Shown: one piece after another, positions 1 to 32,000 of the stretch
Position numbering within the stretch: position 1 is the stretch's first letter
Layout of the letters: every line of letters begins with the position of its first letter
Source of the DNA: Candidatus Helarchaeota ASGARD archaeon Hel_GB_B
GTDB lineage: Archaea > Asgardarchaeota > Lokiarchaeia > Helarchaeales > HEL-GB-B
Assembly: GCA_005191425.1 (NCBI GenBank)
Contig: SUPR01000030.1
Location: 4,611 to 36,610, forward strand
Length of the DNA stretch: 32,000 nucleotides
Reading direction: 5' to 3'
The notes under the pieces: generated by a model
What the model saw: only the letters and a program-made list of their open reading frames with translations
Databases searched by the model: none
What the model was told of the DNA's origin: nothing
Program-made: the position numbers and the translations under genes

Positions 1-270
1 ATTACCGCAATTCGTAAAAAAGAATATAAATTATTAATAGGAGACATTTTCGGAAGCTGTATTATTGACGCCAGCCTGTCAATTAGTATAGGCCAATTCT
101 TTTTCCCACAATCTGTATCAGCTGACCTCGCTTCCACTACCATTATTTTTACTTTAATTGCATCTTCTTTGGTCATTTTTTTGCTCGTGATCAGAGGTAA
201 AGTTGATAGAAAATCCGGAATTATCTTTATAATTATTTATTTCTTTTCCTATTTGTTATTTTTTATTTAA
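1..270 (+). CDS. Na+/Ca2+ (CaCA/YrbG-like) antiporter, C-terminal part (5'-truncated by window)
   Basis: Not in the ORF track. Frame +1 is open from base 1 to TAA at 268-270: ITAIRKKEYKLLIGDIFGSCIIDASLSISIG...VDRKSGIIFIIIYFFSYLLFFI*. It matches the second alpha-repeat motif (A.RK....LaIG.i.GS.i) followed by TM helices. Confidence 0.8.
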   Translation: MTAIRKKEYKLLIGDIFGSCIIDASLSISIGQFFFPQSVSADLASTTIIFTLIASSLVIFLLVIRGKVDRKSGIIFIIIYFFSYLLFFI

Positions 271-988
271 TTTTTTATTTAATTTATAATTTCAATAGAG
301 TTTTAATGAAATGAATTTATTTTTTATTTTCCATCAATAAAATTACACACCCCCTCTTATTTAAATTTGTTAACCTTTTTTTTGTTGTAATTTTGTTAAA
401 AAAAAAATAGCTGATAGATATGAATTAAAGATAGGACATGTTAAATTAGCCATTAAATATTATTCTTTAGAGATATTGGAGTTTATAAAAAAATAGGAGC
501 AACCCCGCTGTTGATATTAATCCAATGAGTTCAAGTATTGTTAAAGCAATATAAGAATACATTAGAATATTTCAAGCATTATTATCATGGATTTATAAAA
601 TTAGGGCTAAAATTTTCAGATTTAACAAAGATGTGGTATTATCATTCCTTAGAAGATGTTGACAACACTCTAAAAAAATTGGAAAAGAAAATAAACGTTA
701 AGAAATCTTTTTTAATTTCATTTTTCTAAAAGGATACAAATTTATTTATATATTAATTAGAGATAAGAATTTAAAAAAATTTGAAAATTTGGAAGATTTG
801 TCTTTAATGTGAAAAATTTAATTTTTTAATTCAATGATTAAGCTAATTAACTCAAGTTTTTATTTAAAAAATAAAAAAAATACATATTAAATGTATATTT
901 ATATAAATGATTAAATATTGACGTCCTTAACTTTTTGTTTATTTTATTCAACTTTATTTTGGTTTATTCTTTTTTCTCTAATTCTTAC

Positions 989-2722
989 TTACTTTTTCTT
1001 TTTTCCATATTTAAAATATAATACCAATCCTACTGCAGCCGCTGATATTACAATAATTAAAATATATATCCACGTCGTTGATATTGTTTGTAATGATGCT
1101 GATTGTAAATCTACTTTTACATAATTTGTATAATTAACGTTTCCCGCCGAGTCGACCAGCCAAATGTATATAGTATGATTTCCGCTATCGAGCATATTAA
1201 CTATAATTTGACTGATATTTACTCCTGCAACGTAGGTACCGTCTTTATTTGAACTTGGTGGAGAATCTACCTTATAATACACTCCTATTATCCCTGATAA
1301 ATCATTTGGGTTAGTCCAACTTATTACGAACGAATTCATATACGAAACAACTTGATTTACCTTTACGTCCGTTATCTTTCCTATGGATATATCTTTATAA
1401 AAATTCCATGACGGAGCTGACCCATTATTTATATTATTTAAATCGTCCCAGGCTTTGAAATATATTACGTGTAATCCTTCGGTCAATGAATTCCAAATAG
1501 AACTCGATACCTTAAAGTTTGTGGTAACTTTATTTCCTGGATTGTCTGTGAATATTGCAGTCCAGCCAGTCGTATTAAAACCTGATGGTGTATATGAATC
1601 TATTTTATAATAAGCGTCGTCTAGTGAAAAAGAATCCGTAAAATTTACCTGGACCGTGGGCGGAGAATTGTAATAATTGCCATTCGTTATATTGAACGAA
1701 ATAGACGGACTCGTTGTATCTATCTTAATAATTGAAGTATTACCTTGAATACCCAAGTTACCGTTAAGATTTTTTGCTCTAAATCTTATAGTATTAAATA
1801 CGTCAGAGTCTTGCCCAAAAGGCACCGCATTTACTTTTGCATATAGCCACCCAGTATCTCCATTTTCTGCCAAGTTAGTACACAGTGGGTCTTCATAGAC
1901 GCCATCTACTTGAGCCCAATTGTTAGGACTCACTGAACCAGTTGTCGAATAAGCGTATTGAACCGAGGAGATATTGATACCATCTTTTTCAAGACAAAAT
2001 TTTGCGACGACTGTTGGAGTCTGATTTTTAGACCACCCAATTGGAGTATAAATTGAAAAAGAATCTAATTTACTATACATAACCAGAAACGCGTCATTAT
2101 TGCCTGCTCCAAAACTATAAGTTTCTCCATTAATATACACGTTATTATCCCCGTCCACTGCTACACCACAACCATCATCTTTAGCCGAACCGCCCCAAGT
2201 TAAGTTCCACAACTGGACACCGTTTGGATTATATTTCGCCAATAATGCATCACCTCCACCACCCGCCGTATATCCATTAATATACACGTTGTTCTCCCCG
2301 TCCACCGCCACATCATAACCATAATCGCTAGACGCACCGCCCCACGTCACGTTCCATAACCGAAGTCCACTTGGATCATACTTTACCAGAAACGCGTCAT
2401 CACTGCCCGCTCCAAAACTATAAGTCTCTCCACTAATATACACGTTGTTCTCACCGTCCACCACCACTCCATAACCATTATCGATAGACCAACCGCCCCA
2501 CGTTGTATTATATTCCTTTAAATATAAATTATTGTCTTCTAACGTTGATAACTTAATTTTCCCATCTTTATAACTGTGACTATCATTTGGATTATTATTG
2601 GACACTCCAGCACTCATTAAAGATTGATCATTGAAATATAGTATTGAATAGGTCGATAACATAAGTAAGATTGTAAATGCAAATATTAAAACCTTTAAAT
2701 TTTTAATTTTCATTCTTCTCAC
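989..2722 (-). CDS. Membrane-anchored surface protein: N-terminal signal/TM, 3 SBBP-type beta-propeller repeats, Ig-like beta-sandwich domains, C-terminal TM plus KKKK
   Basis: Hydrophobic N-terminus; repeats of WGG...D.G..V.VDG.NNVYI.G; DTTSP/ISWTNP/AGNVN Ig-like segments; C-terminal hydrophobic helix followed by YFKYGKKKK. Confidence 0.8.
   Translation of the reverse strand: MRRMKIKNLKVLIFAFTILLMLSTYSILYFNDQSLMSAGVSNNNPNDSHSYKDGKIKLSTLEDNNLYLKEYNTTWGGWSIDNGYGVVVDGENNVYISGETYSFGAGSDDAFLVKYDPSGLRLWNVTWGGASSDYGYDVAVDGENNVYINGYTAGGGGDALLAKYNPNGVQLWNLTWGGSAKDDGCGVAVDGDNNVYINGETYSFGAGNNDAFLVMYSKLDSFSIYTPIGWSKNQTPTVVAKFCLEKDGINISSVQYAYSTTGSVSPNNWAQVDGVYEDPLCTNLAENGDTGWLYAKVNAVPFGQDSDVFNTIRFRAKNLNGNLGIQGNTSIIKIDTTSPSISFNITNGNYYNSPPTVQVNFTDSFSLDDAYYKIDSYTPSGFNTTGWTAIFTDNPGNKVTTNFKVSSSIWNSLTEGLHVIYFKAWDDLNNINNGSAPSWNFYKDISIGKITDVKVNQVVSYMNSFVISWTNPNDLSGIIGVYYKVDSPPSSNKDGTYVAGVNISQIIVNMLDSGNHTIYIWLVDSAGNVNYTNYVKVDLQSASLQTISTTWIYILIIVISAAAVGLVLYFKYGKKKK
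2077..2500 (-). repeat. Three tandem ~150-bp coding repeats (SBBP propeller blades)
   Basis: Near-identical DNA, e.g. ctccaaaactataagt(t/c)tctcca(t/c)taatatacacgtt at ~2107 and ~2409, and ccattaatatacacgttgttctccccgtccac at ~2274. Confidence 0.85.
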
Positions 2723-3373
2723 TTTACATATTATTCCTTTATTTTATATTATATTTTATATTATAATTTACCAATTTTTATATAAAAGTACTTTCACAAA
2801 TCCTATTTAATTTTTTGATTTAAATAACCATTCGATGAAATAAAGTTCTTATTTTCATTTTTTAAACCTCTTATACTTCTATTATATTACTTCTATTTAT
2901 TTCCTCTTTATATGATATTGAATGCTTTTGTAAATTCCAATACTTTTTTTGTCACAGATTCTTTTCTTTTAATTTTTTCAACTCTTTCTTTTTTTCACCT
3001 CCTTTCTATTTAGTTTAATACTAACCAACATCGACCTTCTTACCATTATCTTCCCCAATTTCCCCCTTTTTTTATCTCCTTTACAAACCCCAAAAATTCT
3101 CTTATCGCTAAATAAAAATTTAAAGTTAATTTCCAGTGAAAAAAAAGTATCCAGATGTTAAAAAATCTCTTCTACTTTTATCAAACAATTTTCTATAATA
3201 ACTTCAAAAAAAGAAAAAAACGTCATTTTTTATGATATTTAATCCATCTTGTTCCATTTGTCCGATTTCTAATTGATAATAAAAACTTTTTAATAAATTT
3301 ATAATGAATACCCAAATTAACCATAGAAATTTTTGAAATATTTGATGGTTTCCTTATTATTTCCCATTTTTTA

Positions 3374-4798
3374 CTATTTAACTTTAAATCCATATTTTTT
3401 TAATGAATTTTTCATGTCATTTTTAAAGGATTCAGGGGTACCTTCTAAAAATGCTCCTACCATATCTATACCCTCTACAATATCCGAATTTCTTGACTTT
3501 GCCTTCTGTTCTGCCATTGTCCCAATAGCTATTTTTGCAATTTGCCTAAAATGCTCCGGCGTTTCTAATATAATCTTGTCGAATATTTCTTTTATCCTTG
3601 GTTCCCATCTCATCCCTTCAGATTTCTCACTTTTTTTAATTTCCTCTTTCGGTTCAATCCCAAACTCTCGTCCTGTGGTTAAGTCTTTTAGATATGTTTT
3701 TAATATTGCTACATATGATTTAACTCTCTCTTCATCTCTTATTATTGCTTTCTGCGCCCATTTAGAACAATAATCACATTCATCACACATCGCATTACAG
3801 TTCTGATTCTTGAAAAATTCAATAAACCCATCTAACTTTGTATTATCAATTATAATTTTTGATTTTTGTTCTAAATCCAAGCATTTCCTCATCCCTTCAA
3901 TTGGATCCTTCTGATATGTCCCTTCCGCTGAAATAGAAATAGCCTGTATAATATCAATTAAATTTCCTTTATACTCCCGATTTGAATACGCATTAACTGA
4001 CCTAATTATCCAATTCGTTGGCATTCTACGCCCTGCTATCTTAAAATTTTTTATCCCTATTCTCTCATAATGCACCAAATCTTCAGGCCTTATCCACCTA
4101 CATTTTATTAACTCCACTGGATCTGAATATTTTATAATACTACAATTTAATATACACGTATCTATATACTTACCTTTCATTGGGTGGTCAGTTTGCGAAG
4201 AATGCCCCATAAGGTTATAATGATAAAGCCGAAATGGACACTGAAATAAACACCCATCCGTTAATAGTAAATTTAACTCACAATTGTATTTTCTAAGCGC
4301 TTTTTGCATCTTCTCTAAAGTCTTAAAATCCCTATTTATCATAGCATCCGGTGTTATCTCTGATGCTCCTAACTCAGCATAAAATTTTGCCCGATTGACC
4401 GAATTCACCGTTGCAATTGTCGATACCCTTATTTTTAATTCTGGAAATTGCTCATGTATTATTTGTATCAAAAATGGTATCGTCACTATTACATAATCTG
4501 ATCCTATATTAACTATCCACTCGAGATACTCTATTATCTTTCTATAATACCCCTTGTCATATTCTATATTTCCTAAACATGGCGCATTTAATAAATAAGC
4601 AAATTTCATCCTATTTTTGTGTACTTCCTTTATGTATTCAGTAATTTCCTCCTCTGAAACCTCGGGTAATAAAAATGACGGCCTACCTCCACCTATCGGC
4701 GTATTTGGCGCACTACCATACAAGTCTCTAACCGGATATTTTATTATTTTCTCAATAAGTTCTGGATCCCAATTTGTCGCTACAGTAAATCGTGCCAT
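3374..4798 (-). CDS. Peptidase U32 family (UbiU/UbiV/TrhP/RlhA-like Fe-S) protein with C-terminal DUF2621/PCP_red-like helical domain
   Basis: Motifs YLLNAPC, IRVSTIA, DGCLFQCPFR..H, WIRPEDL..Y...G...FKIAGR and C-x3-C-x2-C-x2-C. C-terminal WEPRIKEIFDKII..TPEHFR.IAK....AE..A...S..V...D...AFL..TP. The start is placed at the ATG at 4798 because GGAG lies just upstream; the ORF track starts at 4810. Confidence 0.8.
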   Translation of the reverse strand: MARFTVATNWDPELIEKIIKYPVRDLYGSAPNTPIGGGRPSFLLPEVSEEEITEYIKEVHKNRMKFAYLLNAPCLGNIEYDKGYYRKIIEYLEWIVNIGSDYVIVTIPFLIQIIHEQFPELKIRVSTIATVNSVNRAKFYAELGASEITPDAMINRDFKTLEKMQKALRKYNCELNLLLTDGCLFQCPFRLYHYNLMGHSSQTDHPMKGKYIDTCILNCSIIKYSDPVELIKCRWIRPEDLVHYERIGIKNFKIAGRRMPTNWIIRSVNAYSNREYKGNLIDIIQAISISAEGTYQKDPIEGMRKCLDLEQKSKIIIDNTKLDGFIEFFKNQNCNAMCDECDYCSKWAQKAIIRDEERVKSYVAILKTYLKDLTTGREFGIEPKEEIKKSEKSEGMRWEPRIKEIFDKIILETPEHFRQIAKIAIGTMAEQKAKSRNSDIVEGIDMVGAFLEGTPESFKNDMKNSLKKYGFKVK

Positions 4799-5376
4799 AT
4801 ATATCTCCATTAATCTTTTTTCATTTTTTTATTTTCTAACAAATTATTTTTGACTATTCTATAGCCTTTTTGGCTACTTTTTTATTATATCTATTCAATA
4901 TTCTTATTTTTTTAACCATTTATATGGTGCCCTACTCATTTATCTCGCTATTTAAAGATTTTTTAATGTAAAAATTAATATGAAATCTAAAATCTATTTT
5001 CTCATCTGCTCAATTTATCTTTATAAAAATAACTCAGGATTTCTTTTCATTATAGCTATAAATGCCCTTAATTACCTATTTAGACCTATTATTTTATTTT
5101 TTTATTATTTTTCGCAACATCTTGCTCAATGTCCCTTCTATACCTCACTTATTTTTACTAATATTTGTAAAATCTTCCTTAATTTTATCTCACTGAAAAT
5201 GAAATAAAATTATTTATATATTGTTAAAATACAAGACATTTTGAAAAAACTCGATTAACATTGAGACATATTATGTCTGGTGCTAATTGATATCTATTTA
5301 TCCCAGCAAGATATCTCCTCTCATTTATTTAAACTTTACGTATTTAGGTATCTATATAAATTAGGGTGCTAAATCC

Positions 5377-5802
5377 ATGGAAAGCGAGATTGGGGAAAGT
5401 ATTCCCAAAAAACCCGGGAAAATTAAAAGATTTGGCAGATTTCTGTCCAAAGTTGGCAAAAAAGTACTCCCTGCAGTCGCCGATATTGCTACAGGTGTAT
5501 TTATTGGCCCCGCAGTCGCCCCTATCACTCAATTTATTGCCTCCAAATTGACCAACTATGGTATTTCAATTGATGAAGCAGAATTAACAACACTCCCAGA
5601 ATCCTTTAGTAATTTAAAATCACTTCAAACTCTAAATTTAAGATATAATAGATTAGATACTCTCCCGGAATCGTTATGCAATTTACCAAACCTTAAAGAA
5701 ATAATGATTACCAAAAATATGTTAGGAACTCAAGCAAATTCTATTATCAAAAAATGCAAAAAGAAGGGTATTAAAATCAATGATCCAGACGAAAGATATT
5801 AA
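5377..5802 (+). CDS. Small leucine-rich-repeat protein with basic/amphipathic N-terminus
   Basis: LTTLPESFSNLKSLQTLNLRYNRLDTLPESLCNLPNLKEIMITKN fits the LxxLxLxxNxLxxLPxx consensus (2-3 repeats), with a typical LRR C-cap (..KKGIKI). Confidence 0.8.
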   Translation: MESEIGESIPKKPGKIKRFGRFLSKVGKKVLPAVADIATGVFIGPAVAPITQFIASKLTNYGISIDEAELTTLPESFSNLKSLQTLNLRYNRLDTLPESLCNLPNLKEIMITKNMLGTQANSIIKKCKKKGIKINDPDERY

Positions 5803-5969
5803 TTTTTATGTCTTTTATTAAAAAAATTTAATATTTGTTTTCTTTTCCTGTAAAATTTAATATCATCCCAAAATTTAATCTTTAATAAACTTCATAATTC
5901 TTTTAGATTTATGCCTAAATTTTCTTAAATAAAAAAATAAATATTGAATTTTATTCTATCTTCTTAAAT

Positions 5970-6419
5970 TCAATCTCTCGCTGCTGACGCCTGTAAAATT
6001 CCGCCAAATAACCCTGCTATAAATATTACTACAGATATTGAATGCACTATTCCTCCTGAAGCATATACAGGCAGCCCATTATAAATTGCCATTACATTTA
6101 CAAATATATCAAATGTAAGAAATAAGATTGCACCTATTAATACTGAATATCCGCCCTTCCAAAAACCTATGATTGCTCCTATTGTCAATAAAATTGAACT
6201 TATTATCCAAATTATTATTCCTGCTAACCAGCAATATGCAAATAGTGAGTAAGTTGACATATATCCAATTACTTCAGTCCACCTTGTAAAATAGTATCCC
6301 AATAAATAGTGTGATGATGGGACCCCAACAAAACTTGGAGAAACTAAACCAGTTACTACCGCTAAAATGCCCGCAAATATAGCTACAAAACCGCCAAATA
6401 CAGTCCTAAATCCGCCCAT
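5970..6419 (-). CDS. Hypothetical integral membrane protein, about 4 TM helices
   Basis: 149-aa ORF with four Gly-rich hydrophobic segments. Confidence 0.7.
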   Translation of the reverse strand: MGGFRTVFGGFVAIFAGILAVVTGLVSPSFVGVPSSHYLLGYYFTRWTEVIGYMSTYSLFAYCWLAGIIIWIISSILLTIGAIIGFWKGGYSVLIGAILFLTFDIFVNVMAIYNGLPVYASGGIVHSISVVIFIAGLFGGILQASAARD

Positions 6420-6926
6420 TAGCTTATACCTTCTAATTTATTTTTTAATTTAAATTTCTGTTTTTTCTTTTTTGTTTTCTATTTCTAAATTTTTTATTTT
6501 TTGACTTAATTTTTATAATTTTTATTGTTAGTATTTAGATAGAATTTTTTAATAAAAAGTTTCCGAATTAATGCTCCCATTACATTCCAATATCCTAATT
6601 AAGAAATTAAATAAGTTTCAGGTGATTTTTTAGATATTAGCATATTTTCTAATTATTCATTACTTTTTTGCGTATATTGAAATTGGTATATTATTTATAT
6701 TCCATAACTCATTTACAATTAGAAATTCCCTTAAATTTCGTCCTTATATGGAAATTTTGTCTAAATTTTTGCTGCTAAAAAAGCGTAAAGTGCCAATAAA
6801 AAGATTCAATTTTAAGACTTCAGGACACTATAAATTTCAATATAAAGATAAGAAATAGAAGAAAATATGAGAAATAAATAGAGTTTTACCTATCAATTGA
6901 TTTTACTGTACTTGGTTCTTTAAAGG

Positions 6927-7358
6927 TCATAGAAAATTCAAAATTTCTATTATTTCATCTTTAAACCGGTCTTTCATTTGATTTATCCTTAAAATGAAGT
7001 TTTCAATTATTTTAATTTGTTTTTGAATTTCTTTATTTTTTTTGTTATTTTCTATTTTCTCAATTAAATCTTTAAAATTATCGTTTATTTTGTTCACAGG
7101 GCAGATATATTTTTTTCTTAGTTTTCCATCACTCCAAAAATAGTGGTAATAATAGGGGCCATGTAATGATACACCATTATTACACCTGCAACCTTTTTTT
7201 CCGCATTTTACATATTCGTAAATAAGAATACCAGATTCGCTGTCCTTAATTTGCAACATTAAATTTTTCCGTTTTTGAGTTAAGTCATCTAGTTTTTCAT
7301 TTAATTTATTCAATAAATTGATTAAGTCCTCATCCCTTAATACTGTTTTTGATAACAT
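6927..7358 (-). CDS. DUF6788-like putative Zn-binding/DNA-binding protein flanked by coiled coils
   Basis: Motif YVKCGKKGCRC..G..LHGPYYY..W.DGKLRKKYI fits the CGK.xCxC...HGPY family as I recall it; Leu/Lys/Ile heptads on both sides. Confidence 0.7.
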   Translation of the reverse strand: MLSKTVLRDEDLINLLNKLNEKLDDLTQKRKNLMLQIKDSESGILIYEYVKCGKKGCRCNNGVSLHGPYYYHYFWSDGKLRKKYICPVNKINDNFKDLIEKIENNKKNKEIQKQIKIIENFILRINQMKDRFKDEIIEILNFL

Positions 7359-7742
7359 TTTCTAATTATCACTTATAAAGTTTATTAATAAATAATAATA
7401 AATAAATTAATACTTTACATAAGATATTAATCATTTAAAAATTATTCGGTATTTAAAAACCCTTATATACATATTACATAGATTGTTTATAAACCCATGG
7501 TTTATTTATAAACTATTTTTAAATATATATAAATCTCATACTTATATATTAAATATTGTGTAGTTCCCTCCTATATTTCCACTCCAAGTATTATACTGAA
7601 CCTGAAGTATCTTTTATCTAAATAATTTTAATATTATATTTAACTTATTAGACAAATTGATATTTAAATTACTTATTTAATTTACCTATTGAAATATAAT
7701 TTTTTAATATAAAAAAAAATAAAGCATTATAATTTTTTGAAA

Positions 7743-7764
7743 TCTCCAGAGGAAATTAAGGGGT
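7743..7764 (+). promoter_or_regulatory. ORB-like origin recognition box (Orc1/Cdc6 site)
   Basis: TCTCCAGAGGAAATTAAGGGGT: TCCA-n-n-GGAAA core plus G-string, as in the archaeal ORB consensus. Confidence 0.6.
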
Positions 7765-7808
7765 AAGGGAATTATTAGACAAATAAAACATAGGCAAAAA
7801 AAGAATAA

Positions 7809-7831
7809 ACTCCCTAATTTCCATTGGAAAC
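7809..7831 (-). promoter_or_regulatory. Second ORB-like box, inverted relative to the first
   Basis: The minus strand reads GTTTCCAATGGAAATTAGGGAGT; its last 22 nt share 17/22 positions with the first box, and the G-strings face each other. Confidence 0.6.
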
Positions 7832-7985
7832 ATTTTTGAAAAAATAAAAAAATAAAAAACTAAACCCAAATTTGAAGAAAAAATAAAGAAAAAAATGCAT
7901 TCATAATGTAAAAAAAGATAGATAAATAGTCAAATCTTCCGAATTATAATGCAATAAAATAAAAATCAATCGTAAATAGGAAGTA

Positions 7986-8032
7986 ATCTTGTGTAATATT
8001 ATCAACTTTTCATTATTGACTTTACATAAGAT
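7986..8032. repeat. 47-bp element, copy A: inverted arms ATCTTGTGTAA-N25-TTACATAAGAT
   Basis: Arms at 7986-7996 and 8022-8032 (one mismatch), with a 25-nt spacer. Confidence 0.7.
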
Positions 8033-8212
8033 AATAAGTGATTAATTTTTTTTTACGATAAAGATGACCTGGTATTATTTTAGACATAAAATAATAATTA
8101 ATTTAGAAAAAAAATCAGATAAAGTCAGGAAGATAAAAAAAAGAGTTAGATATGGAAAAAGGTCTTTCTATCATTACCTAGTAAAATGAAAATCTGTTAT
8201 AAAAAGGATTAG

Positions 8213-8259
8213 ATCTTATGTAATATAACAATTTTCACATTGCCAACTTTACATAAGAA
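8213..8259. repeat. 47-bp element, copy B: TCTTATGTAA-N25-TTACATAAGA
   Basis: Perfect 10-bp inverted arms at 8214-8223 and 8249-8258, with the same 25-nt spacer length and a similar spacer to copy A. Confidence 0.7.
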
Positions 8260-8302
8260 AATGGGTTTATTTTTAGCATTTCATAATAAGAGATACCTGG
8301 AA

Positions 8303-9100
8303 CTATTTTGAGCTAAAAAATTTAATGGGTTCATTAGAAGGGACAAAAATGGATTTAATTTCAGGGATTTCAATTTGGAGGTCATGAGTTACGAATTGTT
8401 CAAGGATAATATTAAGCCAATTATAAGGTAAAATGCAGATATTAATGTTGTAATCTTCTGCGAATCGGGCTTTAAAAAAGTCAATAGAGGAGCAGATGAG
8501 GGTATTGATATCTTGGTAGTAGCATTGAGCGATGAAATTTTCGGTAGGGGGGTCTTCAAGGTAGACCAAGATTTTATCGACAGGGAAGTTAATATTGTTA
8601 TAGGGGGACACGTAGTTAATATATTTGAGGTTAAATTTAGTCTGGATGATATCGAGTAGTTGATTAAAATTCAGGTTATTTTGGTGGGGTTCAAAGATAC
8701 GTCCTGAATCTTGGTTGTTAAAGTGGAAGACATTGACCATTTCAAGGTTAAGAATAGAGCCGATGCGTTCATGGATACCATAAGGTACAGAGAAAAAATC
8801 TTTAGGAATTTCTAGAATAACGACTTTTTTATCACGAAGGAATTTTAATTTTTGGTAGAGGTCATCAATTATATTAGGGCGAGACCAGGTATGGAATAAT
8901 AATAACAGGTCAGCTTTTTCTTCGATGAGAGTAGAGATAGCATTATAATTAAAATCAGGGGAAACGATACATTTGTTAATAGAGAATTTTTTAAGGTCAT
9001 TAAGGTGAGTGGAACCAAATTTAATAATAGATTGGGGGTTTAATTCAATTATTTGGAGAATTTTTTTAAGTTTAGAGATGAACTCAGCTAAATTAATCAT
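8303..9100 (-). CDS. Nif3/YbgI-like protein (GTP cyclohydrolase I type 2 fold), divergent
   Basis: Layout matches NIF3: INKCIVSPDFNYNAI...ADLLLLFH, G..E.I..IL.L, GRIF, L.FNQLL..IQ.KF.L, VDKILV, TLIC.SI.F..A..A....INI, and a terminal P..F. Most metal ligands are missing. Confidence 0.65.
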   Translation of the reverse strand: MINLAEFISKLKKILQIIELNPQSIIKFGSTHLNDLKKFSINKCIVSPDFNYNAISTLIEEKADLLLLFHTWSRPNIIDDLYQKLKFLRDKKVVILEIPKDFFSVPYGIHERIGSILNLEMVNVFHFNNQDSGRIFEPHQNNLNFNQLLDIIQTKFNLKYINYVSPYNNINFPVDKILVYLEDPPTENFIAQCYYQDINTLICSSIDFFKARFAEDYNINICILPYNWLNIILEQFVTHDLQIEIPEIKSIFVPSNEPIKFFSSK

Positions 9101-9753
9101 ATAAAAACATCCTTAAGAGGGAAGTATAAACATGAACTTAAGAGTGATTAATCAAGTAAAGACTAAGGAAAAGGATTTTAAAAACTTAATGATACGAGAT
9201 AAAAGTGAAAGAAGGGGCAATGAAAGTAGGTAAACAAAAAAAATGTAATAAAGACGGGAACAAACATTTCAAACAAAAGATAAGGACGGATAGAGCAGAA
9301 ATAAAAGAAAAGAAAGAAAAATAATAAAATAGTAGAAATTATTGAGATTTAAAAATTAATTAAGATAAGAGATCAGTTGATATTCAATGAAAATAAATGA
9401 TTTATTTTTTGAATTATCTCATGAGGGGCGTTAATTTCTCTGAAATTGGGAGAAATAATAGATTATAATCAGTGTATATACGGTAAATCGGAACAATTTT
9501 TAAGGTGGACGAAAAAACTTTTCAATTACTTTTGGGAGAAATCAGAACATATAAAGCCATCGGATTTTTTGGTCAAATAAGAGGGCAAGTGGTAATAATT
9601 TTAATTTGAAAATTAAGAAAGTGAATGTTAAAAGTTGTGATAGACCAGTGGATACCGATTAAAAAAAGAATTGGAATAATATAAATAATATAAATACTAA
9701 AAAGTAATAGAATAGAGACAAACAAATTTTATAAAAAGTAATGACGATCAGCA

Positions 9754-10461
9754 ATGACAGAAGATGAAGATAAAGAGAAAACCGAGGCATATAAGAAGTT
9801 TGCCGACAAATTGAAGATTGAGCAGTTAAAAGGAGAAGGAGAAAGGATTCAAGCGCTAAGAAAATTGGTACAAGAGTTTGAAAAAAATTATGGTACGGAT
9901 ATTAAGTTAATGCCAGCGGAAATGCAAAATAAATATAGAGAAATGAGGAAACAAGCGGGTCTACCTGAAATTTCTGAAATAGAAGTAATTGGTCCAATGT
10001 CTGAAAAAAAAGAAAACACACCAGCAAATTTGGCTAACATTATATTAAAGTTAGGGATAGGTAGAAAGGACAAGACAGGTGGGCTTATGTTGCTCTCAGA
10101 ACTAATTATGTTGTTAAGGACACAGACACCGCTGAAAAAAGTAAAAATAGGAGAAGTCAAAAGAGTATTAAAGAGATTAGAGAAAGAAGGGCTTATATCC
10201 GGCTTAAAAAGATTAAACTCAGGGGTAGAAATAGTTGAATTTTTACCGACCGGGTTTAACAAAGACCAAAACATAATATTATCATTAGCGTCATCAAATG
10301 GGGTTCTTACCTTAGAAGAAATTATGCTTAAATTAAATTGGGCGCAAGAGAGAGTTTTAAGAGTGTTGAAAACATTAGAAAAATCTAATATTGCTAAAAG
10401 AGACCATAGTTATGCAGCCGGTCAAAAATGGTATTTTCCAGGGTTAATTAAAGACTCATAA
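9754..10461 (+). CDS. ESCRT-II Vps22/Vps36-like protein (EAP30 domain, tandem winged helices)
   Basis: TGGLMLLSEL, EVKRVLKRL, P.GFNKDQNIILSLASSNGVLTLEEIMLKLNWAQERVLRVLKTL..S.IA..D and W.FPGL align motif-by-motif with SNF8/Vps22 (NGGLITL.EL; PAELNMDH..VL.LA...GYVT...I...L.W..ERA..VL). Confidence 0.85.
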   Translation: MTEDEDKEKTEAYKKFADKLKIEQLKGEGERIQALRKLVQEFEKNYGTDIKLMPAEMQNKYREMRKQAGLPEISEIEVIGPMSEKKENTPANLANIILKLGIGRKDKTGGLMLLSELIMLLRTQTPLKKVKIGEVKRVLKRLEKEGLISGLKRLNSGVEIVEFLPTGFNKDQNIILSLASSNGVLTLEEIMLKLNWAQERVLRVLKTLEKSNIAKRDHSYAAGQKWYFPGLIKDS

Positions 10462-10533
10462 ATATTTTAAATATTTATAATAATAAGCTTTAAAAAAATC
10501 AATTTTTAAGAATATTTGATTAAATGAATTAAA

Positions 10534-11583
10534 ATGATGGTAAAATACTATAAAAAAATTTTTGGAATGTCAGGGGCACCAGTACATGAAATAATAATTG
10601 AAGAATCAATAAAATTATTACCTGAAGAAATTCAGCAATTTTTATCTGAAAAAATAGACGGGAATAAAATTCCGCCCATAGCAACATTGGACCACCACGA
10701 AAATTGGAGGATAATAAAGAAATTAGATACGATGTCATTATCTGATTTAATAATTGAAGGAGGGAGAGCAGAGGACCAATCATATAGGGCTAAAAAATAT
10801 TATGTTGATGACCGGCCAATGAGTTCAATTTTTGGTGTTTCAGTCCCAAGTCTGACCCACTATTGGTGTTATGAATTATATAAATCAGTTAAAAAGGACG
10901 TGGGGTTAATTACGGTTAAAAATGTTAAGACGCCGTTTTGGTGGGTGCCTGGGGTAAATGTTATTATAGAAAAAATTCTTCAAATGCTGTCTAAAAAGAA
11001 TATACCTTATCAAAGTGCACTTTCTAGGGCGTTAATTTATTGGGAAGATGATATATTTTATTATAGAGAAAAATACAATGACCCGTCACATAGAGCAGAA
11101 ATTTTTCTAATTTTAGGTCGGATATTACATTTATTAACAGATATAGGGGTCCCAGCCCATATTCATTGCGATACGCACATACCATATTTTGACCCAGATT
11201 CTTACGAATTTAATGTTGGATTTTGGATGAATGAACATAAAAGGATATGGAAGGTAAGAGGGGACGAACAAATCTTTTTTAATGATAAATGGGAAAGTAT
11301 TCTCTTATATTTCAACCGATATGCGGAGATATCTTCATTATTTGATTCTGATGATGTAGATGGGTTTGGAAAAGGAAAACCTTATAGATGGCCTAAAAAG
11401 GAAAGACTTGGGATATCTGGATATTTAAGTCAATCAGCTTGTAAACAAATAGGAAATATATTAATACCGCTAGCTTTCAGAATTACAGCGGGTATAATTT
11501 TATTATTTTTTAAGATATTTTTTCCAAGTTTTTGGAAAGACAATCGAGATAAATTTTTAAAGAATACTACTGATCAATTATAA
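10534..11583 (+). CDS. Zinc-dependent phospholipase C / S1-P1 nuclease superfamily protein
   Basis: N-terminal H (PVHEII), THYW, LGRILHLLTDIGVPAH (H-x3-D-x4-P-H Zn motif) and downstream SYE. No obvious signal peptide. Confidence 0.65.
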   Translation: MMVKYYKKIFGMSGAPVHEIIIEESIKLLPEEIQQFLSEKIDGNKIPPIATLDHHENWRIIKKLDTMSLSDLIIEGGRAEDQSYRAKKYYVDDRPMSSIFGVSVPSLTHYWCYELYKSVKKDVGLITVKNVKTPFWWVPGVNVIIEKILQMLSKKNIPYQSALSRALIYWEDDIFYYREKYNDPSHRAEIFLILGRILHLLTDIGVPAHIHCDTHIPYFDPDSYEFNVGFWMNEHKRIWKVRGDEQIFFNDKWESILLYFNRYAEISSLFDSDDVDGFGKGKPYRWPKKERLGISGYLSQSACKQIGNILIPLAFRITAGIILLFFKIFFPSFWKDNRDKFLKNTTDQL

Positions 11584-11676
11584 GATATGATGAATGAAAT
11601 CAACTTATGATTTTGCTCCCACATATTATTTAGATAATATTTACTTTTTAATTGTGTGTCTCTAAAATACAATAAT

Positions 11677-12387
11677 ATGAACGAAAACACTCTTTTTGAT
11701 GTACGAAGCCTTTATATTTTAAAGGACGGAGTGCCAGTTTTTCATTGGCATTATATTAATGACAAAGAATTGAATATAGAAAAAGAAGAGAAAGATTCGG
11801 TTTTAATTTCTGGCTTTTTAAGTGCAATTGTAGTATTTGCAAATGAAATAGGGATCGGAGAGCCCAAGAGTTATTTGACAGATGACATCAAATTTTCCTT
11901 TTTGAATAAAAATGGTTTTCTATTTGTAATTTCTATTGAAAAGGACATCCCTGACGAACAAGCCTATGATTTTTTGAATATAGTTTCCAAGACATTTATC
12001 AAATTATATGATGTAGGTGATTTTCATAACTTACAAGCGATAAATTTCGATGAATTTAAAGAATATTTATTTGAAATAATAAAGAAATTCAATATAAAAA
12101 ATATAACAAATGAAAAAATAAATGAGGATGAGATTATAAAAGAAATCCCAAATAAGAGCAATATATATAAAAATTTAATTCCAAAATGCTATATTGATTT
12201 AGAAAGAAATAAACACTTTTCTAGTTTAAGGCGTACTTTATTTAAATTAATTGATGGGAATATTTCGATATATAATATTGCCCAGAAAATGAACTATAAC
12301 CCACAGGACATTTATTATACACTACGGTCATATGAAAAATTTGGATATATTCAGATCAAAAAAATTGATAATAATGAAGAATCCTAA
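11677..12387 (+). CDS. Longin-like domain protein with C-terminal winged HTH
   Basis: YILKDGVPVF...LISGFLSAIVVFANEIG...FLFVISI...L..V...F..LY is an Asgard longin pattern. The C-terminus LFKLIDGNISIYNIAQKM......IYYTL..YEKFGYI is wHTH-like. ATG at 11677 is preferred over the track's GTG at 11656. Confidence 0.65.
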   Translation: MNENTLFDVRSLYILKDGVPVFHWHYINDKELNIEKEEKDSVLISGFLSAIVVFANEIGIGEPKSYLTDDIKFSFLNKNGFLFVISIEKDIPDEQAYDFLNIVSKTFIKLYDVGDFHNLQAINFDEFKEYLFEIIKKFNIKNITNEKINEDEIIKEIPNKSNIYKNLIPKCYIDLERNKHFSSLRRTLFKLIDGNISIYNIAQKMNYNPQDIYYTLRSYEKFGYIQIKKIDNNEES

Positions 12388-12530
12388 AGAAAAAGGGCAT
12401 AAAAATGTAAATAAATAAGGAAAAAAAGTACGAACAAAAAACAAATTTTTTAAAAAATAAACCAAGGTTTTAAGATAAAAGATAGTTTTAGATGGTATAA
12501 AAAAGGTAAACTAGAAATCAAGGGGAGTCG

Positions 12531-12723
12531 AGAAAATATATTTATGCAGAAGCGATAAGGCTCTTCCGTGTTCGGGATGGGTAACGGGTGTTTCCCTTCA
12601 CCTATGATCGTGATTAAAGTCACAACCATCCTAAGTTCCCATACACTCTCGTAGTATAGTACAGTTAGGACCGCGTGAAGGCTTAATTCGGCGTCTTATT
12701 ACTTCTTTTGCATTATATTTCCT
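12531..12723 (-). other. Processing stem around the 5S gene with outer canonical and inner relaxed bulge-helix-bulge motifs
   Basis: 5' arm AGGAAATATA-ATGC-AAA-AGAAGTAATAAG-AC-GCCG-AAT pairs with 3' arm CGGA-AGA-GC-CTTATCGCTTCT-GCAT-AAA-TATATTTTCT. Confidence 0.85.
12563..12686 (-). rRNA. rrf: 5S rRNA gene, circularly permuted: 3' half 12686-12620, linker 12619-12614, 5' half 12613-12563
   Basis: Minus strand: TTAAGCCTTCACGCGGTCCTAACTGTACTATACTACGAGAGTGTATGGGAACTTAGGATGGTTGTGA-CTTTAA-TCACGATCATAGGTGAAGGGAAACACCCGTTACCCATCCCGAACACGGAAG. The halves total 118 nt. Helices seen: I TCACGATC/GGTTGTGA, II GTGAAGG/CCTTCAC, TCCTAA/TTAGGA, and a GAGA tetraloop; the conserved CCCATCCCGAAC is present. 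Confidence 0.93.
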
Positions 12724-13254
12724 CAAACAGGAAATAAAACGATTTTAAAGGTGTATAGCTTAAATTTTAAGTTATAAATTAAATTAAGATTATAAATTAC
12801 CATAAATAATGAAATTTAAAGTTTTTCTATATAAAAATGAATTATGCAAATTTCAAGTGAAAATTAAATTTTTATGATCAAATGTACATTTTTAAGACAA
12901 ATAAAATAAAAAAAATAAATGGTAAAAGAAATTAATTGGAAAAATATATTAATTTTAGAAGTATTAATAAAAATAATTAATGGGATTTGGAAAACTCCAT
13001 AAATAAAAATAAATTAAGATTATTCGGGGTTAAAGAATTTTTAAAAGATAGATAAAGGCTATAAATATTAGGAAGTTTCAATAGAAATTGGAAAATAATT
13101 AGATAAAATTTAAATTTCACCAAAAAATATTAATGAATAAAAAAGTAAAAAAATTTAAATAAAATAGATTATATGAAAAAAAGAATTAATTTTTAAAAAC
13201 TTATGAAATAAATACTAAAAATCAATTGGTTAAAATAATTGGAGTAAAGTAATA

Positions 13255-14379
13255 ATGACATTTGGAACCGATAATATATGGACAATGGTATATAATGCTA
13301 TTTTTCTTTTAGTTATAATAATATTTTCATTATATGGACAAAAATTACAGAGTCTTTTTTGGTTGCAATCGATAAAGAATGCTGTAGAAGAATTAAAATC
13401 AATGACATTAAAAGCTAGGGATTTACTTGTAGAAAAAATAAAGGAAATAGGGAAACCAAAAAAAGATCCAAAAGCAGCAGTAAATTCTTTTCTGGAATTT
13501 TTCACAGTTACACCGGTAGATTTAGACCCCGCAGGAGTTATTCAAAGGTTAGAGCATGTATTAGATGTCAGAAAAAATCGTTGGGAAGAGCAAGTAAAAC
13601 AGATGGCGCCAGAAGCTAATGAGGTATATGCGGCAAATATTGAGAATGCATTAGAAGCTGCACTTGGGCTCCATCAAATTTTTAAAACTGTAAGGCATTA
13701 TTATATTTTAGGTAAAAAGTCAAAAAGCCTAATGGTGATTATGCAGATTCAGATGCAGTTGTCATTAATAATGCAACAAGCTAAAGCAGTAGAAAATGCT
13801 TTAAATGCCTTTATAGAAGGTAAGCCTATTGGTGATAGCGTAGGGCCTTTAGTAGTAACTAAATTGGTCCAAAATTATGGCTCTGAAGGTAATCCCGTTA
13901 AGAAAATTGAAGACTATACAAAAGAAATAAATCTTTATGAATTAAACATTGAGGGCAGAAATGCATTTATTATAAGAGCAAAGGGGCCAGGTGCAACAGT
14001 AGGAAAGCCGGGTGAAGCAATTAAAAAACTATTAAATGAGAAAAAAAATATTTCAAGGTTATTTATGGTGGATGCTGGGTTGAAATTAGAAGGAGAGAAA
14101 ACAGGTGCGGTAATTGAAGGTGTAGGTGCGGTAATTGGTGGTTTTGGAGTAGAAAAATACAAAATAGAAGAAGCAGCTGGAGTAAAAAACAAATTACCAA
14201 TGGACGGGTATGTAATAAAAGAATCAATTGAGGATGCTTATGGTCCAATGAAAAAAGAGATTGCTGATGGTGCCGATAAAGCCGTAAAATTATTGATCCA
14301 AGGAATAAAAGAACGAACTTTAGAGAACGACAATATTATAATTGCTGGAATTGGAAATTGTTGCGGTATAGGCGATTAA
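13255..14379 (+). CDS. DUF1512 family protein (N-terminal TM; C-terminal HybD/YyaC-like domain)
   Basis: P.DLDPAG...RL.H.L, GKPIGDSVGPLV, GPG.TVGKPG, MVDAGLKLEGE.TG...EG.G..IGG.G.EK..IE and terminal IAGIGN..GI are characteristic of archaeal DUF1512. Confidence 0.8.
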   Translation: MTFGTDNIWTMVYNAIFLLVIIIFSLYGQKLQSLFWLQSIKNAVEELKSMTLKARDLLVEKIKEIGKPKKDPKAAVNSFLEFFTVTPVDLDPAGVIQRLEHVLDVRKNRWEEQVKQMAPEANEVYAANIENALEAALGLHQIFKTVRHYYILGKKSKSLMVIMQIQMQLSLIMQQAKAVENALNAFIEGKPIGDSVGPLVVTKLVQNYGSEGNPVKKIEDYTKEINLYELNIEGRNAFIIRAKGPGATVGKPGEAIKKLLNEKKNISRLFMVDAGLKLEGEKTGAVIEGVGAVIGGFGVEKYKIEEAAGVKNKLPMDGYVIKESIEDAYGPMKKEIADGADKAVKLLIQGIKERTLENDNIIIAGIGNCCGIGD

Positions 14380-14395
14380 GTTAGGGTGTAGGTTC

Positions 14396-14794
14396 TTGTC
14401 TGAAGAGAAAAATGTTAAATTATCATCAAGAATTTTAAAAGCATTAGGATTATTCCTAATGATTGTTTTTGTTATTATAATGTATATTGGGTTTATTTCA
14501 AACCCTATGGATTTAAACCTAATAATTTTAGGAATGAGTGGGCTATTTATAAGCGTACTTCTACAATCTCTAGCGGCAAAAGGTGTTGTTAAGCCAGAAT
14601 TTGTTATGATATCAGAAATTAAATGTTCAAGTCCAAAATGCGACTTCCATAAATTTCGGTTGTTCAAGGAAGGAGATTATGTATATAAAAAGTTTGGCGT
14701 TTGTGAGAAATGTTCAACGGGTAAAATGTTAATACAAAACATTATCCAAATGAATGAAAAGGAATTTAAAAAGATTATTTCAAATCCGAAATAA
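14396..14794 (+). CDS. Membrane protein (2 TM) with C-terminal Zn ribbon
   Basis: Two hydrophobic helices, then C-x4-C (CSSPKC)...R.FKEGDYVYK...CxxC (CEKC). Confidence 0.75.
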   Translation: MSEEKNVKLSSRILKALGLFLMIVFVIIMYIGFISNPMDLNLIILGMSGLFISVLLQSLAAKGVVKPEFVMISEIKCSSPKCDFHKFRLFKEGDYVYKKFGVCEKCSTGKMLIQNIIQMNEKEFKKIISNPK

Positions 14795-14806
14795 ATTGAA
14801 AAATAT

Positions 14807-15289
14807 TTAATTGGACGATTTTTTTATAATATTACCTTTCCTATCTATTTCTCCAGCTCTTATTCTTGTTGAGGATATTGGTATTTTGTCTTTTGAGTAT
14901 AAAAGAGGGATAACAATAATTACTAACGGGACAAGTCCTTTTTTAGTCCTAATTTCATTAATTTTTAAAGCTCCTTGATAAGTATCAGTACTTACGACAA
15001 TAGCATCTTGGTCTTTATCGGTAATTGCGGTGCCAAAATTATCTTTAAGAGTGGTAATAATTGCTCTTTCATATAAATTATTTTTTTTCAAATAAGAGAT
15101 CAAGTTATTCTTTCTAATTTTAAAAACAGGGATCTTATTTGAGTATTTTTTATTTTTTATCATGTCGTCAATAGTAATTGCAATAACAACTTTTTCTCCC
15201 AAATCAAACGCTGTTTTAAGTAATTTTTCATGTCCAATATGGAACTGAGAAAATGTGCCTGCCACTCCTACTCTATTAAATGGTCTCAT
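14807..15289 (-). CDS. coaD: Phosphopantetheine adenylyltransferase (archaeal type)
   Basis: VAGTF..FH.GH (HxGH), G..V.I.IT.D, L.DNFG, AIVVS.DT and ISSTRIRAGEID..G. ATG at 15289 is preferred over the track's 15322. Confidence 0.9.
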   Translation of the reverse strand: MRPFNRVGVAGTFSQFHIGHEKLLKTAFDLGEKVVIAITIDDMIKNKKYSNKIPVFKIRKNNLISYLKKNNLYERAIITTLKDNFGTAITDKDQDAIVVSTDTYQGALKINEIRTKKGLVPLVIIVIPLLYSKDKIPISSTRIRAGEIDRKGNIIKKSSN

Positions 15290-15390
15290 CTTAATTTCAT
15301 ACCAGTAAATGGACGGAAGCAATCAAGATAAAAGAAAATAAATTAAAATCAGTATATGTTACTATGGACTACTCTGATAAAAAAAAGAGA

Positions 15391-15858
15391 TTAAATATTA
15401 TCCAAATCGCCCAAGGCTGATTTTAAATCTTCTTCTTCATCACTTAGAGCTCCACTTTCAAATGGTGGTTGTTCGCCTAAGAATTCGCTCAATACTTTCT
15501 CTAGTTCAGATGAAGCGGATTTCATTACTAATCTAATCATCCCAATGTTTACGTCTTTATCACTGATTAAACATAAAACGCCTGACCCACATGATGCTGC
15601 GAAAATTTTGCCATCATCGAATTCAGAGGTTACTATATTTAAATTTCCAATATCCAATGACCTACCCTGTTCTTCACTAGCACAAAATACGGCTGAAGCA
15701 ATAGCTCCGATCCCATCAACGTCCACGGGATAATAGGAAAATTTAGAAACATGAGCTATTGTTAATCCCGTCCTATCTGCTAAGATAACTTTTTTGATAC
15801 CCGGTTCGCTCTTTATAATTCTCGCGAGAATTTTATCGAACGCTTTTACATCCATCAT
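15391..15858 (-). CDS. Roadblock/LC7 (MglB-like) domain protein with acidic tail
   Basis: GIKKVILADRTGLTIA, IGAIASAVF...E..G..L..G.L, E...GKIF...CGSGVLCLI...VNIGMIRL.M....ELE. Confidence 0.9.
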   Translation of the reverse strand: MMDVKAFDKILARIIKSEPGIKKVILADRTGLTIAHVSKFSYYPVDVDGIGAIASAVFCASEEQGRSLDIGNLNIVTSEFDDGKIFAASCGSGVLCLISDKDVNIGMIRLVMKSASSELEKVLSEFLGEQPPFESGALSDEEEDLKSALGDLDNI

Positions 15859-16107
15859 TTATGAAACACCAAATTATGAAATTCATAAAACATATTTTAA
15901 CAATCATTTATGAGTGTTATGTTGATTAATAATTTAATTATTATAATTTATTGAGTTATATTAAACTTTTTAATTTTTTTATTTTTCTTAAATGATCGAT
16001 TTTTAGTCGATTTTGGTAAGTTTAAAAGTTTACGAGGCAATGAGGGAAGATATTTAAGCTAAAATTTTATATATAAATGAATAATATGGAACGGAATTGG
16101 AACATTG

Positions 16108-19100
16108 CTAATCTTCAATAATTTTGTAATAACCTTCTTTTGGTTGATAAAGTACGCCATGCATTCTAAGAGTATTTAATTCTGATTCGACTTGTTCTTC
16201 CGAAATTCTAAGCCTACTGGCAGCTTCTTTAATCTCTTCAATCGAAACAGCTTGACCACCTTTTCTTTCTGTTAATTCTCGAATTAATTGATTAATTTGG
16301 TCTAAACGTCTTCTATGAGTAGTAGTGATACCCGTTTCTATTGCATCGATATCTGAGACACCAGTCTCCTGGTCAATCCCAACCTGTCCTAAAGAATAAG
16401 TCATTAATTGGATCACTGATTGAGCATCTTCAGCAGTTACTTCTTCATGTAATAAAACTTTAGCTCTTGCTTCAGCAAGTCGTATTAATGCCTCTAAATA
16501 TCGAGCTGTAATCGGAATTGGTGTCTCTGGATCTGCGCCCGCAATTCGAGTTTGTAAATAAAACTGTTTAATTACTTCTATTGCTTCTTTGGTTATTCGA
16601 GGTTTACAATTTTTCTTAGCATAATAGATATAATTTTTTAAAAGTTCATGATCAATTGGTGGTTCTTGGGGTGTTTCTTCAGAACTTAATATAAAATTTG
16701 CCATTCGTTCATCATTTGTAGGACTTGGTTGGTCCCTAATTAAAAATATTAAATCAAATCTCGATAAAATAGTCGGCGGTAATTTCTTAATATTCTCCGC
16801 AACTGTTTTATATGGGTCATATCTACCTTGAAATGGGTTGGCTGCAGCTAGAATTGACGTCCTTGAATTTAACGTAGCTATTATTCCTGCTTTTGCTATA
16901 CTGACCGTATTGTGCAATATGACACCGTGGCTAACAAAATTATGATTTGGTTCAATAGTTATATCATATACCCAAGGAGTAAAATATTCTTCTTCATTTT
17001 TAATTTTCTGAATATCAACAATTTTCAGAAATTTTATGTCTGATTTTATTAACTTTTGGACTGACTTTACTGAACCAATGGTTTTTTCGATTTTTTTAAT
17101 TAAAATATCGATGTTGTCCTTATTTAAACAATTGTCATTATTTTGGTTAATATTCTCAATTAATTCCGAATTTGGGATTAAGTTATTAACTATTAATGAA
17201 ATTTCTGGTTTCAAATTTAAATATGAACTGGATGAATAAGGTGTATTCAAAAGTTTTTTGAGTTTTTGCTGGATTTTGTAGAGTTTATTAACTGCCTCGT
17301 TTAATAATTTTAGAGCTAGCTCTTTTGTCATTTTAGGCTTGTTTATACCAGTAAATTTAGATAGTGTAGATGAATTTGAACAGATTTTTTCAGTAATTTT
17401 TGTGATTAAATTTTCAATAGGGACGGGAATTGTATCATATTTAAATTGGTCATAGAAAATATCTTTTAAAGCTGGAGTTTGAGGCTCTTTCTGGTCGAAC
17501 TGAAGAAATATTTCCTGGACAAATTTTTGAAGTGAGCATGGCGATATAAACAGTTTATGTCTTCTGTTCTCAAATTTGATATAGCTTGAAATACCTAATT
17601 TTAATAATAAATCTTGCAAATCTTCGCAAATTACTTTTTTCTGACACACAAAGTATATTTTTTGCTCAAAAATTTCTCCAATAGTCCTAAAAGTAGCGGT
17701 TAAAAAAGATTTGGCTATTTCTTTACTTGCACCCAGTATTTTTGATGGGACACGTTTATTATTATTATCCATTAATTCAGGAAAATTTATTTTGAACCAG
17801 TAATAGAGGTCATAAGAGTCATAATAGACTACTGTATAGTCAATCAGATTTAATTTCTGAATTGGTATTATTCCAAATAAATCATTTAAAAGCCGGGCGA
17901 CCTCATTTATTATATTTTTAGATAAATTTGAAAACTGAATTTGAGTTGAAATATCTGAATTTAAATTACCAGAAGTGAAAAAATGTCCAACAAGTTCAGC
18001 TACCTCTAATGTTAGGAGATTTGGCTCTTTTTTTACCTGTAATTTAGTTATAAAATTATGGTCTAACGCAATTGGTTTCGTAGAATTAGGTAAATAACGA
18101 GGGGCTGGTATATAATCACCTATTGAGCAATTTTCTGCTTTAACACAGTCTATATTGAGTCCATTTAATTTAAATACAGGGTGTTCTGGAGTAACAATTA
18201 TTGACCTACCATTTGAAAATTCTATCTTGTAAAAATTGCTTGGAGCTATATGTCGGCTTAATCTATTTATCCTACTTTTATAAATTTGTTCAAAATCTGT
18301 AGTATATAGTCCTATATCTTGAAATGGAAGTATTTCACAATTAATACCTTTGACCACTTCTTTTGGACGCGATTCAATTGCGTCATCAATGAATTCGCCA
18401 ATTTTAATTTTTCTTCCGTCAATAAGTAAAATTTCAGTATTTGGGTGGAAACATAGTTGTTCCATGGACTCATGAATAGAAATACGATCTTCGGGCCTCA
18501 TTTTATCAAATTCATCAATGGCAGCCAGACCTTGATCTGCTAATACGAGTACTCCTGCTTCAAGTGAGAGATTTCCTGTATCTTTATCTCTTAATACGCT
18601 CGCGGTTAAGCCAGCCGCACTTGTACCTTTACCACTTGTATATATCCCTCTTGGTGCTATTAATGCTGCACTTTTTAGGATTTGACTATTATGGAAAATT
18701 ACATGACCATTGGCAAGGATAAAATGGTTATTCTCAGTCCCTATATCATATACATATTCAAACTCATTTTCTAATTTAGTTATTGAAATAATTTTGTCCC
18801 AAAAAACATTTTTGTTTATTGAAGTTCCTAAAATCTTGGCATCTTGATACTTTTTATTTAAGTTATGAGTACATCTCTTTAAAGCCAGGATTGTTCCTAG
18901 ACATTCGGATAATACTTTTTGATTATTAAAATCAAGTAATTTAGGTTGAATAAATCTTTGAGGGATGGTACCTAAAGAAATACCCGTTCTATTTATTTCC
19001 GTGTCTAATAGATTAAGCTTATTATAAGAATAGACATGGTGTTCCCGCTTTACTCTCAAATATAAATTTTTTTGTTCTTTATTATTTATAAAATAACATA

Positions 19101-21150
19101 ATTTAAAAAATTTGACCAAGTCGCTTTTTAATATTAATAATTTATAGTCAATAACATTATTTCTTTTATGTGATTTTGTACTGACTTTAATAATACTCTG
19201 TATTCCAAGTAAATTTAATAAATCTCTTAAATTTAACAATAATCTTTTTGATTTTGATCGGATTCCAAGTACATTTCTCTTGTTTATTTTACTTTTTCCT
19301 GAGAAATAACCTGAAATAAATCCCTGTAAGAAGGGTCTAGGTGCATAGAAAAAGAGTTCTGGAACGCTTTTAACACCATTAAAATAAAAAAGTTTCTTGA
19401 ATACCTCCCTAATAACAACGGAACGATATTTTATAATGTTTTTGTACGTAGTATAACTTTTGAAATTTAGTTTAAAATCTTTTTCTAATTGTATTTTAAT
19501 ATCTTCATCGAAATATGATATGCTTATGCCATCCTTTTCTATCCGGCCATTTGCTAAAAATAATCCAAAAATTCTGCCCAGTGATTCAGTTAAACATAAT
19601 TTGTCCAAGTCAATATTTTTTTGATTTCCTCTTAAAGTCCTATTTTTTTTATAATTAATTAAATTTTCAAGCTGATTTGTTCTTTTATTTAAGAGATCGG
19701 AAATTTCAATTAATTTGACTTCTTTAAAGGAGTCAATTTTCCTTGATATTGGTAAATAATCACCTAATTCAAGGTCAGACATATTTCTTAATATTAACTT
19801 ACCATTTTTTAAAGTAGTAAATGAATGGTTACCTGTCGCCTTAATTATAATACCTGATTGAAGTTTAATTTCATAAATTTCTAAACTTTTATGTCTGCTT
19901 ACTTCTAATATCTTGGAAATTTCTGGTCTAAAATAATCAAAATTAAATGATTGAGTATAAAAATCTTCTAGTCCTTTTAAGTCTAAAATTTCAGTGTCTT
20001 TATATTTAATTATTCGATTTTTATATTTACTTAATAAAGTGTCAACAAAATTACCGATTTTGTATTTTATTTTCCAATCATCAAGGGAATTATTATAGAG
20101 GTAAATTTCTTCATTATAATGGACACTCTTACCAACTCCTGGATCGCCTACTAAAAGGACATGGATTTGACCTCTTCTTGTGGTGCCATCTTTTCTCAAC
20201 CTAGATACACCCGAAAAAAGTTGTAATAAAACTGCCTCCTTAATTTCTTCAAGTCCATAAATTGAAGGTGCCACTGATTTAATTAATTTACGGTATACCC
20301 ACGGGTCATTTGCTAGTTGTTTTATTTCTTCTTCTTGTTCCGCCGTAATCTGTAAATTTTCTATTTCAACTTCTTGTTTCTCGATGTGATTGATATCTAT
20401 AAAGGTTTTAAAAATAGTTAATTTTCCTTGTTGAGATGATTCTTGCTTCGCTTTCAAAATTCCAACGATATTAACTCTATCGCCTGGCCTTGCTAAATCG
20501 ACAATATCTTCTAATAAATAACCGTCCATAAATCTGGGCATTTGTCCAGGAGGTAGTTCTTCAGGTTTTTCTTGAACCCGGATTTTCTGCCAATCAATGT
20601 ATGTAGATCGTTCTAATAACAATTTAAATGGGCCCTTTTTATTACATTGTGGACAAATTAATGGTTTTGTAAATTCATTATCTTCTTGGTCAACAGGAAT
20701 TATTGCTTCATTACAACTTAAACACTTGAATACCCCTCGTATCATTAATGGGACTACTTTATTAACTCTTGTTAAAATACCACTTATTTGGATCAATTTG
20801 CCGATGTGATTTGCCCTAATTTTTCGCAGATTAATTCTATTGGTAGGTTCAAGATTTCTAAACCTAGCATGAAATTTGTCTACCTGGTACGCATATTCTT
20901 CGCTAATTATTCTCAATCTGTGCTTTATCGCAAGTGATGCCATTTCAATATAAAATTCAGGAGATTCTAACAACTTTCTTGCCAATTCCGAATCAAATCT
21001 CAATAAATCATCATAATCAATTGTAAGCGAGATACTTGCACTTAATTCCATTTGTCCTATCATATCATCATATTTTCTAGAACCATTTTCATCTATATAA
21101 TCGCTAAAAAATGTTTCAAATCTGGCTACAATATCGGCAGAATCTTCCAT
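16108..21150 (-). CDS. mcm: Replicative helicase MCM precursor with two inteins (mature ~685 aa)
   Basis: N-terminal Zn finger CxxC...CxxC, QE.PE.LPPGQMPR, Walker A GDPGVGK|S, TSGKGTSAAGLTA, Walker B IDEFDKM, SIAKAG, arginine finger SRFD and ITAR.LE..IRLAEA.A. Confidence 0.97.
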   Translation of the reverse strand: MEDSADIVARFETFFSDYIDENGSRKYDDMIGQMELSASISLTIDYDDLLRFDSELARKLLESPEFYIEMASLAIKHRLRIISEEYAYQVDKFHARFRNLEPTNRINLRKIRANHIGKLIQISGILTRVNKVVPLMIRGVFKCLSCNEAIIPVDQEDNEFTKPLICPQCNKKGPFKLLLERSTYIDWQKIRVQEKPEELPPGQMPRFMDGYLLEDIVDLARPGDRVNIVGILKAKQESSQQGKLTIFKTFIDINHIEKQEVEIENLQITAEQEEEIKQLANDPWVYRKLIKSVAPSIYGLEEIKEAVLLQLFSGVSRLRKDGTTRRGQIHVLLVGDPGVGKSVHYNEEIYLYNNSLDDWKIKYKIGNFVDTLLSKYKNRIIKYKDTEILDLKGLEDFYTQSFNFDYFRPEISKILEVSRHKSLEIYEIKLQSGIIIKATGNHSFTTLKNGKLILRNMSDLELGDYLPISRKIDSFKEVKLIEISDLLNKRTNQLENLINYKKNRTLRGNQKNIDLDKLCLTESLGRIFGLFLANGRIEKDGISISYFDEDIKIQLEKDFKLNFKSYTTYKNIIKYRSVVIREVFKKLFYFNGVKSVPELFFYAPRPFLQGFISGYFSGKSKINKRNVLGIRSKSKRLLLNLRDLLNLLGIQSIIKVSTKSHKRNNVIDYKLLILKSDLVKFFKLCYFINNKEQKNLYLRVKREHHVYSYNKLNLLDTEINRTGISLGTIPQRFIQPKLLDFNNQKVLSECLGTILALKRCTHNLNKKYQDAKILGTSINKNVFWDKIISITKLENEFEYVYDIGTENNHFILANGHVIFHNSQILKSAALIAPRGIYTSGKGTSAAGLTASVLRDKDTGNLSLEAGVLVLADQGLAAIDEFDKMRPEDRISIHESMEQLCFHPNTEILLIDGRKIKIGEFIDDAIESRPKEVVKGINCEILPFQDIGLYTTDFEQIYKSRINRLSRHIAPSNFYKIEFSNGRSIIVTPEHPVFKLNGLNIDCVKAENCSIGDYIPAPRYLPNSTKPIALDHNFITKLQVKKEPNLLTLEVAELVGHFFTSGNLNSDISTQIQFSNLSKNIINEVARLLNDLFGIIPIQKLNLIDYTVVYYDSYDLYYWFKINFPELMDNNNKRVPSKILGASKEIAKSFLTATFRTIGEIFEQKIYFVCQKKVICEDLQDLLLKLGISSYIKFENRRHKLFISPCSLQKFVQEIFLQFDQKEPQTPALKDIFYDQFKYDTIPVPIENLITKITEKICSNSSTLSKFTGINKPKMTKELALKLLNEAVNKLYKIQQKLKKLLNTPYSSSSYLNLKPEISLIVNNLIPNSELIENINQNNDNCLNKDNIDILIKKIEKTIGSVKSVQKLIKSDIKFLKIVDIQKIKNEEEYFTPWVYDITIEPNHNFVSHGVILHNTVSIAKAGIIATLNSRTSILAAANPFQGRYDPYKTVAENIKKLPPTILSRFDLIFLIRDQPSPTNDERMANFILSSEETPQEPPIDHELLKNYIYYAKKNCKPRITKEAIEVIKQFYLQTRIAGADPETPIPITARYLEALIRLAEARAKVLLHEEVTAEDAQSVIQLMTYSLGQVGIDQETGVSDIDAIETGITTTHRRRLDQINQLIRELTERKGGQAVSIEEIKEAASRLRISEEQVESELNTLRMHGVLYQPKEGYYKIIED
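16909..18453 (-). mobile_element. Intein 2 (515 aa) at the MEQx|T site of MCM, with degenerate LAGLIDADG endonuclease
   Basis: Junctions SMEQL|CFHPNTEILL ... VYDITIEPNHNFVSHGVILHN|TVSIAKAG; block B VTPEHP; motifs LVGHFFTSG and FLTATFRTIG. Confidence 0.93.
18688..20127 (-). mobile_element. Intein 1 (480 aa) in the MCM Walker A motif, with degenerate LAGLIDADG endonuclease
   Basis: Junctions GDPGVGK|SVHYNEE ... VYDIGTENNHFILANGHVIFHN|SQILK; block B ATGNHSF; endonuclease-like motifs IFGLFLANG and FISGYFSGKS. Confidence 0.93.
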
Positions 21151-21893
21151 TTCTCAATACCTCATTTGAACCTTATTGGTTATTCAAAATTTAAATAATT
21201 TGGAGACTTATTTAAAAATAAAAACTTAAAATTTAGTCTAAAATTAGTTATTTAAGTTATTTTTATTTATTTCTACTTAAATCCATTAATGATATACCAC
21301 AAAATTTTTAATAAACATAGTATATAAAAGAAATTTCGATATAAATTAAAAATTAGAATTTCTATATTTTTAAATTGGACGAATTAGAATTTTGTCGATT
21401 AAAAAGTATTAATATAATTCATTAAATCATGGACTTAAATTAAAAATTTATAAAATTTTTTATATCCTCATAAATTTTATAGTTTAATCTTGGCTATTCT
21501 TGTATTATAACCAAAATAATTATTTAACAAATAGTTTTTATTGCCCCCAACTTATTAAATTTAAAGTGAACAGTTAAATTTTTTTGCTACATTAAGTGTT
21601 TAAGATATTTTTAAATTAAAAATAAAATCGTAAATTTTATGAGTTGTCTGGCTTTTTTAGTAAAAATTTTAACAACCTAATTTTGAAATTTAACGTCATA
21701 TAGTGTCTTAAAATGAAATATTAACTTCAAGCTACACATTTTAAATTTAAAAATAAATTTTTTGGTTGCAATAAAATAAATGGTCGCAAGTACTATTTCA
21801 AGAATATTATTGAATAGAATAAAGAACTATCTACTTAATTTTTTGGATGCATTTTCAGTTGATGAACTGAGATCAATCTAAACAATAGATTTT

Positions 21894-22247
21894 TTATAAT
21901 TGTGACGCGTTTTGGATCAATCCTTGGTTTAATTGCTTGGCCACTGAAAGATCAATGTTCGGTATTATCTTTTGGATCTTTTCAATAGTGCTATTAATCC
22001 CTAACTTTTGTAAGTCTTTAAATTGTTTAAACTCTATTTTAGCAACTAATTTCTTTGAACTTGACCCATTTTGAATATATAGCTGTAGTTTATCTTCCAA
22101 TGGTTCTACCCAAATTTTTATTTTTTCCTGTTCTTTTTTCATTTCTTTGAATTTATTTTGAAATTTTTCATCGTCTAAAGTAAAAATTTCATCATCTTCA
22201 TCAAAAATCTCTTCGTCTATTGTTTCATTATTTAAATTCACTGTCAT
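21894..22247 (-). CDS. Hypothetical protein with acidic N-terminus
   Basis: 117-aa ATG-started ORF in an otherwise stop-rich AT region; no motif recognised. Confidence 0.6.
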   Translation of the reverse strand: MTVNLNNETIDEEIFDEDDEIFTLDDEKFQNKFKEMKKEQEKIKIWVEPLEDKLQLYIQNGSSSKKLVAKIEFKQFKDLQKLGINSTIEKIQKIIPNIDLSVAKQLNQGLIQNASQL

Positions 22248-23185
22248 TTCCTCATTTAAATTAATTTCTAATTTAAATTTGTTTTAAAATATAGCATTAA
22301 AAAATTGTTTCCAATATTTTTCACTAGCAGATTATATAAAAATCTTTCTTCAAATATTTAGCCATTTTAGATGAAATGTATATTTTATGGGCATAAATAT
22401 CCATATAATTCTTCAAGTTATGCATGTTATATTCCGTCAAATTTCTAATATGAATTTGAAAATCATATATTATTCTTTTTTTTACTCAAACTTAAATTCT
22501 TTTTGGAGATTTTTAATTTTGCTTAATTATCGGGTTTTCTCCAATATTTTCAGAATAATTAGATGAATAGAGTAAAATGCTTTTATTTTTAAATTTTTTG
22601 TTTAAAAAATGATTTACTCTTACAAAATTTAATATATTTAATTGACAATAAATTATCAATAATTTAAGGAATAATTTCTTATAATTTTAATGGAAATTTT
22701 TAGATAAAAATTTAGAGTTAATAATAATTTCTTTTTTATTACTCAATTTTTATTTGGGATTTACAAAACAATTATTTTATAAAACCTATAAACTAATCCG
22801 GGGATTTTTATTGAACCTTCAAAACCCGCCTAATTGATTGATCTTTTAACAATTATTCAGGTGGAAATAATATTTTATATGCCTCTTTATATGTTAAATT
22901 AAATTCTTTAGCCACTAATTTTATAGCAGTTTTGAAGTCATTAGACTTTAGATATTCGTTAAATTTCAAAAGACATTTATTCCAAAATTCTTTATTTTTC
23001 TCCATATTCTAACTCATCATATCTCATTTTTCTTTTATACATGAAGTAAACATTAATTTAATAAAAATATAAAATATGTTAAATTATTTTATAAAATATG
23101 TTTAAATTATTTTTATTATAAGAAAATCTTTATTTTAGAATTATTATAAGTAGCTATCAATTGTATATTATTGGTGTAAATTAAC

Positions 23186-24100
23186 TTGGATAAAAAACAA
23201 GTATTGACTCAAATCTTGAATGAAGTTAAAAATTTAAATTTGAATAATTTAATGATAATTAGGACAAACGGGAATTTATTGGCTAACAATTTTCCTGAGC
23301 GGGCTAAAATTTATATTAAAAATATTATAAATAAATATAAGAACATTCCCGTAAACAATTATGTAAGGGCGAATGTTGCCAATAATTTAAATTTAATTCT
23401 CTACAAAATAAGTACCAATATTTTTCTCGTCTGTCTTACAGTTGAAGATGAAAATAAGGTTGTAAATATTTTTAAGACGATTTCTAAGAAATTCAACTAT
23501 ATATTGTATGAATTATATAATGGTACACAAAATAAAAATAGGCCGCCAGTTTCTAAATTTATTAAATATATTATATTTTCACAAGCTGGCGATTTAGGAC
23601 CTACACCTGTAGCTTGGGATCCTAGTAATATTGATGACCAAGAAAAATTTGAAATTTCTGCTAAATCCATACTTGTACTCAGTGCTGGTTTAGACCAAAC
23701 CAATCGTACTTCTATGGACCACACTACTTCAATAATCCCATTTACCAACTTAAATTGTATTGGGCTTGTTTATACTTTTTCTATTCCATCTTATCAAGCT
23801 CGAGGAAATAGTCTTGATGCAGCGATTAGTGTTCTTGTCCACAAACAATTTAAAAAGTTGCTCTTAAATAAGCTTGAACAGATCGAGACTGAATTATATG
23901 AGATTACAAGACATATCATTTCTGGTGAAAATCCCTCAAAATTACTCATTATATTGAGACAAAGTATTGAACAAATTCTATCTAAAACTGATAATCTTCA
24001 AACACATACTCAAACTTTAACTAATAATTTAAAACAAATTATGATGTCCGAAATCAAAAAAATTCAAGAGAAAAAGCCATATTCTACCCTTCTGTATTAA
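23186..24100 (+). CDS. Roadblock/profilin-like N-terminal domain fused to a uDENN/longin-like domain
   Basis: N-terminus L..IL.E......LMIIRTNGNLLA; C-terminus IIFSQ..DLGPTPV, IIPF......GLVY.F, and ARG..L.AAISVLV, resembling uDENN longins (F....GP; ARG). Confidence 0.55.
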   Translation: MDKKQVLTQILNEVKNLNLNNLMIIRTNGNLLANNFPERAKIYIKNIINKYKNIPVNNYVRANVANNLNLILYKISTNIFLVCLTVEDENKVVNIFKTISKKFNYILYELYNGTQNKNRPPVSKFIKYIIFSQAGDLGPTPVAWDPSNIDDQEKFEISAKSILVLSAGLDQTNRTSMDHTTSIIPFTNLNCIGLVYTFSIPSYQARGNSLDAAISVLVHKQFKKLLLNKLEQIETELYEITRHIISGENPSKLLIILRQSIEQILSKTDNLQTHTQTLTNNLKQIMMSEIKKIQEKKPYSTLLY

Positions 24101-24145
24101 ATTTTTTATTGAATAAATTAATTTTTTATCGTGATGTGATTTTTA

Positions 24146-24703
24146 ATGAATAATTTTATTTTTAAATGGCAGAACCGCCCGGTTAATGTTAAATTTCTAA
24201 AAGACCTACCTGAAATTTCTTTATTTCTATCTAAGTTTGGTCCTTTCAAAAAAGACGAAGATGCAAAAGTACCATACTGGATGGCAAAAATATTATACCA
24301 AGAACATGTCATCCAGTTTATTGACCCAATTTATTATGATATAGATGAGTTGTTAAAACTTGAACGAATTGAACAAGAAGACACCAGAATTCATAATATT
24401 GACAAAGAGTTTTATGTTAAAATAAAAGAAACTTTTTCACAATTACTTAATGAAATCAAAAATATGGACAAATTCTCGATTAATACTAAATATATACAAA
24501 AACAAGAACGTATGGAGTCTCTCTTTATTGATATATTTTCTCGTAGACTTTACAAAATCCTTCGTATCGCCAGTAAAGGTGCTAACCAATCACAATATCT
24601 CGACAACTTTACTGGTGAAGAATTACTTCTTTATAACCAGCTTCAAAAAATTATTAAAAGTTGGACTGAAGATTTTATAGAAATCAATAAAAAGAAATAT
24701 TGA
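24146..24703 (+). CDS. gins23: GINS complex subunit Gins23 (B-domain then A-domain)
   Basis: V.VKFLKDLPEI......GPFKK......VPYW.A..L, then E..E......I...FY, R..KI...A and .T.EE..LY. Confidence 0.88.
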   Translation: MNNFIFKWQNRPVNVKFLKDLPEISLFLSKFGPFKKDEDAKVPYWMAKILYQEHVIQFIDPIYYDIDELLKLERIEQEDTRIHNIDKEFYVKIKETFSQLLNEIKNMDKFSINTKYIQKQERMESLFIDIFSRRLYKILRIASKGANQSQYLDNFTGEELLLYNQLQKIIKSWTEDFIEINKKKY

Positions 24704-24802
24704 TTTATTATTATTGTTTTTATTCAGTTTCTTTAGTCGATTAAATTAAATTAAATTAATTTATTTAATCTTATTACATTAAACTATGAGGATATTTTGA
24801 TA

Positions 24803-25588
24803 ATGAACGGAAAAATTGCACGGCTGAGAAGAATCAGCCGGAATAATAAGTATTTAATAATTCCAATGGACCATGGAGTAACCGTCGGGCCATTACCTGG
24901 TCTGATTGATATTGAAAAAACTATTGCTCAAGTTTCTGAATCTGCAACTGCTGTCCTCCTTCATAAAGGAGTAATTCGAGCATTAAAAGCTATTCCAGAC
25001 ATTGGTATCATTATGCATCTATCGGGCAGTACTGTCTTGAGTACCGAACCTAACTGGAAAGTCCAAGTGGGCTCTGTCGAAGAGGCTATTAGATTAGGCG
25101 TCGATGCAATTTCTATTCATATTAATTTAGGCAATGCACGTGAGTCCTATATGCTTCAACATATTGGAGAAATCTCTGAGAAATGCGATTTATGGCAAAT
25201 ACCACTTATAAGTATGATCTATCCACGTGGGGAAAATATTAAAGACCCTTATTCTCCTGAAATTCTGGCACACGTAGTCCGGTTAGGTGCTGAGCTGGGC
25301 TCTGATATAATCAAAACATATTATACCGGGGATCCAAATACTTTTGAAAAAGTCATTGAGGCGAGCTTTAAACCTGTTATAGTTGCTGGTGGCCCAAAAA
25401 CAGAAACTGAACAAGAATTCTTGGAAATGATTAAAGGTGCTACTGATGCCGGTGTATCTGGTGTTGCTATCGGTAGAAATGTCTTTAGTAGCAATAATCC
25501 TGCAGCTATGGTCAAAGCAATATCTTCGATTCTTTATGATAATTTTTCTGTTAAGGAAGCACTTGAGTTTATTAAAAATCCTTCGTAA
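24803..25588 (+). CDS. 2-amino-3,7-dideoxy-D-threo-hept-6-ulosonate synthase (MJ0400-like class I aldolase, aroA')
   Basis: PMDHG, HLSGST, M.YPRG, Schiff-base Lys in ELGSDIIKTYYTG, VAGGPK, G.AIGRNVF; lies directly upstream of DHQ synthase II. Confidence 0.88.
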   Translation: MNGKIARLRRISRNNKYLIIPMDHGVTVGPLPGLIDIEKTIAQVSESATAVLLHKGVIRALKAIPDIGIIMHLSGSTVLSTEPNWKVQVGSVEEAIRLGVDAISIHINLGNARESYMLQHIGEISEKCDLWQIPLISMIYPRGENIKDPYSPEILAHVVRLGAELGSDIIKTYYTGDPNTFEKVIEASFKPVIVAGGPKTETEQEFLEMIKGATDAGVSGVAIGRNVFSSNNPAAMVKAISSILYDNFSVKEALEFIKNPS

Positions 25589-25611
25589 CAAAATATTGAA
25601 GTGGAGTTCTC

Positions 25612-26682
25612 ATGAAAAAAATCATTTTAAGATTAAAAGGTCCCTGGGAATTTGTGAAACAAATAGCCTCTGAAGCTATAATTAACGGATTAAATCATTT
25701 TATTGCTGACTCTGAAATCATTCCTAAAATTAGAGAGTTTGGGAATTCTCATATTTATTCTTATTCAGACCAAAACGCACCTGATTTTATCATTAAAAAG
25801 GTCAGTTCAAATGGTGCATTACCCGAAAATTTTTTACCGAATTTTGGACTTGAAATGGAGATTAAAAATAAAGATGATGAACTATACATTTATAAAATTG
25901 CTAGAAAATCTCCTGATTTTATTATCGTTCACGCACTTGATTGGATGGTAATACCACTTGAAAATCTTATTGCTAATTTACATAATTTTGATATTAATTT
26001 ATATGCAGAAGCTCATAGTATCGATGAAATTAAACTTGCATTTGAGATCCTTGAATTAGGGACTGATGGTGTTGTTTTTACCCCTGATAATGTCAATGAT
26101 ATTTCTAAAATTAAAGACCTCATTAAGTCTAAAATATCATTACAGCTTTCTGTTGCTAAGGTCATAGAGAAAAAGGAAGTAGGGACTGGAGATCGAGTTT
26201 GTATTGATACCTGTTCTCTTCTGAAACCTGGAGAGGGTATGCTGATAGGGTCTCAGTCAAGAGGTATGTTTTTAATTCATGGCGAAACTATTGAAACTGA
26301 ATTTGTAGCATCGCGTCCATTTAGAGTTAATGCTGGTTCTGTATCTGCTTACATTCTTTTACCTAATGGTAAAACTCAATATCTATCTGAAATCGAAACC
26401 GGGTCTGAAGTCCTAATTGTTAACTCTGATGGGTCTTGTAGGACTGCTATTGTTGGTAGGTCTAAAATAGAAAGCCGTCCTATGATGTTAATTAAAGCTC
26501 AGATTAATAATGACACTCTTAAAACAATTGTCCAAAATGCTGAAACTATTCGACTTGTTTCAAAAGATGGCACTCCTATTTCTATCTCTAAACTTCAACC
26601 TAATGATGAGATTCTTGTCTATTATACTGCAGGTGGAAGACATTTTGGAACCTTAATAAATGAAACCATTATTGAAAAATGA
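25612..26682 (+). CDS. 3-dehydroquinate synthase II (MJ1249-like, aroB')
   Basis: DWMVIPLENLIA, LELGTDGV, GDRVCIDTCSLL..GEGML.GS, FLIH.E, RPFRVNAG, GRSKIE.RP, LQNAET-like VQNAETIRL, RHFG..I.E.I.EK. Confidence 0.95.
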   Translation: MKKIILRLKGPWEFVKQIASEAIINGLNHFIADSEIIPKIREFGNSHIYSYSDQNAPDFIIKKVSSNGALPENFLPNFGLEMEIKNKDDELYIYKIARKSPDFIIVHALDWMVIPLENLIANLHNFDINLYAEAHSIDEIKLAFEILELGTDGVVFTPDNVNDISKIKDLIKSKISLQLSVAKVIEKKEVGTGDRVCIDTCSLLKPGEGMLIGSQSRGMFLIHGETIETEFVASRPFRVNAGSVSAYILLPNGKTQYLSEIETGSEVLIVNSDGSCRTAIVGRSKIESRPMMLIKAQINNDTLKTIVQNAETIRLVSKDGTPISISKLQPNDEILVYYTAGGRHFGTLINETIIEK

Positions 26683-27386
26683 TCGCAATGATTTGTGTTT
26701 CAATTGCAAACAATAATGTCAAAGATATGATTGAAAATGCTAAAAAAGCGATCAAACTTGGTGCTAATTTTTTAGAGTTTCGGCTTGATTACCTTCAAGA
26801 TATTTCGCCTAATACACTGTCAGAACTTAAACCATTATCTCAGCAATCGATACCTATAGTTTTTACATGCCGTAAGGCTTCTGAAGGTGCTCATTTTAAA
26901 ATAGATGAACCAACCAGACTTAAAATTATTGAAAATCTAGTGTCATTACACCCCGATTTTGTTGATTTAGAGATTAATATAAATAAAAATAAACTCTCTC
27001 AATTAATTTCATTATTCCACAAGCACGACATTAAAATTATTCTTTCTTACCATAATTTCAAAAATACGCCACCCCTCAACAAATTAGACCCTATTATTAG
27101 TTCTATGTTTTCTTTAAAACCAGAAGTTATTAAAATTGTACTAATGGCTAACAACAAATTTGATAATCTTACCGCTTTTAATATATTAGAAAAATATTCC
27201 ACTAATTACTATGAGATTATTTCATTTTGTATGGGCTCTAAAGGTACTATATCCCGGTTATTATGTCCTTTTCTGGGCTCAAAATTCACTTTTGCTTCTC
27301 TCGATAATCCAACTGCTCCTGGCCAAATCTCAATCTCCCAGATGAAAAAAATATATAAAATACTTATCCCTCTAATAACCACTTAA
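26679..27386 (+). CDS. aroD: 3-dehydroquinate dehydratase type I
   Basis: LEFRLD, TCR...EG, DLE, SYHNF..TP, KIV.MA, FCMG..G.ISR, TFA....PTAPGQ. Confidence 0.93.
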   Translation: MIAMICVSIANNNVKDMIENAKKAIKLGANFLEFRLDYLQDISPNTLSELKPLSQQSIPIVFTCRKASEGAHFKIDEPTRLKIIENLVSLHPDFVDLEININKNKLSQLISLFHKHDIKIILSYHNFKNTPPLNKLDPIISSMFSLKPEVIKIVLMANNKFDNLTAFNILEKYSTNYYEIISFCMGSKGTISRLLCPFLGSKFTFASLDNPTAPGQISISQMKKIYKILIPLITT

Positions 27387-27496
27387 AATTTTAAACATCA
27401 TTATTTATATTTTCAATATGACTTATCTTAATAATATCTTTAAATTTCAATAATTAAATCAATCTATATTTCATCTTAAAACTCCGAGGTGAACTC

Positions 27497-28363
27497 ATGC
27501 AACAATTTTTACCTAATGGAAATACTAAATTGGTTATTTTGATCGGAAATCCAGTTGGGCATTCTCTCTCTCCTAAAATGCACACTTCCGCATTTATTAA
27601 AATCGGATTTAATGCAGTTTATTTGGCATGTAATGTCGAACTAAGTAGGTTAAAACAAACTGTTGAAGCTATTCGTGCCCTTAATATAATTGGCGCCAAC
27701 GTGACTATCCCGCACAAAATTGAAATTATGAAATATCTTGATGAAATAGACCCAATAGCTAACGATATTGGTGCTATTAATACAATTGTTAATAAAGATG
27801 GCATACTTTATGCAACTAATACTGATGGTATTGGTGCGGTACGTTCCTTAAAAGAATCCCATATTAGACTCGATAATATTACCACTACAATGATCGGCGC
27901 TGGTGGTGTTGCTCGTCCAATTGCATTCTATTTACTGAACGAAATTAATCACCTTTATATTACTGATATTAAGCATGAAGCAGCTTCCAAACTTAAATCT
28001 GATCTTGAAAAACGTTACCCAAATAAGATTTCTACTTTTTCAAATGACGTTGGTACCTTATCTGAAATCCTTAAATCTTCTGATCTTTTAATTAATTGTA
28101 CACCTGTAGGAATGTTTCCAAATATTGATAACACTCCTGTCCCTATCTCTTTGCTTCGGAAGGATCTAGCTGTTTTTGATGTCGTTTATAACCCAATTCA
28201 GACCAAACTCGTTAAAAACGCTCTCTCATTGGGTGCTATTGCTATCGGCGGTATAAAAATGTTCCTTTATCAAGGTGTCGAAGGTTTTGAACTCTGGACT
28301 GGTAAAAAAGCTCCAGTAAAATTAATGGAAAATATTATTGTCAATGAATTATCTTCTAAGTAG
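27497..28363 (+). CDS. aroE: Shikimate dehydrogenase
   Basis: GNPVGHSLSP.MH, GANVTIPHK, IGAINTI, NTDG.G, GAGG.AR, N.TPVGM, D.VYNP, M...QG. Confidence 0.97.
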   Translation: MQQFLPNGNTKLVILIGNPVGHSLSPKMHTSAFIKIGFNAVYLACNVELSRLKQTVEAIRALNIIGANVTIPHKIEIMKYLDEIDPIANDIGAINTIVNKDGILYATNTDGIGAVRSLKESHIRLDNITTTMIGAGGVARPIAFYLLNEINHLYITDIKHEAASKLKSDLEKRYPNKISTFSNDVGTLSEILKSSDLLINCTPVGMFPNIDNTPVPISLLRKDLAVFDVVYNPIQTKLVKNALSLGAIAIGGIKMFLYQGVEGFELWTGKKAPVKLMENIIVNELSSK

Positions 28364-28392
28364 TTTTATATTTATTTATTGGGGCGAATAAT

Positions 28393-28929
28393 ATGATAAA
28401 ATCTAATATAGCATTAATTGGGTTTATGGGCACCGGTAAAACAACTATCGGAAAATTAGTAGCTAAAAAACTCGGTAAAAAATTTATTGAAATGGACGAA
28501 TATATCTCTAGAATCGCCGGTAAGTCAATTCCAGATATTTTTCATGAAGATGGCGAAATTAAGTTTCGAGAGCTTGAAATTCAAGCATGTAAACAATTAT
28601 CTAAAAATATTGACTCAGTTATATCTTGTGGTGGTGGCATTATATTGAATAAAATTAATCTTGATTATTTGTCTACTTCTTCTATAATTATTTGTCTCAA
28701 TGCCTCCCCTAATATTATCTATCAAAGAACTATGAAGGACGGTAAAGAAAAACGGCCCTTACTTTCTAATCCCAACCCTATGAAATCAATCAATGATTTA
28801 TTAAATTTCAGAAGACCTCTATATGAAAGAGCAACTAAATTCCAGATTGATACATCTTCTCTTTCTATCGAAGAATGCGCTGATGCCGTCATTAATCTCT
28901 ATCGAAATGCTACTTCCGGTGAAAAGTAA
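28393..28929 (+). CDS. aroK: Shikimate kinase, bacterial (P-loop/NMP-kinase) type
   Basis: LIGFMGTGKTT.G, IF..DGE..FR..E, VISCGGG, RPLL, R.PLY. Confidence 0.95.
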   Translation: MIKSNIALIGFMGTGKTTIGKLVAKKLGKKFIEMDEYISRIAGKSIPDIFHEDGEIKFRELEIQACKQLSKNIDSVISCGGGIILNKINLDYLSTSSIIICLNASPNIIYQRTMKDGKEKRPLLSNPNPMKSINDLLNFRRPLYERATKFQIDTSSLSIEECADAVINLYRNATSGEK

Positions 28930-30221
28930 TGGATATTAAAATTTTTAAAACAGAGTCGATAAAAGGCACTATTTCTGCACCTCCATCTAAGTCATATACT
29001 CACCGCGCTATTTTTATGGCTTCAATTGCAAATGGTACTAGTATTATTAGAAATCCACTCATTAGTGGTGATACTAATGCCTCTATTGAAGCTTGTAGAG
29101 CATTTGGTGCTCAAATTAAAATAAATAACTCTTCTTTAAAAATAGATGGGCTCTTTCCTTTTAAACAGACCAAAAACCTTATTGATGTACAAAATTCTGG
29201 CACAACATTAAGAATTATAACACCATTAGCAAGTTTAATTCCCGGTAAAACTACAATTACTGGCGATAAATCTATTTTAAAACGCCCTATGGGACCACTT
29301 ATTGATTCGTTATTACAATTGGGGGTAAATATCTATTCTGAAAAAAATAACTCTCGTCCCCCCATTATTGTAAATGGGCCATCTCTTTCTGGTGGCATCA
29401 CTACTATTCCCGGGAATATTAGCTCTCAATTTATCACAGGTCTTTTAATTGCCACCCCACTCGCTATTAACGACACTACCATAGTCATCAAACCTCCAAT
29501 TATTTCAAAACCTTATATACTTATTACTCTTGAATATTTAGAACTTTATAATATTTCTATTAAATACCAACCTGACCTCTCTAAATTCTATATAAAAGGG
29601 CGTCAAACTTATTCTCCCACTACTTTCTCTATACCAGGCGACTTTTCGTCTGCATCTTTCATTCTTGCTTTAGCTGCTATTACTAATTCTACTGTTACTA
29701 TAAATAACCTTGACCCTAACTCTTTCCAAGGCGATAAACAAATTCTTGACATACTTAAAACTATGGGCTGTAAACTTAAAATTGATAGTAAAAATAAATC
29801 AGTCACTTTTTTAAACTCAAACTCATTATCTGGTATTGACCTAAACATGTCTAATATTCCTGATTTATTTCCCGTTGTCTGTGCCGTTGCTTCATTTGCA
29901 GCTGGTAAAACTCGTCTATACGGTGCGCAACACCTAAAATTTAAGGAAAGTAATAGGATAACTTCTATTGTATCCGAACTTTCTAAGCTAAATATCAATA
30001 TCCGTGAACTTTCAGATGGTGCTGAAATTATTGGCCCAAATAAATTAATACCACATAATAACTTGAATACTTATAATGACCATAGAATAGCAATGATTCT
30101 TGCAATTCTAGCTACTCAAACTGAACAAATGATTATTCCTAACATTGAACTTGCTGAAATTTCTTATCCCAACTTTTTAAATCATTTAAAAACTCTCGGA
30201 GTTAATTTTGAGGTGGCATAA
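28929..30221 (+). CDS. aroA: 3-phosphoshikimate 1-carboxyvinyltransferase (EPSP synthase)
   Basis: PPSKSYTHRA, NSGTTLR, RPM.PL...L..LG, SSQF.T.LL, SKPY...T, PGDFSSA, PDL.P, KES.RI, DHRIAM, SYP.F. Confidence 0.97.
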   Translation: MDIKIFKTESIKGTISAPPSKSYTHRAIFMASIANGTSIIRNPLISGDTNASIEACRAFGAQIKINNSSLKIDGLFPFKQTKNLIDVQNSGTTLRIITPLASLIPGKTTITGDKSILKRPMGPLIDSLLQLGVNIYSEKNNSRPPIIVNGPSLSGGITTIPGNISSQFITGLLIATPLAINDTTIVIKPPIISKPYILITLEYLELYNISIKYQPDLSKFYIKGRQTYSPTTFSIPGDFSSASFILALAAITNSTVTINNLDPNSFQGDKQILDILKTMGCKLKIDSKNKSVTFLNSNSLSGIDLNMSNIPDLFPVVCAVASFAAGKTRLYGAQHLKFKESNRITSIVSELSKLNINIRELSDGAEIIGPNKLIPHNNLNTYNDHRIAMILAILATQTEQMIIPNIELAEISYPNFLNHLKTLGVNFEVA

Positions 30222-30223
30222 TT

Positions 30224-31324
30224 TTGCATGATGGTAATATTTTTGGAAACTCCTTTAAAATCGTTTCTTTTGGCGAAAGCCATGGTAAATGTATGGGCTG
30301 TGTAATTGACGGCTGCCCAGCTGGTGTCAAAATATCCAAACAAGATATCCAAAAGGAACTCGACCAACGACGCCCCCAAAATTCTATTGGCTCTACTAAA
30401 CGAGCTGAACCTGATCAATGCGAAATTCTTTCAGGGGTCTTCAATGGCTATACTACTGGCGCCCCGATATGTCTAATCGTCTGGAATAAAGATGTCGACT
30501 CCTCTTATTATGAATCAATTAAAGACACTCCTCGACCGGGTCATGCCGATTTCACTGCATTCATTAAATATGGTGGATTTAATGATTATAGAGGCGGAGG
30601 TCGGTTTTCTGGTAGGTCTACTATTTCTATTGTACTTGCTGGCGCTATCGCTAAAAAAATCCTACTGACGCAACTCAATATCCAAATTCTATCATATATT
30701 AAATCTGTTGCTAATATTTCATCAAAATTGCCACCCCCTACTGATCTCTCTACTATTCACCGCGACCCTCTTACTAAATGTATTGACCCATCTATTATTG
30801 AAGATATAAAAAACGCTATTTCCGATGCTCAACACCAAGGAGATTCATTAGGTGGTATTATTGAGTCTATTGCGCTAAACTTACCGCCTGGCCTCGGAGA
30901 ACCCTTCTTTGATACCCTTGAAGGTGATCTTAGTAAAATTCTATTTGCTATTCCTGCAGTTAAAGCTGTAGAATTCGGCTCTGGTTTTATGTCCTCAACT
31001 CTAACTGGTTCTAAACATAATGACCCTTTTATTATTAAAAAAGGTAAAATACTCACATCATCAAATAATTCTGGGGGTATTAATGGAGGGATATCAAACG
31101 GAATGCCAATAATTTTCCGTACCACTATAAAACCAACTCCCTCTATTTCTATTTCTCAGAAAACTGTGAATATTAAAACACTTCAACCTACTTCAATAAA
31201 GATAAGGGGAAGACATGACACGATCATTGCTCTTAGAGCAGTACCTGTAATAGAATCTGCTACTGCTATTGTTATTTTAGACCATGCTATTAGATCTCAT
31301 ATTATACCTCCCATTATTAAGTGA
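30224..31324 (+). CDS. aroC: Chorismate synthase
   Basis: FGESHG, DGCPAG, R.EPD...ILSG, PRPGHAD, GGGRFSGR, GDSLGG, HNDPF, GGI.GGISNG, KPTPSI, GRHD. Confidence 0.97.
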   Translation: MHDGNIFGNSFKIVSFGESHGKCMGCVIDGCPAGVKISKQDIQKELDQRRPQNSIGSTKRAEPDQCEILSGVFNGYTTGAPICLIVWNKDVDSSYYESIKDTPRPGHADFTAFIKYGGFNDYRGGGRFSGRSTISIVLAGAIAKKILLTQLNIQILSYIKSVANISSKLPPPTDLSTIHRDPLTKCIDPSIIEDIKNAISDAQHQGDSLGGIIESIALNLPPGLGEPFFDTLEGDLSKILFAIPAVKAVEFGSGFMSSTLTGSKHNDPFIIKKGKILTSSNNSGGINGGISNGMPIIFRTTIKPTPSISISQKTVNIKTLQPTSIKIRGRHDTIIALRAVPVIESATAIVILDHAIRSHIIPPIIK

Positions 31325-31329
31325 TTATT

Positions 31330-32000
31330 ATGTTTAAACTTATTATAATTGGCGGAACTGGTGGTATGGGCCAATTAATTACTAATACCTTTAAAGATGA
31401 ACTTGATATTTATATTTATAGCAGAGATCCTTCTAAAGCTCGGAAATTTGCTTCAGAACTTGGAGTAAATCCCGCAGTCAAACAAGATATCTACGATGCA
31501 GATATTATAATCGTCTCTGTTCCTATTTCTCAAACCCTTAAAACTTGTTCCGAAATCGCCCCACTCATGAAACCTAATTCACTACTAATCGATATTTCCT
31601 CTGTAAAGACCGGCATTGTTGATAAATTAACTATCCCTGACAAAATAGAATATATTAGTATGCACCCACTTTTTGGGCCACTCGGGTCGTTTAATGACCA
31701 AAATGTTATTTTAATACCTGTTAAAACTAATAAATGGATCGATTATGTCATAAATTTACTTGAAAAACATGGAAGTACCGTTTCAACTCTTTCTTTTCAA
31801 GAACATGACCGTATCATGAGTAATGTGCAAGTAATACACCACTTTTCTTACCTCTGCCTTGGCGTCTTTTTATCTCTTAACCCTGTACAACCTCAATTCT
31901 TCACTCGTTCCTATAAAAAAACTATTGACTCCTTTAAAAATTATCAAAATAACCTTTCTATTATGCTCGATATCCAAAAACTTAACCCCTATTCTAAATC
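31330..32000 (+). CDS. tyrA: Prephenate dehydrogenase, 3'-truncated by window
   Basis: Not in the ORF track. Read from ATG 31330: MFKLIIIGGTGGMG..., IIVSVPI, LIDISSVK, SMHPLFGP, EHDRIMSNVQVIHH; open to the window end. Confidence 0.92.
   Translation, partial: MFKLIIIGGTGGMGQLITNTFKDELDIYIYSRDPSKARKFASELGVNPAVKQDIYDADIIIVSVPISQTLKTCSEIAPLMKPNSLLIDISSVKTGIVDKLTIPDKIEYISMHPLFGPLGSFNDQNVILIPVKTNKWIDYVINLLEKHGSTVSTLSFQEHDRIMSNVQVIHHFSYLCLGVFLSLNPVQPQFFTRSYKKTIDSFKNYQNNLSIMLDIQKLNPYSK

What the first reader, a model, noticed from the sequence alone, without database searches (positions are those of the whole stretch)
12563..12686. Circularly permuted 5S rRNA gene
Seen: on the minus strand the 3' half of 5S (UUAAGCCUUCAC...GGUUGUGA, 12686-12620) comes before the 5' half (UCACGAUC...CCCAUCCCGAACACGGAAG, 12613-12563), joined by CUUUAA. 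Rejoining the outer ends gives a 118-nt 5S with helices I, II, IV and V pairing and the conserved loop C ...CCGAACACGGAAG|UUAAGCC. Known: permuted tRNA genes (Thermofilum pendens, Cyanidioschyzon merolae) and permuted SRP RNA (Thermoproteus) are repaired by splicing endonuclease and ligase. I do not know of a described gene-level permutation of 5S rRNA; this needs a literature check. Inference: this organism makes 5S through a splicing-dependent circular intermediate, and such genes would be missed or called partial by rRNA annotators. That could explain 5S genes apparently missing from some genomes.
Basis: partly seen in the sequence, partly recalled or inferred. Interest (0 to 1): 0.95.

Follow-up and report, generated by a model that had tools for sequence, protein, structure and literature searches.

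The report
Permuted, ring-forming Asgard 5S rRNA gene
This Asgard archaeon, like most of its phylum, encodes its only detectable 5S ribosomal RNA with the back half before the front half, between cut signals of the tRNA-splicing enzyme; RNA data from a relative show the transcript is cut there and rejoined in ring order, which explains why 5S genes seemed missing from these close relatives of eukaryotes.

Summary
On the minus strand, 12686-12620 is the 3' part of a 5S rRNA, 12619-12614 is a CUUUAA cap, and 12613-12563 is the 5' part. Rfam gives only two sub-threshold half hits, and no other 5S hit exists in the 93.7%-complete genome.

The layout is not an artefact:
- Two other assemblies hold it at 100% identity.
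- A covariance model of the permuted form finds it full length in about 89 of 151 sampled genomes of the phylum and about 124 of 151 of the class.
- Five single-contig genomes have no canonical 5S. Four families have canonical genes instead.

Leader and trailer form bulge-helix-bulge (BHB) motifs. In 30 of 37 loci the best motif predicts a join that restores the canonical loop C spacing. The window has an outer canonical BHB and an inner relaxed one.

RNA contigs from four metatranscriptomes, laid on a relative's complete genome, cover only the 123-nt unit. In three runs they join its ends at the predicted cut sites, and the contigs span both the cap and the joint.

Most likely the mature 5S is a closed ring. 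This was not shown for this organism, nor for ribosomes. No paper describing it was found. This scan noted the same layout before in at least 65 other genomes.

The parts
12563..12686 (-). Permuted 5S unit, 124 nt. This is the predicted mature RNA after cutting and joining G12563 to U12686.
   Evidence: (R1 111 bits). Bounds are set by the inner BHB cut sites and by homology to the RNA-verified unit of L195.
12620..12686 (-). 3' part of 5S: the 3' side of the loop B/C region, helix II 3' strand (CCUUCAC), helices V and IV, and helix I 3' strand (GGUUGUGA).
   Evidence: second RF00001 hit aligns to the 3' half of the model; covarying helices.
12614..12619 (-). CUUUAA cap that closes helix I where a normal 5S has its two ends.
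   Evidence: 8-bp helix I closed by this loop. In 37 relatives the cap is UUCG in 20 and of the U/C-N-C-G type in 27.
12563..12613 (-). 5' part of 5S: helix I 5' strand (UCACGAUC), helix II 5' strand (GUGAAGG), helix III and loop C (CCCAUCCCGAAC).
   Evidence: first RF00001 hit, model positions 1 to about 66 at high posterior.
12687..12706 (-). Leader side of the inner, relaxed BHB: helix AGAAGUAAUAAGAC (12706-12693), central strand GCCG (12692-12689), bulge AA^U with the cut after 12687.
   Evidence: central 3 of 4 pairs, outer 6 of 8. The same-genus locus L020 has UCCG/CGGA at 4 of 4 and 8 of 8, in the same register.
12548..12568 (-). Trailer side of the inner BHB: central strand CGGA (12568-12565, still inside the 5S), bulge AG^A with the cut after 12563, helix GCCUUAUCGCUUCU (12561-12548).
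12707..12724 (-). Leader side of the outer, canonical BHB: helix GAGGAAAUAUA (12724-12714), central AUGC (12713-12710), bulge AA^A with the cut after 12708.
   Evidence: 4 of 4 central, 8 of 8 outer pairs, 166-nt product; present in the MFE fold, z -5.47. L020 has GUAC/GUAC, which is two compensatory changes.
12530..12547 (-). Trailer side of the outer BHB: central GCAU (12547-12544), bulge AA^A with the cut after 12542, helix UAUAUUUUCUC (12540-12530).
12741..12780 (-). A+T-rich stretch with TATA-like boxes (TTTATAA at 12777-12771, TTTAAAA at 12749-12743). Possible own promoter.
   Evidence: Read. Relatives have TTTATA about 25-35 nt before their leader helix. Inference only.
12499..12504 (-). 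T6 run downstream of the trailer. Possible archaeal terminator.
   Evidence: Read. Inference only; the bacterial-type scan found none.

Best explanation
This is the organism's functional, and apparently only, 5S rRNA gene, encoded in circularly permuted order. It is transcribed on its own from the minus strand as a precursor of about 200 nt.

Leader and trailer pair into a long stem with two nested BHB motifs. The splicing endonuclease EndA cuts in the 3-nt bulges, and the ligase RtcB joins the ends. The outer canonical BHB would give a 166-nt ring. The inner relaxed BHB then behaves like a 42-nt intron, and its removal joins G12563 to U12686. That join restores the canonical loop C sequence ...CACGGAAG-UUAAGCC....

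Helix I is closed by a loop, so the product is a covalently closed 124-nt ring that folds like a normal 5S and most likely serves in the ribosome as such.

Shown: the permuted order, its conservation, the BHB geometry, and the ring-order joint in RNA of a relative. Inferred: the enzymes, the order of the two cuts, processing in this organism, and the ring as the ribosomal form.

My odds: about 0.9 for a real gene matured by BHB cut and rejoin, and about 0.6-0.65 for the ring being the final form.
For: Gene and order
- Searches show the swapped halves.
- No other 5S hit in the genome.
- 100% identical in two other assemblies.
- It lies in an 867-bp gap between ORFs.

Conservation
- Model R1 finds full-length permuted units in about 89 of 151 phylum genomes and about 124 of 151 class genomes.
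- It finds them in all 7 genomes of the order.
- Five single-contig genomes have no canonical 5S.

Structure
- 94.8% of cells pair, against 65.7% in shuffles and 29-46% when partners are slid.
- 22 of 23 pairs show changes on both sides.
- Rejoined and canonical sequences share one five-helix fold.

BHB
- In 30 of 37 loci the best-scoring BHB among 100 cut-site pairs leaves exactly 3 nt between helix III and UUAAGC.
- Cognate leader/trailer helices pair at 6.6 of 8 positions, against 3.1 of 8 for non-cognate pairs.
- The gene-level break point differs between lineages, at four positions, yet gives the same mature sequence.
- The window's precursor folds with z -5.47 and shows the outer BHB.

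Enzymes: EndA in two copies and RtcB are present.

RNA, on relative L195
- Contigs of four metatranscriptomes cover only 311-433.
- The joint 433 to 311 ('goes back 123') appears in three runs, at the predicted cuts.
- Contigs of 152-153 nt span both the cap and the joint.
- Loose ends carry the same junction from related species and from the fourth run.

Cap
- Tetraloops of the U/C-N-C-G type in 27 of 37 loci.
- Extended hairpins in 4 of 37.
Against: - No RNA data exist for this organism; the RNA evidence comes from another family of the phylum.
- The window's inner BHB is imperfect: a G.A in the central helix and two mismatches in the adjoining helix. The MFE fold does not form it.
- Assembled contigs cannot show RNA ends or relative amounts. 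A re-opened linear form, or a ring that is only an intermediate, is therefore not excluded (caveats).
- RNA libraries can contain DNA. Against that, the flanks have zero depth.
- Four families of the phylum do well with canonical linear genes, among them one in the same class.
- The genome is 93.7% complete, so a second, canonical gene in the missing part cannot be ruled out.
Confidence: 0.65

Rival explanations
1. The ring is only an intermediate. After BHB cutting and ligation the RNA is re-opened in or near the helix I cap, giving an ordinary linear 5S of about 118 nt. This is how permuted tRNAs of Cyanidioschyzon are finished by end-processing enzymes.
For: Permuted tRNA genes mature this way (cited in PMC4267664). 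Archaeal 16S rRNA rings are re-linearised (PMC12918454). Contigs cannot show ends or amounts. Canonical linear 5S works in four Asgard families.
Against: - The cap is a stable tetraloop in 27 of 37 loci, with no tRNA-like or BHB element at it.
- Four lineages extend it into a longer closed hairpin.
- RNA contigs at depth up to 150 run through the cap and the joint in one piece, while the precursor flanks have zero depth.
- Permuted SRP RNA stays circular (PMC4731332).
Confidence: 0.22
2. Only the outer canonical BHB is used in this organism. The 42 nt between the two BHBs would then stay as an insertion next to loop C, giving a 166-nt ring.
For: The window's inner BHB is weak and is absent from the MFE fold. 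Large insertions in 5S are tolerated in Halococcus (PMC7530397, title and abstract).
Against: - The same-genus locus has a perfect inner BHB in the same register.
- L195 also has a nested leader, and its RNA shows only the inner, 123-nt joint.
- An insertion here would disrupt the conserved loop B/C spacing, which is kept at exactly 3 nt in 30 of 37 loci.
Confidence: 0.06
3. The transcript is trimmed but never rejoined. A linear, permuted 5S with its ends beside loop C works in the ribosome, as in brown-algal mitochondria.
For: Permuted mitochondrial 5S rRNAs are permuted in the final product too (PMC4267664).
Against: The joint is seen in RNA of a relative in three runs, plus loose ends in a fourth. 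The BHB geometry restores the canonical sequence to the nucleotide. Four different break points give one mature sequence.
Confidence: 0.04
4. Artefact or dead gene: a misassembly, or a decaying 5S pseudogene, with the real gene in the unassembled 6% of the genome.
For: The genome is a 182-contig MAG, 93.7% complete.
Against: - The region is identical in two other assemblies.
- The order is conserved with covariation across more than 25 families.
- It is the sole 5S in five closed genomes.
Confidence: 0.02

Closest known systems
Permuted, circular SRP RNA of Thermoproteus (Plagens et al. 2015, PMC4731332; abstract read)
   Same: A gene-level permutation of an essential structured RNA. The new ends lie near a functional loop. 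The splicing endonuclease processes the site. The ends are ligated into a stable, functional ring. The gene was missed by standard searches.
   Different: A different RNA (5S rRNA, a ribosome component). It is spread over most of a phylum rather than a few species. It has nested BHBs, a sliding break point and additional 30-nt introns. Function of the ring has not yet been shown.
Circularly permuted tRNA genes (Cyanidioschyzon merolae, Soma et al. 2007, as cited in PMC4267664; Thermofilum pendens from my own knowledge)
   Same: The 3' half is encoded before the 5' half. A leader-trailer BHB is present. A circular RNA is formed by the splicing machinery.
   Different: In tRNAs the ring is an intermediate that is opened at the acceptor stem. 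Here the natural ends are capped by a tetraloop and no opening signal is seen.
Circular pre-16S/pre-23S rRNA, circular or permuted mature 23S rRNA in archaea (PMC12918454, PMC7758197)
   Same: A BHB in a processing stem, with EndA and ligase producing rRNA rings. For 23S the ring, or a permuted form, is reported inside ribosomes.
   Different: Those genes are collinear and the RNA is circularised at its natural ends. The same paper states that 5S is not processed this way. Here the gene itself is permuted, so joining is obligatory to restore loop C.
Permuted mitochondrial 5S rRNA of brown algae (Valach et al. 2014, PMC4267664)
   Same: A 5S rRNA whose termini are not at helix I and whose helix I equivalent is a closed hairpin. 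It is missed by the standard model.
   Different: The ends lie at the junction of two domains, the RNA stays permuted and linear, and no BHB or ligation is involved.
Minor circular forms of canonical 5S rRNA in Halobacterium and Sulfolobus (PMC12558985)
   Same: Ring forms of 5S RNA do exist in archaea.
   Different: They arise from normal genes, have variable junctions, are not BHB-defined, and the authors suggest they may be part of the 5S degradation process.
Engineered E. coli ribosomes with circularly permuted 5S inserted in 23S (PMC7283268, abstract)
   Same: The abstract reports a bacterial strain built by linking a circularly permuted 5S rRNA to 23S rRNA, so the ribosome tolerates a 5S whose ends are not the natural ones.
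   Different: It is artificial, bacterial, and not a free ring.

Membership tests
5S rRNA (Rfam RF00001) | Score at or above the 38-bit gathering cut-off on the genomic sequence | tested here: not met
   two half hits of 24 and 19.9 bits. This failure is what a permutation predicts.
5S rRNA (Rfam RF00001) | Three-way junction with helices I-V and the conserved loop C and loop E sequences, once the sequence is put in canonical order | tested here: met
   the rejoined 120 nt align full length with 7 canonical Asgard 5S, and the alignment folds into helices I, II, III, V and IV; covariation in helices I, III, IV and V. Helix II (GUGAAGG/CCUUCAC) was read from the sequence. cmscan on the rejoined sequence could not be run.
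5S rRNA (Rfam RF00001) | It is the cell's 5S, meaning no other 5S gene exists | tested here: inconclusive
   None found in the 93.7%-complete genome. Five closed relatives have only the permuted gene.
Permuted RNA genes repaired by the archaeal splicing machinery (tRNA, SRP RNA type) | 3' part encoded upstream of the 5' part on one strand, in one transcription unit | tested here: met
Permuted RNA genes repaired by the archaeal splicing machinery (tRNA, SRP RNA type) | Leader and trailer form a BHB (two 3-nt bulges on opposite strands, 4 bp apart) whose cuts give the functional junction | tested here: met
   The outer BHB is canonical. The inner BHB is relaxed in the window and perfect in its congener. 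30 of 37 loci restore the exact spacing.
Permuted RNA genes repaired by the archaeal splicing machinery (tRNA, SRP RNA type) | Ligated junction present in RNA | tested here: inconclusive
   Met in relative L195: joint 433 to 311 at the predicted sites in three runs. No RNA run is listed for the window's organism.
Permuted RNA genes repaired by the archaeal splicing machinery (tRNA, SRP RNA type) | Splicing endonuclease and RNA ligase encoded in the genome | tested here: met
   PF01974 twice (98.6 and 75.1 bits); RtcB at 568 bits.
Permuted RNA genes repaired by the archaeal splicing machinery (tRNA, SRP RNA type) | Cleavage of the precursor by EndA and ligation by RtcB, demonstrated | not testable with these tools
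   Needs an in vitro cleavage assay or a knock-down.
Permuted mitochondrial-type 5S (mtPerm-5S) | The final RNA stays linear and permuted, with an open three-way junction | tested here: not met
   The break is beside loop C, not at the junction. RNA of a relative shows the ends joined.

The most novel reading that the evidence does not exclude
In most Asgard archaea the ribosome carries a covalently closed circular 5S rRNA, made obligatorily by the tRNA-splicing enzymes from a permuted gene. The permutation is old (ancestral to most of the phylum). The canonical linear genes of four families, one of them in this class and holding a 4.4-Mb single-contig genome, would be secondary reversions or replacements.
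Probability: 0.5. Interest if true: 0.92.

Novelty: new variant of a known kind. Interest (0 to 1): 0.88.

Why it matters
5S rRNA is universal and its gene is normally trivial to find. Yet 5S genes "could not be predicted" even in closed Asgard genomes (PMC8813620).

A phylum-wide permuted gene explains that gap and gives annotators a model to fix it.

It would make 5S maturation in these archaea depend on the tRNA-splicing endonuclease and ligase. That adds a ribosomal RNA to the short list of permuted genes repaired at RNA level.

It also predicts a ring-shaped 5S in the ribosomes of the closest prokaryotic relatives of eukaryotes. That prediction can be tested directly with RNase R, gels, read-level RNA-seq or cryo-EM.

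Finally, it bears on a recent statement that archaeal 16S and 23S, but not 5S, pass through rings (PMC12918454).

Tried and rejected
- **Rfam at gathering threshold** on the whole window gave nothing. ARAGORN found no tRNA.
- **Pattern scan of genome contigs** for the swapped order was too loose. Of the four archaeal matches I read, three were chance and only L045 (Jordarchaeia) was a real permuted 5S; the bacterial matches were not read.
- **RNA runs for the window itself:** no RNA holder listed.
- **cmscan on the rejoined sequence** is not possible, because the tool reads only stored sources. I replaced it with an alignment plus RNAalifold.
- **Single-sequence MFE folds** of the unit (linear or circular) recover helices I, IV and V but mis-pair helices II and III. 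I did not use them as evidence.
- **RNAalifold on the first MAFFT alignment** missed helix II because of a one-column misalignment.
- **An unconstrained BHB scan** over wide flanks picks chance motifs in the A+T-rich DNA of family f4. I replaced it with a scan limited to 10 x 10 cut sites.
- **Outer BHBs outside the window's genus** look present in some loci (L018, L031, L005) but I could not separate them from chance.
- **Inserts without a clear intron motif:** no BHB was found for the 31-nt insert in the helix I cap of L025. L017 and L022 have only a relaxed one.
- **Sigma-70 and intrinsic-terminator scan** is uninformative for an archaeon.

Full report
**The sequence.** On the minus strand:
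- 12686-12620 reads UUAAGCCUUCAC...GGUUGUGA.
- 12619-12614 is CUUUAA.
- 12613-12563 reads UCACGAUC...CCCAUCCCGAACACGGAAG.

Rfam at its curated thresholds sees nothing in the 32-kb window. In E-value mode RF00001 gives two adjacent sub-threshold hits in swapped order, 19.9 bits for the 3' half and 24 bits for the 5' half, against a cut-off of 38. The same two hits are the only 5S signal in the organism's 3.54-Mb, 93.7%-complete assembly.

The locus lies alone in the 867-bp gap between two plus-strand ORFs. One ORF has a weak Longin-domain match (24.5 bits, below Pfam's 26.2-bit cut-off) and the other is a DUF1512 protein. A Roadblock/LC7 gene is nearby. That gene content fits an Asgard archaeon. 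One relative found by pattern search is titled Candidatus Jordarchaeia.

**Not an artefact.** Two other assemblies, one NCBI MAG and one ENA assembly, carry the 261 bases around the locus at 100% identity. One of them differs from the window at 4 of 4046 positions overall, so it is a separate assembly of a close strain.

**Conservation.**
- RF00001 over 41 relatives gave full, above-threshold 5S genes only in one family (f5). All others gave weak, often paired half hits.
- Reading those loci showed the same swapped order in all of them.
- I aligned 19 units (A1), built a covariance model (R1) and searched whole genomes.
- All 7 genomes of the order hit.
- In the class, 134 of 151 genomes hit. 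About 124 of these are strong, full-length matches.
- In the phylum, 106 of 151 genomes hit. About 89 of these are strong, spread over more than 20 families.
- The weak hits belong to families f5, f10, f15 and f19. Their representatives have ordinary 5S genes at 64-85 bits.
- Five single-contig genomes with the permuted unit have no canonical 5S at all.

These counts are samples of related genomes, not independent trials.

**It is a 5S.**
- On 37 units from about 25 families aligned to the model (A2), 94.8% of cells pair. Shuffles give 65.7%, and sliding the partners gives 29-46%.
- 22 of 23 pairs show changes on both sides. The alignment was fitted to the model, which favours it somewhat.
- After cutting at the predicted sites and putting the pieces in normal order, the 37 sequences align full length with 7 canonical Asgard 5S rRNAs. 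RNAalifold returns helices I, II, III, V and IV.
- The window's rejoined RNA is 120 nt plus cap nucleotides and is 50-67% identical to the canonical ones.

**The processing signal.** In the archaeal BHB each strand reads, 5' to 3': helix, 4-nt central strand, 3-nt bulge cut after its second base, helix. This register is from my own knowledge of the motif.
- *Inner BHB.* The leader reads ...AGAAGUAAUAAGAC-GCCG-AA^U. The trailer reads CGGA-AG^A-GCCUUAUCGCUUCU. Cutting and joining gives CACGGAAG-UUAAGCC, the canonical loop C continuation. This motif is relaxed in the window: a G.A in the central helix and 6 of 8 pairs next to it. The same-genus locus L020 has UCCG/CGGA and 8 of 8 pairs in the same register.
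- *Outer BHB.* Around the inner one lies a textbook motif: GAGGAAAUAUA-AUGC-AA^A on the leader and GCAU-AA^A-UAUAUUUUCUC on the trailer. It appears in the unconstrained MFE fold of the 201-nt precursor (-64 kcal/mol, z -5.47). L020 keeps it with GUAC/GUAC, which is two compensatory changes.

Across 37 loci I scored all 100 combinations of 10 leader and 10 trailer cut sites. In 30 loci the best BHB is the one that leaves exactly 3 nt between helix III and UUAAGC, as in normal 5S. The helices next to the cuts are lineage-specific (36 different 8-mers). They pair at 6.6 of 8 positions with their own partner and 3.1 of 8 with others.

**A sliding break point.** The gene-level break sits at different places in different lineages:
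- CGGA^AG in Jordarchaeia, Odin-size genomes and others.
- AA^G in type A loci of family f4.
- AAG^UU in the window's order.
- GGUC^CCAUCC, on the other side of loop C, in type B loci.

Types A and B even occur within one genus. All give the same mature sequence. That makes sense only if the RNA is rejoined.

**Enzymes.** The genome encodes two EndA paralogues (192 and 218 aa) and RtcB. From my own knowledge, two-paralogue endonucleases accept relaxed BHBs. That was not tested here.

**RNA evidence.** No RNA run is listed for the window's organism. I therefore used L195, the locus of a 2.81-Mb single-contig genome of family f16.
- *Prediction.* Its BHB predicts a retained RNA from A433 down to A311 on the minus strand.
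- *Runs.* Four metatranscriptome runs from four studies hold part of it.
- *Coverage.* Laid on L195:180-570, their contigs cover only 311-433. Depth is zero in both flanks.
- *Joint.* Three runs show the joint from 433 to 311, 'goes back 123', exactly at the predicted cuts. In one run two contigs carry it, with 66 bases on the shorter side.
- *Wrap-around.* Contigs of 152-153 nt wrap around the 123-nt unit and include both the helix I cap (360-363) and the joint.
- *Loose ends.* Loose ends at 311, 410 and 433 are the same junction (CCACGGA-AGUUAAG...) from related species. In the fourth run the loose end is an adapter followed by the exact junction.

Limits of this evidence: these are assembled contigs, so they show connectivity and not ends or amounts. 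RNA libraries can hold DNA, although the closed genome has one unit with unique flanks that receive no cover. And it is a relative, not this organism.

**Ring or re-opened?** The cap is UUCG in 20 of 37 loci and of the U/C-N-C-G type in 27. In four lineages it is lengthened into a longer closed hairpin. No BHB or tRNA-like element sits there. Together with contigs that pass through both cap and joint, I put the ring as final form at about 0.6-0.65. A ring that is later re-opened is at about 0.2.

**Literature.** Ten full-text searches were allowed and eight were used.
- No paper describing a gene-level permuted archaeal 5S was found.
- Known relatives are the circular permuted SRP RNA of Thermoproteus (PMC4731332), permuted tRNA genes, circular or permuted 23S (PMC7758197, PMC12918454), permuted mitochondrial 5S that stays linear (PMC4267664), and minor ring forms of normal 5S with variable ends (PMC12558985).
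- PMC12918454 states that 16S and 23S, 'but not 5S rRNAs', are circularised.
- PMC8813620 reports that 5S genes could not be predicted in closed Heimdallarchaeum genomes.
- The library lacks most subscription journals, so prior description elsewhere cannot be excluded.

**Earlier notes of this scan.** The same layout was noted before in at least 65 other genomes, and a later check priced the ring claim at 35/100. None of the notes shown mentions an RNA joint. Notes on this same stretch proposed the nested BHBs and the capped helix I. I tested those here and agree.

**Verdict.** This is a real, conserved, functional 5S gene in permuted order, a new variant of the known 'permuted gene repaired by the splicing machinery' kind. 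There is direct RNA support for the rejoining in a relative. The ring-in-the-ribosome question remains open and testable.

Noticed in passing
L024:1493-1665 (minus) compared with L023; also L006, L031, L017, L022: Several permuted 5S genes of family f4 carry an extra 30-nt insert at different sites (helix IV strand or loop, loop C). L024, L006 and L031 have a proper BHB around it. Splicing L024 restores the sequence of its congener L023 exactly. These look like introns inside 5S genes. Many class genomes have units about 173 nt long, and a few about 203 nt, so such inserts seem common.
   Followed up: partly
L013, L015 (type B) against L012, L023 (type A), all genus g10; L006, L007, L017, L022 (genus g7): Two different gene-level break points, on either side of loop C, occur within one genus with the same leader CUGGAA. 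The leader copies the 5' strand of helix III. This suggests the break can move by recombination between these short repeats or through an RNA copy.
   Followed up: partly
G177:C1:1399892-1400758 (L217-L219); L003, L004: Family f5 of the same class has canonical 5S genes. In a 4.4-Mb single-contig genome there are three tandem copies about 375 nt apart. These are only 50-53% identical to the window's rejoined 5S, against 67% for a canonical gene of another family (f19). The canonical state here may be secondary.
   Followed up: partly
L195:434-470 (minus strand leader), likewise L194: The leader holds CGUGAGA twice, separated by a 23-nt hairpin. An outer cut and join would create a 30-nt BHB intron, so this is another form of nested BHB. 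RNA contigs show only the inner joint.
   Followed up: partly
L025:1493-1666 (minus): A 31-nt insert sits inside the helix I cap, forming a UUCG-capped extension hairpin. No BHB was found, so it may stay in the mature RNA as an expansion.
   Followed up: partly
window 11656-12387 (+), 13255-14379 (+), 15391-15858 (-): The neighbours are a protein with a weak Longin-domain match (24.5 bits, just under Pfam's cut-off), a DUF1512 protein and a Roadblock/LC7 (MAPKK1_Int) protein. These are eukaryote-like trafficking and GTPase-regulator folds typical of Asgard genomes.
   Followed up: no
G000:C36:44408-44659 (-) and G000:C98:28593-28853 (-): There are two splicing-endonuclease paralogues (192 and 218 aa). 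This suggests a heteromeric enzyme of the kind known to accept relaxed BHBs. I did not examine them further.
   Followed up: no
If real, it fits heavy use of the splicing machinery in this organism. I did not check it.
   Followed up: no

Follow-up and report, generated by a model that had tools for sequence, protein, structure and literature searches.

The closest system described so far is the permuted SRP RNA gene of Thermoproteus tenax and T. uzoniensis, where heterotetrameric EndA cleaves a bulge-helix-bulge (BHB) motif in vitro (Plagens et al. 2015, eLife, PMC4731332). RtcB was proposed for joining the ends, and the functional product is a circle. Permuted tRNA genes are the next closest, along with the BHB-bearing processing stems of 16S and 23S rRNA. 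In permuted tRNA genes the 3' half comes first, a BHB is found at the junction and a circular intermediate is formed; some of these genes contain an extra BHB intron and go through two rounds of EndA cleavage. They are said to have been described in Cyanidioschyzon merolae by Soma and colleagues in 2007 and in Thermofilum pendens by Chan and colleagues in 2011. The BHBs of archaeal 16S and 23S processing stems give rise to circular pre-rRNAs, and mature 23S rRNA may be circular or permuted (PMC12918454, PMC7758197). According to a 2026 paper, archaeal rRNA circularisation covers 16S and 23S "but not 5S rRNAs" (PMC12918454). Our literature searches returned no paper on a permuted or circular archaeal 5S rRNA, nor on a nested or second BHB there.

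The locus described here is a permuted 5S rRNA gene of the Asgard archaeon Hel_GB_B. Like the Thermoproteus gene, it encodes a permuted, essential, structured RNA with a leader/trailer BHB at the junction. It differs in that the RNA is 5S rRNA, in that the arrangement extends through the Asgard phylum instead of one genus, and in that two BHBs are stacked 21 nt apart on each strand; our system is known from sequence alone. As in permuted tRNA genes, the 3' part is encoded before the 5' part and the junction carries a BHB. The tRNA circle, however, is reopened by RNase P and tRNase Z to give new ends, whereas here a short capped helix links the native 5S ends, and no signal for reopening can be recognised. 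The leader/trailer stem with a BHB is shared with 16S and 23S processing stems, and the outer of the two 5S motifs looks just like these. Unlike the present gene, 16S and 23S genes are colinear, circularisation is not needed for their sequence order, and one BHB per stem is the rule. Swapped 5S halves and a loop-closed helix I are also found in organellar permuted 5S genes (Valach et al. 2014, PMC4267664). Those genes, in contrast, belong to organelle genomes, and the sections of that paper drawn on here imply no archaeal-type splicing or BHB and do not describe rejoining.

The permuted 5S gene and its two BHB motifs

The window, meaning the whole 32-kb stretch of DNA analysed, contains on its minus strand a single leader/trailer stem that spans positions 12726-12528 and encloses a circularly permuted 5S gene with two BHB motifs (Table 1). 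The 3' two-thirds of 5S are encoded first, followed by a capped helix I and then the 5' third. The region sits between two plus-strand ORFs and forms a G+C-rich island (43-47% vs 15-20% in the flanks). Within the 32-kb window, neither Rfam at the gathering threshold nor ARAGORN reported anything. Below the threshold, RF00001 gave two half-matches in reversed order, one to the 3' part of 5S at 12706-12617 (-) with 19.9 bits and one to the 5' part at 12615-12515 (-) with 24.0 bits, so that neither permuted half reaches the gathering score of 38 bits. No other RF00001-like locus was found in the 3.54-Mb assembly. Since this assembly is 93.7% complete and is without a 16S gene, there may be unassembled rRNA loci, including a copy of 5S.

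A repeated or mobile module was ruled out, as the leader is single-copy in the genome. A leftover of tandem duplication was rejected because the leader strand is the complement of the helix III strand of 5S and not a copy of it. A contig from DNA run X1, possibly the source sample, is identical over 12555-12800, and in the other three of the four best DNA runs the contigs cover just the conserved 5S core of other organisms. DNA of Hel_GB_B is present in hydrothermal-vent and marine-sediment runs. The same genome encodes a divergent MCR-alpha-like gene. Together with the names of the matching public contigs given below, these features point to a Helarchaeales-like Asgard archaeon.

Table 1. Features of the permuted 5S locus (window coordinates, listed in the direction of the minus strand)
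Feature	Positions	Strand	Basis
A/T-rich box UUUAAAAU, possible archaeal TATA element upstream of the leader	12742..12749	-	Sequence; consensus-type match ending at 12742
Outer helix h, 5' strand (leader), 13 pairs counting G.U (10 bp of the first-pass annotation plus 3)	12714..12726	-	Sequence, fold, BHB scan
Outer BHB central helix, 5' strand AUGC, pairs with 12547-12544	12710..12713	-	Sequence, fold
Outer 5' bulge AAA, with a predicted EndA cut at 12708/12707	12707..12709	-	Sequence, fold; cut from textbook rule
Stem between the BHBs, 5' strand; serves as outer h' and as inner h	12693..12706	-	14 positions, two A.C mismatches
Inner BHB central helix, 5' strand GCCG, partner of 12568-12565 (one G.A)	12689..12692	-	Sequence, order alignment
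Inner 5' bulge AAU, with a predicted cut at 12687/12686, U12686 being the first retained base	12686..12688	-	Sequence, class parse
5S rRNA 3' part: loop B/helix II 3' strand, helices V and IV, helix I 3' strand	12620..12686	-	Rfam half-match, model R1, canonical 5S alignment
Hexaloop CUUUAA between the native 3' and 5' ends of 5S, capping helix I	12614..12619	-	Sequence, fold
5S rRNA 5' part: helix I 5' strand, loop A, helix II 5' strand, helix III, loop C; last retained base G12563	12563..12613	-	Rfam half-match, canonical alignment
Inner BHB central helix, 3' strand CGGA	12565..12568	-	Sequence, helix III pairs
Inner 3' bulge AGA; predicted cut between 12563 and 12562	12562..12564	-	Sequence, class parse
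Stem between the BHBs, 3' strand	12548..12561	-	Sequence, covariation
Outer BHB central helix, 3' strand GCAU	12544..12547	-	Sequence, fold
Outer 3' bulge AAA, with a predicted EndA cut at 12542/12541	12541..12543	-	Sequence, fold; cut from textbook rule
Outer helix h, 3' strand (trailer), partner of 12726-12714	12528..12540	-	Sequence, fold, BHB scan
Run of six U about 25 nt beyond the stem, possible archaeal termination signal	12499..12504	-	Sequence only

The outer motif has the strict hBHBh' form, with a 4-bp centre, two opposite 3-nt bulges and helices on both sides. In helix h, AGGAAAUAUA (12723-12714) pairs with UAUAUUUUCU (12540-12531), one G.U included. Inside the motif is a helix of 12 positions (12706-12695 with 12548-12559) interrupted by one A.C mismatch (12700/12554), giving an inner flank of 6 pairs, one mismatch and 5 further pairs. 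Beyond this helix lie another A.C (12694/12560) and then a C-G pair (12693/12561), and the motif as a whole is placed 21 nt beyond the 5S junction on each strand. The motif is a predicted EndA substrate. The box UUUAAAAU is a possible TATA element and the six-U run a possible terminator, although boxes resembling UUUAAAAU are common here because the flanks contain only 15-20% G+C. A transcription start downstream of ~12717 would leave the outer helix too short.

The inner motif lies at the junction itself. Its central helix consists of three Watson-Crick (G-C) pairs and G12692.A12565. On the 5S side just U12685-A12569 can pair (h' = 0 or 1), and without a flanking helix there the motif is relaxed, not strict hBHBh'. 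A relaxed BHB has been defined as a 4-bp helix with at least one 3-nt bulge (PMC4731332). Since CGG is shared with the 3' strand of 5S helix III, the inner BHB helix and helix III are mutually exclusive. An alternative inner register (CCGA/ACGG or CGCC/ACGG) was rejected, having worse pairing and a non-canonical junction. In both motifs each 3-nt bulge lies 3' of its central-helix strand, as is typical of splice sites in archaea.

By the textbook rule, EndA cuts after the second nucleotide of the bulge. Applied to both motifs, this rule gives 166 nt for the outer pair of cuts (12707-12542) and 124 nt for the inner pair (12686-12563). Re-ordered at helix I, the 124-nt sequence is colinear with the canonical 5S of a sister family, with no indel where CACGGAAG meets UUAAGCC. 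The canonical 5S genes used as the alignment reference score 65.5 and 58.4 bits with RF00001. Cuts one base earlier in both bulges would give a product of equal length with one base different. These results agree with a first-pass annotation of the locus. It had described an outer BHB with a 10-bp helix, AUGC/GCAU, AAA bulges and a 12-nt helix with one mismatch, which was found to be correct to the base, and an inner relaxed BHB (GCCG/CGGA, bulges AAU and AGA), which is present exactly as given. Its arithmetic of 166 and 124 nt holds, and its equation of the 124-nt RNA with canonical 5S is supported by the spacing at the junction.

The region from 12735 to 12520 was folded without constraints, as the first-pass annotation had proposed for a slightly shorter interval. 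The MFE structure (-64 kcal/mol) recovered the outer stem with both AAA bulges, and 0/200 shuffles folded as well (z = -3.97). The run of four A at 12709-12706 permits a one-base slip of the 5' bulge, so the MFE structure shows a 5-bp central helix; the canonical 4-bp register of the outer BHB is equal in energy to this alternative. Forcing both BHBs to form together cost 4.0 kcal/mol (+4.0) in Hel_GB_B and 3.0 kcal/mol (+3.0) in its congener.

Conservation of the junction motif and restriction of the outer motif

Following a DNA search, a covariance model of the permuted 5S (R1) was built. One full-length permuted 5S was identified with R1 in each genome of the order (7/7; the order comprises 7 genomes in total). 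R1 matches were also obtained in 135 of 151 genomes sampled from the class and in 104 of 151 sampled from the phylum, and full-length matches (~50 bits or more) occur in most families of both. One sister family has canonical 5S genes in place of permuted ones. Families with weak R1 matches only also have canonical 5S genes, where checked. A pattern scan of a genome collection was dominated by bacterial 23S-5S junctions and was used just for the names of archaeal matches; among the matches listed, the matching public contigs were Promethearchaeia/Promethearchaeota, Thorarchaeota and Jordarchaeia MAGs.

Conservation of the junction BHB was assessed by a regex parse of 20 class loci together with a reading of the R1 model alignment. 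A 4-bp helix with two 3-nt bulges is present at the 5S junction in all 20 parsed class loci, and in 19 the helix is fully paired. Excised lengths are 119-124 nt for 19/20 class loci and 150 nt for the remaining one, L027, which has a 30-nt insert. The junction BHB occupies the same 5S position in all genomes of the order (7/7) and in the majority of families in the phylum. A phylum-wide automated census was made twice and found it in 40/66 and 31/66 loci, which are undercounts caused by poor anchors. The central helix varies in sequence (CUGG/CCAG, CCGG/CCGG, CUGG/UCAG, GCCG/CGGC, GUCG/CGGC, GCCG/CGGU and UCCG/CGGA).

Three registers of the junction were recognised across the phylum. In one, CGUG/CACG, the cut falls between GGA and AGU; in another, with CCGG or CUGG, it falls between GAA and GUU; the last, GCCG/CGGN with the cut between AAG and UUA, is confined to this order. 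Measured against the 5S sequence, the registers differ by up to 2 nt, and the joined product always keeps the canonical GGAAGUUAAG spacing. The product is thus conserved and the cut site is not, as a cut-and-rejoin mechanism predicts.

Within the order, the inner helix is fully paired in the six other genomes (UCCG/CGGA, GCCG/CGGU, GCCG/CGGC, GUCG/CGGC), and the G.A of Hel_GB_B is the sole unpaired central-helix cell in the seven-genome alignment. Single mismatches in the central helix also recur elsewhere in the phylum, as the R1 alignment shows. In the order alignment 91.7% of cells pair, vs ~35% when the partner strand is slid. All eight pairs of the helix adjoining the inner motif show two-sided, compensatory changes, which bears out the covariation across relatives that the first-pass annotation had looked to for this motif and its adjoining stem. 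Neither the observed percentage of paired cells nor the covariation score was matched by any of 500 shuffles of this alignment (0/500). Helix I covaries in relatives as well, and its cap is mostly UUCG, UACG or a similar tetraloop. The inner, relaxed BHB is ancient, and of the pair it is the conserved, essential motif.

The outer motif has a much narrower distribution. When 66 distinct permuted-5S loci were scanned for a strict hBHBh' enclosing the gene, strong matches were obtained in just two, Hel_GB_B (G000; h 13, h' 6) and its sole congener (G001; h 10, h' 16). The remaining loci gave weak AT-rich matches. No strict second BHB enclosing 5S was found in the five other genomes of the order, all of which have the junction BHB. 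A third member of the genus was not found either: when metagenomes were searched with a conserved 20-base pattern, the matches were a contig that is identical to the congener and a chance match.

Comparison of the two species shows how the outer motif has changed. The central helix is GUAC/GUAC in the congener vs AUGC/GCAU in Hel_GB_B, that is, two double pair-preserving substitutions in four pairs. Four of its eight bases differ between the species, and the flanking helices are almost unchanged. The bulges are AAU (5') and AUA (3') in the congener vs AAA and AAA, and the length of 3 nt is kept. Helix h is retained, with one G.U replaced by A-U. The stem between the BHBs is paired at 14/14 positions in the congener, including both A.C sites, and contains one compensatory change. 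The inner G.A of Hel_GB_B is U-A in the congener, giving a perfect inner motif. Because this alignment has only two rows, a shuffle control for the outer BHB is powerless. Taken together, the substitutions are good qualitative evidence, from two closely related sequences, that the outer motif is under selection as a BHB. Of the covariation that the first-pass annotation had sought in the outer motif, one part was seen, namely pairing kept through the two double substitutions, and the other was not, since the motif was not found beyond the genus.

To estimate how often such motifs arise by chance, both strands of 60 Markov-1 randomisations of the 32-kb window were scanned. A random 32-kb window contains on average 0.18 BHB-like patterns with h>=10 and h'>=6, and 3.7 with h>=8 and h'>=5. 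Among the BHB-like matches in the real window, the one that brackets 5S has the longest outer helix (13 pairs). BHB shape by itself is weak evidence because loose BHB-like shapes are common in AT-rich DNA. The case for the outer BHB rests on its position, bracketing the sole 5S and lying 21 nt past the junction, and on the comparison with relatives.

Processing enzymes, proposed pathway and rival explanations

The genome encodes two EndA paralogs, P0001 (192 aa) and P0002 (198 aa), both with two EndA Pfam domains. The best solved relatives of P0001 are 3p1z_B, 3ajv_B, 2cv8 and 2zyz_B, and it is closest to the catalytic chains of the heterotetrameric EndAs of Aeropyrum pernix, Sulfolobus tokodaii and Pyrobaculum aerophilum. 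The alignment with A. pernix 3p1z_B (E = 2.5e-42) is identical across GPGIDHAPFIVH and VRKKFV. These stretches we take to be the catalytic His and Lys sites, with the Tyr just before them, in FAVY. The alignment of P0001 is ungapped across approximately residues 47-59, which by rough mapping is the region of the crenarchaea-specific loop. In the P. aerophilum enzyme this loop is D34-A46 (PMC2724299). P0002 has Ala aligned to the catalytic His of 5x89, suggesting that it is probably a structural subunit. P0001 and P0002 would then form a two-subunit, crenarchaeal-type EndA, putatively a tetramer. Heterotetrameric EndAs have the most relaxed BHB recognition (PMC4731332). The broad-specificity endonuclease, heteromeric or epsilon, that the first-pass annotation had called for thus has a counterpart at the level of gene content. 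RtcB is also encoded (568 bits).

We consider it probable that the working 5S gene is the permuted one, that its junction BHB is cut and rejoined by EndA and RtcB, and that the outer BHB is an extra site used in no fixed order. EndA would cut after the second base of each junction-BHB bulge and RtcB would join G12563 to U12686, recreating the canonical loop B/helix III sequence in a 124-nt RNA. This product is most likely a closed ring, and the capped, covarying helix I argues against reopening there. The outer BHB would be a genuine extra EndA site that frees a 5S-plus-spacer module from its flanks. Were the outer site cut first, a 166-nt circle would result. In it the spacer (21+21 nt) would form a hairpin delimited by the inner BHB, in formal terms an intron located at the junction, and a second round would remove the spacer as a 42-nt piece. 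Were the inner site cut first, the 124-nt RNA would be released directly. We infer cleavage, ligation, circularity and use of the outer site; geometry, conservation, covariation and the enzyme genes were observed.

The first-pass annotation had proposed that the outer site is processed before the inner one. The analysis gives no support for this order as a necessity, as relatives have the junction BHB alone and either order would lead to 124 nt. Prior circularisation would bring no structural gain, since the linear precursor already contains the inner motif in the form that it has in the 166-nt circle. Because, in addition, the inner 3' strand is transcribed ahead of the outer 3' strand, the sequence enforces no outer-then-inner order. 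More tentatively, 5S rRNA in most Asgard archaea may be a closed circle made by the tRNA-splicing enzymes, to which this genus would add a 42-nt intron-like spacer, a second BHB, two EndA/RtcB events and a 42-nt circle.

Three other explanations were weighed against this pathway. Only the inner BHB may be processed, the outer "BHB" being an irregularity in a stem that stabilises the precursor, shared by the two species through recent divergence. The occurrence of the outer motif in 2/66 distinct loci of a single genus is in keeping with this idea, as are the success of every other lineage with the junction BHB alone, the chance appearance of BHB-like patterns in AT-rich DNA, and the lack of statistical power in two sequences. 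We nevertheless regard it as unlikely. Half of the outer central-helix bases (4/8) differ with all pairs kept while the neighbouring helices are nearly unchanged, both bulges are exactly 3 nt in the two species despite the change in sequence, and the geometry is strictly that of the textbook, with long helices on both sides and an expectation of 0.18 per window. A further explanation is that in Hel_GB_B just the outer BHB is used, so that the mature RNA is a 166-nt circle, a 5S with an additional 42-nt hairpin where loop B meets helix III. In its favour, the outer motif looks the better substrate on paper, Hel_GB_B is the one genome of the order with a mismatch in the inner central helix, and the 166-nt circle folds as the 5S helices plus a hairpin. 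We find this very hard to credit, however, since the inner motif retains its bulges and three G-C pairs, the congener combines a perfect inner motif with the outer motif, and one-mismatch central helices recur elsewhere in the phylum. The encoded two-subunit crenarchaeal-type EndA, moreover, belongs to the class with the most relaxed BHB recognition (PMC4731332), and none of the other 65 loci has a 42-nt insert in this conserved part of 5S, where proteins bind.

The last explanation concerns the fate of the cut ends. EndA may cut without religation to leave a linear permuted 5S with its ends in loop B, or the circle may be recut elsewhere. Linear permuted 5S rRNAs are reported for some organelles (PMC4267664), and folded, protein-bound 5S might tolerate a nick at the junction. 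We think this rather improbable, because RtcB is encoded and because the cuts shift by up to 2 nt among lineages with every canonical junction base kept, a pattern that a rejoined backbone fits best. Stable tetraloops usually cap helix I, unlike a site of reopening, and the Thermoproteus SRP RNA, made in a like manner, is a functional circle (PMC4731332).

The pathway we favour, excision and rejoining at the junction BHB with the outer BHB as an extra site, would have consequences for annotation and for ribosome biogenesis. The permuted layout would account for the failure of standard tools to report a 5S gene in these genomes, and pipelines that annotate rRNA need to include a model of the permuted 5S when applied to Asgard genomes. 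The double motif is a natural experiment in which EndA would choose between a strict and a relaxed site on one stem, and it may be a snapshot of how a BHB-bounded spacer or intron originates at an existing splice junction. 5S rRNA is universal. If the pathway is true and the permuted gene yields a normal 5S only through a splicing-type cut and rejoining, EndA and RtcB would be required for ribosome biogenesis in the phylum of archaea that is closest to eukaryotes.

Outer BHB and its spacer

In G005, the single junction bulge-helix-bulge (BHB) motif is directly abutted by the helix GAGGAAAUAAUAU / AUAUUAUUUUCUC, after which comes an AAA bulge. This helix is similar to the outer helix of Hel_GB_B, GAGGAAAUAUA / UAUAUUUUCUC, also with an AAA bulge, the resemblance being a 9-base match in AT-rich sequence. 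Because the junction-abutting helix of G005 resembles the outer helix of Hel_GB_B, the comparison hints that the 21+21-nt spacer with the second BHB may have been inserted between an ancestral helix and the junction, and this is suggestive only.

A distorted outer BHB-like element is present in the leader/trailer stem of another genome, G004, where it is placed between the junction helix and an outer helix of 11 bp. The element consists of GCAU/AUGC with UGA as the 5' bulge, a 3' bulge of 4 nt and two extra C residues facing the 5' bulge. It could be a second site, decayed or nascent.

Two further patterns with the strict BHB shape occur in the window (see table). Their number is not above the chance expectation of 3.7 per 32 kb, which was obtained from randomised window sequence with thresholds of h>=8 and h'>=5.

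Features and their coordinates. Positions following an L number are internal to that locus; h and h' are the helices flanking the 4-bp central helix.
Feature	Position	Strand	h / h'
Outer helix, Hel_GB_B	window 12726-12714 / 12540-12528	-	
Hexaloop of helix I, Hel_GB_B	window 12614-12619		
Strict BHB-shaped pattern	window 17036-17250	+	9 / 8
Strict BHB-shaped pattern	window 22294-22100	-	11 / 5
Single junction BHB with abutting helix, G005	L012:417-607		
Leader/trailer stem, G004	L010:1373-1561		
Permuted 5S with 30-nt insert, G019	L027:372-561		
Canonical 5S array, G054	L211:293-1159		
Methyl-coenzyme M reductase alpha-like gene, Hel_GB_B	G000:C103:30835-31227 (L224)		

Variation within the permuted 5S

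In many genomes of the largest family, G019 among them, the helix IV/V arm of the permuted 5S is enlarged by an insert of 30 nt. The same applies to many of the matches to the permuted-5S model, about 173 nt long, among 151 genomes sampled from the class. The insert is BHB-like in shape (UGCA, AAA, GUGC ... GCAC, UGCA, GAA). Since the RNA left by EndA cleavage after the second bulge nucleotide would be longer by two A than in relatives that lack the insert, this element may be an expansion hairpin rather than an intron.

In two alignments of permuted 5S loci, helix I is capped in most relatives by UUCG, UACG or a similar tetraloop and in some by a longer extension hairpin. The cap is the hexaloop CUUUAA in Hel_GB_B and UCCG in its congener.

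Genomic setting

Three identical canonical 5S genes (64.5 bits each) lie in tandem, spaced by about 375 nt, in G054, a sister-family genome assembled as one contig of 4.4 Mb. In the classic route to a permuted gene, by duplication and loss, the process starts from a tandem array.

The public contig DATKTP010000169.1 (G002:C169), labelled as a bacterial Deferrimicrobium MAG, contains a permuted 5S of archaeal type over its full length (107 bits; L088). This public label looks wrong because the reference taxonomy places the contig with the same archaeal order as Hel_GB_B.

In Hel_GB_B itself, a frame of 609 aa matches methyl-coenzyme M reductase alpha at 36 bits. The presence of this divergent alpha-like gene fits an alkane-oxidising, Helarchaeales-type Asgard archaeon.

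What the first reader, a model, noticed from the sequence alone, without database searches (positions are those of the whole stretch)
12606..12627. Helix I is capped by a hexaloop, so the mature 5S may be a covalently closed circle
Seen: the normal 3' end (GGUUGUGA) and 5' end (UCACGAUC) pair over 8 bp and are linked by only CUUUAA, with no tRNA-like or BHB element at this linker. Known: Thermoproteus SRP RNA functions as a circle, and the 5S termini lie at the end of helix I. Inference: after ligation the 124-nt RNA could enter the ribosome with no free ends, or an unknown nuclease opens the loop.
Basis: inference. Interest (0 to 1): 0.6.

Follow-up and report, generated by a model that had tools for sequence, protein, structure and literature searches.

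The report
Loop-capped permuted 5S rRNA, probably circular
The hairpin is the closed end of this Asgard archaeon's only 5S ribosomal RNA gene, which is encoded back half first; over 150 related genomes keep the same short cap, so the working 5S RNA is probably a closed ring, which I found in no paper.

Summary
On the minus strand, GGUUGUGA (12627-12620) pairs over 8 bp with UCACGAUC (12613-12606), and CUUUAA (12619-12614) joins them. This is helix I of a circularly permuted 5S rRNA gene (12686-12563, 124 nt), the only 5S gene found in the genome.

About 157 related Asgard genomes have the same gene order.
- The cap is 4 nt in 136 of them, mostly UUCG, with U at position 1 in 90% and G at position 4 in 97%.
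- Helix I is 99.4% paired, and 6 of its 8 pairs show compensatory changes.
- GC-rich lineages lengthen helix I but still end it in a tetraloop.
- This window's hexaloop is the outlier; its sister species has UCCG.

Bulge-helix-bulge (BHB) motifs flank the gene, and cutting them then joining the ends restores the canonical 5S sequence exactly. Two different break points give the same product. Some relatives carry 30-nt BHB introns inside the 5S gene. The genome encodes RtcB and two EndA paralogues.

I conclude that the mature 5S is most likely (about 0.65) a covalently closed ring that keeps the cap. I found no paper describing this, and Wu et al. 2022 reported that Asgard 5S genes could not be predicted. 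This scan has noted the same arrangement many times on other Asgard genomes.

The parts
12563..12686 (-). Predicted mature, circularly permuted 5S rRNA (124 nt): 3' half, cap, 5' half
   Evidence: Two adjacent RF00001 half-matches. Colinear with normal 5S once un-permuted. Full-length match to the permuted covariance model R1; own sequence was a seed of that model.
12620..12686 (-). 3' half of 5S (loop B 3' side, helix II 3' strand, helices V and IV, loop E, helix I 3' strand), 67 nt
12620..12627 (-). Helix I, strand that carries the 3' end in a normal 5S (GGUUGUGA)
   Evidence: Covariation.
12614..12619 (-). Cap loop CUUUAA joining what are the 3' and 5' ends in a normal 5S. It corresponds to the 4-nt UNNG cap of relatives plus an opened C.A closing pair.
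12606..12613 (-). Helix I, strand that carries the 5' end in a normal 5S (UCACGAUC)
12563..12613 (-). [quoted passage not shown]
   Evidence: alignment.
12686..12692 (-). Inner BHB, leader side: central-helix strand GCCG (12692-12689) and bulge AAU (12688-12686). The predicted cut after the second bulge base makes U12686 the first mature base.
   Evidence: Read. The homologous sites in relatives are canonical: UCCG/CGGA in G001, GCCG/CGGC in G002.
12562..12568 (-). Inner BHB, trailer side: central-helix strand CGGA (12568-12565) and bulge AGA (12564-12562). The predicted cut makes G12563 the last mature base.
   Evidence: Read. Joining gives ...CACGGAAG-UUAAGCC..., the canonical 5S sequence.
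12707..12726 (-). Outer processing stem and outer canonical BHB, leader side: stem 12726-12714, AUGC 12713-12710, bulge AAA 12709-12707
   Evidence: Fold. BHB scan score 10/10. Conserved with covariation in G001 (GUAC/GUAC).
12528..12547 (-). Outer BHB and processing stem, trailer side: GCAU 12547-12544, bulge AAA 12543-12541, stem 12540-12528

Best explanation
The 22-nt hairpin is helix I of the genome's only 5S rRNA gene. The gene is circularly permuted: 3' half, short cap, 5' half. The transcript folds so that leader and trailer pair into two nested bulge-helix-bulge motifs. The tRNA-splicing endonuclease EndA cuts in the bulges. RtcB then joins the 2',3'-cyclic phosphate end (...CACGGAAG) to the 5'-OH end (UUAAGCC...). 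The product is a 124-nt covalently closed 5S rRNA in which helix I stays closed by the cap. The ring, not a re-opened molecule, enters the large ribosomal subunit. Shown here: the permuted order, the capped and covarying helix I, the BHB geometry that restores 5S exactly, the presence of the enzymes, and the conservation across Asgard archaea. Inferred: cutting, ligation, and that the ring is the ribosomal form.
For: (1) It is the only 5S-like locus in the 93.7%-complete genome. In a 151-genome phylum sample, 69 genomes match the permuted model (two only weakly, and both carry a normal gene) and 49 have a normal gene. No family but f21 scores for both, and no genome has a clear copy of each. 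In the own class 127 of 151 genomes match the permuted model, nearly all with one copy.
(2) Cap: of 158 permuted loci, 136 have a 4-nt cap by a strict stem rule. UUCG 73, UUAG 19, UUUG 13, UACG 9, CUCG 7. Position 1 is U in 123/136 and position 4 is G in 132/136, across 62 distinct hairpins. About 7 more are UUCG with one helix mismatch. GC-rich lineages extend helix I to 10-13 bp yet still end it in UUCG, GUAA or GUUA. This is how retained rRNA hairpins evolve, not how spacers evolve.
(3) Helix I is 99.4% paired, with compensatory changes at 6 of 8 pairs. Own versus sister species G001 differ by 5 compensatory pair changes in helices I, IV and V.
(4) The BHB cuts restore canonical 5S exactly. 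The Odin-like G151 junction is a perfect BHB. Two different genomic break points, loop B and loop C, give the same joined sequence. That is expected if the ends are re-ligated.
(5) Canonical 30-nt BHB introns lie inside the 5S gene of relatives (six checked; ~19 genomes have a core ~30 nt longer), and their removal restores the intron-less sequence. 5S precursors in this clade are therefore EndA/RtcB substrates that need ligation. A relaxed BHB insert next to the cap in one genus restores the 8-bp helix plus tetraloop when removed.
(6) RtcB (568 bits) and two EndA paralogues are encoded.
(7) Precedents: circular functional SRP RNA from a permuted gene (PMC4731332); circular 23S in mature archaeal ribosomes (PMC12918454); a 4-nt connector across the 5S ends works in E. 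coli (PMC7283268).
Against: No RNA-level evidence was available here: no read-through across the junction, no RNase R test, no structure. A linear permuted 5S nicked in loop B could also fold and might work. A stable tetraloop could be selected only to help the precursor fold. In this genome the cap is a weak AU-rich hexaloop with a C.A closing mismatch (-7.0 kcal/mol against -13.9 in the sister species), so here it is neither a UNCG loop nor obviously nuclease-resistant. The inner BHB of this genome has a G.A mismatch in the central helix. PMC12918454 states in its background that 5S rRNAs are not processed through circles; that statement rests on species with normal genes.
Confidence: 0.65

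Rival explanations
1. The ring forms but is only an intermediate. An unknown endonuclease opens the cap, and trimming gives a normal linear 5S with free ends at helix I. Permuted tRNA genes mature this way, and so do circular pre-16S rRNAs.
For: Circular intermediates that are re-opened are well known in archaea (pre-16S; P. furiosus 23S, PMC7758197). In this genome the cap is an AU-rich 6-nt loop with an open closing pair.
Against: The cap is fixed at 4 nt with U1 and G4 conserved in about 90% of ~157 genomes, and extended helices still end in stable tetraloops. A spacer that is removed should drift in length, as the leaders and trailers do. No tRNA-like element, no BHB and no conserved flanking motif exists at the cap. 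A compact UUCG loop is a poor nuclease target.
Confidence: 0.13
2. The transcript is cut at the BHB but the ends are not ligated. The ribosome then carries a linear, permuted 5S that keeps the cap and has its termini in loop B beside helix III.
For: A nick in loop B leaves all helices intact. The linear permuted fold is as good as the circular one (-36.7 against -32.0 kcal/mol). Fragmented and permuted rRNAs work in organelles (PMC4267664, PMC9576764).
Against: The fragment between the two BHB cuts has the same topology as tRNA introns and pre-16S/23S, which archaeal RtcB circularises. RtcB is present. Internal 30-nt introns in relatives' 5S genes need ligation. The break point moved between loop B and loop C in close genera with no change in the joined sequence. 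That is easier if the break is sealed.
Confidence: 0.12
3. The locus is a decaying pseudogene or an assembly artefact, and the real 5S gene lies in the unassembled part of the genome.
For: The genome is a 182-contig assembly, 93.7% complete. This copy has a weakened cap and a G.A mismatch in the inner BHB.
Against: The same locus occurs in the sister species and on an independent metagenome contig, and as the only 5S-like gene detected in some 190 further Asgard genomes, including single-contig ones. Own and G001 differ by 5 compensatory pair changes. Loop C and loop E motifs are intact.
Confidence: 0.03

Closest known systems
Permuted, circular SRP RNA of Thermoproteus tenax (Plagens et al. 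2015, PMC4731332)
   Same: An essential, universal structured RNA is encoded as a circularly permuted gene. Its new ends lie in a motif cut by the tRNA-splicing endonuclease and are ligated. The circle is the working RNA. The canonical gene looked 'missing' from the genome.
   Different: A different RNA (5S rRNA, a ribosome component). The distribution covers many families of a whole phylum, not a few species of one genus. There are two nested BHBs here and at least two break points among relatives. Circularity of the 5S has not been shown.
Circular 23S rRNA in mature archaeal ribosomes (PMC12918454) and circular pre-16S/pre-23S intermediates
   Same: BHB cleavage in a processing stem, followed by ligation, gives a covalently closed rRNA that can stay closed in the ribosome.
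   Different: Those genes are in normal order and the ligation joins the native ends. Here the native ends are already joined in the DNA by the cap, and the ligation repairs an internal break. That paper states that 5S is not processed this way.
Engineered cp5S rRNA in E. coli (Huang et al. 2020, PMC7283268)
   Same: The native 5' and 3' ends of 5S are linked by a 4-nt connector, and the molecule is opened at loop C or loop D. Such ribosomes support growth, and the cp5S sits where normal 5S sits.
   Different: It is artificial, bacterial and fused into 23S rRNA, not a free ring. It shows that a helix I cap is tolerated, not that a ring is.
Circularly permuted tRNA genes of Cyanidioschyzon merolae (cited in PMC4267664 and PMC3326292)
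   Same: A permuted gene is processed at a BHB through a circular intermediate.
   Different: The tRNA circle is re-opened at the acceptor stem by RNase P and tRNase Z. No comparable signal exists at the 5S cap.
Permuted mitochondrial 5S rRNA of brown algae (Valach et al. 2014, PMC4267664), and low-level circles of normal 5S in Sulfolobus and Halobacterium (PMC3326292, PMC12558985)
   Same: These are earlier reports of a permuted 5S or of circular 5S species.
   Different: The organellar RNA is a linear permuted molecule without BHB processing. The Sulfolobus and Halobacterium circles come from normal genes, are minor and heterogeneous, and were read as possible degradation products.

Membership tests
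5S rRNA (Rfam RF00001) | Score at or above the 38-bit gathering threshold of the covariance model | tested here: not met
   No hit at gathering threshold. There are two adjacent half-matches of 24 and 19.9 bits. The failure follows from the permuted order.
5S rRNA (Rfam RF00001) | Conserved motifs and five-helix, three-way-junction fold (loop C CCCAUCCCGAAC, loop E AGUA/GAA, helices I-V) | tested here: met
   The motifs are present. The un-permuted 118 nt is colinear with normal Asgard 5S. Helices I, IV and V are supported by covariation. Helix II (GUGAAGG/CCUUCAC) was read by eye.
5S rRNA (Rfam RF00001) | It is the 5S gene of the genome (sole copy, conserved) | tested here: met
   No other 5S-like locus in the genome. 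Permuted and normal forms are mutually exclusive in the phylum sample (f21's two weak model hits carry a normal gene).
BHB-processed permuted RNA genes that give circular RNAs (Thermoproteus SRP RNA type) | Circularly permuted gene with the native ends joined in the DNA | tested here: met
   The normal order is absent from all 287 fetched loci.
BHB-processed permuted RNA genes that give circular RNAs (Thermoproteus SRP RNA type) | A bulge-helix-bulge formed by leader and trailer at the new ends, with cut sites that restore the canonical RNA | tested here: met
   Outer canonical BHB (AUGC/GCAU, AAA/AAA). The inner BHB is relaxed here (CGGA/GCCG with G.A) but canonical in G001 (CGGA/UCCG) and G002 (CGGC/GCCG). 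The junction equals canonical 5S.
BHB-processed permuted RNA genes that give circular RNAs (Thermoproteus SRP RNA type) | tRNA-splicing endonuclease and RtcB ligase encoded | tested here: met
   RtcB 568.5 bits. Two EndA-domain genes, 98.6 and 75.1 bits.
BHB-processed permuted RNA genes that give circular RNAs (Thermoproteus SRP RNA type) | Circular RNA detected (junction reads, RNase R resistance) and functional as a circle | not testable with these tools
   No RNA data were reachable.
UNCG-type tetraloop hairpin | A 4-nt loop with U at position 1 and G at position 4, closed by a Watson-Crick pair | tested here: not met
   In this window the loop is C(UUUA)A, i.e. the hexaloop CUUUAA. The feature is met in the sister species (UCCG) and in most relatives.
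Permuted genes whose circular intermediate is re-opened at the native ends (permuted tRNA type) | A recognisable processing signal at the joined native ends | tested here: not met
   No tRNA-like element. No conserved motif beyond U1 and G4.

The most novel reading that the evidence does not exclude
The ribosomes of most Asgard archaea, the closest known archaeal relatives of eukaryotes, carry a covalently closed circular 5S rRNA with no free ends. It is made from a permuted gene by the tRNA-splicing enzymes. The helix I cap is a permanent, selected part of the mature ribosome, and the genomic break point can move around the ring.
Probability: 0.6. Interest if true: 0.9.

Novelty: new variant of a known kind. 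Interest (0 to 1): 0.78.

Why it matters
5S rRNA is a universal ribosome component. A recent paper still states that, unlike 16S and 23S, it is not processed through circles. A ring-shaped 5S that depends on the tRNA-splicing machinery would be a new way to build a ribosome, and it would occur in the archaeal phylum closest to eukaryotes. It also explains a practical puzzle: 5S genes "could not be predicted" in closed Asgard genomes (Wu et al. 2022), and standard annotation and MAG quality rules that ask for a 5S gene fail on these lineages. The permuted covariance model built here finds the gene in nearly every genome that lacks a normal one. The tetraloop cap, the mobile break points and the 30-nt introns also make this a natural system for studying how BHB splicing lets RNA genes be rearranged.

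Tried and rejected
- **Tandem 5S genes with a short spacer:** rejected. There is no 5' half upstream and no 3' half downstream. RF00001 gives only two half-matches, and the normal order is absent from all 287 fetched loci.
- **Pseudogene or misassembly:** rejected, see the rival explanations.
- **tRNA-like or BHB signal at the cap:** none (and by reading).
- **More close relatives of this species, to see whether the hexaloop recurs:** the metagenome scan found one contig, which matches the G001 locus over the stretch read (UCCG cap). The hexaloop is so far unique to this genome.
- **RNA-derived contigs with the ligated order:** the viral-contig scan found none.
- **Strict automatic BHB scan across leader and trailer:** it recovers the outer BHB of own and G001 and the canonical junction of an Odin-like genome. 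It misses relaxed junction BHBs that lack an inner helix, and it gives many false positives. Those junctions were read by eye.
- **The ~31-nt insert at the cap in one genus (L034, L119, L120, L131):** no canonical BHB. It fits only a relaxed one, so whether it is an intron or an expansion segment stays open.
- **Sigma-70 promoter scan:** not used, because this is an archaeon.

Full report
**1. Observation**

On the minus strand the window reads GGUUGUGA (12627-12620), CUUUAA (12619-12614), UCACGAUC (12613-12606). The arms form 8 pairs, 6 Watson-Crick and 2 G.U, and the hairpin folds at -7.0 kcal/mol. ARAGORN finds no tRNA anywhere in the window. Rfam at gathering thresholds finds nothing. In E-value mode two adjacent half-matches to 5S_rRNA appear. 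One covers 12706-12617 and aligns as the 3' half (19.9 bits). The other covers 12615-12515 and aligns as the 5' half (24 bits). The hairpin arms are the inner ends of these two halves. This is helix I, with the ends of a normal 5S joined in the DNA.

**2. What the locus is**

The predicted mature RNA is 12686-12563, 124 nt: a 67-nt 3' half, a 6-nt cap and a 51-nt 5' half. Cut at the cap and re-ordered, the 118 nt is colinear with the normal 120-nt 5S genes of a sister family, with 74 and 71 identical positions. Loop C (CCCAUCCCGAAC) and the loop E motifs are intact. The genome has no other 5S-like locus (3.54 Mb, 182 contigs, 93.7% complete).

**3. How the ends are made**

Leader and trailer pair into a long stem (z = -3.5) that holds two nested bulge-helix-bulge (BHB) motifs.
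- The outer motif is canonical: AUGC/GCAU with AAA bulges at 12709-12707 and 12543-12541 (score 10/10). In the sister species G001 it covaries to GUAC/GUAC.
- The inner motif has central helix CGGA (12568-12565) / GCCG (12692-12689), which includes a G.A mismatch, and bulges AGA and AAU.
- In G001 the homologous inner helix is a perfect CGGA/UCCG, and in G002 it is CGGC/GCCG.

Cutting after the second bulge base and joining gives ...CACGGAAG-UUAAGCC..., which is the canonical 5S sequence at that position. The genome encodes RtcB (568.5 bits, intact 483-aa frame). It also encodes two EndA-domain proteins. From general knowledge, two paralogues suggest the heteromeric type that accepts relaxed BHBs.

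**4. Relatives**

I built a covariance model, R1, of the part common to all forms: 3' half, cap, and 5' half up to helix III.
- **Own class:** R1 matches full length in 127 of 151 genomes, nearly all with one match. That covers families f1-f4, f6 and f7. Family f5 gives only two weak, partial R1 hits; the three f5 loci inspected show only a 3' half.
- **Family f5:** the two genomes with an RF00001 match (G017, G038) have normal 5S genes of 58-65 bits.
- **Names:** record titles of matching contigs read Promethearchaeota or Promethearchaeia, which are the NCBI names for the Asgard phylum and the Loki class.
- **Phylum sample (151 genomes):** R1 matches 69 genomes, two of them (G168, G202) only weakly and both with a normal gene. 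A normal gene above the Rfam threshold occurs in 49, mainly f12 (25/26) and f17 (17/19). No family but f21 scores for both forms; its two R1 hits are those weak ones. The permuted gene is therefore the working 5S gene of these lineages.
- **Break points:** most genes break after ...CCCGGAA|GUUAAAC, in loop B. One genus and some neighbours break in loop C (...GGUC|CCAUCCGAAC). Each break has its own BHB, and both give the same joined sequence.

**5. The cap, which is the subject of this finding**

Among 158 permuted loci the cap is 4 nt in 136 by a strict stem rule.
- Counts are UUCG 73, UUAG 19, UUUG 13, UACG 9, CUCG 7, UCCG 4 and UGCG 3.
- Position 1 is U in 123/136 and position 4 is G in 132/136, across 62 distinct hairpins.
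- About seven more loci are UUCG with one mismatch in the helix.
- Helix I is 99.4% paired, with compensatory changes at 6 of 8 pairs, concentrated next to the cap.
- Over all 19 modelled pairs, no shuffle of 500 reaches the observed covariation, and sliding the partner columns drops pairing to 29-47%.
- In GC-rich lineages helix I grows to 10-13 bp and still ends in UUCG, GUAA or GUUA.

Retained rRNA hairpins evolve in this way. The leaders and trailers, which are discarded, differ freely in length and sequence.

This window is the outlier. Its sister species has GGC-UCCG-GCC where this genome has GAC-UUUA-AUC. That is one compensatory G-C to A-U change, an opened closing pair (C.A) and an AU-rich loop, so the cap reads as the hexaloop CUUUAA. 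Own and G001 also differ by three compensatory pairs in helix V and one in helix IV. The gene is therefore under structural selection and is not decaying.

**6. Further support that 5S precursors here are spliced and ligated**

About 19 genomes in the class have a core about 30 nt longer. In the six I checked, the extra piece is a canonical BHB intron in the helix IV hairpin, for example GUA-CUGC-AAA-AGU...ACU-GCAG-AAU-UGC. Its removal reproduces the intron-less sequence of relatives exactly. One genus has a 30-31-nt insert in the helix I strand next to the cap. It fits a relaxed BHB, and its removal restores the 8-bp helix plus UUCG or UUUG. An internal intron cannot be tolerated without ligation.

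**7. Mechanism and odds**

The fragment between the two BHB cuts is the 5S itself. It has the same topology as tRNA introns and pre-16S/23S RNAs, which archaeal RtcB circularises. I put ligation at about 0.85-0.9. Given the conserved tetraloop cap and the absence of any opening signal, I put retention of the ring at about 0.75. Together that gives about 0.65 for a ring as the ribosomal form. The rivals are a ring re-opened at the cap (0.13), a cut but unligated permuted linear 5S (0.12), and a pseudogene or artefact (0.03). None of these could be separated with RNA data here.

**8. Literature**

- Full-text searches for permuted or circular 5S rRNA in archaea or Asgard found no description.
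- Wu et al. [quoted passage not shown]
- PMC12918454 reports circular 23S in mature archaeal ribosomes and says 5S is not processed through circles.
- Plagens et al. 2015 show a permuted SRP RNA gene that gives a functional circle through the splicing endonuclease.
- Huang et al. 2020 show that 5S with its native ends joined by a 4-nt connector works in E. coli ribosomes and sits in the normal place.
- Minor circles of normal 5S in Sulfolobus and Halobacterium were read as possible degradation products.

**9. Earlier notes of this scan**

The scan has flagged the same arrangement many times on other Asgard genomes: 92 notes in at least 73 genomes. Two notes say that public RNA data show the joined ring. 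I could not re-test that and did not count it. One later check priced the ring-in-ribosome reading at 35/100. My own figure is higher, because of the cap statistics, the moving break points and the internal introns gathered here.

**10. Verdict**

It is a new variant of a known kind: a BHB-dependent circular RNA from a permuted gene, here for 5S rRNA and across a phylum.

Noticed in passing
L033:268-399 (G019), L012:1465-1596 (G035), L022, L024, L103, L105; about 19 genomes of the class have hits of 131-133 nt: Canonical 30-nt bulge-helix-bulge mini-introns sit in the helix IV hairpin (loop D) of the permuted 5S gene. Removing them restores the intron-less sequence of relatives exactly. I found no report of BHB introns in 5S rRNA.
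   Followed up: partly
L019, L021, L013, L022, L012, L024 versus L023, L031, L018: Close genera use two different permutation break points, loop B and loop C, each with its own BHB, and both give the same joined 5S. The repeated CCGG in the two strands of helix III may let the break point jump.
   Followed up: partly
L034:232-364, L119, L120, L131 (one genus, g13): A conserved 30-31-nt structured insert lies in the helix I strand just 5' of the cap tetraloop. It fits only a relaxed BHB, so it could be an intron or an expansion segment.
   Followed up: partly
Phylum sample; f5 genomes G017, G038, G054: Normal and permuted 5S genes split cleanly by family. f5 sits in the own class and includes a 4.4-Mb single-contig genome; the two f5 genomes with an RF00001 match have normal genes, while nearly all other families of the class have the permuted one. 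Either the order reverted or the permutation arose more than once.
   Followed up: partly
L116 (G101:C109), second R1 hit at 861-1009, 35.9 bits; G064 has a second copy at a contig end (L139): A weak second match to the permuted 5S model lies about 700 nt downstream of the good copy in one genome. It may be a degenerate duplicate with an insert.
   Followed up: no
Other hits are titled Thor-, Odin-, Hod- or Hermodarchaeota. These are probably mislabelled or mis-binned MAG records.
   Followed up: no
window 12741-12780 (minus strand) and 12490-12500: AT-rich TATA-like boxes (TTTATAA, TTTAAAA) lie upstream of the leader stem, and a T-run follows the trailer stem. This suggests an independent transcription unit of about 260 nt. 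It was read by eye only.
   Followed up: no
f4 leaders, e.g. L019, L013 (GUAGCGACUCGCUAC between AACCACA and GCGC): The leaders of the Loki-type genes hold a conserved small hairpin between the long AACCACA/UGUGGUU processing stem and the junction BHB. Its role is unknown.
   Followed up: no
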